From contig FLMG01001160.1 in NCBI GenBank assembly GCA_900088475.1, positions 1-64,000 of the forward strand: a stretch of DNA of 64,000 nt. Reading direction: 5' to 3'. Below the pieces are notes generated by a model. That model searched no databases. It was not told the origin of the DNA and saw only the letters and a program-made list of their open reading frames with translations. The position numbers and the translations under genes are program-made. Every line of letters begins with the position of its first letter. Within the stretch, counting starts at the first letter, position 1. This stretch comes from Hyphochytrium catenoides. Its lineage: Eukaryota > Protista > Hyphochytriomycota. Below are positions 1-64,000 of the stretch, in pieces.

Positions 1-2199
1 TGCCTGTGTAAGCAAACGACGTTGAAGAGCCCGCCACACGTCTTTCGATTATAAAATTACTGCGGTAGCTTTTTTTTTATACTCGTAGAGTTAGAGTTGA
101 GATCGAATGAGAGAGAGAAGAAAAAGAAATCAATTTCTATGCGGGAAAGCGCAGCTTATCTGGTCATTAGAAAATACCCTCGTTAGCTCTTTGAGAACCG
201 CCGCCATGACAATGAGAGTTGATGGAGGACGGAGGAAGTGAAGAGAAAGAGGCTTGTTGAGACGCTTCCATTTATCTGAAACAGCCAACCTTCTTCAAAG
301 GAACAACTAAGGTTCACTCAGTTTACTTATTCCTAGCATGCTTGGGTGCCTTTTTTTTTGGTGTTCTGCAAGAGAAATGTGGGAGGATCCACTGCTCTCC
401 ATCCTGCTTGTCAGTTGGTACCCTTCAGACCTCCCCTCGGCTCTTATACACATACTTTGTGGCGGCTTGGGCAACCATGTTTATGTGTCCTCACTTCAAC
501 ATCAGGATGGGTGGAATATCCGAGGACAACTGACTCCGATATATTGCACTTGAAGTTGCCATGCTACCCTCTTACTCGATCCTATTTAGTAGATTTTTTA
601 CCTTACTCTTGATTACTTCAGAGTGCATACTATAATACGCTGGGTTCCTTTTACCGGAGTCAATTTGAATGATTTGTATTGTTTCCTTTCTGAGGCCCCC
701 GCAAGTGAAGAAGTGGGTGGTCCCGCAGTCAGAAGAGAAAGGACGCGAAAGATGTGTGTAAGGAAAGAAAGGGTATGAAGGGCGATGTTGCTACATACAC
801 ACTAATAAATCTGACTCGATTCCAGGAACAGCCACCTGCTTGCTGAGCAGCTTCTGCACAAAGTTCAAGTGGGAAGACCACAGTGGACAAAATAAGGTTT
901 CTCGCAGCAATAATACTTGAATAGAACTTTCTATAAGCCCTTTCCAAAGGCAGCTCTGAGAGATAGAGCCCCCCGTTCTCATCACTTCTGTGGCTCTTGG
1001 GCAGGCATTTTATAGCCCACCCACGCCACTAACATGGGTATACTGTAAAGGACAATCCCAAGTCCCCGCATTGACAGGCCGTAGTTCTAGTAGCAGCTGG
1101 CCATTCCAGTTAACCTTATGTTCACTGCACCATATTCCCACCCACCTGGTGTTTGGCGTGTTGGTTGTGTAAGGTTTTGGTCTTTTTGAACAGCACCCAT
1201 ATTTGCCCTCGTACTTGAGGTCCTCGTGCCAACCTGCTGCTCCCTGATTCCTCCCTCGTGTCTTTTGCCCCTTCCTCCTATCTCCCTTCACACTCTTGCG
1301 GCCTTTCTTTCCGTCTGTTCTTCAAGGCAACATGAGCTCGCCTCTCTCATCAAGCCAGCCCCCAAAGACTTTTCCCAGAAACCTGAACAGACCTCAACTA
1401 CGGCAGTAGTAATACTATTGTGGGATCGACAAAGCAGCGTATTGAGCTCTTTCTCGTTAGTAATACGAGCTCTTCGCCGCTCGCAGGGCCTTGGGCGGAG
1501 GCAACTTTTGTTGTACTCCAAGATTATTTGGTCTGCATTACTGCTCGTCCCTATGGCCCTTTGCTAACAATGGCTTACCCTTATTAGGAAACATAACTGT
1601 ACTTTTCTTACTTTCTCCTCAAGTTCTCCCTGTTCCTTGCTGGGCTTTAGGGTGGGACAATTCGAGTTGTACTGTAATAATTGTCCCCAAAGCAACAACG
1701 GTCTTGAACAAACCAAAGGAAAGAGAAGAGAATGCTAGGAAGAGGAGGGAGCGGGTGGGGGTGAAAGAGATTTGAAGAGTTTCTGGCTTCCCTATCATTA
1801 TTGGTCTTATAAGGAGACAGAGGCGCAACAGCGCGGACTTTTGACTGAGCTGGTGTTGAAGGAGGAGGGTACATGAGGAGATAGATTGCCTTGCTGCTTG
1901 ATCTGTTTGAGTTGAAGCTCGGACGTTCATTGCCAATATCACGTCTGCGCATTATCTCTATCTCAATTGTCGGTCCTAAGCTCTGGCCGATAGGCAACTG
2001 TAAAAAGCCGACGTTAGTGGAGTCTTCCGCAGCCCGGTGGCGAAGCATCTACAGAGAGGACGACTGAATCGGCGGAGACGCGAACGTGCTTTACCCCTTG
2101 CTAAGACAACCTTAAGCGTAGGAGTGCTAGCGAGAAGCAAAGAGTTTGGAGACTACGAGAGAGCTTCCAATAGCTACATTGGGATCGGGGGCCAAAGCC

Positions 2200-3236
2200 A
2201 TGTTTACTTTGCCCTGTAATTTTCCAGGTTGTCTGAAATATGCGAAGATAAATGGCAGATGTTTGCAACACTGTCCGGCAGGGGAACAGAGCATAAGAAT
2301 GGATTCACTCTGCAGTCCTCGAAAGCCTGAACAAAGCCCTTCATCACCGAGTCGCCAGAGAGATTCCGCGGAACGGTTGGACTCGATGCACGAAAGGATC
2401 ATGAAGCCTGAGACTTCAATACCTACCTGCTCTGAGCAGATGCATATCACGATTCCGACCATTCTACAAGTGTTAAAAGAACGCGCTCCAGAAGCTGGGA
2501 ATGCTAATTTCGCGGCGTTCCCAGTACGTAAAGTGCCATTCTCCCCTTGCTTCTCCCCAAAGCCAGCGAACTGCCTACCAAGAATTCGCCAGTTACAGGA
2601 GATGAGCAGGATGAGTAATGCAGCGACTATGGCAGTGACTGGCAGTCCACTGGTTCATCCGATGACCGCACAGGTGATTGGGACTCCAACCACGTGCATC
2701 CTCTCATCAGCCTCTTGTAAGACGTCGGTGACTCAGTCACCACAACGGAAGTCATCGTTTGTGCTCGACCATGATTCTAGAGGAGAAAGTACAGGGGAAG
2801 AGTCTGATATCGGCATGTCTCGGGAAGAGTGCGAAAACGTACGAGGAGGGAAAGGAGAGACGAAGTGGCCGAGGAGAAAGAAATGCTCGGTCGGTGATTG
2901 CCCCAATATATCCAAAACAAGGTGAGCCACACATCTTAGTATTTGTTGCGAGTATGTACCGATATTTACATTGGCTTTCCACTATACCATAGGGGGCTAT
3001 GTAAAAGACACGGCGGCGGTGAGCGCTGCAACCACCATGGCTGCCCAAATAGTGCGAAAAAAGGAGGCTATTGCATACGCCACGGCGGTGGGCGCTGTGA
3101 GATGGAGGGATGCACTTCAGGGGCAAGACGAGGAGGTCTCTGTGCCTTCCACAACCGAGTGAAACGGCAGACGGCAGCAGCTGACCCTGTAAGCCCACCA
3201 TTTCGCGCGGCTACAGTGATTCGCAGTGTCTCGTAG
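2200..3236 (+). CDS. WRKY19-like Cys/His-repeat (C-x4-C...G-x-C-x2-H) zinc-binding protein, 2 exons
   Basis: ATG at 2200 (MFTLPCNFPGCLKYAKINGRCLQH). GT-AG intron 2922-2992 joins ...CSVGDCPNISKTR to GLCKRHGGGERCNHHGCPNSAKKGGYCIRHGGGRCEMEGCTSGARRGGLCAFH. This repeat type is common in stramenopiles and plants. Confidence 0.8.
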
Positions 3237-3942
3237 ATCAAAAGGGTAGAGAATGACTGGGATGTATGATTGTGCACATGTATGATGTAGACGTAGTGTA
3301 TATAGTTTTATATAAGCGGTCTCGGCGACGTTGGCCTTGGGGTTTCCTACTACCATTGAGGGACTAAATGCCTTGTCCGACTGTACATGGGTAAATATAT
3401 CAATTTTGAAGTTTGTGAGCATCTTGTATCAGACCACAGCTGCACCAGATTAGAGCAATAGTACTAGGATCCATGAGGGGCTTTACCGCGAAAGATAGAG
3501 ATCTTTCCCAGTCTGCGGGAACCATCAGCTCAGCTCATCCCGAAATTTCTTCGTAATCTACAAGCAGCTCATCTTCCGTCCCCCTCATCACTCACCAGAG
3601 AAGATAGGCGGGAGGAGGAGTTATTATGACTGTGTTGTGTTGCGTTTCAGCTCTATATATAACTCAGTGGCAAGCGGAATATGATAACTATCCAATTGAT
3701 AACCATGTCAGAAGAGGTTGTGAGTTGGTCAGGATCTGGCTCCAAAGATACAGTGTGCAGCGCGCAGTATAACGGCAATGCGGTGACTCCTTTCGCTAAC
3801 AAATGAAGAATCTCTGGATGAAGAGCAGAACGTCCCGATGCGATACCGTGGGCTGCGGTCATAGCTGTGTCCATTCCAGGGAAGACAGATCTGGCTGCGA
3901 TATAGCCAAGTGCCTCACCACCGGCTTGGTTAGTCCACCATT

Positions 3943-6049
3943 ATGATTAGCCGTAGCTTAAGTTCCCGTGTGCTCCGGCGCCGCCCCAGTCTTGCGAGTC
4001 GATACTATCGACCTCGCGGTACGCGCCGAGAGGTAATGTTGCATTTATGTACTGTCAGGACGATTCTGTCGGCTGACCACCCTGGTGTTAGCTCTCGTCT
4101 ATCAACAAAGAGGTCTCCATGAGCCCTGGAGAGTTTATTAGAGATATGCAGGTGGCTATCCTGTTCGACTTGTTTTCGCACGTTTTCTCACCAACTGCAG
4201 GGCAACTTCAGGCCCATGGCATCCGTAGAGGCTTCATCAGGTATGAAGAAGGTGCGGGAGTGGTGGCTAGTCATCAGGTCCTACAACCAGTCGCCGATAT
4301 GTTGAGAAAAGACCGAATTGACTTCCACAAGGTGACGCGCGTTATGACACATAAAGCAAATCTTCCGTGGCCGCTGACATAGTATGCCTAGCATGAGGCC
4401 CTCTTCTTCGAAGTTGGGAAGCAATCTAGCGCTTTGATGGGTGCCTTTCTCTGGTGGACATTTCGCGGACAGGTCTCCACCTCGGCTCTCTTACTGAAAA
4501 TTTTCCGACAGACCATTCACTCCCATCTTTCTGCGTTTGGCGCAGGGTTGCGGAGGGATTCGACTCCGAAGCTACATGAGCATGGAAGAATATGTCCGAG
4601 ATGGGATGCGCCTTTCACTTGGAATGGGAAGAAAGAATGCTCTAGCTGGTATTCCCTTAAATATCTACTTCAACTTCCTACGCTGACCTTCCCCGTCCTT
4701 GGGGCTGGACGAGTAGGGCTCTGGTGGGGAGGAGGAAAGGGAGTCATTGCGGAGCCGGATAACATGGATATTAACGACCCGGAATACAGAAGAACACTCT
4801 TTCACGAGTATGGCCAGTTCATAACGTCTCTTAGAGGTGTATACGTCGCAGCTGAAGATTCAGGCGTTAATGTGTCGGATATGGATAACGTGTATGCAAG
4901 GAGCCGCTATACCACGTGCATCTCTCCATACTTGGGAGGCAGTGGCAATCCTTCAGCTCCCACAGCGGCGGGTGTGGTTTGCGCTATGGAGGGGGCGTTA
5001 GCTTTTCGTGGAGAAGGCTCTCTTCAGGGGAAGACTGTAGCCATTCAAGGAGTCGGTAATGTTGGGTAGGGTCCTTTTTGTACTATGTCCTCCAACTCGC
5101 ACATATCGCGTGCAAGCTATCAACTGCTCTCACTTCGTCAGGTTACACCTCATCCGTTACTTACTGGAGAAAGGAGTCAAATCCATAGTAGCGTCAGACA
5201 TTACTGCTCAACGCGTTGTGGAGGTTGGGATGATGCCGATCATTAACGCGGGTAAAGCACTAGACTTACGTTACCACCACAGGTCTCTCGGATGTTTTCA
5301 ACTGACCGGGTTCAGGTTAAGCTTGCTGATCGCGGAGACAACACCATTTTGTCTGAAAAGTGTGACATTGTGTCTCCCTGCGGTTGGGGAGGAGTGCTTG
5401 ATGACTCCACTATTCCCCATATAAGGTACCAAGCCTTGCTATTCTCACGTTGTCCATAACAACCAAGCGGATTGAGCCTCATGGAAGTTATCAGCGCAGG
5501 AATCGTTTGTGGGGCAGCTAATAATCAGTTAGCTAATCCAGAGGATGGTGACCGGAAGCTGGAAGAACGTGGGGTCACCTACGTACCTGACTTCGTGGCG
5601 AACCGTATGGGCATTGTAAATTGTGCCAACGAGCAGGTGAGTGTATTTTGCCTGCTTACTAGTTGGAAATTGAAGAGTGACTAGCTTTCTACAGTATGGA
5701 AGGGTTGGAGCGTTGTCATCGTTGGCAGACCCAGCTATTTCAGCTCACTTAGGACGGGAGGACGTGAATAGTGTATACAATGTGACCCTGGGAGTGCTAC
5801 GACTCGCTGAAGAGAAAAACTTGACGGCGGCTCAAGCAGCAAACCATTTAGCAGACAAGGTCATCTATCCAAGGAGCGCGCCTTCAAATAATTTGTCGTG
5901 ACTACTAATGGCTCTAGCAAGTCTATTTCTTGGACTACTCCCCACTCACGCTTGATGCGCAGGCCGCCAAGAAAGAGCATCCAATTTGGGGCCACCGATC
6001 GAAACACATTATCGAATCTCTTGTGCAAGACCGATGGTTAGAGGAGTGA
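3943..6049 (+). CDS. Glu/Leu/Phe/Val dehydrogenase family protein (leucine dehydrogenase-like), probable mitochondrial presequence, multi-exon
   Basis: Spliced motifs GIRLRSY..DGMRLSLGMGRKNALAGLWWGGGKGVI, YVAAEDSG, GNPSAPTAAGV, Rossmann VAIQGVGNVG, IVCGAANNQL and YVPDFVANRMGIVNCANEQ. The N-terminus MISRSLSSRVLRRRPSLASRYYRPR is Arg/Ser-rich. Stop TGA at 6047-6049. Confidence 0.88.
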
Positions 6050-6199
6050 GCTTCCATGTGTGCTGAAGGAGTCCATCGCCTTTTCCAAGCGTCTACCGCT
6101 CAATGCAATTATGCCATCACAGAGATGCGTGTTCTCCGGTGCATCAGGAGCTCGTATTGCATTCAAGCTAGCTGTCTTAGGTTTACTTTACAAGGGACT

Positions 6200-9100
6200 A
6201 TGGCACTTTAACGATATCATACGTACACGGCACTGAGATTTCTCTTCAAGGGCTCGTCTTCCCGTCTCGACTCTTGTTGGTGGTCTGCATCGGGTCTGGG
6301 GTCTGCAATGCTCATTAGTGCTGGACGCTATGAAAAAGACAGGACGTGATAATGGTGAGCCCGAGAAAAGAGGGGAGGAGGGAGAATAATGCACTACCTT
6401 GCACTTAGGATCTGCATCAACGTTTCCGCAGGCCTTCTTCCGCTTCTCAGAAGATCGCTGCGGTGACTGTAGGCAGGGTTCTTGAGATAATAGCCCTTCA
6501 ACCTTCCGCGCAACGAATGGTGACTGCATCTGAGGAGCGGTACAGACAACCGCTTCTGGCCTGTCCCCTTTGTCGAACGCTGCCGGGCAAAATGCCTGGA
6601 TAAAGGATACCAGGTTAGACCCTGACAGTAGTATGGGGACAGCCTACTTTGTCCACTACTGCAAGTGTTTAATGTGTTATCTAAAGAAGCGAGTTCATGA
6701 TGAATCTTTCGCTAGTCACCTTTTGATGATCTCTACAAGCTGGAAACCAGCGGCCGTCACGCTCAAGCACTAAGCCTTCGTTCTTGGCACACTGACCATG
6801 AAAGCTCTTAGTGCAGTCCCAACCGAGGCACTTAACTGTGGCACCCTTCCTGCTTCGACAATTGCATTTTACCCATTAGCAGCAGCATAATACGTGCAGA
6901 ATTCCAGAGAATTGCGGTTGGCGGTCCACATCATATGAACAGAAGAGATGGCAGGACAGAGAGTCAACTAGGTGCAAAATGTAATAGCAACATCGAGGGT
7001 AGATCAACAACGCTTAGAGATAAGGAGAAAAAGAAGGAGGGGGACAATAGAGAGCTCATGAACAGGGGGAGCTTGGCGACTGAAGATATTCCTGAGATCA
7101 AACGTACAGGGAAGCTTGACAAACGCGGCACGAGCCCAGTATACGGGCAACAGGAATGGACCGCATGTCAACCTGGAAAGACCACCGCGAGAGGCTGTCA
7201 CTTGGATTAAAGAGACGCGAAACCTCAGGGACCAGTAGTGCACAGATCTCATGCACCAAAGAAGTAGTCTTGTTATTCTCCCGGGATATCACCGCAATCG
7301 GCACTAGTTTGCCACTAGGGCAGGGGCAAAAGATGCATGTGTTGTTACCTGCCGGGGTAAAGGGGACATGGCAGGGACGGTAGTCCTGATTGTGAATGGG
7401 TTGAAGATACATGATACTGAGGCATTCTAAGGTAGAGGCGGCAAGACAAAAAGGAGGCATTCTAAGCTAGAGGCGGCAAGGAGGCATTCTATGCTAGAGG
7501 CGGCAAGAAAAAATCAGTCTCACCGGCAACCTCTGTTGGGGCTGATGAAATAGCTGTAGGCGCCACTGTGGACTGAACCTCTGGCACTGTGGACTGAATC
7601 TCTGGTAGTGGAAGCGCTGACTCAATTTGTTCTTTCTGCAAAGTAGACTGTATGACCAGAATACCCTATCAGCTTTAGGTCAAGCAACAAAATCTTGGGT
7701 TTATAACCAACCTGCTTCTTACACCGATAGCAAAAGCAACGGCCCTGACATCGGAAGCAAACCCAAGCTAGGTCTACCATTATAGCCTACAGTGGTAAAG
7801 ACCAAGGCTTTAGATTACTAAAGGGCCGTATTCTCAGGCATAAAGTCTTTCTCACCCTTGCATCAGCGTTGTAGTGCTTCTCTATACAGGTAAGGCAGTA
7901 CCGAACCTTGCAGGTCGTCTTGGAAGACAGCTTTCTCTTGCACTGTACTAATGCCTGCCATCGACAGGTTTTGGTATGCGCAGTTAGCAGTCAGCGATGA
8001 AGGGCTTGTGAGACGGCAAAGATCAAATAAGGACACGGACCTCTGCCTGAAACAGCTTGTTACATCGATGACATCGCTTTTCTTTTGCCTTGCACGTATT
8101 CTCGTCAGCACCAAGTGCTCTCTGTACATCTACAGTACTGCTTCCTGACTTTCCTGCTGCTACGAGGACGCGCGGCGCCTTCCCTATTATGTGCTCCGAA
8201 GGGATGCTGAAGCTGCCGCTTCGCTTATGGTTAGGTGGAGACAAAGAAGAGAACGATGGAGATGGCGGGCAACGGGAAGACGGCGGAAGCTGTCGTTGCC
8301 TCAGCGCATGTCTGGCACAAAGAAGGCCTGTGGCTGCAGCCTCATGCTGATCCTGCAGCCTGAGCTGAAGGCAACAGAGCGGATGGAACGAGCAGGTGCA
8401 TCCGTTGCTGTTACACAAGACAACGCGGCCGCCTTCCCGACCACACACCATACACGCAAGCTATATGACAAAATGTTAGTAGATATTTTAGGCGCTATGG
8501 AAGAAAAAGGTCTGCCAGTAAGAACGTGGCTGCCAGGAAGGGGGGGCCCTGAATTCTGGCAGAGGGTTTAGCTGTAGTTGCGGCTCCTTACCGCTGGGTC
8601 TTTTGGTAGAGGTTTCCCTTCGGTGAATCTGGTGCAGAGAATGTGCACCCAGCCTTCATCCCGCTGCTTCATTGCTCCTCCGCTTCTAAGACATAGGCTA
8701 CAGTGGTGGTCTGCTGCCACTGCTTGAGACTCTCCCTCAACAGTGCCATTTTCTGCCGTCGTTCGTTTGCTTTGCATTTTGACCGACTTGCAGGGATCGC
8801 AATACCAGTCGCCGGTGGGAATAACAGGGACATCATAACACTTTTGATGCACCGCAAGGTTACATCTGCATTTGATACGACGCAGTTTTGCATGAGTGCG
8901 AGGAAAAGCAGGCTTCACTTTCAAAGGCAGACAAAGGGCCAGAGCTGAAAGTTCTTAATGAGAGTAACCGCGATAAGCCACGCAAGTTTGGACAGATTGA
9001 AGACTGTTTGTGAGCCTTTACCTGTCGCAAAAAAGAATTTGATTCTCAAACTCCGAAGTTCCGCTGCTGCACACGGAGCACTTCGCACTTAATATTGCTT

Positions 9101-12100
9101 CCAGCTCTTTCCGCCGTTGTTCTTCCTCTTCTTTTAGCCTTGTAACAATGGCCAGGTAGTCTGCCGTATCCTTTTCAGCCAATCTTTCATGGGGAGAGGA
9201 CTAAGAACGGAAATGTGAAGTGTCAGTAAGTCATAGGTCGTGTTTCCTTGATCAATATTGGCGCTGCTGCAGAGCACAAAACGAGCGGGAAGGCAGAGCC
9301 GCTAATCTCATGCGGACCGTATGCAAGATCCCGAAAATATTCTATGAAGAGTCATAGCGAAGGAGATAGGTGTCTCTTACTGTCTCCTTTTCTTGTCTGT
9401 CAATCTGGATGATGCAATCGACCTGCCTTGAAAGCTTCGCACGCATGTCCTCAAATTGTCTATTAAGCGTTGCGATGGTGTTCACAAGCTCATCTGAGCC
9501 ATCCTTTGAGAATTCATTCCCATCATGAGGATCCATGGCACTAGTTATGAGGAGAGGAGTCAAATGCTTGCGGGTCTTGACAGAGGTACGGACACAAAGA
9601 ATAGGGAGGCTCAGAACGCCGTGCCAAAGTTTGCTGCTTACCTCAATATCGTCAAGAGCTGGTTCTTGGTCGGGTGGGAGAAGAATGCCGAATCTAGAGC
9701 GGGCCAAATATCTCCAACTTTTAGGGGGCCTGGCGAGGGCCAGCCCCATGAGACGGTACGGTCTTGGCCGTCCTGTACTTGACAGGATGGAGAAAGCGAA
9801 CCGTCATCATTGTCGCCAAGGTCCACCAGAGTTGCTGGAGACACTTTATCCCGCAGAGAAGTATCACATGCTGACGCCGGGGTTGATAGCGGAGGTTCTG
9901 TGCTCGTGGGGACGGACATAGACAGTTAGTCTCTCGCTCCAAAGTGAGCCGCTGAAAGGCCCCTTAGAAAGTCGCTCGTGTAACCTTCTTCAACAAATCA
10001 CTATTCTCCTAAACTAAATGTGACTTGAACGGACAACATGATAGTCCATCTGTTCCCGTGAAATATGGTGCAGCACACTTGGCTTAGACCCCATAGAGCC
10101 GCTAATAACTGACCGCCTGCTGACCAGAAAAAAAGCCAAGACGCTGCCTATATGACTTCTTGCTAGTATGCTTCGCATTACCTTTCGAATGCTTTAAACA
10201 ATACGCTACCCATTGGAGACCTCCTGCCGTATTGACCTCTTGGAACTTAAAGCCACTAGCTCTCCCGCAGGAAGGATGGAAAGCTACTTTGCAGGAACGG
10301 TAAGCGCATTGGATGCTACACCCTTGACGTTTATCCACACACAAAGAGCAACGCAGGACTTTTCGGAGCTTGAAGGCCCTATGCATGTGAACACATAAGA
10401 TTGTGAGATATTAGACCTGACTATGGAGGAAAGATGCCTGATCAGGTCTTAGCGCAGATTATTTGGACTCTTTCCGGTCAGAGACAGCTAGGGAAGGAAT
10501 TAAAGAGAAATTGACGAGACAAATGCGACTAAGAACTTGAGGTGATTGTCAGTCCCGAGTTACTACCTCTCTTCCCCCATAATGGGCTGCAGCTTTTCGG
10601 GTTGCCCGAAAGTGATCTCTGGTATGTAGAAAGCGCAGAAAATGTGCGCCCAGCCACCGCTAGTTGTCCTTTTCATGGCTCCTCCCTTTTCCGGACAAAA
10701 GATGCACTGCGGTCTTGATGACTGCAGCCCAAACGCGCTGAGGCCCCGGGAGAAGGAACAGGCATCACAGCGCCAGGGGTCTAGTCGGCAGTGGTTGCAA
10801 GAAAGTGAGAAGGTGTGACAAAAACAGCAATTGCAGAGTAAAACGGCATATCTGCCTCCAGCAGGAGAGTTTGGAACCAAGAACGCGACCAACTTAACAC
10901 AATTAGTGGGAATCAGAATACGTCTCCTCCGTCATATGGGACTCTCAAGTATATCGGCTTCTATCCTGCAGCCTACCTGGCAGCTTCTCCTCCAAAGCGT
11001 AACAGTCAAGGTGGACGTGTAGCCCACAATCTGAGCAGGCCATAGATTCTTCTCCTGCCTGCTGCCAGCAAACATGACACTGGATAGACCTTGTTCCTTC
11101 TCCAATCTCCGAATCTTCATGACTTGAGACGGCGGAACTGCTTTCGAAACTATGAAAGCCATCTTCTTTGCTGACCACCAGACACTCACCATTGGTAGTA
11201 CCTTTGGCCTGAAGGAGCAATGGATAAGGACTCAATAAGAGCAAAATGAAAAGAGAAACCTCCGGAGAGTAACGATATTTGTGTTACTTTCAGCAAATGT
11301 CCAGGAAAGAGTGCTTGCAACTTATTCAAGTGCAAGGCCTTGAAAGCCATAAACCAGGAGTCGTGCGCTACTGCCACAACGGCGGAGAAAATGCTGACTG
11401 CGCAAATGTGATTCTTACGTTTGCTTTGGAGAGGTTGTTGGCTGGATTACTCGGACCAATATCTCCAGGTGCTTTGCCGCCATATATAAGAGCTGAGGAC
11501 AATGCCTTCTTGCTCAATTTGCCATATTCCAAAACATGCTTTGGACAGTAGGTTGTCAAATTNNNNNNNNNNNNNNNNNNTTGAAAGATGAACCGAATGC
11601 CATGAGAGAGGCCGCAAGTGGCATGGAACGCCTTTACGCAGGATGGTTGGGAGCATTGGAGACATGCACCTGCTGCTTTCCTATTGGAGCTTGGAGCTTT
11701 CTGGGAGATCAAGAAGCGTTAACTGTACCACTTACGCTGAAGGCCACCTTCTGCAGGGAAGAAGGGGGTTTGCTGTGTACTAGACAGAATAATTTCTGGC
11801 AAAACTGCATAAGTAGAACAGAGATCCTGTGTAGACTTACCTGCTTGCAAAAAATGCAGGTCAGAGACCAGCGGGCTGGGTTCATAGATGACAACGCGCA
11901 AACTCGCTCCTTCATGTCCGGGCTATGGTAAAACAGCTCTGGGATGCTCTCTACACAAACGATATGCACCCAATGTCCACCCACTGTGCGGGTGAAGGCA
12001 CCGCCTTCGCATAGTCAATAACAGGTAGTCGATAAGATATAGAAGTGTTGGATCCGGTGTAGAGAAGAGCCCAGGAAGTTAGTTTGAACTTTTGAGACGA

Positions 12101-14203
12101 TCGCCAGTTAAGCTACAAATACCTTTGCTGGGGCATAGGGCACATGTAGGTTGATAGCCCTCTCGACAAGGGGCACACTGCCATGGCTGTGAGGATGTGG
12201 GAGAACCTACAACACCATAGCAGTCCTTATGGACTGCCACACCACAGGTAGAGCAGTCGTACAACGCCTCGGCTTCCCCAGAGCTATTCAGGCATACCGC
12301 ACACGCAGATGCATGACTAACCGAACGGGATTGAGCACTGGCACCGTCATTAGCAGAGGCTTTGGTTGGATTACAGCTTTGAATCGAGCTTCCGGAAGGA
12401 GGTTTGTCGATTTGTGGTTGACTAGCGAGAGGCTTACGCAGATTGGACTCCGCCATGTCTTCTTGTGAGTGACTAGGCTCCATCTTTGCACTATCGCCCT
12501 TAGAATCCTCATACCGTCCGGCGTGAGCTGGACAATAGCTGTAAGACCTAAAGGTCGTCTGTACAAAGCGGTTAAGCCCCAGAGTATACTGCAGGAGATA
12601 ACAGACACGTTTACCGCGTCAAATTGAATGGGTCTTCCCTTCTTCTGAGAACAAGTGACATGGTAGGCTGCCCTGCAAGAGGCCTGAGCGCACTGAATGC
12701 AGGCTCCGCGCTTCTCTTTACAATATAGACAAGTCATCTTCCAGCGAAGAGGGTTGACCCCTTTCTGCAAAGTATTCCATTTTACAGAGATTTACGTTAG
12801 AGACAGCGAAAGTGGCTCTCACAATGCTTATCAACTTCATCAAGGAGAATGCTTGCTTATGGAAACACCTTACCGTTGAAGAGACCTGATCCTTGTTAAT
12901 GACGTCGCCATAGAATAGCTCTGGGATAGCGTCCACACAAGAGATATGAGCCCAATTGCCATCCTCATCTCGCTTCATGGCACCACCTGTAGAGCGGTCG
13001 GTATAGAATTTAGGCAAGCTTGACACTTCATAACCTCTACCACGAGTCGATAGCACTAGTACCGGACCTTGCTCGGTGCAGAGTATGCACTGCTTTGGAT
13101 CCTTATTCGTATATAGGCAAACAGCACACTTCCAGGAACTCTTGCTCTGAGGCACTACTCCGTAGCACGACTCGTGCACTGCCACTCCACAACCAGAGCA
13201 AACATGGACTGGCTCATCATTATCTTCCTCCGCATTCTCCATCCGACAGATATTGCAGAGAGGAGGTGCTTGGGATGGCTCTATGGACGTCGCGGCCCGG
13301 CGGATGTTAGCGATAATAGACAGCTTCTTTTCCTGCTTTAGAGTGAGCGCAAAAAACCGAGGTTAGACCTGGAGCATATGGAGAAATAAAAGGGCTAAAT
13401 GGTGACAGACCTCCAGGGCTGACGTAACCTCCTTGTTTATGACAGTAGCTTCCGGCTGCAAACTTGAACTAAGTTCAAGGGGATGTAAGATAGGCGGTAA
13501 ATGGATGTAAGATATGCGGTAAATGCTAGTAAGGTCGACGAAGCCTTGCAGACGAGTAACCTGTGAGAACTAGTTTGCGGACAATTATGCAGATGGTCCA
13601 TGGTGGCACCGGGTTCGCCAGCTGAGGCTTCGACAGTTGGATTGTCAGGCCCTTGTAATGCCTCAGGCTGCCTGATCGTCTCTGGGTATCCCTTGCTAAT
13701 AGCAACCTCTTCGATATTCTTCCCATCAGCAGCAATACCAAAGACAACCAGAGATTTCTTTCTGGCTGCCTGCAAGATCGTCCGAGAGTCTGCGCGAAGC
13801 TGCTGAGCTGCCTTGTAGTAGATAGTCTCTTCCTTGTTATACAGCTCAGCATTGGCACATAGCAACTCCACATCATGGCTAAGGTCCTCCACAGTCTCGT
13901 ACGCCTTTTTAAGTATTTTCTATGGAACTTGGTCAGGAGATAGGCTCTGGGTATGCGCCTTACTACGGGGACAAACCTTTTTTATGGTGTCTAGACACAT
14001 AGGATGCTTGATCAAGTCATAGTAATCGGGAACCTGTCACTCAATGTCAGTCTCATGATGGCATAACCTGCTGGGGCAGCACTGACCTCTGACTTATCGA
14101 CAGGACGGATAAAGTAGTGATACAAGTCTTTAGCCTCTAAGGCTTTATGCACTTCTAACAGAAACTCCGTCCACAGACGGAGGCTCTCTCCTGTCAGTCT
14201 CAT
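6200..14203 (-). CDS. Large BRPF/JADE-like chromatin reader: bromodomain, four PZP (PHD-Zn knuckle-ePHD) modules, zf-4CXXC_R1-like finger and a terminal ePHD; many exons, 3' end approximate
   Basis: Bromodomain: YFIRPVDKSE..PDYYDLIKHPMCLDTIKK..DVELLCANAELYNKEETIYYKAA. Repeated motifs VAVHxxCYGV..WxCxxC, CxLCxxxGGAMKR..WAHIxC..IPE and GACIQC..CxxAFHxTC at about 13260-12600, 12310-11535, 11080-10190 and 9083-8305. Confidence 0.85.
7419..7507. repeat. Three imperfect copies of a ~27-bp unit (GAGGCATTCTAAGCTAGAGGCGGCAAG) at an intron/exon boundary
   Basis: The GGCATTCT core starts at 7421, 7456 and 7483. Confidence 0.85.
11563..11580. other. Assembly gap (N run) inside the PZP gene
   Basis: Run of n characters. 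Confidence 0.99.
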
Positions 14204-14905
14204 GATGTATAGGTCTACAGAGGCTCCTTAGTGAACTCTAAGGTGTTTCCAGGCTGTGAAGTGCCAGAAATCTCTCTTCTGACGATCTGCTCCCGAGGAC
14301 GTAAGTACTCAAAGATTCAAGAGCCAAGCTGAAAGAGCTTAGACCGAGCACTATGAAGCTCAAGCTACGACTGGACAGACTGAAGTTCGAATTTTGGCGG
14401 GAGTGGAGAGCATTCTTGACAATGCGAATTGACTAAACGTCAGTTATCGACTGTAATAGTAACCTATGCACTGTTACCCGATTAATATAAGCTGTACTGT
14501 AGGCCATATTGTTCTTATGTTAGCTCTAAGGATATTTCACAAATACTGCTTGACAAAGAAGGCCACAATCTGGTCGTTATCAAAGTCAACATGCGCGAGG
14601 TAGGTCAGTACCAAGATAGGCATCATTCTGGTGATGACCGCCGAGCCGACACTTATCATCATCCTCACAATTAAAAGCAAGCAGATAGAGCGAGGAACAG
14701 AGCTTTGCGGCCTCGCACCGGAGATCTCGTTGCCATTGAAGCAGTTCTCGTCAGCCATTGTAGACGCTGTTTAGAAGCTAAAGAGAGCTCTAAGGACATA
14801 CTGGAAGCTCATCTGGGACTGGTGGACTACGCAAAAAGCCCGACTACTGAGAACTAGGTCTTCCATAATCACATTAAGTTGAATGGAAGGCGCGAGCCAC
14901 AGATA

Positions 14906-17900
14906 TCACTGTCTGGGTCTGAAGTGCGAGACTCGGTTTCGGTAAGCCAAGGAAAATCCATACACCGTCTGTCTGAAAGCACGCTCATTCTGTGCGGTAA
15001 AGAGTGCATCAAAAAACTCCATCTTGTTCTGTTCAGTCAGGATACTCTCGGGCACCTTGCTAAGTGCGCGCTGAATCCAAGACTAGCAGTTCATTAGTCA
15101 GTAAAAGCTGAACGTAGAGGGACTATAGGTCCATTCTCCGAGAGCCTACCTGTAACTGATGAGCATCAAATTCGGCTAGCCGCTCTAAGACTCCGCTGAG
15201 AGAGCCATTCCTATCCGACTGCACTCGACTAAGGGGAAGAGCGCCCATCGCTGCATCCATCACTGCATCTACTAAAGCCTCTCCTTCTAGGGAGAGGAGG
15301 TTGGCTACGAAGGGCTGAATACCAATAGTTAGAAATAGCTCTGTGGTACGTGGTCAGGATTTGTCTGGCAGGACACCTACCCGGTATCTCAAGTACTCTG
15401 AGTGTCCTGAAGAGGCAAGGCCCATTTGAATGGTCTTTATAATACACATATTCATCAGTGGGGGGAATTATGGACATCATAGGGCGGTGAAAGTATACGT
15501 ACCGTCTCGATGCAAGTTAGCACAGCCTTGTTTGCGTCCTGATGCTGCACCTGCAGGCCCATTGTGGCGGACTACCGGACGATGGTGTTTAGACGCGCGA
15601 AACATCAATGTTACCGAGTAGGACCTACCCTAACAACGGAGCGCAGAAGGTCTGTTTGCAACAGTGGCTCCCGTAAGTGCTTCACTGCTCGTTCTATGAG
15701 GTAGAAGAACTCTTCGACCACATCAGGGTGATTGGTGAACGCATCTAAGTCCTGCATAGTAGAAGACACTTGTGACAAGGTTCGTTTAACTACTGCAGCC
15801 CAGTCACGGTTACCTTCAGGAGCGAAAACGTCAATTTTGCCAAATCCCCTACGGCACTCATCAATAGAGGTTTATAGCTCTCAACGCCAGCAAACTCTGA
15901 AATACAGATACTGGCGCAATATAAATATGAAGAGACCGGAAAGCGACCGTATGATTGCACCAAGAGGGCTGCTAATGGCTCCAGCAAGGGTGCAAAGTGG
16001 TGCCTACAGGCGCGAACCGAGTGCTTGAATAGCCGACAGAGGTCTTCTATTACCGTTCCATTTGACCTATAGACCACGCAGATCTGGAAGGCAAGCGTTT
16101 GGATCAGGCGGCAGATACCCACCCGCAATGAATTAGACGAGTGCGTTACCTGTTCAAACAAAGGCCACATTTCTCTCATGATAAGGACCGTTGGGTGAGT
16201 CTGAGGTGGCACCACAGCAGGTGCAGCGTTCCCCAGAATGGCTGTCAGCCTTCTCAAATCATCAATAATATCCTTATTAGTCCCTGTAGAGGATTCACCA
16301 AGGAGGACTCCTAGCCGCCTTGCGATCGGTCCCACAAGATGACGTAAGGCTCCTTCAGCTGCCCTGACGTCAACCCGTGATAACACCTTTAAAGAAGCAC
16401 GTCAACAGGTAAGCCCTTAATCGCGTGCTTATATATTCCGAAAGCTTTCAGACCTGTACTAGTCCTTCCAAGAGCTCGACTTCATCTCGTAGCTGCATCG
16501 TAGGTGCTTGATCATAAATCTGAAGTACCCCTTCCCCCAAAAGGTGACCTTGAAATAAAAACGGTCAGGCCCGCTATAGGGAGTAACGCCTATTAAACTC
16601 CCTTACCACAGTCGCGGCAGAGGGACTTGACGGCCATGGCGGAGGCCGAGGACACCATCCAAAGTTTGTCCGTAATGGGTATCCCATGTAGGACGTAGTT
16701 GAAGAGTGGCAGTAGACCCTGGCTGTGCTTTTCTATCCACTCTGAGTATCTCCCAATGACTAGCGTGGCGGTGTAACTGGGAACCCCAGGGAATAGTGCT
16801 TTAGCCGTTGCAGGATCAGGACCATATGATGACTGGTACTTACCGCACAGGAAGCTCTGTTGGCAGTTGTGGAATAAGGGAAAATAATTGAGGAAGGACC
16901 TCTGATTCCTCCCTAGGCACCACTCGGGCTATGCAGCGGACACCATACAAAGCCGCCTCAATGCCCATCCACTTCTGCGTCTTAACACAGATTGTAAGCA
17001 GTACACTGCCTTGCATGGACCATTGCTAGGGACTTACCCTGCCATGCTCTTCCAGTCCTTGCCGAAGTTTCGTCAAGCAACAGCTAAGAGTCCTTGTAGC
17101 ACCAAGCACGTCTGCGCAATCCAATAGTGCGTCTCCCATCTATGAGTGTACCTCGAGTGTGAGGACTCACAAGAGTGCAGGATAAACTAGGTCCCACCTG
17201 CGTCCGAAAATGCCGAAAGTCATCATGCTTATCCGCCTTCCACTTATCGACGTCTTCAGGATATTCCAGCATTTCCATGCCTAAAAGTAAGGCAAGTGGC
17301 AACGAAATCGGTCAAATCCTGGACTTGAGGTTAATGCATGTTGCTCACATACAGATGCCCTCCAGTCTATCAATCACTGGCCAGAAAAGAGACATCCGAC
17401 TGGCCTTCGTCCGTTCGTCGAAGTTGCGGACGTAACCCAGCAGGTGGAACCAAAAGTTGAGCGTCATCTCGGATATGTCTGACGTGAAAGTTTGTAGGAT
17501 GACACGAAAGCGTGTAGTGGATCGTCAGACTACAGAAAAATGGGTGTGTTTACACCGTAAAGCCAGCCAACCTGACTCTGGATGTGACGTGCACTGCAGC
17601 ATGAGATCCAATATTTGCCCTTGCTGAACATCGCGATCTCCTGTCGCCGTTGAAAGTTGTCACCCACGTCGTCTTGTTCAGACTCAATATAACGATACGT
17701 ACCGATGATGAGCAGGATATAAGACTCCGCCATTTCTGTGAATATTCTACACAGCCCTCTGCAGGTGTCATAGTCCTCAATGCCAGCCGCCTCCACATAC
17801 ATACCCTTCAACTGCATGATCCGAGGTACTACAAAGCTAATCACCTGCCTTGCGGTTTAGACGCATATCTAACCTAGACAGTATGGTAACGAGATCTACC

Positions 17901-18993
17901 GCTGAAGAGCTTTCGACATCCTCGTATGCTCGTAGGACCGAGACTATGGCATCAACAGCGTCGTCAAAGAGGTCATCCGATGACATTGCGTCAAACATCC
18001 CGGGCAATAGAGGGTTTCTTGCCATCTCGTCTGGCGAAGCTCCTTGAGTTAGTAGATAGATTATTATAAGTGCAAGGAAGAGAAAGGTATTTTGTGCACC
18101 TGGTGCGATCAGACCGCCTGCAATCCAACTGGAGACACTTCTTAGGACTTGGGACTGAATGGCAGGACTGCTTCCTTCTTTCTGCATTAGCTCTGTTCGT
18201 GTTCTTGATGAGCTTATTTGATGAAGAGCAACATGCATCATCTCTCACCAACAAACAGACCCAAGACGCTGGGAGAAGACTGCAGGAACTCCCTATGCAG
18301 AACGTCCCCCCTTTCCCCAGGGACAGTGCTTGCCTCCTCGGGAAGGATAGATAGTACCTCCAGCAGTGCAAAGCTAGTACCTTGTGATGAAGCTATTTTA
18401 ATGCTTTTTCACTCTATGTCCGCAGTTTACCAGTTAGGCAGTAGCATACCATTCTGACTCATGAATGTCTTTACGATGTCAGGAATGACGCCCGTCCAGT
18501 TCTCCATCTGTACTGCTAGCTTAGCAAGGGCCACACACAGTCTTGTTATGGTCGCTCTTGTGCTGCAGGGCTGTTAGACGGACAAAGCTTCATCAAGTGA
18601 CAAGGAAAAAATAATTACCTGTTTCTAAGTCGAAGGATATGACCGACTAATGAGTCCCTTAAAGACCCAAGTGCTGTGGGCGGTAGCTCTGCCATGTCAT
18701 ACTTTATCTTGGTGTGAAGCGTCTGGGCGGCAAAGTAATGCACGAAGTCGGGTACCGGATCCAGGAAGAGGAGTTGGTCCGCGATCTGGGGACAGAGTGT
18801 AAGAATACCGCTACCACCACACAACCTTGGGCAGGAGCCACTGGCTTACCTGCCAGGCCTCAACCGTGTTTTGAAAGCGGTGAAGAAAGGTGTCGGCTTC
18901 ATGTTTCATCTGAGGGTCGGCATTCGTATAAAGAACGACCAGGGCATTCTGCACCTGCTGGATTAGGCCAGGTTGTCCCCCGTCGCTGCTCAT
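14906..18993 (-). CDS. TNPO3: Transportin-3 / Mtr10 / MOS14-like importin-beta family protein, multi-exon
   Basis: N-terminus VQNALVVLYTNADPQMKHEADTFLHRFQNTVEAWQ..YFAAQTLHTKIKYDMAELP..LGSLRDSL. Further motifs CRGLCRIFTEMAESY, ISEMTLNFWFHL, HPTVLIMREMWPLF, CRLFKHSVR, SSYLYCASICISEF and TNHPDVVEEFF. Stop at 14906-14908. Confidence 0.85.
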
Positions 18994-19440
18994 CCTGACC
19001 TCCACTACCTAACAACGGACGACCTACAGCAACACCGGATGCATATGCGCAAACGCTTACTTCTCTAGATGTGCCACGGCTTTGGTGTCGACTGCCTTTC
19101 CTATGCAAGAAAGGATAGACCCGCTTCCACTTGGGCTTTGGTTAGAAGGTATACAAGTAGTGGAGATGAAGCCATGAAGCCGTGATGCCATGTGATAGTT
19201 CTCACTCAGTAGCCAGAATAATAGATCTATGAAGTGCTTGAACAAGATTCTCGTGCCGTGCCACCCTCCATTCTGACCCCCCCCTGGAGTTTGAGAGAGG
19301 TATTTTCCACGCATCCTGAAGAGATATTATTTTCCATGCATCCTGAAGAGACACAAGATAGTTGATCATTGAGCGCTTGAATAATAAATCCTTGGTCCCA
19401 GTCCGAGCGTCTTGTGAGACATCACAGACCGAGCTTCAGC

Positions 19441-19560
19441 CAGCCCAAGCTCCATTAGTAGCAGCCAGACCGAGCTCCATTAGTAGCAGCCAGACCGAGC
19501 TCCATTAGTAGCAGCCAGACCGAGCTCCATTAGTAGCAGCCAGACCGAGCTCCATTAATA
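19441..19560. repeat. 25-bp minisatellite (CAGACCGAGCTCCATTAGTAGCAGC), about 4.7 copies
   Basis: Units start at 19441 (variant), 19466, 19491, 19516 and 19541 (partial). A separate ~24-bp direct repeat (TATTTTCCAYGCATCCTGAAGAGA) lies at about 19301-19351. Confidence 0.95.
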
Positions 19561-20695
19561 GCCCTCATGAATGGGACACTGCCTGGAGGTGGGCAGCACA
19601 TACAGCTATCGCTACAAGCTGCTGATTATAAGGTTAAACTCTTCGTCCCAGAACTATGCTCTCATACTCATGATTGAAGTGGACTCGGCGATCATGAATA
19701 GAGTAACTACTTTGACCTCGCTTCCTGGCGCTGACTGACTGCGTTGTGGGGGCAGTTGGAAGAGCAGTCATAGACCAGTCCGAGTTGACGGATAAGCTCT
19801 GAAAGGGTAATCCCCACTATGAAGAACCATGTGCACAGGACTCCTTCTTCTTTCCACCTTCACGAAGGAAGAACCCTTCGCGTCTTGTATTGTTGCACGA
19901 AGTACAGGAAAGTAGAAGTGATGTCAAACTCCGAAAGTCTCAATAGACGAGGAAGAGAGAGAGAAGAGAAGAGGTTAAAAAAGGAAGCCGATCTCCAAAA
20001 GGTACCAGGCTTATCTTATTGGACATATCCTACGGCTGAACGGCGTTATGAAGAGTTGTTGAAGTGGCCTCATCGGAATGATTAGCGTTCCACCAAATGA
20101 GATCTCCATCCCGGCGACAGATGAAATAACGGCTCTCTGCGTCATCTTTGCGTCCCTACCTGGTTTTGCTATCGCTTTTCATGGCTAGTAGAAAGTCGCA
20201 TTATGCTTCCTCTTCTGGCAGAGCTTCCATTTAGCTAATCCAACCCTGAAAAGCGCGGTAACATTTACAGGGCCATTAGATAGAGATAGGCAACCTACCT
20301 TGTTGCTCTTGCCGGGAGGATGGACAGCTGGCGATAGCAACTATAAGAAGTAGCTCCCCTGGAAAGGGCACCCATTGTGGCTCATATTCAGTAAGAGCAA
20401 CAAAGTGGACACTGGCAAGACCATTACGACGCAGGATAGGCTGACACTACCATCAGAGTGAAACATCGTTTATGGACTGTAATATCATTATACAAACAGA
20501 GCAGACTTGCCCACTTTGCTCCGTAGCTTCCATAGGGATAACGACGAGAGACAGGAACAGCCCCGTTACCAAGGACTGCGCTATGGACATTTCTGGTATG
20601 ATGGACTCAGTGCCAATAAATAATGGAGGGCAACCTAATAGGTAGAACAACGGCAGATCACTAGAAAAGGAGAGTTGTCTGGAAGCGCCTATCAA

Positions 20696-21865
20696 TCAAT
20701 AATAGTATCGATTGGCAGGATCGACGTTGGCTGTGAATTGCAGTTCCTTTGCATCCTCAATGGCAGCAACCGCACTACCGTCACAATCCTCCTCACGCTG
20801 ACTGCTTGCAGCCATATCGGTTCCAACATCGGGTCCACCACCACTGAGCTTGCCTGAATAGTGCTGAAGGCATTGGCCTTGGACCTTGGCAAAATAACTG
20901 CAGTCAGTCACCATGCAGAAGGTCACGGTAACCTGCGCATGTGCATTGCACATTCCCCTCGTCTTTGCTACTTTCTCACAGCCGCCGACTGCACAGAGAG
21001 GAATCTTCTCTTCCTTTGTTTCAACATGTGCTTGGCCAATGCTCCTCTTGCGCTTCCTGATCGCTGGCGAAGCAGCTCGCTTCGCCTCGCTAGAACTTCC
21101 GTGTCCAATGCATACCCCACCACGTTTTGCAACCTTGGTGCAGTTTTCGACCTTGCAGGTCTTTATGGTTGCACCATGGGAGATGCAAACACCGCCTCTT
21201 ACACTGCCCTTTACGCAGTCTGGCATACTGCAGCGCTTTACCTTCGCCCCATGCGCCTTGCAGACCCCTTGTCGAACAGCATACTTTCCGCATCCTTCCA
21301 TTTTGCATCTAATAACCTTCACTTTGGCTCCGTGAGATACACAAATGCCTCCTTTCCTGGCGTACTTGCTGCATCCTTCTACGCTGCATCTCCGTATGGG
21401 TTTCTTTCCATCACATTTGCTATTAGTGCCAAGAGGAGAAGCACTTTTGCAGGATTCGCTACTTAAAGATTTTTTACAGATGTCGATGTCCGCTGTTGAG
21501 GTCGCCTTCTTCATCACGGCACTAATGGCGGGCAGTTCTTTGGTGTTGCCGGCAAGCTTGGTTTTGAGAGCGGGTAGAGTGACTGCGCCCGTTGACGCGG
21601 GCCCAGCTGTTTTGCTGCCTGAGACAGCTGACACAAGGCTCTTTAGCACTTGAGCCGCTTGAATCTCCCTATTTAGCGTTGCTATGCTGGGAAGGAAGGT
21701 TCCCTGGCCACGCAAAGAAGGAGAAGTCGGAAAAACAGCGCGAGGAGGCATTGTCGAAAGACTCATGGCCTCTGCGCGGGTAGAACTAGAACTCGGTGAC
21801 AGCTTGAAAGGGGTGCTCGGCTTCGCATTTGCGGGGAAGTCCGTTTTTGGAGAGGAGAGAAGCAT
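20696..21865 (-). CDS. WRKY19-like Cys/His-repeat protein, single exon
   Basis: Six repeats such as CSVEGCSKYARKGGICVSHG, CKMEGCGKYAVRQGVCKAHG, CSMPDCVKGSVRGGVCISHG and CKVENCTKVAKRGGVCIGHG. ATG at 21865. Confidence 0.85.
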   Translation of the reverse strand: MLLSSPKTDFPANAKPSTPFKLSPSSSSTRAEAMSLSTMPPRAVFPTSPSLRGQGTFLPSIATLNREIQAAQVLKSLVSAVSGSKTAGPASTGAVTLPALKTKLAGNTKELPAISAVMKKATSTADIDICKKSLSSESCKSASPLGTNSKCDGKKPIRRCSVEGCSKYARKGGICVSHGAKVKVIRCKMEGCGKYAVRQGVCKAHGAKVKRCSMPDCVKGSVRGGVCISHGATIKTCKVENCTKVAKRGGVCIGHGSSSEAKRAASPAIRKRKRSIGQAHVETKEEKIPLCAVGGCEKVAKTRGMCNAHAQVTVTFCMVTDCSYFAKVQGQCLQHYSGKLSGGGPDVGTDMAASSQREEDCDGSAVAAIEDAKELQFTANVDPANRYYY

Positions 21866-24800
21866 CACCGCTTCTCTCCTACTATTGGATAGATCTGTCT
21901 TGGGGATTGTAGTGTCTCACTGATGCGCAGCAGAAGGTTTGTTGTGCTGCTCTTGGATAGACAACTCGATAAGCAAGAATACACAGCCGAGCAAGAGAAA
22001 GCTGCATCAGCTTTGGAGCCCAGAGGAAGAGAAGAAGTTCCCGCTAATCCTTCCGAAGTTGGAGGCAAATGACACTGTGCATGCCTCCAATGAGGATTGC
22101 AGCAGAGTCCGCGCACGACAAGGCAGTTCTTGCTCTTTCCTGACGCCTTGTTGTTGCAGGCCCACACCTAAAGACAAGTTATGCTGGCGGCAAGACGCAT
22201 GGAAGCCCATTAAAATGCACGACAACAGTCTTGTCAACTGAGACCTCTTCCCCCAGACCGTACCGTACCACATGAGCAGTGCGAAAGCGATTGGGAGAGG
22301 TCCGACTACAGGAAGGGGAGGAAAAGTAAAGGAGCGTGATAAAAGAGCGAGGAAAAAGGGGTCGGCACAGGAAGCCAGCTGAAGAAGGAAGATGGCTGGT
22401 TCACTGTGCACAAGTGTGGCTGGAGACACTCCAGGCCTATCTACAGCGTCCAGCGTGAGCCCGATGTGAGGGAGAAGGAAAGTCTCTAACGAGAGGAGGG
22501 GAAGGGGCCAAAAGAGCTGCACGAAATGTAGAGCAATCAAGCCATCACTGGATAGCATGTCGTGACACCTAAATGGGAAACGGGATTGACAGTCCTACGA
22601 AGCCCTTGTTAATATTCGCATGTCCATGTTGGATGAGACACCCAACCACTGCTTTAAGGCTGCCATTGAACCATTATCAGAGCCACAATGAGGGCACGGC
22701 CAAGGAAGAATATGGTCTTCTTTGAACAGGAACTCGTAGGGACTCCAACCTCTTCTCCCTTCTGCTCAATAACTTTCTCTTTCCCTCCTTCCCTCAGCCC
22801 TGTTCTCTCTCTGCTGGTTGAACAGCTTCAAGTCCCCCATTCGAGTGCCCAGTCGACCTGCATGTCTGGGACTCAAGGCCCAACCTCGACCAGCACATTG
22901 TCCGCCTCCCTGGGAAAGGTTGGACATTGTTCTTTTTACCTCAGCAGAAGGGTGAGACGATCTCCTTGGTCGGGCTCATGGCTAGAACTCTAGGACAGGC
23001 CACTCTGTTGATTGAGGCACTTCTGCTGTGTGGTCCGATCCTTTTCTAAGGGAGAAATCAAGCGACTTTCCTCTGGACTGTGAAGCCTTTCTGCCGTTCT
23101 CTATATCTCTTTCCTGATTTAATTCGGTGTTCTCAAACCCTTTTTCACTCTGTTTCGTAGTTGGGGGGGAGGAACTTTCTTTATGTTTGAGGTTTCTGCA
23201 AGACCTGTAAAGTGAAAGGAAGAAATTATTTCCCGTCAAGAGCTGTCCATGAGATGATTGTCTCTCGGCCCTACAATATTCACATATTCTGCAAATGCCT
23301 AGATTGGCTCGTGGACTATCGACTTCTCAATAACAGTGAACCTATAATCTGTGTTTTGTCTTTGTTTCTTAGTCCCATAACTGACGCATATATGATGCCT
23401 CCATATTGACTTATTTGTGAGGTCAGGGCAAGAGCCATGTACGCCCATCATCCTGCACGTCCTGCTGTCCAACTGAGCTACTACTACTACTACTACAGGC
23501 TCGTGACTACACTGTACATGTACTTCATTTGTGTAGGAACTAGTAGGAAGTAAGAACTAAAGTTCCCAAGAAAGAACAGCTTGTCATAAAGGCTTTACCT
23601 CTTTTTGGTGGGAGGTTCACATTTCTACGAATAATAAGGCTGGCTACAGTATTCCATTGGCTGGCTAACTAACCGCATCATCCTTCCCGCCAATAAATAT
23701 TGGTGCGTTGAAGAGACATGACCATAGAACAACAGTTATGAGAGCACGACTACCAGGAAGACGAGGGGAGCCAATGAACGCGTTAGTTCCTAGAGGGTTA
23801 AAAACGGCATCGTCACTACTCACGATGAATCTTCACAAGGTAAGCTCATTATTCATAGGGAATATATATTCAGTAAGATCCATCACGGAATCAAGCTGAT
23901 GGTGCAGTATCTATGACTGCCGCTATATGCAGTGGCCACAGCAAGGTGATCACATGTGGCACTTGGACTGCTGTTGGCACTGTAAGACTTCGGTTAGCAT
24001 GAGAGTGCACTGAGCTAGTGGTCTCCTGACCATGCTGTGTAACTGGTGCTGCGTGATGCACGTAAGCTTTCTATCTCATATATGGCATCTACTTCCGGGC
24101 ATGACGTTGTCCTTGTGATTGAAGAGGGGCAAGGCAGCAACTCAAGTTTCCATGTAGGAGAGGGCTAGCGATGGGTTAGATTGTTTGATCTTAATAGCGG
24201 CACGCTACTGTTATATTCTGCTGAATGGAGTTGCTCATGACCATACGACAGTGGCATTGACTCTGAGAGCTCGCCTCCTGCGAATCTTTGTTGGTAGCTC
24301 TAAGTATTTATTCAGACCATCGAATCTGTACGGCCACCCTTCTGTGGATGGGTATTCCTGGCGAGGGCCTCCCTTGCTGCTTGTTCGCTGTGGTTGATAG
24401 CAGCGATACTTAGGAAGAGCTGCCCAGAGCGATCGAAAAACTGAGAGAATGCTTGAGGGTCGACTGATACGTCCTACTTCTAATTGGCCTAACAATCATG
24501 ACTGGAAACGGTATTCAGTCCTAATGGCTGGCAGCTTCCGCTACCTGTAAGAAAACTTGCCTCCTAGCAAATGCTCCTTCTTCGACGCAACCATTCAAAC
24601 CTTGAAAGGCTTCTCAGGCTGGACCTTACCCTAGGCCACTGACCTTGTGGACACATGTGGACACATTGGTTAGGTTCGATATGGGAGTAGCATCTCCAGT
24701 AATGGTAGGTTGAACAGAGGTAGGATGACATATTACGAAGCAACTGAAGAAGGTTGGCCGACCATTGCAGTGGGGGACTTATGGCCAAGGATATCGCCAT

Positions 24801-25307
24801 GCCACTTTGATGCTTCAATGCCAAAATAAGGCAGGTCATGAGCTATAAGCGTGGTCGTATCGCTAGGATGCTGCTAGTGTGACCTCTCACCACAAAATGG
24901 GCCGATAGCACTGATGGTATAGCACATCGGTAGACAGAGACGGTAGCTGAATAGTATCTGATTATTGGGTGAAATGACCCTGAGTGTCAAAGGAAGACCA
25001 CATTTGAATTCTCGTTCGTCTCATCCTCCCGCTCGTCTGGCTTTTCTTTTTTTAGGGTGCTTGACAGCTACGCAGAAAGGCTGGGGATCACTTTAGCCAA
25101 GGTAAAGGCATAGCCACCAAGGACCCTCGTCTACACGACGAACCCCTTAAAGGCTGTCCCGCTACTATCAAAGCAGCAGAGTATGGAAGTGCCACCCTTT
25201 CCTTTCGAGTAAGCACGCAAGGCCGAGGAAACCATGTCATTTTGAGAGAAAGGCTTAAAAGGTGAGCCCTGTGAAATCAAGAGTGGTTCGGAGCTCGTAG
25301 CTTCTAC

Positions 25308-27267
25308 TTAGAACTGAATGCTGTCAAGCTCTTCCTCGCGCGAACCGCTAGCCTTCGGAGATGGCGACGGTTCAACCCCATCGGGACCGGGAGTTTGAGT
25401 TGCGTCAGTATTAGCCCGCTTTCGCATCTCCTCCTGCGGGAGTGAGTACGAGATAGTGACGTCAGTTCAGAACGCCTGATTAGTTCCAGACACCACAATC
25501 ATGAGCGCTTACTTTTAATTGCGACAAAAGAGAAAACCCAGCTCTTGAGTGGTTGCCTCGAACGTCAAAGTTACTCCCTACATCTAGACCTGGCTCACGA
25601 TGGAAGGAAGATTGTTTGTGGGTTGGAGATGCCCATTCGAAACCATGTTCTCTGTTCCCTGTATTATCTACATGACTCAAGCTGTCCATGTTCCGCAAAG
25701 GCGCGTCCTGGGTTGAGGCAGAGGTTACGCTGTAGGATAAACGTGGGCCATAATTGTCCGCCTGAGTTGAACGGCTGTTGGCTCTATCTGTTGACGCGAG
25801 AGGCCGAGGGTGCCCAAGCTGGCGCTTTTTGTGGCTGCCTGGCTGACCAGCTCGGCCTTGCTTGCTTCCTGGGCCTCTAGTATTATCGCGTGAGTACATC
25901 TCAACCAGTGTTATATACAGCTCCACGTTTGGATGAAGCTCCTTTAGCAAAGCCTGCGCAGAGTACTGCTTAGCCATTTTCTTAGCGAATCCGCTGCCTA
26001 CTCCTACGCGGTTGCCACACGACGCGATGAACTTGAACAAAAACTGGTGAGTTGTCCCAGTTGCTGCCAGCTCTTCGTTGGAACGCTGGGTCTGCTCAGA
26101 CTTATAGTTGACAATGATCCCAGGATTTCTGTTCTGGTACTCTTGCAGGACTTGTGCCGGAGTTTTGATACCAAGTTCAGCGCAGGCGGGCACCACACGA
26201 GGGTCTTCGACCTGTAGACGAATGAATTGACTGATCGTCATATTTTGCGAATTGTTCGTGGAGGTAGGCAACTGCTCTCCATGTAGCGGCGAGAGCACTT
26301 GTCCTTTCGCCTTCAGGTCCTGCCAGAAACCTGGGAGCAGCATATCAAGAGTAGCCTCCGCGGCTAGCTGTTTAGCCATCTTCTTGTTCCCGTACTCAGC
26401 CTTCCCATACTCAATACCATCCAGGTACACTGAGCAGCTATAAGGACAGAGCGGGTCGTCAGCTTCCTTTATGACGTACTTGGGAAGGCACTTGAGCTTT
26501 GTCATCGTATACTCTTGCAAGAAGCTGATAGCCGTCTTTCCCTCCGGGGACGGGATATCGTTCTCACCGTTTCTGAGAGCCTGCCGGCGCGCCTCCTTTG
26601 CCTCCTTCTTCTTCTGCGTCTTCGCAAGCTTCGCCGCTTTATCATTTTGTCCCTGACAGACGTCAGTAGAACTCAGGCCTGAGTCAGCCACAAAGTTTGA
26701 AGATGACCCTTTACTGGCCGAAAAGAGGCTAGCAGCGGAGTCTTCGTCCTTTTGAGCAATAGTGTCCGCGACATCTGGACCATACTCTTGCGCAGTCTCG
26801 ACCGATCGAGCTTTCTTTTCTTTGGATGACAATTCCCCGCCTTTATTTCCCTCTGTTGCATGAAAGCCAGCTCCTCGTTTCCTTTTCAAACCTAGAGAGC
26901 TCTTTTTCAGCGTCTCCATGCAGAGGTCATATATCTCTGTAAAGAGGACCCTAGGGTTGGCCGAGGTGAATGCATTGGAAAGGGTAAAGCTAGGTTGAAA
27001 CGTCCTGAGTGGGGGCGAGTGGATCTCTACATGGTGCTCTGATGGACAAATATATGGTCTGGTCCAGGTGACTACTCTGCTTTCTTGGTGGAAATAGCAC
27101 GTAGTACCACTGATGTGTGACACGGAAGTCCAGCCACGAGGAAGGGTATTTGAGAGCAGGCTACTCTCATAGTCTTGGGCACTATCTGCGTGCGTTCGCC
27201 CCTGCGCTCGATCGGACTCAAGTCCATGTTGTGGTGCGGCCTCGCCAGCAAGACTTTTGCCTTCCAT
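25308..27267 (-). CDS. DGCR8: DGCR8/Pasha-like Microprocessor subunit (WW/Rhed-like region, two dsRBDs, C-terminal helix); exons 27267-25513 and 25433-25308, about 626 aa
   Basis: WW-like LPRGWTSVSHISGTTCYFHQESRVVTWTRPY..HSPPL. dsRBD1 GKTAISFLQEY..PYSCSVYLDGIEYG..KKMAKQLAAEATLDMLLPGF. Linker VEDPRV. dsRBD2 TPAQVLQEYQNRN..KKMAKQYSAQALLKELHPNV..LVEMYSR. The phase-0 intron 25512-25434 (GTAAGC..CGCAG) yields LLSQLK|EEMRKR. Confidence 0.85.
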
Positions 27268-28177
27268 GACTTATGTAAGAAAGCCAGGCTCGCTTATCCT
27301 TTGTCGCTCTTGCTGTTGCTCATAGCCCTGAAGAAAGTCGGGATGTCTAACGGTTTGTTTGAAGGTGTGATTGGTCAGTACTAGAAAATGTCCCCTGTTT
27401 CAAGTCTGCCTGTTTCCAGCGTTCTCCTGCTGAGGCCGGGATGGATCTACTGAAGCTAGTTGACCTCTCTCCTTCATGCCAACAGCCTCTGCTCATCAAC
27501 AAAGTCAAGCTACCCAGTCGACGGCGAGCTGATTGAGGAGGAGCTAAAGCTTCTTCCACCTTAAGAAACCTCGCGCTCCCGTTCTGCGCCACATTTACTC
27601 GTTGTCAGGATGATGCTATCAGAGTGTAAATTGACGAACTCAATTTGCTAAAACTGGCCTTCAAGACGTCAGACATCCTCCCTTCAAACTCCTTGAGCTT
27701 CTTCTAATGGAGTCACCTGTACCCTAGTAGCCAGCGCTGCTCTCCGACTCACTACAGCGACAAAGCCTCCACGTCTTGACATGAGGGCCTCGGTGTACTC
27801 TGAGACGGGGGGGTGGCCCCTTTGAAGATACAGATTCTGGTAGAGGATGACATAGTGAGGAGGAGGTGGTGGTGTGAGCAAATCCGCTGTTTTGCCAGAA
27901 AACAAGTCTTTTCCTACCGCTTGTCAGTGCCAGTGGTGGCGCACACCGTGATGCGGTGGCTTCATCATCTGTGCAGTGCATGATTGAGTGTCTCTTCCCG
28001 TCAGCAGACCCGTCAGCAGACATCCTGAGATCTGTCAGAGCTGTCTCGCCCTCTTTGTTTCTGGAGTTCGATCTTGGCGAACGCAGGAGACAGCTCATCT
28101 CTGTAAGAGCCGCCCGGCTGTCAAGGCTAGCGCGCCGTAGGGAGAGCAGTTGCTAGAACGTGATCAAGGTTGCGACT

Positions 28178-31100
28178 ATGTTGCTGTCAGCTGCTAGAAG
28201 AGGCTTCAGGGCCTTCCCTGGAAGCCAAAGGCCTTTAGCGGTTATCAATGGCCTGGTGGGTTCTAGCATAACACTATCTGCAATAGTCGGCTGACACTTT
28301 CTTGTCACAGGGACCACGACGATACTTGGCAGCAAAAGCGTCCGTTCTGGGCAGTTCGGATCAGTTCATTAACCGCCACATTGGGCCGCGCGATGATGAT
28401 ATCCAAGACATGCTTAAGCTTGTGGGCTTCAAGACGTTGGACGAGCTCATTGATAGTACTGTTCCGCCTCATATTCGACTGGACAATGAACTGAAGCTTC
28501 CCGATCCCAGGACCGAAGCGGAGGCTCTGGAAGAACTGAGGGCCATTGCGTCGAAAAATAAAGTCTATCGATCTTTCATCGGGATGGGCTACTATAACAC
28601 CTTCACCCCAGGCGTTATCCAGAGAAATGTGCTTGAAAATCCGGGTTGGTACACCGCCTACACCCCATATCAAGCTGAAGTGGCACAAGGCAGACTGGAG
28701 TCTTTGTTGAATTATCAGACTATGATCTGCGATATGACTGGCTTCGCAATGGCGAACGCCTCTTTATTGGATGAAGGTAAGAAGTGGCCCGAAGATAGTA
28801 AACTTTAGTCCACTAGATATTCTCACACGATCGGCAGGAACGGCTGCTGCTGAGGCGATGAACATGTGCGTGGGCGCCACCAAGAACAAGAACAAGTTTT
28901 ACGTCGCTGCAGACACTCATCCCCAGACAATAGGAGTCATTGAAACCCGCGCGAACGCCATAGGAATCGAAGTCGTAGTAGGGGATGTGGACAAACTAGA
29001 CCTGGATGCCAAGGACTACTGCGGTGTTCTAGTACAGTATCCTTCTACTTATGGAGACATCCGGAACTACTCGGATCTCGCCGCCAAGGCCAAAGCCTCT
29101 GGAGCCCTCGTCGTCGCAGCAGCAGACCTGCTGTCCCTGGCAATGCTAAAGAGTCCAGCTGAATGGGGTGCCGACATTGCCGTCGGCAGTTCCCAGAGGT
29201 TTGGAGTTCCACTATTCTTTGGTGGACCGCACGCTGGGTACTTGGCCACATCCGACAAATATAGCCGCAAAATGCCTGGTAGAATTATAGGAGTCTCCAT
29301 TGACTCGAATGGCAAGCGTGCCCTGCGGATGGCGATGCAGACTCGCGAGCAGCATATCCGCCGGGATAAGGCGACAAGCAATATCTGCACGGCTCAAGCA
29401 CTCTTGGCCAATATGGCTGGTAAGTGGGAGCTTAAGGCTAGAGGTAGTGACGGAAGGCTATAAGATTGCTGTCCGGTAGAGCGAGACATGGCTAGCGAGA
29501 TTTGAAGAAAAAGTTGTTTATGGCTGCGATAGCTGTAGAGTGGCGTCTTTGTGTACGGCTAACCATTGATGGACGGGGTCAGTAGGAGTGGAGACTTCCT
29601 ATATGCGGGCTAGCCTCTAAACCCACTTCTGAAATAGGATTCTATGCGGTGTACCATGGCCCTGAAGGCATAAAGGAGATTGCCGCTCGTGTAAACAACG
29701 CAACGAACATCTTGGCTGAGGGAATCAAGCAGGCAGGGCATGAGGTGGTGACCAAGAATTTCTTTGATACAATTACAGTGAAGGCAAAAGGGGGATCCGC
29801 GGCTATTGTCAAGGCTCTGACAGCACGGGGCATTAATGTCAGGCCTATCGATGACGAGTGCGTGGGCATTGCCTTGGATGAGACGGTTACAGAGGAGGAC
29901 TTGACCAATCTGATCCAGGGCTTCGGCGTGAAGAATGTTGACTTAGAGGCTCTTGCTAACAAGGCCGGCAGCAGCATTCCCGATGCTCTGCAGAGGAAAA
30001 GCGAGTTTTTGACTCATCCTATCTTCAACACTTACAGGTCAGAGACAAAGATGATGCGCTATATCAAGACGCTTGAGGACAAAGATGTAGGGCTCAATCG
30101 CTCCATGATTGCGCTTGGCTCCTGTACTATGAAGCTGAACGCAGTCAGCGAACTGCAGCCAGTGAGCTGGCCAGAATTCTCTGGAATCCATCCTTTTGTT
30201 CCTGAGGACCAGGTTATGGGGTACACCGAGATGATCGAAACTCTGCATGATGCTCTTGCCAAGATAACGGGCTTCGCTGCTGTGTCCTCACAGCCCAATT
30301 CTGGTGCTCAGGGGGAGTATGCGGGTTTGATGGCTATCCGCTCCTATCNNNNNNNNNNNNNNNNNNNNNNGTGGCCAAGTATATATGGATGGTGCCAATA
30401 TGAATGCCCAGGTGGGTCTGACCAGTCCTGGACACATTGGTGCTGATGTCTGCCACCTTAACTTGCACAAGACGTTCTGCATTCCACATGGTGGAGGGGG
30501 CCCTGGAGTCGGAAGTATTGGCGTGGCAGAGCATTTGGCGCCGTTCCTCCCGGGACACAAAGTCATCCCTTCCGCGGGAGAAGGCAGAAATGTTAAGGTA
30601 CGGCATACTGTTCATTTACTTATTTACTCATCTGCCTCTGCCTACTATTCTTCATCAGTAAAAACATACCTTTCCTATCCAAGCTTTGCTTCACTATTGC
30701 GCATCATTTACCTCATCGCACCTCCAGGAAGTTACCTGAAGCTCTTTTACTGCTCACCTACTAGTCTGGGGTTTTCGCTCTGTGCTTACCAGCGAGCCTC
30801 CCGCGCCCTCATATGTAGGTCAAGCAGGAGGGCGCCATATCAGCAGCACCATATGGTAGTCCAGGCATCCTCCCCATTCCTTGGATGTATATCAGAATGT
30901 GCGGCGCTGAGGGTCTCAAAAAGGCAACAAGCGTGGCCATTCTCAACGCTAACTACATGGCCAAGCGTCTTGCCCCGCACTATGAAATCGCCTTTTTGGG
31001 AAGCAACGGCCAATGCGCTCATGAGTTCATCATTGACATTCGCCCGTTGAAAAAGTTCAACGTCTCCGAAGAGGACATCGCCAAGAGACTACAGGATTTC

Positions 31101-31481
31101 GGCTTCCACAGCCCTACCATGTCCTGGCCGGTGCCAGGCACGTTGATGATTGAGCCCACCGAAAGTGAGGACAGAGAAGAGCTTGACAGGCTGTGTGAGG
31201 CTCTGATCAAGATCAGAAAGGAGATTCAGGATATTGCAGATGGCAAGATCGAGGCGGCCAACTCACCCTTGACCAACGCTCCACACACGGCCGCTCTTGT
31301 CATGAGTGACAAGTGGGATCGCCAGTACTCCAGAGAGCAGGCAGCCTTCCCAGGCTCGTGGCAAAAGGGAGGGGTTGCCAAATTCTGGCCTACTGTAGGA
31401 CGAGTGGACAACGTACATGGTGACCGCAACCTCATTTGCACTTGCCCACCACTAGAAAGTTACGCCGAGGAGGCGGCATGA
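28178..31481 (+). CDS. GLDC: Glycine dehydrogenase (decarboxylating), glycine cleavage system P protein, mitochondrial
   Basis: Presequence [13 protein letters not shown]. Motifs [78 protein letters not shown]-site [41 protein letters not shown] and [11 protein letters not shown]. Confidence 0.97.
30349..30370. other. Assembly gap within GLDC
   Basis: N run. The conserved GcvP segment between AIRSY and [14 protein letters not shown] is missing, so the true gap is probably longer than 22 nt. Confidence 0.95.
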
Positions 31482-31533
31482 TGGAGCTCTGGCTGGGATA
31501 GTTCCTTCCTATAGCACTGAACTGCGGCTATGT

Positions 31534-32130
31534 TCATTGACTAATCTTCCGTAACTTTGTGGGTGTACACACAGAGCAACCCACGGTCATTAGCGTCTGA
31601 AATCGCCTCGCTTGTTCTTGCTCTTGGTCCATTAGAACTCTCCAGTCTCCTTCCGCCAGTGACGGGGTAGACTCTAGCTCGGATTGGGTTCTTTGACTTG
31701 GTCGTTTAGAAAATGATGTCCTTCGCCCAATAGCCTTTTTTTGTCGCAGCAGATCTGACAGTTTCCTTCGAGACTCTTCCTCATCGCGTTGCATGGCGTC
31801 CCAATCTTGTCTGAGCACATGAGGTAGGCTGTTCTTCTCGGCCAGACAATCCTTTTCATTTTGTAAGGTCAAATGCTTAAGCAGCTTCGTAACACTGACG
31901 TCGTGTCCTCCGCGACCGAGATCAGTTCTTTTCGTCTTCTGAGCTCGTGGCCTATCGTTTGCTTTGGCCCTATCTGTGCTGGCTGGTGCTGATTGTAACT
32001 GAGTGTTTCGCAAGAGTTGTCTGGCTTCTTCGATGGTTTCTGCATCTGCCTCTTCGTCTGCTGAGACGCGGAACAAAGAGAGAGATGATCTTACGGTCTC
32101 CATAGCAGCCACACCCTTTGAGCGCTGCAA
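31534..32130 (-). CDS. Hypothetical charged/coiled-coil protein (last exon; upstream exons unresolved)
   Basis: 198-codon open frame preceded by a TTTGCAG acceptor, with helical charged composition. No recognised domain. Confidence 0.4.
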   Translation of the reverse strand: MQRSKGVAAMETVRSSLSLFRVSADEEADAETIEEARQLLRNTQLQSAPASTDRAKANDRPRAQKTKRTDLGRGGHDVSVTKLLKHLTLQNEKDCLAEKNSLPHVLRQDWDAMQRDEEESRRKLSDLLRQKKAIGRRTSFSKRPSQRTQSELESTPSLAEGDWRVLMDQEQEQARRFQTLMTVGCSVCTPTKLRKISQ

Positions 32131-32675
32131 AGTCTATTGGAAGTTGATGAAGAGAAAAAGCCAAGCGGTCTCTGCCTAGGTCGAGACTCACGTTGTAACC
32201 CTCGATCAACCGTAGGCCTCATTCAGATCACTGCTAAACTACACTTCCATGCAGCCTTTGAGACGCCTTCCAGACTCATGACGGTGCCTATAACAAGGCT
32301 CCTCTTTCTGCGGCTGCTGCTGCATCATCCTCATCACCATCTCATCACCAATAGAACTACTACTTGCCGGTGCAAGGCTGAGGGCTGAGGAGCGGTCGCG
32401 GCCCTGGAGGCTGGAGGGTTGCCAGACGAAGGGAATGAAGAGCCACGAGAACAGCAGATCCTTTGAAGCACTCTGACCTGTAGTTCAACATCCACCGTAT
32501 CATATCAGCGATAGAGCGCCTTATATAAGGAATATAACCATCTGCCAGTTATTGTTATCCTTGTAGTAAACACCCACATATTTGACTAAATGTGAGTTAT
32601 AACGTCGGCACAGTGAAGACCTTACTATGTTACAGCTGCGCCGTGAGCCAGCTTCGCATCTTATTTGACAAAGAC

Positions 32676-32784
32676 NNNNNNNNNNNNNNNNNNNNNNNNN
32701 NNNNNNNNNNNNNNNNNNNNNNNNNNNNNNNNNNNNNNNNNNNNNNNNNNNNNNNNNNNNNNNNNNNNNNNNNNNNNNNNNNNN
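32676..32784. other. Assembly gap (N run)
   Basis: Run of n characters. Confidence 0.99.
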
Positions 32785-33211
32785 TCTCTCTCTGCTGTGC
32801 TCAGAATCCTCCTCCTCCTTGTCTGCCAACCTCAAGTCTTCTCGTCCTGCGGGTGATGAGACAGCAGAACAGCAGACAGATCCGAAGTAGCTGGCAGGCA
32901 TCATCTTCCTTGCCTGCACTTGAAGAAGCTGAGCCGTGCAGCCTCTTCCGATTATACAGAAGCCTGTCTCTTATAAGAGTAAGCCCCCTCGTCCGCACCG
33001 TCGCTGAGTGCGCTCCTTGCATCTATAAGAACTCGTAGGGAACAACAGCTAAAAAGGTCCACTCCATTGCGCCACCGAGGGTGGCTAGCACCGGACTGCC
33101 GCTCTTTGAGGGCGAGGTGTGTGGAGGAGATTGCTGGGTGATATGCCAGCTCTTGGTTGCTTTACAGAAGTAGCGTACCGTGCCTCTTAAGCGTGCGCTT
33201 TTTCTACCACG

Positions 33212-35671
33212 ATGGACAGGGAACGGGTGCTGAAGAGAAAGAGGAACAAGTCTGTCTCCTTTGATGAGCGTGGGGCAGATTCGCCTGTCACTACGTCCTC
33301 TTCTTGCAGTCCAGAATATTTGACAGAGAATGTGCAAGGGAATCTAACGAAGGAAACCGCTAAGATTTCTGCTGGAAACGCCGGGAGTGCAGCGCATAAG
33401 CAGGAGTTCGTTCCCGATGATGGGGAGACTACTCGGAGAGTGAGGAAGCGTACGTTCAAGAAAGCTCCTGCTATACTTACTAGCAGTGATGGCACTTCGA
33501 CAAGGTCGACTCCCTCCCCCGCTGCCTCACATTCGTTTAGGGAGGCTAAGGACTTTCGAAGCTGGGAAGTGGGCGAGCGCTACACTATGGTACGACTCCT
33601 TGGGCACGGTTCCTACGGAGAGGTGAGACTCATTAGAAGCCACATCTCAACCTTCACCTTATACTCAAAGCTCTTCTGTGATGCCATTCCTTCACTCTGT
33701 AGGTCGCTGAGGCAGTTGATAAGGAGAGCTCAAAAAGAGTTGCGATCAAGCGCATAGAGAACGTCTTTGATCAGGCTGTCGATGCGAAACGAATCTATAG
33801 AGAGATGTACATCCTTCAGCGGCTGAGGTCAGTCTTTGATGAGTGCACTTCAAGGATGTACTTGCTTTTTTTGCCTCTTTGATCTGACAAGGGCTTCTAA
33901 CACTAGGCATGAGGACGTGATTGCACTGATTGACATTATAAAACCGAAGGACCTTGAGACCTTCAAGCACCTGTACCTTGTGTTTGAGTTCGTGGATACG
34001 GACTTGTACAAGCTCATCTTGAGCCCCCAGTACCTCACAGTGCCCCACATCCAGACCTTTCTCTACCAGATGCTCTGTGGCCTCAAATACATTCACTCCG
34101 CCAACGTCATCCACAGAGACATGAAACCAGCCAACATTCTGTTAAACGAGGACTGCAGTCTGAAGGTACACACGGTGATCCACGTTTAGTTCTGAAGAAG
34201 AGTTTGAGCGACTTTCCTTGTTATAGATCTGTGACTTCGGTTTAGCTCGGGTCATAGACGGTCCGTCCAAGATGGTGAATCCAATGAGCACGGACGGAGG
34301 ACTAGCCGTGGCGGAAGCACCTGATAGTCCCCATCCACCGGTAATATATTTTTGAGTGTTACCATCAGGATAACAGTTTCGTTTCCCTCTCTTCTTTGGC
34401 CCTTAAATACACTCTGCACTGTGATACAAACTGCTTTCTGGACCTACTTACCTTCTCAACCACTATTTGCTGCAGCTAAGGCGCCAGCTTACAAAGCATG
34501 TAGTCACGAGATGGTATAGAGCGCCAGAGCTGATCTTGCTTCAGGTGAGAGTTATATCTATCCCTTTAAGTGGCTACTTTTAATCCTGCCGCCGTTTCCA
34601 GGAATACGGTCCTGCGGTTGATATGTGGAGTGTTGGTTGCATTTTGGCTGAGTTGCTGAGCATGCAGACCGAAAGCCTGCCCAACTACCACGTAAGTGGC
34701 AGTAGCTTCTCTTGCATTTTTTTACTACTTCATATTTGACGGCGAGTAGTGACGCCATTGGACCATGGATAGCTGCTCTAGTGCTCACAATTCTTGAATT
34801 TGTACAGGATCGGTCTCCGCTCTTTCCAGGTAAAACTTGCTTTCCCCTAAGTGCCGATATGCCTAACAGCTATTCCGATAAGGTGGGTACCCAGCTTTTC
34901 CCCCGACTTTTTTGGTATTCGCACAATAGCTGTAACCTGACTGAACTCTCCAGCTCGATCAACTCAACGTGATCTTTGACGTATTGGGCACCCCAGCAGA
35001 GGATGACATAGAGAGCTTAGGAGAGGTCTGAACTCCCGTCCCTTAACTTCTTTCTACCTTCATCATTATTCTTACTCTCTCCCCTTCGGTAGGTAAGACA
35101 GTACCTCAGAAAGTTGCCTAAGAAAGGAGGGAAGTCCTTTGCCAAGATGTATCCTGGGGCTCCTCCTGAGGCCATTGATCTACTTTGCAAGATGCTTCAG
35201 TTCAACCCCGATAAAAGAATAACGGTAAGACAGCAAAATTGTGTTGGAGCCCAAACGCAGCCAAAAAGCAATATTCTGAAGGACCAGCTAGAGAAAGAAA
35301 ACTTTTGCCAGCGCCCTTACACATGATACGTCGACTAAGTCGTTACGGACAACTTCAGGTGGACGAGGCACTCTCCCATAAGTTTCTGCAGCAAATTAGA
35401 AAGCCAGAAAGAGAGGTACGAATAGTCTAAGCATCCTTCTCTGTCCGTTATCGCATCGAACCTGACTACCGTTAAACTTGCATTCTGCAGAAAGTATGTG
35501 AGCAGCGGATTGTGATGGACTTTGAAGATAAAGATTTGTCTAAAGAGGAGCTGAAAGGTAAGCACGCTGGCACCAACGCCACATTACGCGATCGGACTAA
35601 GGCCCACCATCCTAGCTCTTGTTTATCAAGAGGTTCAGCGCTGCAACGAAAAAAGCCCATCAAAGGCTTAG
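33212..35671 (+). CDS. Mitogen-activated protein kinase with atypical T-K-H activation loop, multi-exon
   Basis: Motifs [104 protein letters not shown] and AIDLLCKMLQFNPDKRIT. Confidence 0.93.
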
Positions 35672-35830
35672 CCCAGGACCATCCTCGAAGCCAAATATCG
35701 AGTGGACTAGCTTCTGAACTCTCCTAGAGCATCCATGCCACCCTAGACTTTAGCGTGTTACCTAGTTCTCCTGTGCCATAGTAACCGCGGCATTATTGCA
35801 AGTATTAAATTAAAAGGCGCTTGCTGCATT

Positions 35831-38492
35831 TCACGGCAGCAAGCCTTGTGCTTTATCTATATCCTCCCTCAGTAGTGTCGCAATTTGATCCTTCTTGTTA
35901 TCATCACCACTCCAGTCCATCTTTTCTAAGTCTTCTACGGCACTCTCCATCACCTCCCTCAGTCCAACATCAGTTATTAGTGATTTCCGATACGCTGCAG
36001 CTGCAGCCCCAACGTAGGTTTGATAAAACTCTAGACCAAGCCTGCAACGACAGGGGTTGAAAGGAAAATTAGCTTGTAAGATAGGGATTAAAGTGTGGGG
36101 GATTGCAAGAGGAGGAAGCCGCTGCAAAGCGGAAAACCGATATCGCAAGAGAAAGAACCTCGGGATCTTACAGCTGGTGCCCTCACAAAGGTAAAGTCAA
36201 CGTGATGAACCATTGTACAGGAGCACCTAAGGCACAATTACCTGCGGTATTCATCCTTGGTTCTCAATTTGTCTCCTGTCATGGCTGAATGCGGCCTCAC
36301 ATCGTGTATAAACACTGCTCGAACTAGGTGTCGATATTTCTCCAGCATCATCGCACCTAAGGCAGCGTCTCCCTGCCCACTATCGCCGTTAAAAACAAAA
36401 GAACACTCCGGATAGAGGCATTTAAACTGGATAAAGTGCTTGAACTTCGTCCTGTAACAAGTTCAACAGGATCATGTAAGTGGCGTAGGCTAGCCAGTAA
36501 TGTTCTGTCCCCATACGGGCAAAGGTTAGCTCTCATCGACTATCAACCTCTAATTGATTCCAACCCGACAAACCCTAACGATTAATCACACCATGCATCC
36601 TCCGAATTTACCTGGCGATGGTCTTGCTAGAATAACTTTGGGATAGACTTCCAGCCAGAATGGTTGGGGTAGTTATCCCCTGTAGCATAGACGTAGAATT
36701 CCGGTCAACAGAAGAGCTAGAACAACGACATAAACTCGGTTACCTGAGCCGCAAGGCTACGGACAGTCAATTTCTTTATTAGTCCACGCCAGCCGACTGG
36801 CCTTGCGGTGAGGAAGGTAAGCCCTGCCAACGTCTGCACCCCCTCATGCTCTGAATCTATAGTTCTCTCTTCCACGCTATCTTGAGATGTGAGAGATATC
36901 TCGTCACTGCTGTCGTCAGAAGAGATGGAGGAAGAGAGCGTTCTGGAGCTTGAAGGTGACTCATAAGACATCACGACTTCTGCAAGAAACGCTGAACCTG
37001 AGTAGCGGTAGTGTCCGTGGTAGGCAAGGAAGTCATTACCATCACTATCCATTGAATCGAGTCCAATTGGTACAGGCCCTGGCCCTAAATGCCTGTAGAA
37101 TTCTCTAACCCCCGGATACAGAACCCCTCGAGGATACCTGAAGTCAATCCAGCTGACAGTTAAGGGCCCAAAGTCGAGAAGTCAGCTGGAAAGTCACAAC
37201 TCTCATCTGAATCATAAGGTGATAGCTTACCCAGCGTAGAGGGTGTCATCAATGTCGCTTATAATCTTAAGACGTGGCTTGCGGTCGTATCCCTCCATAG
37301 CGCTCGCCTCCACTGCAAAGTGCTGCAAGAGCTCAAACCGAGTTTCCTGGTCCAAGATGTCCCTAACATATTCAGATTAGTTTCAAACTGGCTGTGTGCA
37401 CCTCTGCGATGATGGAGCTTTAAACCTGTAAATAAGATGATGAAGGTCACCTCCCACGTAGGGTGCAGCATGGAACGGGATCACGCCCTGCACAGATATC
37501 AGCGTGGTGGAGGAGGATGTCAGATAAGATTCCAGATGCTCCTTATGGATTCTCAGCTCTTACGTCCCACTTCGTCTTGCGAGTATTGCCCTGAAAGATG
37601 ACAGTCCCGATAAAGTCCTTGAGCTCCGACAACTCCGACCCCTTTGTCCTCAGAAAGATATTGGCTACCGCCTCGACGTCCACTTTTTTTAGGTGTTTCG
37701 ATCGTGTGTCTAGCCTAATGGCTTCAATAAGGCTTGCCTTTGACTCTGGCCTTTGAAAGCCACAAGGAAGCGAGAAAAGGCTATGCTGAGTAGCCTGCTG
37801 GGAACCACCGTAAGCCATCAGAATGCAAGTTCCCACCTCAGGTCACCTAGACGCTCGTTGGTCAAATACTCCAGAAGAACAGCCCTACCGGCCCTCGCAG
37901 TTCTTTTTAAGATAAAGCTCATCATAGGCTTCCCTACCGTCTCCTGTGCATTTTCCACCCCTCGAAGTGTGTTTGACATGGCAAGAACTGGCAGCGAATA
38001 ATCTAACGTAAGTTACAATGATAATAGGTATTGCTTCCTGCTGAACAGGTACCTGCGCTGGTGGGGGCTGGTGAACAGATAAGCTCATTGAGTTCTGCTG
38101 CTGATAATTTCTCCAGCATCGCAATCACTGAGGTTGCTTGCTTCTTCTGCTCATGGAATTGACAGTAGTAAGTGTTATAACGAGCAGAGTCTTAGGAAGC
38201 GAGCATTGCCGATACTCACCCTGCCCGAGAAGCCATCGACTATTGCATTTGCCACCTCGTTCTTCCCTCTCTTATGAGCGCGAGAAGGAGAAAATGCTAA
38301 AGGGAAACGGATCTTGAACCGTTCCTTAGGACTCACTTCGGCGGACGATGCCGATGATTGGGACGAATGCCATCTGCGCCGGCGGGAGGGATAGGACTGC
38401 AACTGTGCGGAAGACAACACTTTCCCGTTGGACAGCAGCGGCATCACTTTTGCGCATGGTGCGCGAGCGGTGATGGAAATCAGAAGCATCAT
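35831..38492 (-). CDS. APP1-like (DUF2183) phosphatidate phosphatase / HAD-like protein, multi-exon; start approximate
   Basis: Spliced motifs SDIDDTLYAG (DxDxT), YPRGVLYPGVREFY, LTFLTARP and LYPECSFVFNGDSGQGDA. Confidence 0.72.
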
Positions 38493-39256
38493 TGACCACG
38501 ATCTCCTCTTCTACTACTTATGCAAAGAAGAGCGGCTTTTCCACAGCATGTACTGTTATACAGGACGTGTCTGCGGATCCATCATCCTCTGTAGCTAGTT
38601 CACGGAGAATTTCTTGAAGCCTAGCACTGCCAAGAACTTGGAAACAGACCTGCCACTAGAACCTCCGTGCCCCAACGCTGCTTTGAGATCGCTCTCATCA
38701 AAGCTTTCCACCCCAGTTCGACGACAAACGTTCCCTCACCCGCTCTTCCCTTATCTTGGAGCCGATAGGCTACTACTACTGACTGATGACTGACACTGAC
38801 CGACCGTGGTGTTGGACAGGTGGAGACGTGAGAAGGGAGGCGCCCAAGGAGAGAGGCGAGTTCCCCAGACATCATCGTCAACCTTTTGTGCAGACAGAGA
38901 AACAGTCGGCGACCCGCTAACGACAGTAATTAGCACTATTCATGATAGATACATTCTTATTCTATATCGCATCAACTAAATCACCTATCCGCATGATGGG
39001 TGTACTGTAGCATGGGATGAGGTCAAGAAAAAGCTTCATCATCATCAGGAAGCGTCATCCGCATCAGTCTTCAGTCGTAGAACTCGAGATAGAGATCTAC
39101 CAAGCAGCCACACAACTGAGCAAGAGAGCTTGGGTCCAGTCTGGAAGAGACGGGGTTGTTGAGAGGAAACAAAGTCTCATTGGATGAGCTCGTCCCCAAT
39201 GACAATCTGAAGCGGAAGGGCATATCGACTCTGTGGGAAGCACCGAAACCGTAACA

Positions 39257-39964
39257 ATGCCACCAGCAGACTCAGCCTTCCCCGCGAAAAGCGTCCTTGA
39301 ACACCTGCAGGATAACAAAGAGTGGAATCATGCAGTCGTGTTTGACAACCATGGCAAAATCCTAGTATGCAAACCAGGATCAGATCCTCTGGACGGTGAA
39401 ATTGGGTGAGTGATTAAAATCCTAGTATTCAGTCAGTCAGTGTGCGTACTGCAAGCGTCTATCAATGCGGGAGCTCACCCTTCACCTTAGCTCGTTTCTT
39501 CAGGTGTTTGATGACCGCGACGCGACAATCCTCAAAGGGGTCGTCTATAAGGGTGAGCAGTTTGATGTCCACCGGTACGTCTTACATCTTCAAGGATGAA
39601 TTCTATCATTTGCTAACGCAGCCATAAAGATGGCACCCTCCACTCGTTTATGGTCGAAGAGGTGACTCCTCTAAGGGAGAAGGAGAAGGTTTCTGCATCT
39701 CTAAGGTAACTTTAGCCTACCGATTACTTTAGAGGCTGCTAGCATTCATTCCGAAACTCCATGCATAACTCTCTCTTGCACAGTGCACAACGGAAAATTC
39801 CAAGATGACAGTCTACACTCTCGTCACGTACAGCTTCCCTACACTATCCGCGCGGGCATTGACTCAGGTGAAGGCAATGGAAAATAAATTCAGTAAGTAC
39901 TTTCATCAAGGTGTCGGCTTATCATACTTGGCGCTGACAGCCTTCTACAGTCGTGCCGTCTTGA
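39257..39964 (+). CDS. Profilin-like small protein, multi-exon
   Basis: Spliced MPPADSAFPAKSVLEHLQDNKEWNHAVVFDNHGKIL..VFDDRDATILKGVVYKGEQFDVHR|WHPPLVYGRRGDSSKGEGEGFCISK..YTLVTYSFPTLSARALTQ. The size and pattern fit a profilin/roadblock-like fold. Confidence 0.65.
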
Positions 39965-40081
39965 ACATGCAGTTTGTGCCCAGGCCATGGGCTATGAAGG
40001 GACGACAACGTCACAGCTCTATTCATCTTCCCTGTAAAGTATAAATAAGTTATCTTTCTAACCAAACCACCATCTCGGCAA

Positions 40082-43000
40082 TCAAATATCGAGCCTTCCT
40101 AGCGTTGACTCTCTCCCGCTTTCCGACGATCCGGATGATAATAAACAGGACGAGTCCGACCCAGAGGAGGATAAGTAGTCATCTAATGGCATCAAGAGTT
40201 CATCTCCCTCCAGTGGCGTAAGGAGATGAAGGTGATTCCAGCCGGGGCTAACGTCCGCTGCTGGTGTAGATGGAGCTTTTACCTTAGCAAATTGTGGATG
40301 GGACAGTTGGACTTCATTTTCCTGAAGCTCTAGGACTCCTTTCGAGGAGAAAGTGTGGGAGGTGGAGAGGTTTTGACCAACCCGTGTGTCTACATTGTGT
40401 CGTCCTCTGAGGGTTTGGGTTAGCTCTTTAGCCGTGAAAGGTGCGTGATGGAAACAATTTATTGCATACCCGTGTCGCTCATTCCCTCCACGCACGCCGC
40501 TCCTGACCGTTGCTAGGAATGCTTCTTCGCTTGTTATGCTGCTTTGAAGACTATTTAGTTCGTCCCCAAGAGCCTCAGAGTCTCCAGAGCAGTCCGACTC
40601 ATCCAGGCTTATGGGTGGAAGAACGTAGCGTGCAAGACTCACTCCGGCTGAGGAAACTGCTGATAGCCTTGTAGGACGAGCTACGGAGGAGACCGGCAGA
40701 TTGACTTCAAAATCTTCTTCTGTAGTAGTACCTGTGCCTTCATAGCTACTAATGCCAGAAGCCGGCAAGACTTTGAGGTCAGGCTGGCCGCTTTCATTCA
40801 GAGGGGCAGGGCTAGGAGGGACTTTGCGGGAGATTAGATTAGGATGGCTTTCCGGACCCGGGTCAACATGGTGGTCAACGGGCTCTGGCAGCGTAGGCGT
40901 ACCAAACTGCCCCGGAGAAGGAGCACTAAAGCGCTGCAGGGCACGTTCGAAGCACGAGATGAGGTTTGACATTTGCTCAGCCTGCATTTAAGTATCAGTC
41001 ACTCTCTGAAGGCTTTTGTCAAAATATCCAATCCTCGTCAGCTCCTCCTAGGCGTATCCCTACTATGCGGCTCCTTCTACGTCTTTACTCCTTGTCGTCA
41101 CCCAACTCACCTGCAGAGTCTTCCAACTCTGATTGAGCTGAGACTCCTGTTGCAGCACATCAACGTGTTTCTCCAGCAAGTTGTTCTGCTGACTTTGGAA
41201 GTCTCGCATAAAATCCTTTAGCTCCGAGAAGATCGACAAATGTGCGGTAGTGAGAGGCGAGAGCGCTGATGCAATCTCTGACCCCAGATGATTATATACT
41301 TGTCTCTCATCGTCTTGTTGGGCCAAAGGTAACCCTGGAAATCCATCTACGCCAGACTTTCTCACATCCTCCTTACACTCTTGTTCTTCTTTCGGGGACG
41401 ACTTGGGAGCTCCGTCTGAGGCAATGTCTCCTCCGCTTTCCTTGATTACCATTGTCGAGTTGAAAGAATCCTCCTTCTTAGGTGGTGAGAGCTCCCCTTC
41501 CGCGTTCCCGGTCGCTACTGCAGTGGAGTTCTGTCCGTGGATCGCCGACGGTGGTGAAGAGAGAAGCGATTGCTCGGAGAGCTTATAACTTTGGAAGAAC
41601 AGCTTCAGGCATGCTTCATCGGAAAGCCCATTTTCTACTTCCTGGCCATCCTCACCCAGGCTCCATATTGCATCTAGGTTTCTTCCAGCTTCCTCCAATC
41701 CCGTTATGGACTTAGCACGGGATAGCGCTTTGGTTACTTCCTCTTGGATAAGTTGAAGCTCTAATGACTTCAGCAACTAGGGTTCAAAGTCAGCAGGAAG
41801 ACATATGAAGTACATGCAGCACACTTGCATATAAAAAGATCGAGCTCATACTTCCTTTCCGCTAACATATTAAGAAACTCTCAAAAGCATCATACCTCCT
41901 CGTCCACCCGCTCGTCAGAAGGCTCCGTTTCCCTCATCATGACATCTTGGTTGCCTTTGGCTTGTGTCGCTCCTAGTCTCTCAGTATTAATCCCATTTGA
42001 TGGCTGCTCCTTTAAAAGCTCGCTAATGATGGAGTTGGGAAGAGTTTCCAAGGCAGAGGTCGTTAAGCAGTGGATATGGTCACTCATAGGCACCTCTGCG
42101 GGGTTTTCAGCTTCTTGTTGATTATAGCTAAGAGACTCAGAATTGCCTGAGAATGCAGCTGGTTGGCTTTGTCCGGCACCCTTCACTTCAAACAAGGCAT
42201 TCTCTGCGTTAGAGAAGACATTTTAGCGAATACACTATTATAGCAGAGAGGCAGAGATTCTGTGACCGTTAAACGCACCGGATTGAGGATTATGGGCCTT
42301 AGCTTGAGCTCGCCGCTTGACGTGACTCTTTTTCGGCCTAATTGCGGAAGTTCAGTTTGTCTCTAGAATGGCATCAAGTCTAACATGTCAAACCAGGTTA
42401 GAAGTACCTGGGACTCCTCTGTCTGGCGCTAGCAGCGACTAAAGCTGTAAACTCCGCATAGCGGATTTCTCTTCGCTGCCTAGACAAGGAGCACCTCTCG
42501 ACAAATGTAAGACACCTCTGGGGTGACAGTTCGATCCTTAGGGCTGCTAATGCATGCCGCAGTTCGTGGTAGTCAATGTACCCATCGTGGTCAGCATCTG
42601 CCAGGTTAAAGCACCTTCGTAGCGAGAAGAAGAGAGAGGTTTATTGGACGGAGAGGTTGAAAGCAAAAAAGCGGCAGGTACATTAGGTAGCAGTAGCCTA
42701 AGAACCTCTCCTAAGGCTTACCGCCTAATAGTCTCCGGATCCACATCGTGGCGATGCGCACCTGAATTGAGCGTGGGTGGAGCAAAACTAAACCCAGGAC
42801 TGCTGTAATGCTCGGAGAGAACCTGTCCATTCATGATGGGTCCTTAGCTATACTATCAAAGTATAGCGGACGAGGGTGTAGTTCGAACGGATGCTATAAG
42901 TGTTACCTGGCCGCCAATGGAGGAGTAGTTACCCTTCCAGTCATTCTTGGTGGACTGACATTTGGCTGCAGTTCTCCCTGGGCCACGTTCGGTGTTACGC

Positions 43001-45025
43001 TGGACTGTCTGACGAACTGTTGGCGGGAATCTGACTACAGAGTTACTTTTCACTCTTGGAGCATCGTTTTCCTTATTATGGGACAGAGCTACCCTCTTTT
43101 TTGAGGTTCCGGATTCTTTGCGTTCGCTCTCTCGAGGGTCGGTCCTTTTCTCGGTGCTCTCGGAGGAACATGTTCCCGAATTCGCTTCCTCTTTAACAGT
43201 TTTAGTCTCCGGATCGTTGAAAGAGGCTTGTACAGCTATGTTGTGACTGGATATCGTTGAAAGAGCTTGTCTCTCGTCCTTCTCTGACTCCTTTTGGACA
43301 TCCTCAAGTATGCTACCGGTCGGAAGGCTCTGCGGTACTGTTTCAGGAGGGTCCCAAAGACTTGGTCCCGTCCGGGATTTAAGATCTGCTTCAAGCCCTT
43401 GGTCCCTCGACTCGGTTTGAGCTTGCTCTCTAGCAGTGATTTTCTGCAATTTAATGCGCCTAGTATCGTCCCTGCTCTGCCTCTTGCTCGGTCTGAAGGT
43501 AGATCGTCTAAGCTCGGGATCTGTTTCTTCGAACCCTTTGCTCCTATCGCCTCGTTTGAGGTTTGCGGGCTTACTCTGTAAACCACGGCGAATAACACCA
43601 GATGAGACTGTTAGAGATCGTGCTGGCACCCGAATCGGTATCGCAGCCATCACCTTGGAATCTAACTTGTCTTTAGACCCTAACACAGACAAGTCTTCTG
43701 CATTTTGACGTCTTGTCTTCTTAGCCTATGGCAGAATTCCTCAGTTTAAGCAGTAGGGCATATTAAGTCGTATAGATCCTCTGCAAGCTACTGTCGCATT
43801 GTTATGCGGTCCAGATGAGATGAGCTTACCTTGGCAAGAGCGCCAACGGAGGGCCGAGTAATTGCTGCGGCTTGGAGCGGTCCCTGCTGCCACGAGGTCC
43901 TGATTCGGTGGTCTATCTCACTCTTTGATTGCCGAAGATTCATCAGTTCCGTATGTATGTTTTCCGCACTGAAATCGCCTAACTTTGCGAGCCTCTCGTT
44001 TGGCTCGCCCTTGTGTGATGAGCTTCTTATGGCGGAAACATCAAAGGAGAACTGGGAAGATAGAGTACTGAAATCCTTGTACCCATCAACCAACTGTCGT
44101 ATTCTTGTCTAGGCATACAGTGGAGGTAGAGACATACATTTTTGCATGAGTGGAATGACCCATTGGATGCCCAGCAGCACCCCTTACCTGTAATAGAACA
44201 GCTTCCTCGTCCGTATCCTTCTTTATTGCTCTCAAGTGCTCAGTTACACTTGGTAAGACTTCAGCGATTTCCTTTAACTCTTTGGCTGTTGCTCGGACCT
44301 GGATCCCACATCACTGGGTTAGTGCGATGACTAAGAAGATCCTACTTCGAACGCTATTTAACCTCAGAGATATCTGGAGATCTGGAGGAGTTGCGAAGGC
44401 TCGCAGAAGGTTCCTGGAGTCGGCTTTCTATCTGTCGAATTCGTTCTCTCGTGTCGTTTAGGTCCTGGACCAACAAGCTATGTTCCATGGGTATGGGGAA
44501 TGTAGCTTCCACTGCAGGAACACTTGTATGGCGGTTAGCATTGACATCCACTTTCTCGTCCGCGGTAGACTGCAAAGGAGCTTTGTCTTGCATAACGTTC
44601 TTTGCAGAGGACGTTCGAGCACTAGGAGCTCTACCTCTCAAAGTGGAAGGTCTTGACGGGTATGCTCTGAGCTCCGACGGTCTTTGAACGGCCTTGGGCT
44701 TCTGAATTTGGATTCTAACTGGTGGCTGCAAGCTCTCATGAGGTTTACGACTCTCTTTATTGGCTTTAAGGAAACGCACTGCTCTCTCTTTGGGCCGCTC
44801 CTTGGACAGTCCCTCTGGAGACCTGCCTCCAGGAAGGGCTCTTATAGTTGCCTGATGTGGCTCCGGTACTCTTCTTCTTGCAGTAACAGGTGACGAGTTA
44901 TGCAAAAAGTCAGAGTCGAAGTCGGCATCCGTCAGAAGCGTTGAGGGGATGCTTGTAAATTGGTTCCTAAACCTTCCATTCGCACGAGGTGAGAGTTCTT
45001 CGTCATCTCGGATAATGCTCTCCAT
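40082..45025 (-). CDS. Large low-complexity/coiled-coil hypothetical protein with an EF-hand, multi-exon
   Basis: Chain of long same-strand ORFs (45025-44354, 43692-42856, 41776-41063, 40987-40082) separated by GT-AG introns. EF-hand-like exon at about 42510-42620: LRRCFNLADADHDGYIDYHELRHALAAL. Confidence 0.6.
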
Positions 45026-45688
45026 TCTGTGTATGATAGAATGGATAAAAGTAAGCTCTTAACAGAGAATGGAGAGCTTTGTTCTCAGCCTGCAACTGTC
45101 ATGACATTGGTGGGAGGTAGCCAACAAGACATCTCCCTTGCGTCCATCAGGCCGAAGGTGTAACGTGATCGATGAAGAATGCGCATTGAGTACTGCTGCA
45201 GCGCCTTCCGCCTCGACCTCCTCTGACAGGACTGAGCGCTTGGATAAGAACAGTGTCTCCATAAAGCTCAAAGACGCGATGACATGACCTTTTGCCTTTT
45301 GCCATTTTTTCTTCAACCTTCCCAACGATTGTTAAACTGAAAGCTTAAGTTACTAAAGAAGCCTGACACAATGATTCGTCTAATCAGATTAGCTGCATAC
45401 AGACATTCCCCTGGAGCTCAGTGCCTCCATCGGCTGGTCCATCCTCCCATAATATTCATTGCTTCGCACTGAGACAATAATATGATGAAGCTCTGAACAC
45501 TCGTCCAGCTTTCCAGAGAGCTCATGACTGGTGATTGGTTTCTTCCAAGACGGAGGAACCTGGCAACTACTTTGCAAAGCTTCGAACGAGGCCTCATCAC
45601 TTTATTGGCGTCTCTTGCCGTCCACCTCGAGGAGGTATCTCACTTTAACTGTTACCTCCGCCCCCAACCACTCGGCGGACCCTGACGC

Positions 45689-46933
45689 ATGACGATGGAG
45701 GGCCGGGACAAGAAAGCGAAGAAGAGCAAGAAACAGGGAACCAGTGCGGACAAAGGTGAAAGGAACAATAGAGAGAAAGCTCAACCTACGAAATCATCAA
45801 CGACTGGGATCAAAGACAGTGGCACTGACACGCTTCAATCACACGCCAAGTCAAGAGAAACTGGAAACCCAATCAACTCAGTGAATCAGGCGACAAAGTC
45901 AAGGAAACGCAACTTGGACGCGTTGACTGGTGGAAAAGCAGATAGCAATGATGTTGCTGGCACACAAAGTAGTCCCTGGGAGGTTGTTACCGTAAGCGCC
46001 TCCGATGTCATGAATCCATGTGGGAAGCCTCTCACCGCTGCACAATAACGTTATTCACAGGCTGTTTTTCGGGTCTCTCTTCCTCCTTCCTATATTGGAG
46101 ACATACAGGCTGGAGTCAACGCTGTGCTCAACAGCTACGTCATGAAGTAGGTAACCTTTGCTCTCTAAGACGAGAAAGTCGCTTTTAGGCGTTACTGACA
46201 GAGTAACGATACGACAATTGTCTGACCTTTTCGTCTGAATGTAGGTATCGTGATGATGTAGACGGTGTTATCATGGCATACTCCAAAGTTGATCTGTGCA
46301 CCGATCACGCCAACATTTTGAACGAGAACCCCTATATTCTTTTCTCAGTTAAAGCGCGAGCCCTTATCTTCAGGCCTCAGAAGGGCATGGTGCTACGGGG
46401 CAAGGTCAACAAGGTCGGCAGCAACCACATTGGGATGCTAGTGAACGGCATTTTCAACGCCTCCATTCCCGGCAATGAGGTCTCGGATGGCTATGTCTTT
46501 AACCCGCATAAAGATGCTTGGTAAGCTGTCTAACTCCGATCTGACTACTTCTTAAGAGCCTGGTACTCCTGCTCTCCTGTTGGTAACATCATTCTTGGAT
46601 CCATGAAAACGATGGCTTCAAATCTCTTCAGTCGATCAATGCTGATCACTGCTTATTCCCCTTTACAGGACGAATGAAGCTGATAACACCATCAAAGTTG
46701 ATGATGAAGTGGAGTTCCGGGTCGCAAAGTAAATGCACATGAGCTATGCAGTATTTCAGACGCATAATCTAACACCCATCTCTTCTCTGACCCTCAACAG
46801 CTTGTTCGAGTCCAGCGGACTTATAGCCATCTCGGGTAGCCTAAAGCCTGACCCTGAAGACCATAGTGAAGACCATACGGCTAATGCATCTGCCAAGAAA
46901 AAGCGGCGGAAAGGAGATAAAGGCAAACACTAG
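45689..46933 (+). CDS. RPA43: DNA-directed RNA polymerase I subunit RPA43
   Basis: VSLPPSYIGDIQAGVNAVLNSYVMKY..GVIMAYSKV..ENPYILFSVKARALIFRPQKGMVLRGKVNKVGSNHIGMLVNGIFNASIP..VEFRV..LIAISGSL, followed by a Lys-rich tail. Confidence 0.88.
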
Positions 46934-47137
46934 ATGGATCTCCGCGATAGGGTAGCAGCAGTATAAGCAAATGAAGGCAGCAGTAAAGGACGAGGAAGCT
47001 TGCTATCATTGAGCCTTGGTCAGCACTAAGTAGATGAATAACAGCTTAATCTGTCTCGAGGCAGTAACAAAACCGACACCCAGACATAAAAAGGCCAAAA
47101 ACTCGAGGCTGCTAAGCTGTGAAGCCTGTACGACCTT

Positions 47138-50100
47138 CTAGTTGAAGTCTTCTGAACCATAGCCCGAACCATACCCAGATCCGAAGTCTGAGCCGCAATC
47201 TGAGCCCGAACCGTATCCCGACCCATAACCGGAACCGTAACCAGAACCGTAACCAGAGCCGTAACCAGACACATACCTACGAGAGGGAGCGCAGGGCGAT
47301 CAGGGAGCAGAAAGCTGTTGGTGGTTTGCAAAGGGGTTACTTACCCTTGATCATCCATTCGCCGCCGACCGCGCCTAATACGAATATTGCCTCGGTCTCT
47401 ACTGCGGAAGTTGATCATACGGATAGTCAGTTAAACAAGGCAAGGTGTTAATAGAAGAAAAAGGGTTCTCACCTTGACCTCCGCATACCTCCCTCTAACC
47501 TAACAGGTCCGGTGGGGAAAGGCTCTGGCTGTCCTTGGTCTTCACCATAACTGCCAAGACGGTCAAACGACAAGATATCATTTATTAGTAGTAGAAGCAG
47601 GACATGTAAGTTGGAGGAGCAGGATGTGTAGGTTCAATAGAGGAATCAGTATACAGGTAGAAGGAAAGAGAGGCAAAAGCCCACCTCTTAAAGATGAGAG
47701 GCTTGTATGAATCATCCTTATCCATCAAACTTGAATTTTGAAACCGCGCAATCATCGAAGCCTTGCCTTGGATTCTAGCGTAGGTGACGCGGCAAACCTA
47801 AAACCCGTCAAGCGAATGAGATAAGAGTCACGAACCGTGGTCGTATCATAAATTTCCGCATACCTTCTCACTATTAAAGTTGGGCCACTTCCTATCATTG
47901 AACTCGTGGAAAAATGCAATGATGGACCGATAGTCAATAAAGTTTAAAAAAGCATAACCAACGTTGCACTTGTTCTTGAAGTCGATCGGCAGATAAAAGA
48001 AGTCATACAGTCCCTGGACAAAGAGAGTTAGAAAGATGATAAAATAAGAGTATAGTGGGTGGACTGTAAGATGTCAATCAAGAGCTACGAGGACGGTTAA
48101 AAAGGAGGGACGAGTGAATCGCACTGCATTCGCATCAAAGAGGGAAAGTTAGTGGTCACGAAGCTCAAGCACAACCACAGAGGCCCCAGACCCTTCAGAC
48201 GCCAATAGCGTGCTTCTGCACAACTTACTGCATGATTCACGCTAATCTCTGCAAGCAGCATTTGCTGGGAATACTTGTTAGGAATGTTTCTAATCATGAT
48301 TGTTGTTCTTTTATCTATTCCCAGCCGGATGCTTTCCAGATTCAAGGCAAATTGCTGCACAAAAAAGAGGCAAAAGCTTATCAGTCTTACATAAATGAGT
48401 AATTGAAGGCTCAGAAGGAAGATGCAGGAAATACCAATGAACCCAGCTGACTGCTATAGGCTATGGAAATCCAAATAACAGCTAACGCTACTGGAGCCAT
48501 TGCACTTACCGCATCCGTAGTGCCAGAGCTCCCTTTGCTAGGATCTCTGCCCGCGGGAGAGGGATCTCTTGATCGGGACTGGAGGGTGCTGGAAGCCACC
48601 ACACGGTTCTTCTTATGCAGTACAGGACCATGCGGAGTAGGGCGGCCCACCGGGTAGTCTGATGGGTCGTAGACAGACGGACAAGATTAGATTATGGAAT
48701 TTTCCGAATATTAGTCAGAAGCGGTGGCTTTCACTCTTATCAGGACCTAGTCCATCAAAGAACAACAAAGGCCTCAAATTACAAACGCTTACCATCCCAG
48801 TCGGAGTTGTTAGTATCACTGTCCAGCAGTGTGGTCACTGAAGAGTAAGGGATGTCGTTCTGTGCCAACGTGGACCCATATAACCCTGAATTCACCATTC
48901 AAGGAAGAAAGTGCAAAGAGCAGGGTGAGAGGTTGATGCGGCTGTTACAATCGCCACAAGTAGCTGACCTGTTCCTGAGAAAGGTGTGGAATAGAGGCTC
49001 GACGAAGCGTTGAACCGAGAGTTGGACCGAGTAGTGACGGAGGTCACAAAAGGGAGACCAAAACCGGGTAAGCCTGCTTGTCGTGGAGAGACGTAGTTGG
49101 TTTGAGACACAATAAAGGTTCACAAGTCCAGGCTGAAAGGTGCAACAAGGGCACATACCTCCCGTTGTTGCGGGTGAGTTTGTTCGACCTGGGAGCCCAA
49201 TCGTACTTGTAGTCAGGCCCGACGTTCGCGTGGTCGTGAGAGTCTGAAGAGTTGGGCCCGCAAGTGGAGCTTTGTAACTCTGCACTAAATCATAATGACG
49301 CTTCATTAGCGCCGCTGTCTCTGCACCAGGCTTCAGAACCGTTAGATCAAGCGTAGCTCCCCAAGGGGCCTGGCCATTGCATCGCGACAGAGCGATCCGG
49401 GCCTCCCGCACGTCCGGAAACTCCACAATGCGTGCATCCACCGCCTGTCGATCCCTGCTGACTTTTGTAACCTGACCATACTTGGCAAAGTATTCGATAA
49501 TATCCTCCTCTTTTACTGTGAGCGGGATTGGTCGGACTACTAAGAGTCCGCCGTTGAAATCACTATCAGGTAGTTCTGCGGGCACCAGATATTCAACATT
49601 CAGGATCCCGTGTTGGTCAGCCAAGCGAAGCATCCGAATATCTTGTCCATTGAGGCTCTGCTTGGCACGGTAGGCTGCTCTCGTGTCAAAGAAGACTGCC
49701 ACAATAATGCCCTTACTCTTGAAGTTCAAATTCACCTCTTTCACAATCCCGTATGGGGCGAAAAATTCAGTCAGCTGTTCCAAGGATATGGAATTGAAAG
49801 CCCCAAACTTCGAACGAACCATTATGTAACGCGTGGCCTCCTTCGTCACAAACGGATCTAGGATGCTATCCACATGCTCGGAACCCGACGCAGTCTCGGA
49901 GCCTGAACCTATGCCACCTTCTTTATCGGACTCTGATCCTGACTCCAATCCGAGATTCAGAGAGGAGGCGCTCATATTGCTCCCACGGCCGGTCCAGGGG
50001 TCAGCCGTATGAACGAGCTTTAGCTCACGTTGTCTCCCTATGGAAGGACTTGGCTCTGTTGCCACCTCTGACTTCTGATCCGTTGGACTAGCAAGAGGGA

Positions 50101-50980
50101 GAAGTCCGGGTGGAACGCTTGGGAACGGTTTGCCAGTCGGAGTTTCTAGAGCTTTGGGCTCCCCGATTCGGGGACTTTGTTCAACCTTTGCGCTGTCGCT
50201 GCTCCAGTCCGGAGCAGCTTCACCCCGGCCAAATAGATCCCAGCCTCCCCAGGCCCCATACTTTGCTGCAGATATATTCTCATCTGAGCTAATCGCGAGC
50301 TCCTTTGATAACTCCGCAGCCAGATCGTCGGGGAAGTCGTCAGCGTTATTGCTCGAACGGTCGGGTTGCGGAGCGCTGGCGCCAAAAGCGTTGGCTATAA
50401 GAGTCACGCGTAAGTGCTAAAGAATCTCAGCATTCTTAATATATATGAAAGTAGTAGCGCGAAACTTGACCAACGGGAGCGATGACATAAAGTTTAATCT
50501 ATGCGAATAAAGTACCAGATACTCACATTCGTTTGGAGAGGGAATCTTAGGAGATGGGGCTAGCACGACACCATGAAGGCCAGTGATGCTACCGTCGTCC
50601 CTGTGTTTCTTCATAGCACCCTGGTAAAAGTGGTACAAAATATTTAGATTACCATTTTCTCGTCTACAGCACCTAGAACTTACCTGCTTGTGCATGTCTA
50701 AATGGCATGGGGAGCAGAAGCTCATCTCACAAGACGAACAATGCACCACTGCTTGCCTTTCACCGCAGTCTTCGCACGTTGTCATCTCCTCCACTGCATG
50801 TCTTGTGAATGCTCCCTATAAAAAGTCTAGATTGAGATCAAACTCTTTCTCATACTTGTTGAGATTTCTAACCTTGCTGTGCCGCTTCTCCGCACAAGGA
50901 GTGCAATACTGGAGCTCACATTCTTTGCAGTACTTGGTGCTGTCTTTCCCACATTTCGAGCATTTGGCTTCAAGTTCCAT
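47138..50980 (-). CDS. Mei2-like RNA-binding protein (three RRMs) with two N-terminal B-box-type zinc fingers and a C-terminal (GYGS)n tail
   Basis: Mei2 RRM3: [61 protein letters not shown]. RRM1 and RRM2 at about 49830-49330. B-boxes CSKCGKDSTKYCKECELQYCTPCAEKRH and CEDCGERQAVVHCSSCEMSFCSPCHLDMH. Confidence 0.85.
47150..47270 (-). repeat. 12-bp coding tandem repeat encoding (G-Y-G-S)n
   Basis: Plus-strand units resembling CCGTAACCAGAA. The minus strand translates as SGYGSGYGSGYGSGYGSGYGSGSDCGSDFGSGYGSGYGS. Confidence 0.85.
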
Positions 50981-52754
50981 CCTTCAAGATTACCAGGGAG
51001 CGAAATCTAAAAGAGTTCTCTCAAACTACGCATCCGCCCATAGCCAGTTCTTGTTCAATGAGAGGATCTACCCGAACAACCTTCCAGTGTGAAAGACGGA
51101 CGAGTCAAGATCTGCAAGTGAGTGTTGATAGTGCCGGTGACAACGAGAACCTCACTGGACAGGTGAATCTAAGATCGCCTCAATCCACTACCCTGTAGCG
51201 ATCTTCGACCGCATGTCAGTCGCCACTCCTGCCAGTAAACTCTAATGAGGGCATGCACGAAATGAACGGATGAACAGTGCTGTCTTGCTGATGCAGCTCC
51301 GCGCAAGTTCTTCAACTAGGGGAAGAGATGCAAGGACCACGGCTCATCCGCATCTCCTGCGAGACGCATGGGTCACAAGCAGAGGAGAGAGGACAAAGTG
51401 GGCAGATAGGGCAAAGGGAGCATAAGAGGGGGCTCCATACAGTTGCTCTTCTTCCCTCTCCAGCGAGCGATTATTGTTGTTGTCCCGCGATCACAGTCTT
51501 CATGTAAGTGCCGATGTTACTACTTGGACAAGTACCTGCTGTACTTATGCAGCAAGAAAGAATCCTTTTTCTTAGGGTGGCTACTTATGTAAGGTAAGAC
51601 TTGTCCTTAGAAGATTTATCTACACCGTTCCTGCAATTGCTTTGCTTCTAGCCGTTCGGTGTAGTTGTACTGGGTTACACAGAAGGCATCCATACAGAAT
51701 GAGTGTTGTCCGTTAGCGGCGATCTACAAGATCTGCGGCAATTGCGAGCCCGGCGACGGCTGATGTTGATGTGCTGCCAAGACTTCCTTTCCTGGGTCTT
51801 CACGGTGACTCCCGACTTCGTGGTCGGTTGATCTTCTTTTTTATTTATCTGCAGAGGTCGGCAGCCTGCAGCACCCCAATTTCTACGATCAACAGCTAGA
51901 CGATGAGGAAGGCAGCGAGATAGCGAAGTATAGTCCTCTTGACGCAGAGAGCTCGAGCATCATACTGGTTTCACTCATCCACGATGCCCACACCCATTTC
52001 GACCATTACCGCAGTTCGCCACATACTATGTTCACATGCGAATCATCGCTTGCTTAGATACGGGTTAGAGTAGAAGTATATTACATATTAGAAGGCGAGG
52101 TCCTTGTCGTCATGGTGTGTGAATAGCGGTTTGGCCTGACTCGGGATGTAGAACATCTTTGCCTTCTGCAACTTTTGAGTCTACCGATCGCAAGGAACGC
52201 CAGAGTTATCAAGTGATAATGGTACGTGCTATATATATTGTACTGTGCTACATATATAGATATATGCCTTTGTGGGATATCCAAGGCTGATCAGATGCTT
52301 ACTGGCTGCTGCTATTATCTTCCGTGATGCAAAGCCTAACAACGAGGACCAGTTGATCAGGATCCCTTGAGACATCAATCTCCGCCCCATTTGTAGCTCT
52401 AACCTGGGGTAGCACCGCCTCTTATGCCGATGGGGAGTTCGTTAAAGCAGGTCTAAGTATATTAGTACGGAGCGGTTCAAGGTTCCCGATTTGAAGCCTC
52501 TCCGTTGTTCCATAAACCACTCCTAAGAGTCTGCACACCTAAATTACTTGATGGGACCATCTTCTATCCGCCCAAGTCATCATTGAAGACAGGCACTCAC
52601 TTTTGATCCCGAATTATGAGATATTAACAAGTACGGTTGTATGGCCGGCGAGGAGGCTGGTATTACTTTTTAAGGCTATCGAACGCGAATCAGTACCGCA
52701 GGTCGCTTACCTTAAAAGAGACACGTAGAACCTAGTTTCTGGTCTTGATTAGAG

Positions 52755-53438
52755 GAACGAGACGCGGGACTACTACCAGTGAAGCAGTCCTCCCCAACGC
52801 CTTTGTGTTTCCTCATTGGAGAAGCGATGTATCAACAGCACAGCCCGTCCACCCTAGCGACTGCTAAAGCACATGATGGTGCAGTCGAGTTGGTCGCCAC
52901 TAACTTGCCTCGTTGGATTACATGTGAACCTACAGTAGGCTGCCTATTACTGATTGAGAGACCTCCAAAAGCCTGACGAAGGTCCGTCAGATGGATGGAG
53001 AGTGGTTGGGGAAAGACCTAGATTTAGGTTGAGACATCTCCCTTGCCGAACGCGTGGGAGAGTCAGTTAAATGCGCCACTTCGCTATCGGATAAATATGA
53101 ACGAGACGCGGGACTACTACCAGGGAAGCAGTCCTCCCCAACGCCTTTGTGTTTCCTCATCGGAGAAGCGATGTATCAGCACAGCCCGTCCACCCTAGCG
53201 ACTGCTAAAGCACATGATGGTGCAGTCGAGTTGGTCGCCACTAACTTGCCTCGTTGGTTTACATGTGAACCTACAGTAGGCTGCCTATTACTGATTGAGA
53301 GACCTCCAAAAGCCTGACGAAGGTCCGTCAGATGGATAGAGAGTAGTTGGGCAAAGACCTAGATTTAGGTTGAGACATCTCCCTTGCCGAACGCGTGGGA
53401 GAGTCAGTAGGATGCGCCACTTCGCCATCGGATAAATA
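52755..53438. repeat. Near-identical tandem direct duplication of a ~344-bp unit
   Basis: GAACGAGACGCGGGACTACTACCAG starts at 52755 and 53099. Both copies end ...ATCGGATAAATA. They differ by a few substitutions and a 3-nt indel. Confidence 0.95.
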
Positions 53439-53599
53439 CTTTGCTTGGCGTTAAATAACGAATAAAATATGTGGACCAGGAGAGTAAGGCGCCTTGTCTG
53501 GCCATGGTATCGGGGGTTTAATCGTCCATTCTTGGCATTGAACTTGGCACTGAAGTCCGTATGAAGCGAGCTCAGCTATCTGTTACCAAAGCAGATAGC

Positions 53600-56600
<3,001 letters not shown>

Positions 56601-57885
56601 AAACACCGAACAATAACCGCTATATCAAGCCATTGTCCTCGGTCTTCTTGTTCTTGGTCCATGTATATGTGGCTTATGTCCAAGTAGGTGGTAGTCAGTA
56701 AGAACGACGGACTGAGTACCGTCAATATCTAGATGACCTTAAGCAGGCGTGCGCGGCAGCTGGTTGTGCACTGACTCCGGGTACCCGACACTGAGCAAAG
56801 GCGCACACACATCTCTGCTTCCTCGAGAGACTGGCACGAACAGACATCAGCGCAACACTCCTTCTGTAGAACGCCACTTTCCGCAATGATCTTCAGGAGA
56901 ATAGGAAGCTCATAGAGACATTGTTGTCGGACTGGTCCTCTACCTGGTCTGACGACCGGCGGCCAAAAAGGAAAGAGATGACCGCGAAGAAGAAGAATGA
57001 CATCATCAGCTAACATCAGCGATGATCCTTCTTGCCTCCTTGTGTTTTTCCCCTTCTTCCTCTCCTGTAAGCCCTCTCTTATATTTAGCGATGTAACCTG
57101 TAAACGACAGTGTCTGTCAATGGGGTTTCCTCCGTGGTAATATACAAACCCGGTACAGTCTATGATGTTTAACCTTGCCTGTAATAATACGCTGGAGGAG
57201 GAGTGTAGTTAGTTGCCCAGGTTGAAGTGTTTCCCTCCCAAACGCCTCTTTACTCTTAGAAGCATCCAATGTTGAGCAGGGCTGTTCAGGGTTCTGAAGT
57301 CGAGGGTTGGGAGGCTAATAACGCCTTCATCATTAGGTTCCTTATGATGATTGATAGGGCATCACAAGGGGCGATGGCTAGCTTTCACAGATTTCCCAGT
57401 CAACTTCGTAGAGATCCGCTTGTTTGACTGACATCTGCAGACCCCAGTGGCAGAACCTGCGGCTTTCACAGTTTCAAGTAAGGCTTTACCCATTGCAGAT
57501 TTCTCTTAGTGCTTCATTGATAGGGTGTGATAGGGAAATCTTACCACTGGCGGCAGAGGCAGGCTCGCTAGGGCTAGCTCGTTCTGAAGTTTACCTCCGA
57601 CTATTCAGTTCAGGGAATGCTCTTTCAGCCACTCCTTTTGTAAAGAGATGTGTTCTCTCGTCATTGGCTTGTCGGGAGGTGTGCAGCGTCTGCTAGTTCT
57701 AGATGTCTAGGAAGAGTTGGGTTATTCTAGGTAACATGAAGAGTAGGCCGGTACCGGAGATGGAGTGAAGACTCAAGAACTGAGAGTGTGTACTGGTGTA
57801 CCATTCAGCAACCGAGGACAGACCATTCAAGAGAGAGAGTTGGTCCGAAGGAGGTCTTCGACACCAACAAGAGTACTAAGCGGAG

Positions 57886-58589
57886 ATGTCGCCAACAGCT
57901 GTCAGCTACGATGACTGGGCTGACGTCAGAGACACGATTGGCAGGTATTTGGAGCTGACTCTCTCCATGTGAGTATCTTCACCAATGATGACAGCAGTGG
58001 TGACACCTCTCTAGATTCTCTGCCGGCCGAGACCTTAAAGAACCAAAAGAAGAGATACTATTGGTACTCTTCGCACAAAAGTGGTTCAGTCCAGCGTCGT
58101 CCGCGGCAAGGGTGTTACATGAGGTCGGTGGAGGAAAATGGTTGATGTGTTGCGGAAGTGAGTCTGGATATATAACCAACCTCTATCTTCAGATTCGGAG
58201 CGAGCGCAAGGCTCTAGGAGTTAGGATAATGCTGGTGGACATGGAAATGGTTGGAAAGGAGCGGTTTGACGTCGGAGTTTTCTCGACGCCAACAATAATA
58301 ATGTTTGCCGATGGAAGAAAGATCACAGGTAGTTCTCTTGTTATGTCGTCTAAAGGTGTTGGAATACTCACTGCTTCTCAACTTTAACCAGTACGACGAC
58401 CGGACTGGGTTGATGATACCAAACGTAAGGTCATTGCTAGTACCTATCTCCCACTCTTGTGGCCGCCCTCGACTGACTCACTCTATCATAGTCGTAGGGC
58501 CATTCGATAGAAAGGATGCATTATCACTCATCAAAGAGGCTCAGCGGTCCGTAGGCGACAGGACCTATCTCTGCATCTGTGATTTCTGA
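57886..58589 (+). CDS. Thioredoxin-fold protein lacking CxxC, multi-exon
   Basis: Spliced ILLVLFAQKWFSPASSAARVLHE|IRSE..RIMLVDMEMVGKERFDVGVFSTPTIIMFADGRKIT..GPFDRKDALSLIKEA matches the Trx pattern, with WFSPA at the WCxPC position and a TPT cis-Pro motif. Confidence 0.55.
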
Positions 58590-58602
58590 GTAATTATCCC
58601 GA

Positions 58603-61589
58603 TCATATTGGTACGTTGCTCGGATGGAAGGGAAATGTCTCTTTCACTGCGGCTACACTCCCACTAGCAGGAGCAAATTTGGTCTGGCTGGCAACATCCT
58701 GCTTGAAGTCTAGTGGCTTGCTCTCAATCTCTAGACGGATCTCGGTGTCTAGTCTTCGTAGAACTTCATGGAAGGATGGTCGTTTCGATGGGTCGGCTTG
58801 AACACAATCGTCAATCAACTTCCGCAGCATTGGGGTACAGCTAGATTCAATGGTTGGTCGCAGCCCTTTATATGCTACCTGCATTCAGCGATTGATGATC
58901 AGTAAATGTCGTTGGTTCAGCGTATTTAACGTACCTCGTGGATCACGGCTGTTGGTGCTAGCTTTTCTCCATGTTTAAACGCATCATGATACGGCATCCT
59001 CCTGGTCTCCATCTCCCCCAACACTGCAAATGTAGAGTAATTATTGCGGTTTGGTTCAACTCCCTTCTGACAGTGAACGTACCTATTCCAAAACTATATA
59101 CATCCACCTTCTCATCGTACTGCACGAAGCGGATCAGATCATCGCATCAGAATCTTAAAAAGTAGTTCGCTTACCCGGCTTTGAGTGATCATCTCTGGAG
59201 CTTGCCTGTAGCGAGTCAAATGTAAGTTTACCGTCGCCTCCGAGGTCGGCTCTTCAAAATACCTACCAATAAGGAGTGCCTACACCAGTCATCGTCTCGT
59301 CTTTCGCCTTCAGCTTGGACTCTCCAAAATCGGATATCTTACATCCAAAAGTGGCAGATACCAGGATGTTCCTAGACTTTAGATCCCTGAAGGTGACCTC
59401 GTTAGTCATGCAGCTGTGCGACCTATCACTTCAGGTATACTATACCTGTGGATGATTGGACTCTCGCGGGAGTGTAAATATGCCATCCCTGCACCTATCG
59501 TTAGTAACCACAAAGCTTTCACTTAGTTTTTAGAATATGCATCACCTCTGGCGGCATCCTGTGCCATTCTTAGTAAAGGATCTGGCCACTTCAGCGAGAG
59601 ATCCGTTTGGTCCAATACTTTGCGCAGGTCGCTTCTCTCCATGTATTCAATAACGAAGCAGATCTACCATACTTGCAGTTAGAAAGGGCGCAGTCACGTT
59701 GCATCCATTTTCATGGTGCGTACATTGGAGTATGAGTTCCAAGAAGCTCCTATAAACTGTACGCTGCATAACATCGATTAGTGAGAAGCTAGGTGAGCTT
59801 ATACTGTCTATAAGTCTATATCCTCACATGTTAGGGTGCCCTGTAGAAGTGCAGCCAGAAGCAATCGAATGTATGTGGTGAGCCCGTGAAGTATGGAGAA
59901 ACCAGAGAGCGGACTGGGGCTTACGCAAATGCATCATCATCCGGATCTCGTCTGCAAAGTGCTTGATGTTCTCTTCACTAATCTTCGATCGGAGGAGGCG
60001 CTTCACAACAACCTTCGTGCCAACGTACTCGGCCCTGGTAGTTACCCTTAGTGGGATAGGTGGCTTCTATAGCACACGGTCCTCACGTACCTAATTACCT
60101 CACCGAAGCTTGAAGAGGGAGATCGGATGATCAGAGAGCAGAAGTCAGCAATGTGTTACCATATCTGAGACGATGATTATACTTACCCTCCGCTCCCAAT
60201 CAGCTCTTCTAGCCTTAAATCTTCAATAGGAATGTGAGCATTGGCAAGATGCTGTGTAGTCAAGTGTAAGCCTCGCATATATGGCTGGCTATGCTTAGTT
60301 CGCTCTAACCTTCTTGTCCGGTGCCATCAACACTTTCTCTACGATGCTCTTCTCCTGGCTGCTCCAGCTCTCAACCTTCAGATTAGACTCGGCCTCTATC
60401 AGCCTGTAGGCGGAGCAAAGATGATTAGGTAATACTAATATAGGACAACCAATCGCTTACCTCTTCTTCATCTTCTTGTTGTCCAGCTCCAAAACCCTAG
60501 AGAGAAGCCAGGAGGCACGGTTCCGAGAATCTAGCACCCTACTGGCAAAGAAAAGGGTTGCATAACAAGTACAGGCGACAAGAAAGGCCTGAATGAACTT
60601 CTGTTCCTGAAAACGTTCCCAAACCAGGGCCCAACTACTGAGTGTGGTGATCAGCGCAATCACCGCGATCAGAACCACCTTGACAAAGTCCATCCCCGCT
60701 GCCATAGCGAGTAAGACTGCGACAATTGAGAAGTTCCAAGAGGTGAGGAGGAAGATAGAGTTATTCTGGTTTGAATAGACCGAGACTAGCCTCTGTACTG
60801 ATTCTGGAGCTGGCGCGCTCAAACTGGCTTCAATGAAGTCTGTTTGGCGGGCCCGGGTAGCCATTGCTATACTGCTGATCATTAGCACCACGATCAGTAC
60901 TATGCTTGCAAGCACTAGGTGTTTCCAACTCCGTATCATCCTCTCCAGCCATATCGGCGCGACCTGGCCCCTCCCGACAAGGCGCGAGTAGAAGGAGCCC
61001 AGGCCGAGAAACGTTAGCACCAGGGGCAGGTAAGCAAACTCGATGCCCAGCATTGCAATTCTGAGGTCCTTCGCCAGCATTGTGCTGCCATCGGCAGATG
61101 ATTGATAGCCTCCTACAGCTACATTGATAGTCTCAAAGACAACATGTACTAATGCAGGACTGAGTTGTTCTGAACTGGTAATGGTAAGAGGCAGGAGGAG
61201 AGCTTACCAAGAACAGACAGCGAGACGACTCGAAGGCCTCGTCGAAAGTCCTTATAGCTAAAACTATGATATTGCTTTTCGAGCGTCCTGTCCAGAAATC
61301 TGTTTGAAAACCGGTTCTTCGCCTCTTTTGGGAGCTTCTGGTTGACAAGCTGGCGAGTTTTCACGGAATTAATGCCTTCAACCAAGACCGCGGCCTCCAA
61401 GAGGGTAGATTCTGCCTCTTTCGCTACGTCAACGCCCTGTTCCTACGCAGATCATACAATGCTTTTGTTATCGCACTCATCAGTAGAGGTAAGCAGAGTA
61501 TCTTAACTTACGATATTGATCAGACGGTCAGTGGTTCTAGTGACATCACGACGGGATGAACCCACAGACTCGTCTTCAAGCTTCCTCAT
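58603..61589 (-). CDS. TKL-family protein kinase with an N-terminal multi-pass membrane region; start uncertain
   Basis: Kinase motifs LIGSGGFGEVIRAEYVGTKVVVKRL, HPNIVQFIGASW, GMAYLHSRESPIIHRDLKSRNILV, KISDFGESK, TMTGVGTPYWQAPEM and YDEKVDVYSFGI. Several hydrophobic helices at 61250-60500. Confidence 0.88.
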
Positions 61590-62384
61590 AGCGAGAGCTC
61601 TTTGATAAGCCAGAGCTTGCTATGACAGAACGCCAATGAAGTCGATGGCTGAGTGAGTGACAATGCAGACACTGCAATTTTCTTCGACGATCAGCGGCAG
61701 CCCTTACATCACAGCAGGAGGAGGAGGTGAGGCCAGAGGAGGAGGTGCATCTTGGCGAGGTTCTTATCGACACACTACTGGCCGTCTCTTTCTAAGGTCC
61801 CATCATCTGCAACAGCTTCAACTAGCGGTTAGCGGCCCTCAATGCAGTTACAGATCAAGAGCCAGTGGGTAGCCATTACCGACTCTGAGGAAAGCCAAAA
61901 TAGCATGTTCTTTTTTTTATTATTCAGCACTGCAGCTCTCTCGTCTTGGGCCGAGGGAGGTTGTCGCCCGTACAGTGCTCTTTTTGGGCTTCTCAGTCAA
62001 GAGAGGATCCCACGTTATTTGACCCAGAGTGAAGCAGTAAGCGGCGGCAATGCAAGTGAAAGCTCTAAGAGGGACAGCGCTCGGTCCTGAAGGCTGTCCC
62101 GCATGAGATGCACATAGGGTTCTGCTGTACTCCTCCATTCTCAGTCGGATGGCATCCTCTCCTTATAGCAGTTTAACTCATTTAGGTCTGTCGCTTAGCT
62201 GCAAATGTTCCCATCCTAGTAAGAAGATGATGGATATCACTTAGGTCGTGCTGATGTAAAGGTAACGTCTCGTACTGCCTCTGCTTGTACTGGTGGTGTA
62301 AGCTGCATGTGCCCGATAGATCTCTGTTATATACTTCCTAGTCAGCAAAATAATATTGAAACATGCTTTGACTGCGACAAGCGA

Positions 62385-64000
62385 CTATTCGAGTTTACTA
62401 TGGCTTGACATCATCCTAAGGAGTGACCTCGTGCTGGTTGATAGCCGCTGCTTAACATCCGTCACTAGCCGATCGACGTCATTGCGAGATAGATCTGTCT
62501 CCGTCCGCCTAGATGATGAGGAATCTCTGGAGAGTAGGTCCCAGAAGGTTCCTTTAGCATCTCTCAGGTCCGAAAACGTGCCTTCTTCTACAAGCATCCC
62601 GTCTTTGAAGACAAGTATCTTGTCGGCTTCAGCAGTGGTATGCAGTCGATGGGTGACCTGTGATTGAAGCGTATCTTAGCTGTGGGCCTTGAGTATACAT
62701 TATCATCTGACCAGGCAACACGTACCGAGATCAAGGTGATCTTCCTTTCCTTGCAGAGCTTACGCACGGAGGACAGAATCTCGCTCTCGGTCTCAGGGTC
62801 GAGAGCACTAGTTGCCTGGAATGGACAATGATCAGATTCGCATCTTTCTAGAAAACATAAAGGCGGGGATAACTAACCTCGTCGAGTAAAAGTATTGATG
62901 GCTTTCTGCAGAGCGCTCTTGCAAGGCAGATCCGCTGTGCTTGGCCGCCGCTGATACTGACTTTTGCGTGCTGGCCGAGCACTGTGTTGAAGCCCTCATC
63001 CAGAGAGCTCACGAACTTGTCGCATTCCGCCAGCTTTGCAGCCTCAATGCAATCATCGTCCGTCGCAGTCACATTTCCATAACGAATATTCTCGAGAATG
63101 GTTCCGTTAAGTAACATCGTCTCTTGAAAGACGATTCCCACCTGCTTGAGGTAACTCTGATAGTCATAGTCATTCAAAGGGACGTCATCCACCCGGATGA
63201 CGCCTCCATTGGGTTCCCGAAACCTCAGCAAAAGGTTTAGGATTGTGCTCTTTCCGCCACCACTAGTACCACAGACACAAACGAAGGTACCTGCGGGTAC
63301 GAGGAAATTGGCGTGGTTGATGGTGTACTTGCTTTGCAGTGGCTGGTATTTGAAAGTTACGTCCTCAAAGCGGATGCCGGACGTAAGCGGAGCTGATGGC
63401 ATCCTAACAGCTCGAGTTGAATCCTTCATTCCTTGAGTATGAACATTGCTCTGTCGAGCAAGGAGGTTGTCAATCTTTTGCAGGCTTCCGGAGTTACTGA
63501 TTGCCCACCGCATGAAGCCACCGATGTTTGCAACGGGATTGATCATCCCGTTGTATAGCTGCACCATCGCTGTGAAAGAGCCAATGCTGAGGTCACCATC
63601 CGCCGAAGCTAAGGCCAAGGCAGCAGTCAGTAGTGCTATGAACAAGTTCATTCCAGAAGTCACTTCAATCTGAACGATGTTAGACCAAAGCTGACTCTTC
63701 ATAGTTGTTTGACGAAGAAGCTCGCTGCTCTTTTCAAACTTGTTTATAAAGTATGACTGCAATCCGTAAGCTCTGATAGCTTTCTGGCAAGTGATCCCGT
63801 TCTGGAACTCCGCTGCGAGATAGGCATTGTTGGTGACGTAGTCCTTGGACAAATTCGCAGCCTTAACACGTGGACCAACGATGAGGATGACCAGCATGAA
63901 GGATATCCCAACAAAGCCCGCTATCCACTGTCTGTAGAACACGTAGAGAATGGAAAAGATGACGGTGGCCGCGGGATTGATAAGATTCCAGACGATCGAA
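62385..64000 (-). CDS. ABCB-type ABC transporter (TMD + NBD), 5' part outside the window
   Basis: TM helices, then IRFEDVTFKY, Walker A GTSGGGKST, Q-loop IVFQE, signature ISGGQAQRICLARAL, Walker B ILLLDE|ATSALD and H-loop VTHRL. Confidence 0.93.

What the first reader, a model, noticed from the sequence alone, without database searches (positions are those of the whole stretch)
25400..25545. Drosha-binding C-terminal helix of DGCR8 appears only after splicing
The ORF track ends ...FSLLSQLKVSAHDCGVWN. Removing a canonical 79-nt phase-0 intron (25512-25434, GTAAGC...CCCGCAG) gives ...GFSLLSQLK|EEMRKRAN. This resembles the human DGCR8 C-terminal tail (recalled as [17 protein letters not shown]) that docks on the Drosha RNase III domains. 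A short motif conserved inside otherwise divergent low-complexity sequence implies a conserved RNase III partner (inference). ORF-only annotation would miss it.
Basis: partly seen in the sequence, partly recalled or inferred. Interest (0 to 1): 0.85.

Follow-up and report, generated by a model that had tools for sequence, protein, structure and literature searches.

The report
Pasha tail motif restored by splicing
A relative of water moulds carries a gene for Pasha/DGCR8, the partner of the microRNA-cutting enzyme Drosha; removing a 79-base intron restores the short tail motif that docks onto Drosha in humans, which suggests (untested) that this protein pairing is much older than animals.

Summary
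Observation confirmed. The minus-strand ORF 25480-27267 is a clear DGCR8/Pasha homologue: WW/Rhed-like segment plus two dsRBDs, E about 1e-30 to human DGCR8. A phase-0 GTAAGC...CCCGCAG intron (25512-25434, 79 nt) joins ...FSLLSQLK to EEMRKRAN....

A profile built only from 50 non-oomycete family tails scores the spliced tail 19.1 bits and the unspliced tail 0.4. Among all 110,436 open GT-AG joins in the window, this join ranks first (23.5 bits; next unrelated 8.6).

The motif matches the start of human DGCR8 728-751, the minimal tail that binds and stabilises Drosha. It is 10/11 identical to an unnamed protist-side relative. Saprolegnian oomycetes, a coral and Balamuthia encode the motif without an intron, so it does not depend on any splice prediction.

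On a quick tree the window protein is sister to all oomycetes, in a protist group separate from animals.

Not shown: no transcript evidence for the junction, no test of binding, and no check of a Drosha-like partner (the scan's note on one in this genome is unchecked). Direct comparison with the human tail alone is not significant; the family profile carries the case.

I found no paper on Pasha in the oomycete lineage, though databases auto-name some copies. The scan noted this gene on this window (s1-356914), not on other DNA.

The parts
25513..27267 (-). Exon 1 of the Pasha/DGCR8-like gene (585 codons from the ATG at 27267). It ends ...AGFSLLSQLK. The 5' end was not verified beyond the first ATG after an upstream stop.
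   Evidence: ORF list; length divisible by 3; E 1.2e-30 / 3.9e-30 to human DGCR8 chains 6v5b_C / 6lxd_B.
27001..27150 (-). WW / Rhed-like segment (aa 40-89).
   Evidence: Aligns to human DGCR8 301-349, and to 3le4_A and 4e5r_A. Pfam WW is below the curated cut-off (14.6 bits against 26.9).
25876..26556 (-). Tandem dsRBD1-dsRBD2 core (aa 238-464).
   Evidence: Aligns to human DGCR8 504-704. Pfam dsrm 3.5e-11 for dsRBD1. Aligned with oomycete orthologues in A1.
25434..25512 (-). Proposed 79-nt phase-0 U2-type intron, GTAAGC...CCCGCAG.
   Evidence: GTAAG is enriched in the window (152 against 106.7 +/- 9.4 expected). Two introns of the neighbouring glycine dehydrogenase gene have the same style: GTAAGA..CGGCAG and GTAAGT..AAATAG.
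25442..25448 (-). TACTCAC, a candidate branch site 8 nt before the acceptor AG (fits YTNAY).
   Evidence: Read from the sequence. A CTCAC also lies 11 nt before the acceptor of glycine dehydrogenase intron 1. Inference only.
25480..25482 (-). In-frame stop TAA inside the intron. It ends the protein at ...QLKVSAHDCGVWN if the intron is retained.
25308..25433 (-). Exon 2: 41 codons (EEMRKRAN...DSIQF) plus the stop TAA at 25310-25308.
25513..25536 (-). First half of the tail motif (FSLLSQLK), the last 8 codons of exon 1.
25410..25433 (-). Second half of the tail motif (EEMRKRAN), the first 8 codons of exon 2.
   Evidence: LLSQLKEEMRK is 10/11 identical to P0016 (E 2e-5).

Best explanation
The gene at 25308-27267 (minus strand) encodes a 626-residue Pasha/DGCR8 homologue in two exons.

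Removing a canonical 79-nt phase-0 intron joins ...FSLLSQLK to EEMRKRAN.... This recreates the conserved C-terminal-tail (CTT) motif of the family, [IL]-L-x-[KRQ]-L-[KRQ]-x-E-M-[RKL]-[KR], about 115 residues after dsRBD2 in an otherwise unconserved, low-complexity tail. This part is shown by sequence comparison.

By homology with human DGCR8 728-751, the motif most likely forms a short amphipathic helix that docks onto the RNase III domain(s) of a Drosha-type enzyme. The best candidates are the oomycete-lineage 'DCL2'/Drosha-like protein, or the unchecked 'Drosha-architecture RNase III' noted elsewhere in this genome. Docking would tether the WW/Rhed and dsRBD RNA-binding parts to the nuclease, as in the animal Microprocessor. 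This part is inferred.

The intron is specific to this lineage, because relatives encode the motif contiguously. Confidence by step: about 0.9 that the intron is real and the motif is the homologue of the DGCR8 CTT; about 0.55 that it binds a Drosha-like RNase III in this organism.
For: Family identity: E about 1e-30 to human DGCR8 over the WW/Rhed and dsRBD1-2 regions.

Motif: 58 non-oomycete relatives carry it. The profile gives 19.1 bits spliced against 0.4 unspliced. The join ranks first of 110,436 joins in the window, 23.5 against 8.6 bits. The full-length spliced protein scores 16.8 bits, and 93 of 185 family proteins score at least 10. The motif is 10/11 identical to P0016, E 2e-5.

Independence from splice prediction: Saprolegnia and Achlya, and a coral and Balamuthia, encode the motif within one exon.

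Selective conservation: the motif is 50-83% identical among oomycete orthologues, against 11-29% for the linker.

Splice signals: GTAAGC donor, CAG acceptor and TACTCAC; GTAAG enrichment; similar introns in the neighbouring gene.

Function in humans: residues 728-751 are the minimal tail required for Drosha solubility (PMC5700927). [quoted passage not shown] The motif maps to 6lxd_B residues 728-744 and to the 5b16_B peptide.

Candidate partner: oomycete DCL2 is described as most similar to Drosha (PMC10080066; PMC4791657). The scan note s1-365119 reports a Drosha-architecture RNase III in this genome (unchecked).
Against: - No transcript evidence for the junction. An exact scan of metagenome contigs for exon 2 found nothing, and no protein from this organism is in the protein collections.
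- phmmer of the spliced tail against the PDB did not recover DGCR8, and BLASTP against a vertebrate tail is off-register with E 0.06. The human comparison alone is therefore not significant.
- The window's motif lacks the P-N that precedes it in most animals, and has Arg where human has L742 (M-R-K-R-A against M-K-R-L-A). Its helical hydrophobic moment is lower (0.34 against 0.58).
- Crown oomycetes have a more degenerate tail (-4 to 0 bits), and Phytophthora-type copies seem to lack dsRBD1. The function may have drifted in this lineage.
- In Plasmodiophora, a Drosha-like enzyme did not interact with the two dsRBD-domain proteins tested (PMC13547706).
- The partner gene could not be inspected or modelled here.
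Confidence: 0.7

Rival explanations
1. The intron is real and the motif is homologous, but in this lineage the helix serves another partner or role. Examples are docking to a canonical Dicer-like enzyme (DCL1), self-association, or binding another nuclear factor, rather than a Drosha-type nuclease.
For: Oomycete literature assigns small-RNA biogenesis to DCL1 and DCL2 and mentions no Pasha. Crown-oomycete tails diverge from the animal consensus. The window has Arg at the position of human L742. In Plasmodiophora the Drosha-like enzyme did not interact with the two dsRBD proteins tested.
Against: The motif is kept in the same place, in the same protein architecture, across animals, an amoebozoan and this lineage, which is most simply explained by a conserved partner. 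The only demonstrated function of this segment is Drosha binding.
Confidence: 0.2
2. Both isoforms are made. Intron retention stops the protein 10 codons into the intron and yields a tail-less Pasha that binds RNA but cannot dock on the nuclease, so splicing of this intron regulates complex assembly. This is compatible with the main reading, not exclusive of it.
For: An in-frame TAA lies 10 codons into the intron. The intron sits exactly inside the docking motif, and only in this lineage. There is a tandem CAG|GAG|GAG acceptor.
Against: No data on isoforms. The splice sites look strong and ordinary. An intron position inside a motif can be coincidence.
Confidence: 0.1
3. There is no splicing. 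The protein ends at ...QLKVSAHDCGVWN, and the downstream EEMRKRAN is a chance match.
For: No transcript evidence. Many GT-AG joins can extend the frame. Another frame is also open across exon 2. An arbitrary join elsewhere reached 14.6 bits.
Against: The join is the top scorer of 110,436 by about 15 bits. It completes a motif whose first half already lies at the exact end of exon 1. It uses the only GTAAG donor in the region and the first CAG after a branch-like site. Relatives carry the complete motif contiguously.
Confidence: 0.04

Closest known systems
Human DGCR8 C-terminal tail (residues 728-751; PDB 5B16 peptide, 6V5B/6V5C, 6LXD/6LXE)
   Same: Same protein family and architecture (WW/Rhed, two dsRBDs, tail). 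The motif lies after dsRBD2. The core L-S-x-L-x-E-E-M-[KR]-[KR]-x-A is shared: LLSQLKEEMRKRA against [13 protein letters not shown], 7 of 13 identical and 5 conservative.
   Different: The linker from dsRBD2 is about 115 residues, against about 30. There is no P-N before the helix. Arg replaces L742. The coding sequence is split by an intron. Binding to an RNase III enzyme is untested. The similarity to the human tail alone is not statistically significant.
Ichthyosporean Pasha (Brate et al. 2018, PMC6206976)
   Same: A non-animal Pasha with a WW domain and two dsRBDs, used to argue that the Microprocessor predates animals.
   Different: Those are holozoans, close to animals. This gene is from the oomycete lineage (stramenopiles). 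That paper states that no Pasha was known outside Holozoa.
Oomycete 'DRBM domain-containing' / auto-named 'Microprocessor complex subunit dgcr8' proteins (Saprolegnia diclina XP_008610716, Achlya OQR95064, Aphanomyces cochlioides KAG9412361 and others)
   Same: Closest relatives: 35-40% identity over the dsRBD core. Sister clade on the tree. They have a conserved terminal L-Q-Q-L-K-S-E-L-R-K-S-L motif.
   Different: Their motif lies at the very C-terminus, is encoded without an intron, and is much further from the animal consensus (-4 to 0 bits against 16.8). Phytophthora-type copies seem to lack dsRBD1.
Balamuthia mandrillaris 'Microprocessor complex subunit dgcr8' (KAL6047321)
   Same: A non-holozoan family member with a strong tail motif, PNMRLLVKLREEMSKRF (17.2 bits). 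It falls on the same protist side of the tree.
   Different: It is an amoebozoan. The motif is followed by about 300 more residues and is encoded contiguously.
Dictyostelium DrnB-RbdB and plant DCL1-HYL1 'microprocessors'
   Same: A dsRBD cofactor tethered to an RNase III enzyme for primary-microRNA processing.
   Different: These are different cofactor families, paired with Dicer-type enzymes. They were not shown here to have the WW/Rhed segment or this tail motif. The comparison is from the literature only.

Membership tests
DGCR8/Pasha family | WW-containing Rhed-like segment N-terminal to the dsRBDs | tested here: met
   aa 40-89 align to human DGCR8 301-349 and to the 3le4_A and 4e5r_A Rhed/WW structures (E 1.6e-8 and 5.1e-8). 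Pfam WW alone is below its cut-off.
DGCR8/Pasha family | Two tandem dsRBDs with the DGCR8-type core | tested here: met
   aa 238-464 align to human 504-704, 75 bits. Best hits in 1.84 billion representatives are DGCR8-family proteins.
DGCR8/Pasha family | Haem-ligating cysteine of the Rhed domain | not tested
   The stretch after the WW reads ...PPLRTFQPSF with no Cys visible. No alignment of that position was made here. Scan note s1-357137 raises the point.
DGCR8/Pasha family | C-terminal tail motif after dsRBD2 | tested here: met
   Met only after splicing: 19.1 bits for the tail, 16.8 for the full length and 23.5 for the junction peptide, against 0.4 unspliced.
DGCR8/Pasha family | Forms a complex with a Drosha-type RNase III | not testable with these tools
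   No multimer modelling and no access to the partner gene. The only leads are scan note s1-365119 and the oomycete DCL2 literature.
DGCR8 CTT Drosha-docking helix | Consensus [IL]-L-x-[KR]-L-[KRQ]-x-E-M-x-[KR] with hydrophobic positions at i, i+1, i+4 and i+8 | tested here: met
   L-L-S-Q-L-K-E-E-M-R-K: the hydrophobic positions are kept, and Gln replaces [KR] at position 4.
DGCR8 CTT Drosha-docking helix | Further hydrophobic residue at i+11 (human L742) and the P-N cap | tested here: not met
   The window has Arg at the L742 position and A-G-F-S instead of P-N-x-x. Some animal and protist members also lack P-N.
DGCR8 CTT Drosha-docking helix | Adopts an amphipathic helix | tested here: inconclusive
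   Helical hydrophobic moment is 0.34, against 0.58 for human and 0.50 for Saprolegnia. No structure prediction of the spliced tail was run.
Canonical U2-type GT-AG intron | Consensus donor, acceptor and branch-like site; length typical of the genome | tested here: met
   GTAAGC, CAG and TACTCAC; 79 nt. GTAAG is enriched in the window. The neighbouring gene's introns are 61 and about 218 nt with GTAAG donors.
Canonical U2-type GT-AG intron | Junction present in transcripts | not testable with these tools
   No transcript data could be reached. The exact scan for exon 2 in metagenome contigs found nothing.

The most novel reading that the evidence does not exclude
A true Microprocessor, meaning a Drosha-type nuclease held by the tail helices of a Pasha dimer, operates in the oomycete lineage of stramenopiles and also in some Amoebozoa. 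The complex and its docking mode would then predate the split of these supergroups instead of arising in Holozoa. This organism would keep the most animal-like version of the docking helix known in its lineage.
Probability: 0.45. Interest if true: 0.8.

Novelty: new member of a known kind. Interest (0 to 1): 0.62.

Why it matters
The Microprocessor (Drosha plus Pasha/DGCR8) has been regarded as an animal, or at most holozoan, invention (PMC6206976). Recent papers state that Pasha is absent from brown algae (PMC12867755) and was not identified in Naegleria or Acanthamoeba (PMC13315211).

Here a relative of oomycetes keeps the Pasha domains and also the short linear motif whose only known role is to dock onto Drosha. 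It is preserved inside a tail that has otherwise drifted beyond recognition. That is the kind of evidence that points to a conserved protein-protein interface, and it makes one question directly testable with one peptide and one enzyme: does a Drosha-Pasha complex exist outside Holozoa?

There is also a practical lesson. ORF-only or poor 3'-end gene models will drop this motif, and several public oomycete models of this gene look truncated or fused.

Tried and rejected
- phmmer of the 67-residue spliced tail against all PDB chains gave no DGCR8 hit at E up to 10. BLASTP against a vertebrate tail gave an off-register match, E 0.06. The motif is too short for pairwise detection against the human protein, so a family profile was needed.
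- The first word-based homologue search was swamped by low-complexity words and gave only 3 hits. The exhaustive representative search replaced it.
- I tried to identify the organism with a 502-residue RRM ORF: no hit. The lineage was inferred from the tree and the scan's notes instead.
- The exact scan of metagenome contigs for exon 2, which would have caught genomic or cDNA-like contigs, found none. The related-locus scan returned one AT-rich Phytophthora-type copy (L006) with a degenerate tail.
- I tested the idea that the intron position is shared with Phytophthora (KVT|ANLR against QLK|EEMR, both phase 0). A profile of the saprolegnian tails does not detect the Phytophthora tail, so this remains a suggestion only.
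- I tested for an ancient intron shared with animals or Amoebozoa, and rejected it: the coral and Balamuthia genes encode the motif in one exon.
- The 14.6-bit motif hit in the gene upstream of the P. ramorum copy is an artefact of an arbitrary join in a frame the real ORF does not use.
- The first tree run with the mixture model timed out. It was rerun with LG+G4.
- The unsupervised intron finder was too noisy to give a donor consensus.
- I did not run a structure prediction of the spliced tail.

Full report
**1. What is in the sequence.** On the minus strand an ORF runs from the ATG at 27267 to a TAA at 25482-25480 (595 codons). The last residues before a GTAAGC at 25512 are ...AGFSLLSQLK. 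Seventy-nine bases later, after ...CGTACTCACTCCCGCAG, the same frame continues with EEMRKRANTDATQTPGPDGVEPSPSPKASGSREEELDSIQF and a TAA at 25310-25308. Exon 1 is a multiple of three bases long, so the intron is phase 0. Every coordinate in the finding is correct.

**2. What the gene is.** The ORF matches human DGCR8 chains 6v5b_C and 6lxd_B at E 1.2e-30 and 3.9e-30. Two blocks align: aa 40-89 to the WW/Rhed segment (human 301-349), and aa 238-464 to the tandem dsRBDs (human 504-704). Pfam sees dsRBD1 (3.5e-11) and a sub-threshold WW. An exhaustive HMMER search of 1.84 billion representatives gave 318 relatives. The closest are saprolegnian oomycetes: Saprolegnia diclina, Achlya hypogyna and four Aphanomyces species. 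One Aphanomyces record is auto-named 'Microprocessor complex subunit dgcr8'. Further relatives are Pythium insidiosum and Phytophthora, the amoebozoans Balamuthia mandrillaris and Rhizamoeba saxonica, and many animals.

**3. Is the intron more than chance?** The bare existence of a frame-extending GT...AG pair is not informative; about 90 exist at this ORF end. The signals are nevertheless good.
- GTAAGC is the only GTAAG donor in the region.
- GTAAG is enriched in the window: 152 against 106.7 +/- 9.4 expected, and no shuffle out of 100 reached 152.
- The acceptor is the first CAG after a TACTCAC branch-like element.
- Two introns of the neighbouring glycine dehydrogenase gene, placed by that gene's split conserved reading frame, have the same style: GTAAGA...CGGCAG at 61 nt, and GTAAGT...AAATAG at about 218 nt.

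**4. The decisive evidence is the product.** In 58 non-oomycete family members, the tail after dsRBD2 carries P-N-x-x-[IL]-L-x-[KR]-L-[KRQ]-x-E-M-[RL]-K. I built a profile from 50 unique 22-mers, none from oomycetes or the window.

| Target | Score (bits) |
|---|---|
| Spliced window tail | 19.1 |
| Unspliced window tail | 0.4 |
| Best in 96,045 residues of six-frame window translation | 7.2 |
| Proposed join, ranked first of 110,436 open GT-AG joins (40-300 nt, both strands) | 23.5 |
| Best unrelated join in the window | 8.6 |
| Same donor, acceptor shifted 3 nt | 7.9 |
| Best arbitrary join in the other fetched loci (non-coding frame) | 14.6 |
| Full-length spliced protein | 16.8 |
| Balamuthia | 17.2 |

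Ninety-three of 185 family proteins reach 10 bits. LLSQLKEEMRK is 10/11 identical to LLEQLKEEMRK of an unnamed protist-side relative, P0016 (E 2e-5).

**5. The motif does not depend on splice prediction.** The closest relatives end in ...PLQQLKSELRKSLQY...PIHQLKSELRKSLKY and ...VLQQLKSELRKTLKH. In Saprolegnia and Achlya the last 60 codons, motif included, are contiguous in the genome. The coral Stylophora and Balamuthia also encode the motif inside one exon. So the intron is specific to the window's lineage, and splicing restores what relatives encode directly.
- Among oomycete orthologues the 12-residue core is 50-83% identical, while the 110-245-residue linker is 11-29% identical.
- Phytophthora ramorum has a phase-0 intron ten codons from its stop (...PIEKVT|ANLRNQMSNP). 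In an ungapped register this falls at the same motif position as the window's intron. Its tail is too degenerate for the homology to be shown, so I treat this as a suggestion only.

**6. What the motif does where it has been studied.** The PDB alignment gives human DGCR8 728-751 as [24 protein letters not shown], and the same stretch is the DGCR8 peptide of 5B16.
- Partin et al. [quoted passage not shown] - The window's motif aligns to human 731-743 with 7 of 13 identical and 5 conservative positions, and keeps the hydrophobic positions I/L731, L732, L735 and M739.
- It differs by lacking the P-N cap and by having Arg at L742. Its helical hydrophobic moment is lower (0.34 against 0.58).
- Taken alone, the human comparison is not significant. 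The family profile carries the argument.

**7. Evolutionary setting.** A quick maximum-likelihood tree (63 proteins, LG+G4, SH-aLRT only, unrooted) places the window's protein as sister to all crown oomycetes (support 98). That clade joins Balamuthia, Rhizamoeba and a few unnamed sequences on one side of a branch with support 100. All five named animals, and most unnamed sequences, are on the other side.
- There is thus no sign of a recent transfer from an animal.
- Other follow-ups on this genome call the organism a close relative of oomycetes, which fits.
- The window keeps a tail much closer to the animal and amoebozoan consensus than its oomycete cousins do.

**8. Partner and mechanism (inferred).**
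- Oomycete surveys describe 'DCL2' as having two RNase III domains and no Dicer dimerisation domain, and as 'most similar to Drosha' (PMC10080066; PMC4791657; PMC12857978). None mentions a Pasha-like cofactor.
- A first-stage note reports a 'Drosha-architecture RNase III' elsewhere in this genome (s1-365119). I could not inspect it.
- Drosha-like enzymes are also reported in Rhizaria (Plasmodiophora, PMC13547706) and Acanthamoeba (PMC13315211).
- The most economical reading is that the spliced tail docks the Pasha-like protein onto such an enzyme. I put this at about 0.55.
- The main alternative is a different partner in this lineage. A regulated intron-retention isoform without the docking helix is possible but has no support.

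**9. Novelty.**
- Bråte et al. 2018 state that no Pasha was known outside Holozoa.
- Searches of the held library for DGCR8/Pasha together with oomycete, Saprolegnia, Aphanomyces, Balamuthia, stramenopile or Amoebozoa found no report. That library is not the whole literature.
- Public databases already hold the oomycete and Balamuthia proteins, and some are auto-named.
- I therefore file this as a new member of a known kind. The new point is that the Drosha-docking motif is retained outside Holozoa, and that in this genome it is hidden by an intron.

**10. Limits.**
- There is no transcript evidence, binding test, partner sequence or structure model of the spliced tail.
- The 5' end of the gene was not examined beyond the first ATG.
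- The tree is a quick search, without bootstraps or an outgroup.
- Most relatives are unnamed.

Noticed in passing
L001 4001-6018 (P. ramorum), P0003 (Pythium brassicae), L006 291-2540: Phytophthora-type oomycete copies run from the WW domain through a linker straight into dsRBD2. dsRBD1 seems to be missing and the tail motif is degenerate, whereas Saprolegniales and this window keep both dsRBDs.
   Followed up: partly
P0022, P0077 compared with L001 6482-7135: Some public oomycete gene models of this family end in sequence resembling the downstream neighbouring gene. They are probably fused or mis-terminated models.
   Followed up: no
window 26985-27000 (minus strand, just after the WW segment): The Rhed-like stretch continues ...PPLRTFQPSF with no cysteine visible where the haem ligand would be expected. 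The scan already has a note on this (s1-357137).
   Followed up: no
window 25428-25436 (minus strand): There is a tandem acceptor CAG|GAG|GAG. Using the +3 acceptor would delete one Glu of the motif and drop the profile score to 7.9 bits.
   Followed up: partly
window 25442-25446 and about 28823-28827: Both the Pasha intron and the first glycine dehydrogenase intron carry CTCAC 8-11 nt before the acceptor AG. This may be the genome's branch-site consensus.
   Followed up: no
window 28302-31481 (+): A multi-exon glycine dehydrogenase (GcvP) gene with short GTAAG introns. It is interrupted by an assembly gap (N run) at about 30.3-30.4 kb. Another N run lies at about 32.6-32.8 kb.
   Followed up: partly
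window 20696-21868 (-): An ORF with four Zf_WRKY19 zinc-finger repeats (E 5e-37) and a right-handed beta-helix region.
   Followed up: no
L001 2803-3120: A 14.6-bit match to the tail-motif profile arises from an arbitrary GT-AG join in a frame that the real 490-residue coiled-coil ORF does not use. It is an artefact, and useful as an upper mark for the null.
   Followed up: yes
P0009 (Balamuthia mandrillaris), L008 3983-4111: An amoebozoan DGCR8-like protein carries a strong tail motif (PNMRLLVKLREEMSKRF) followed by about 300 further residues. A 2026 review did not identify DGCR8 in Naegleria or Acanthamoeba, and I saw no statement on Balamuthia in the passages read.
   Followed up: partly
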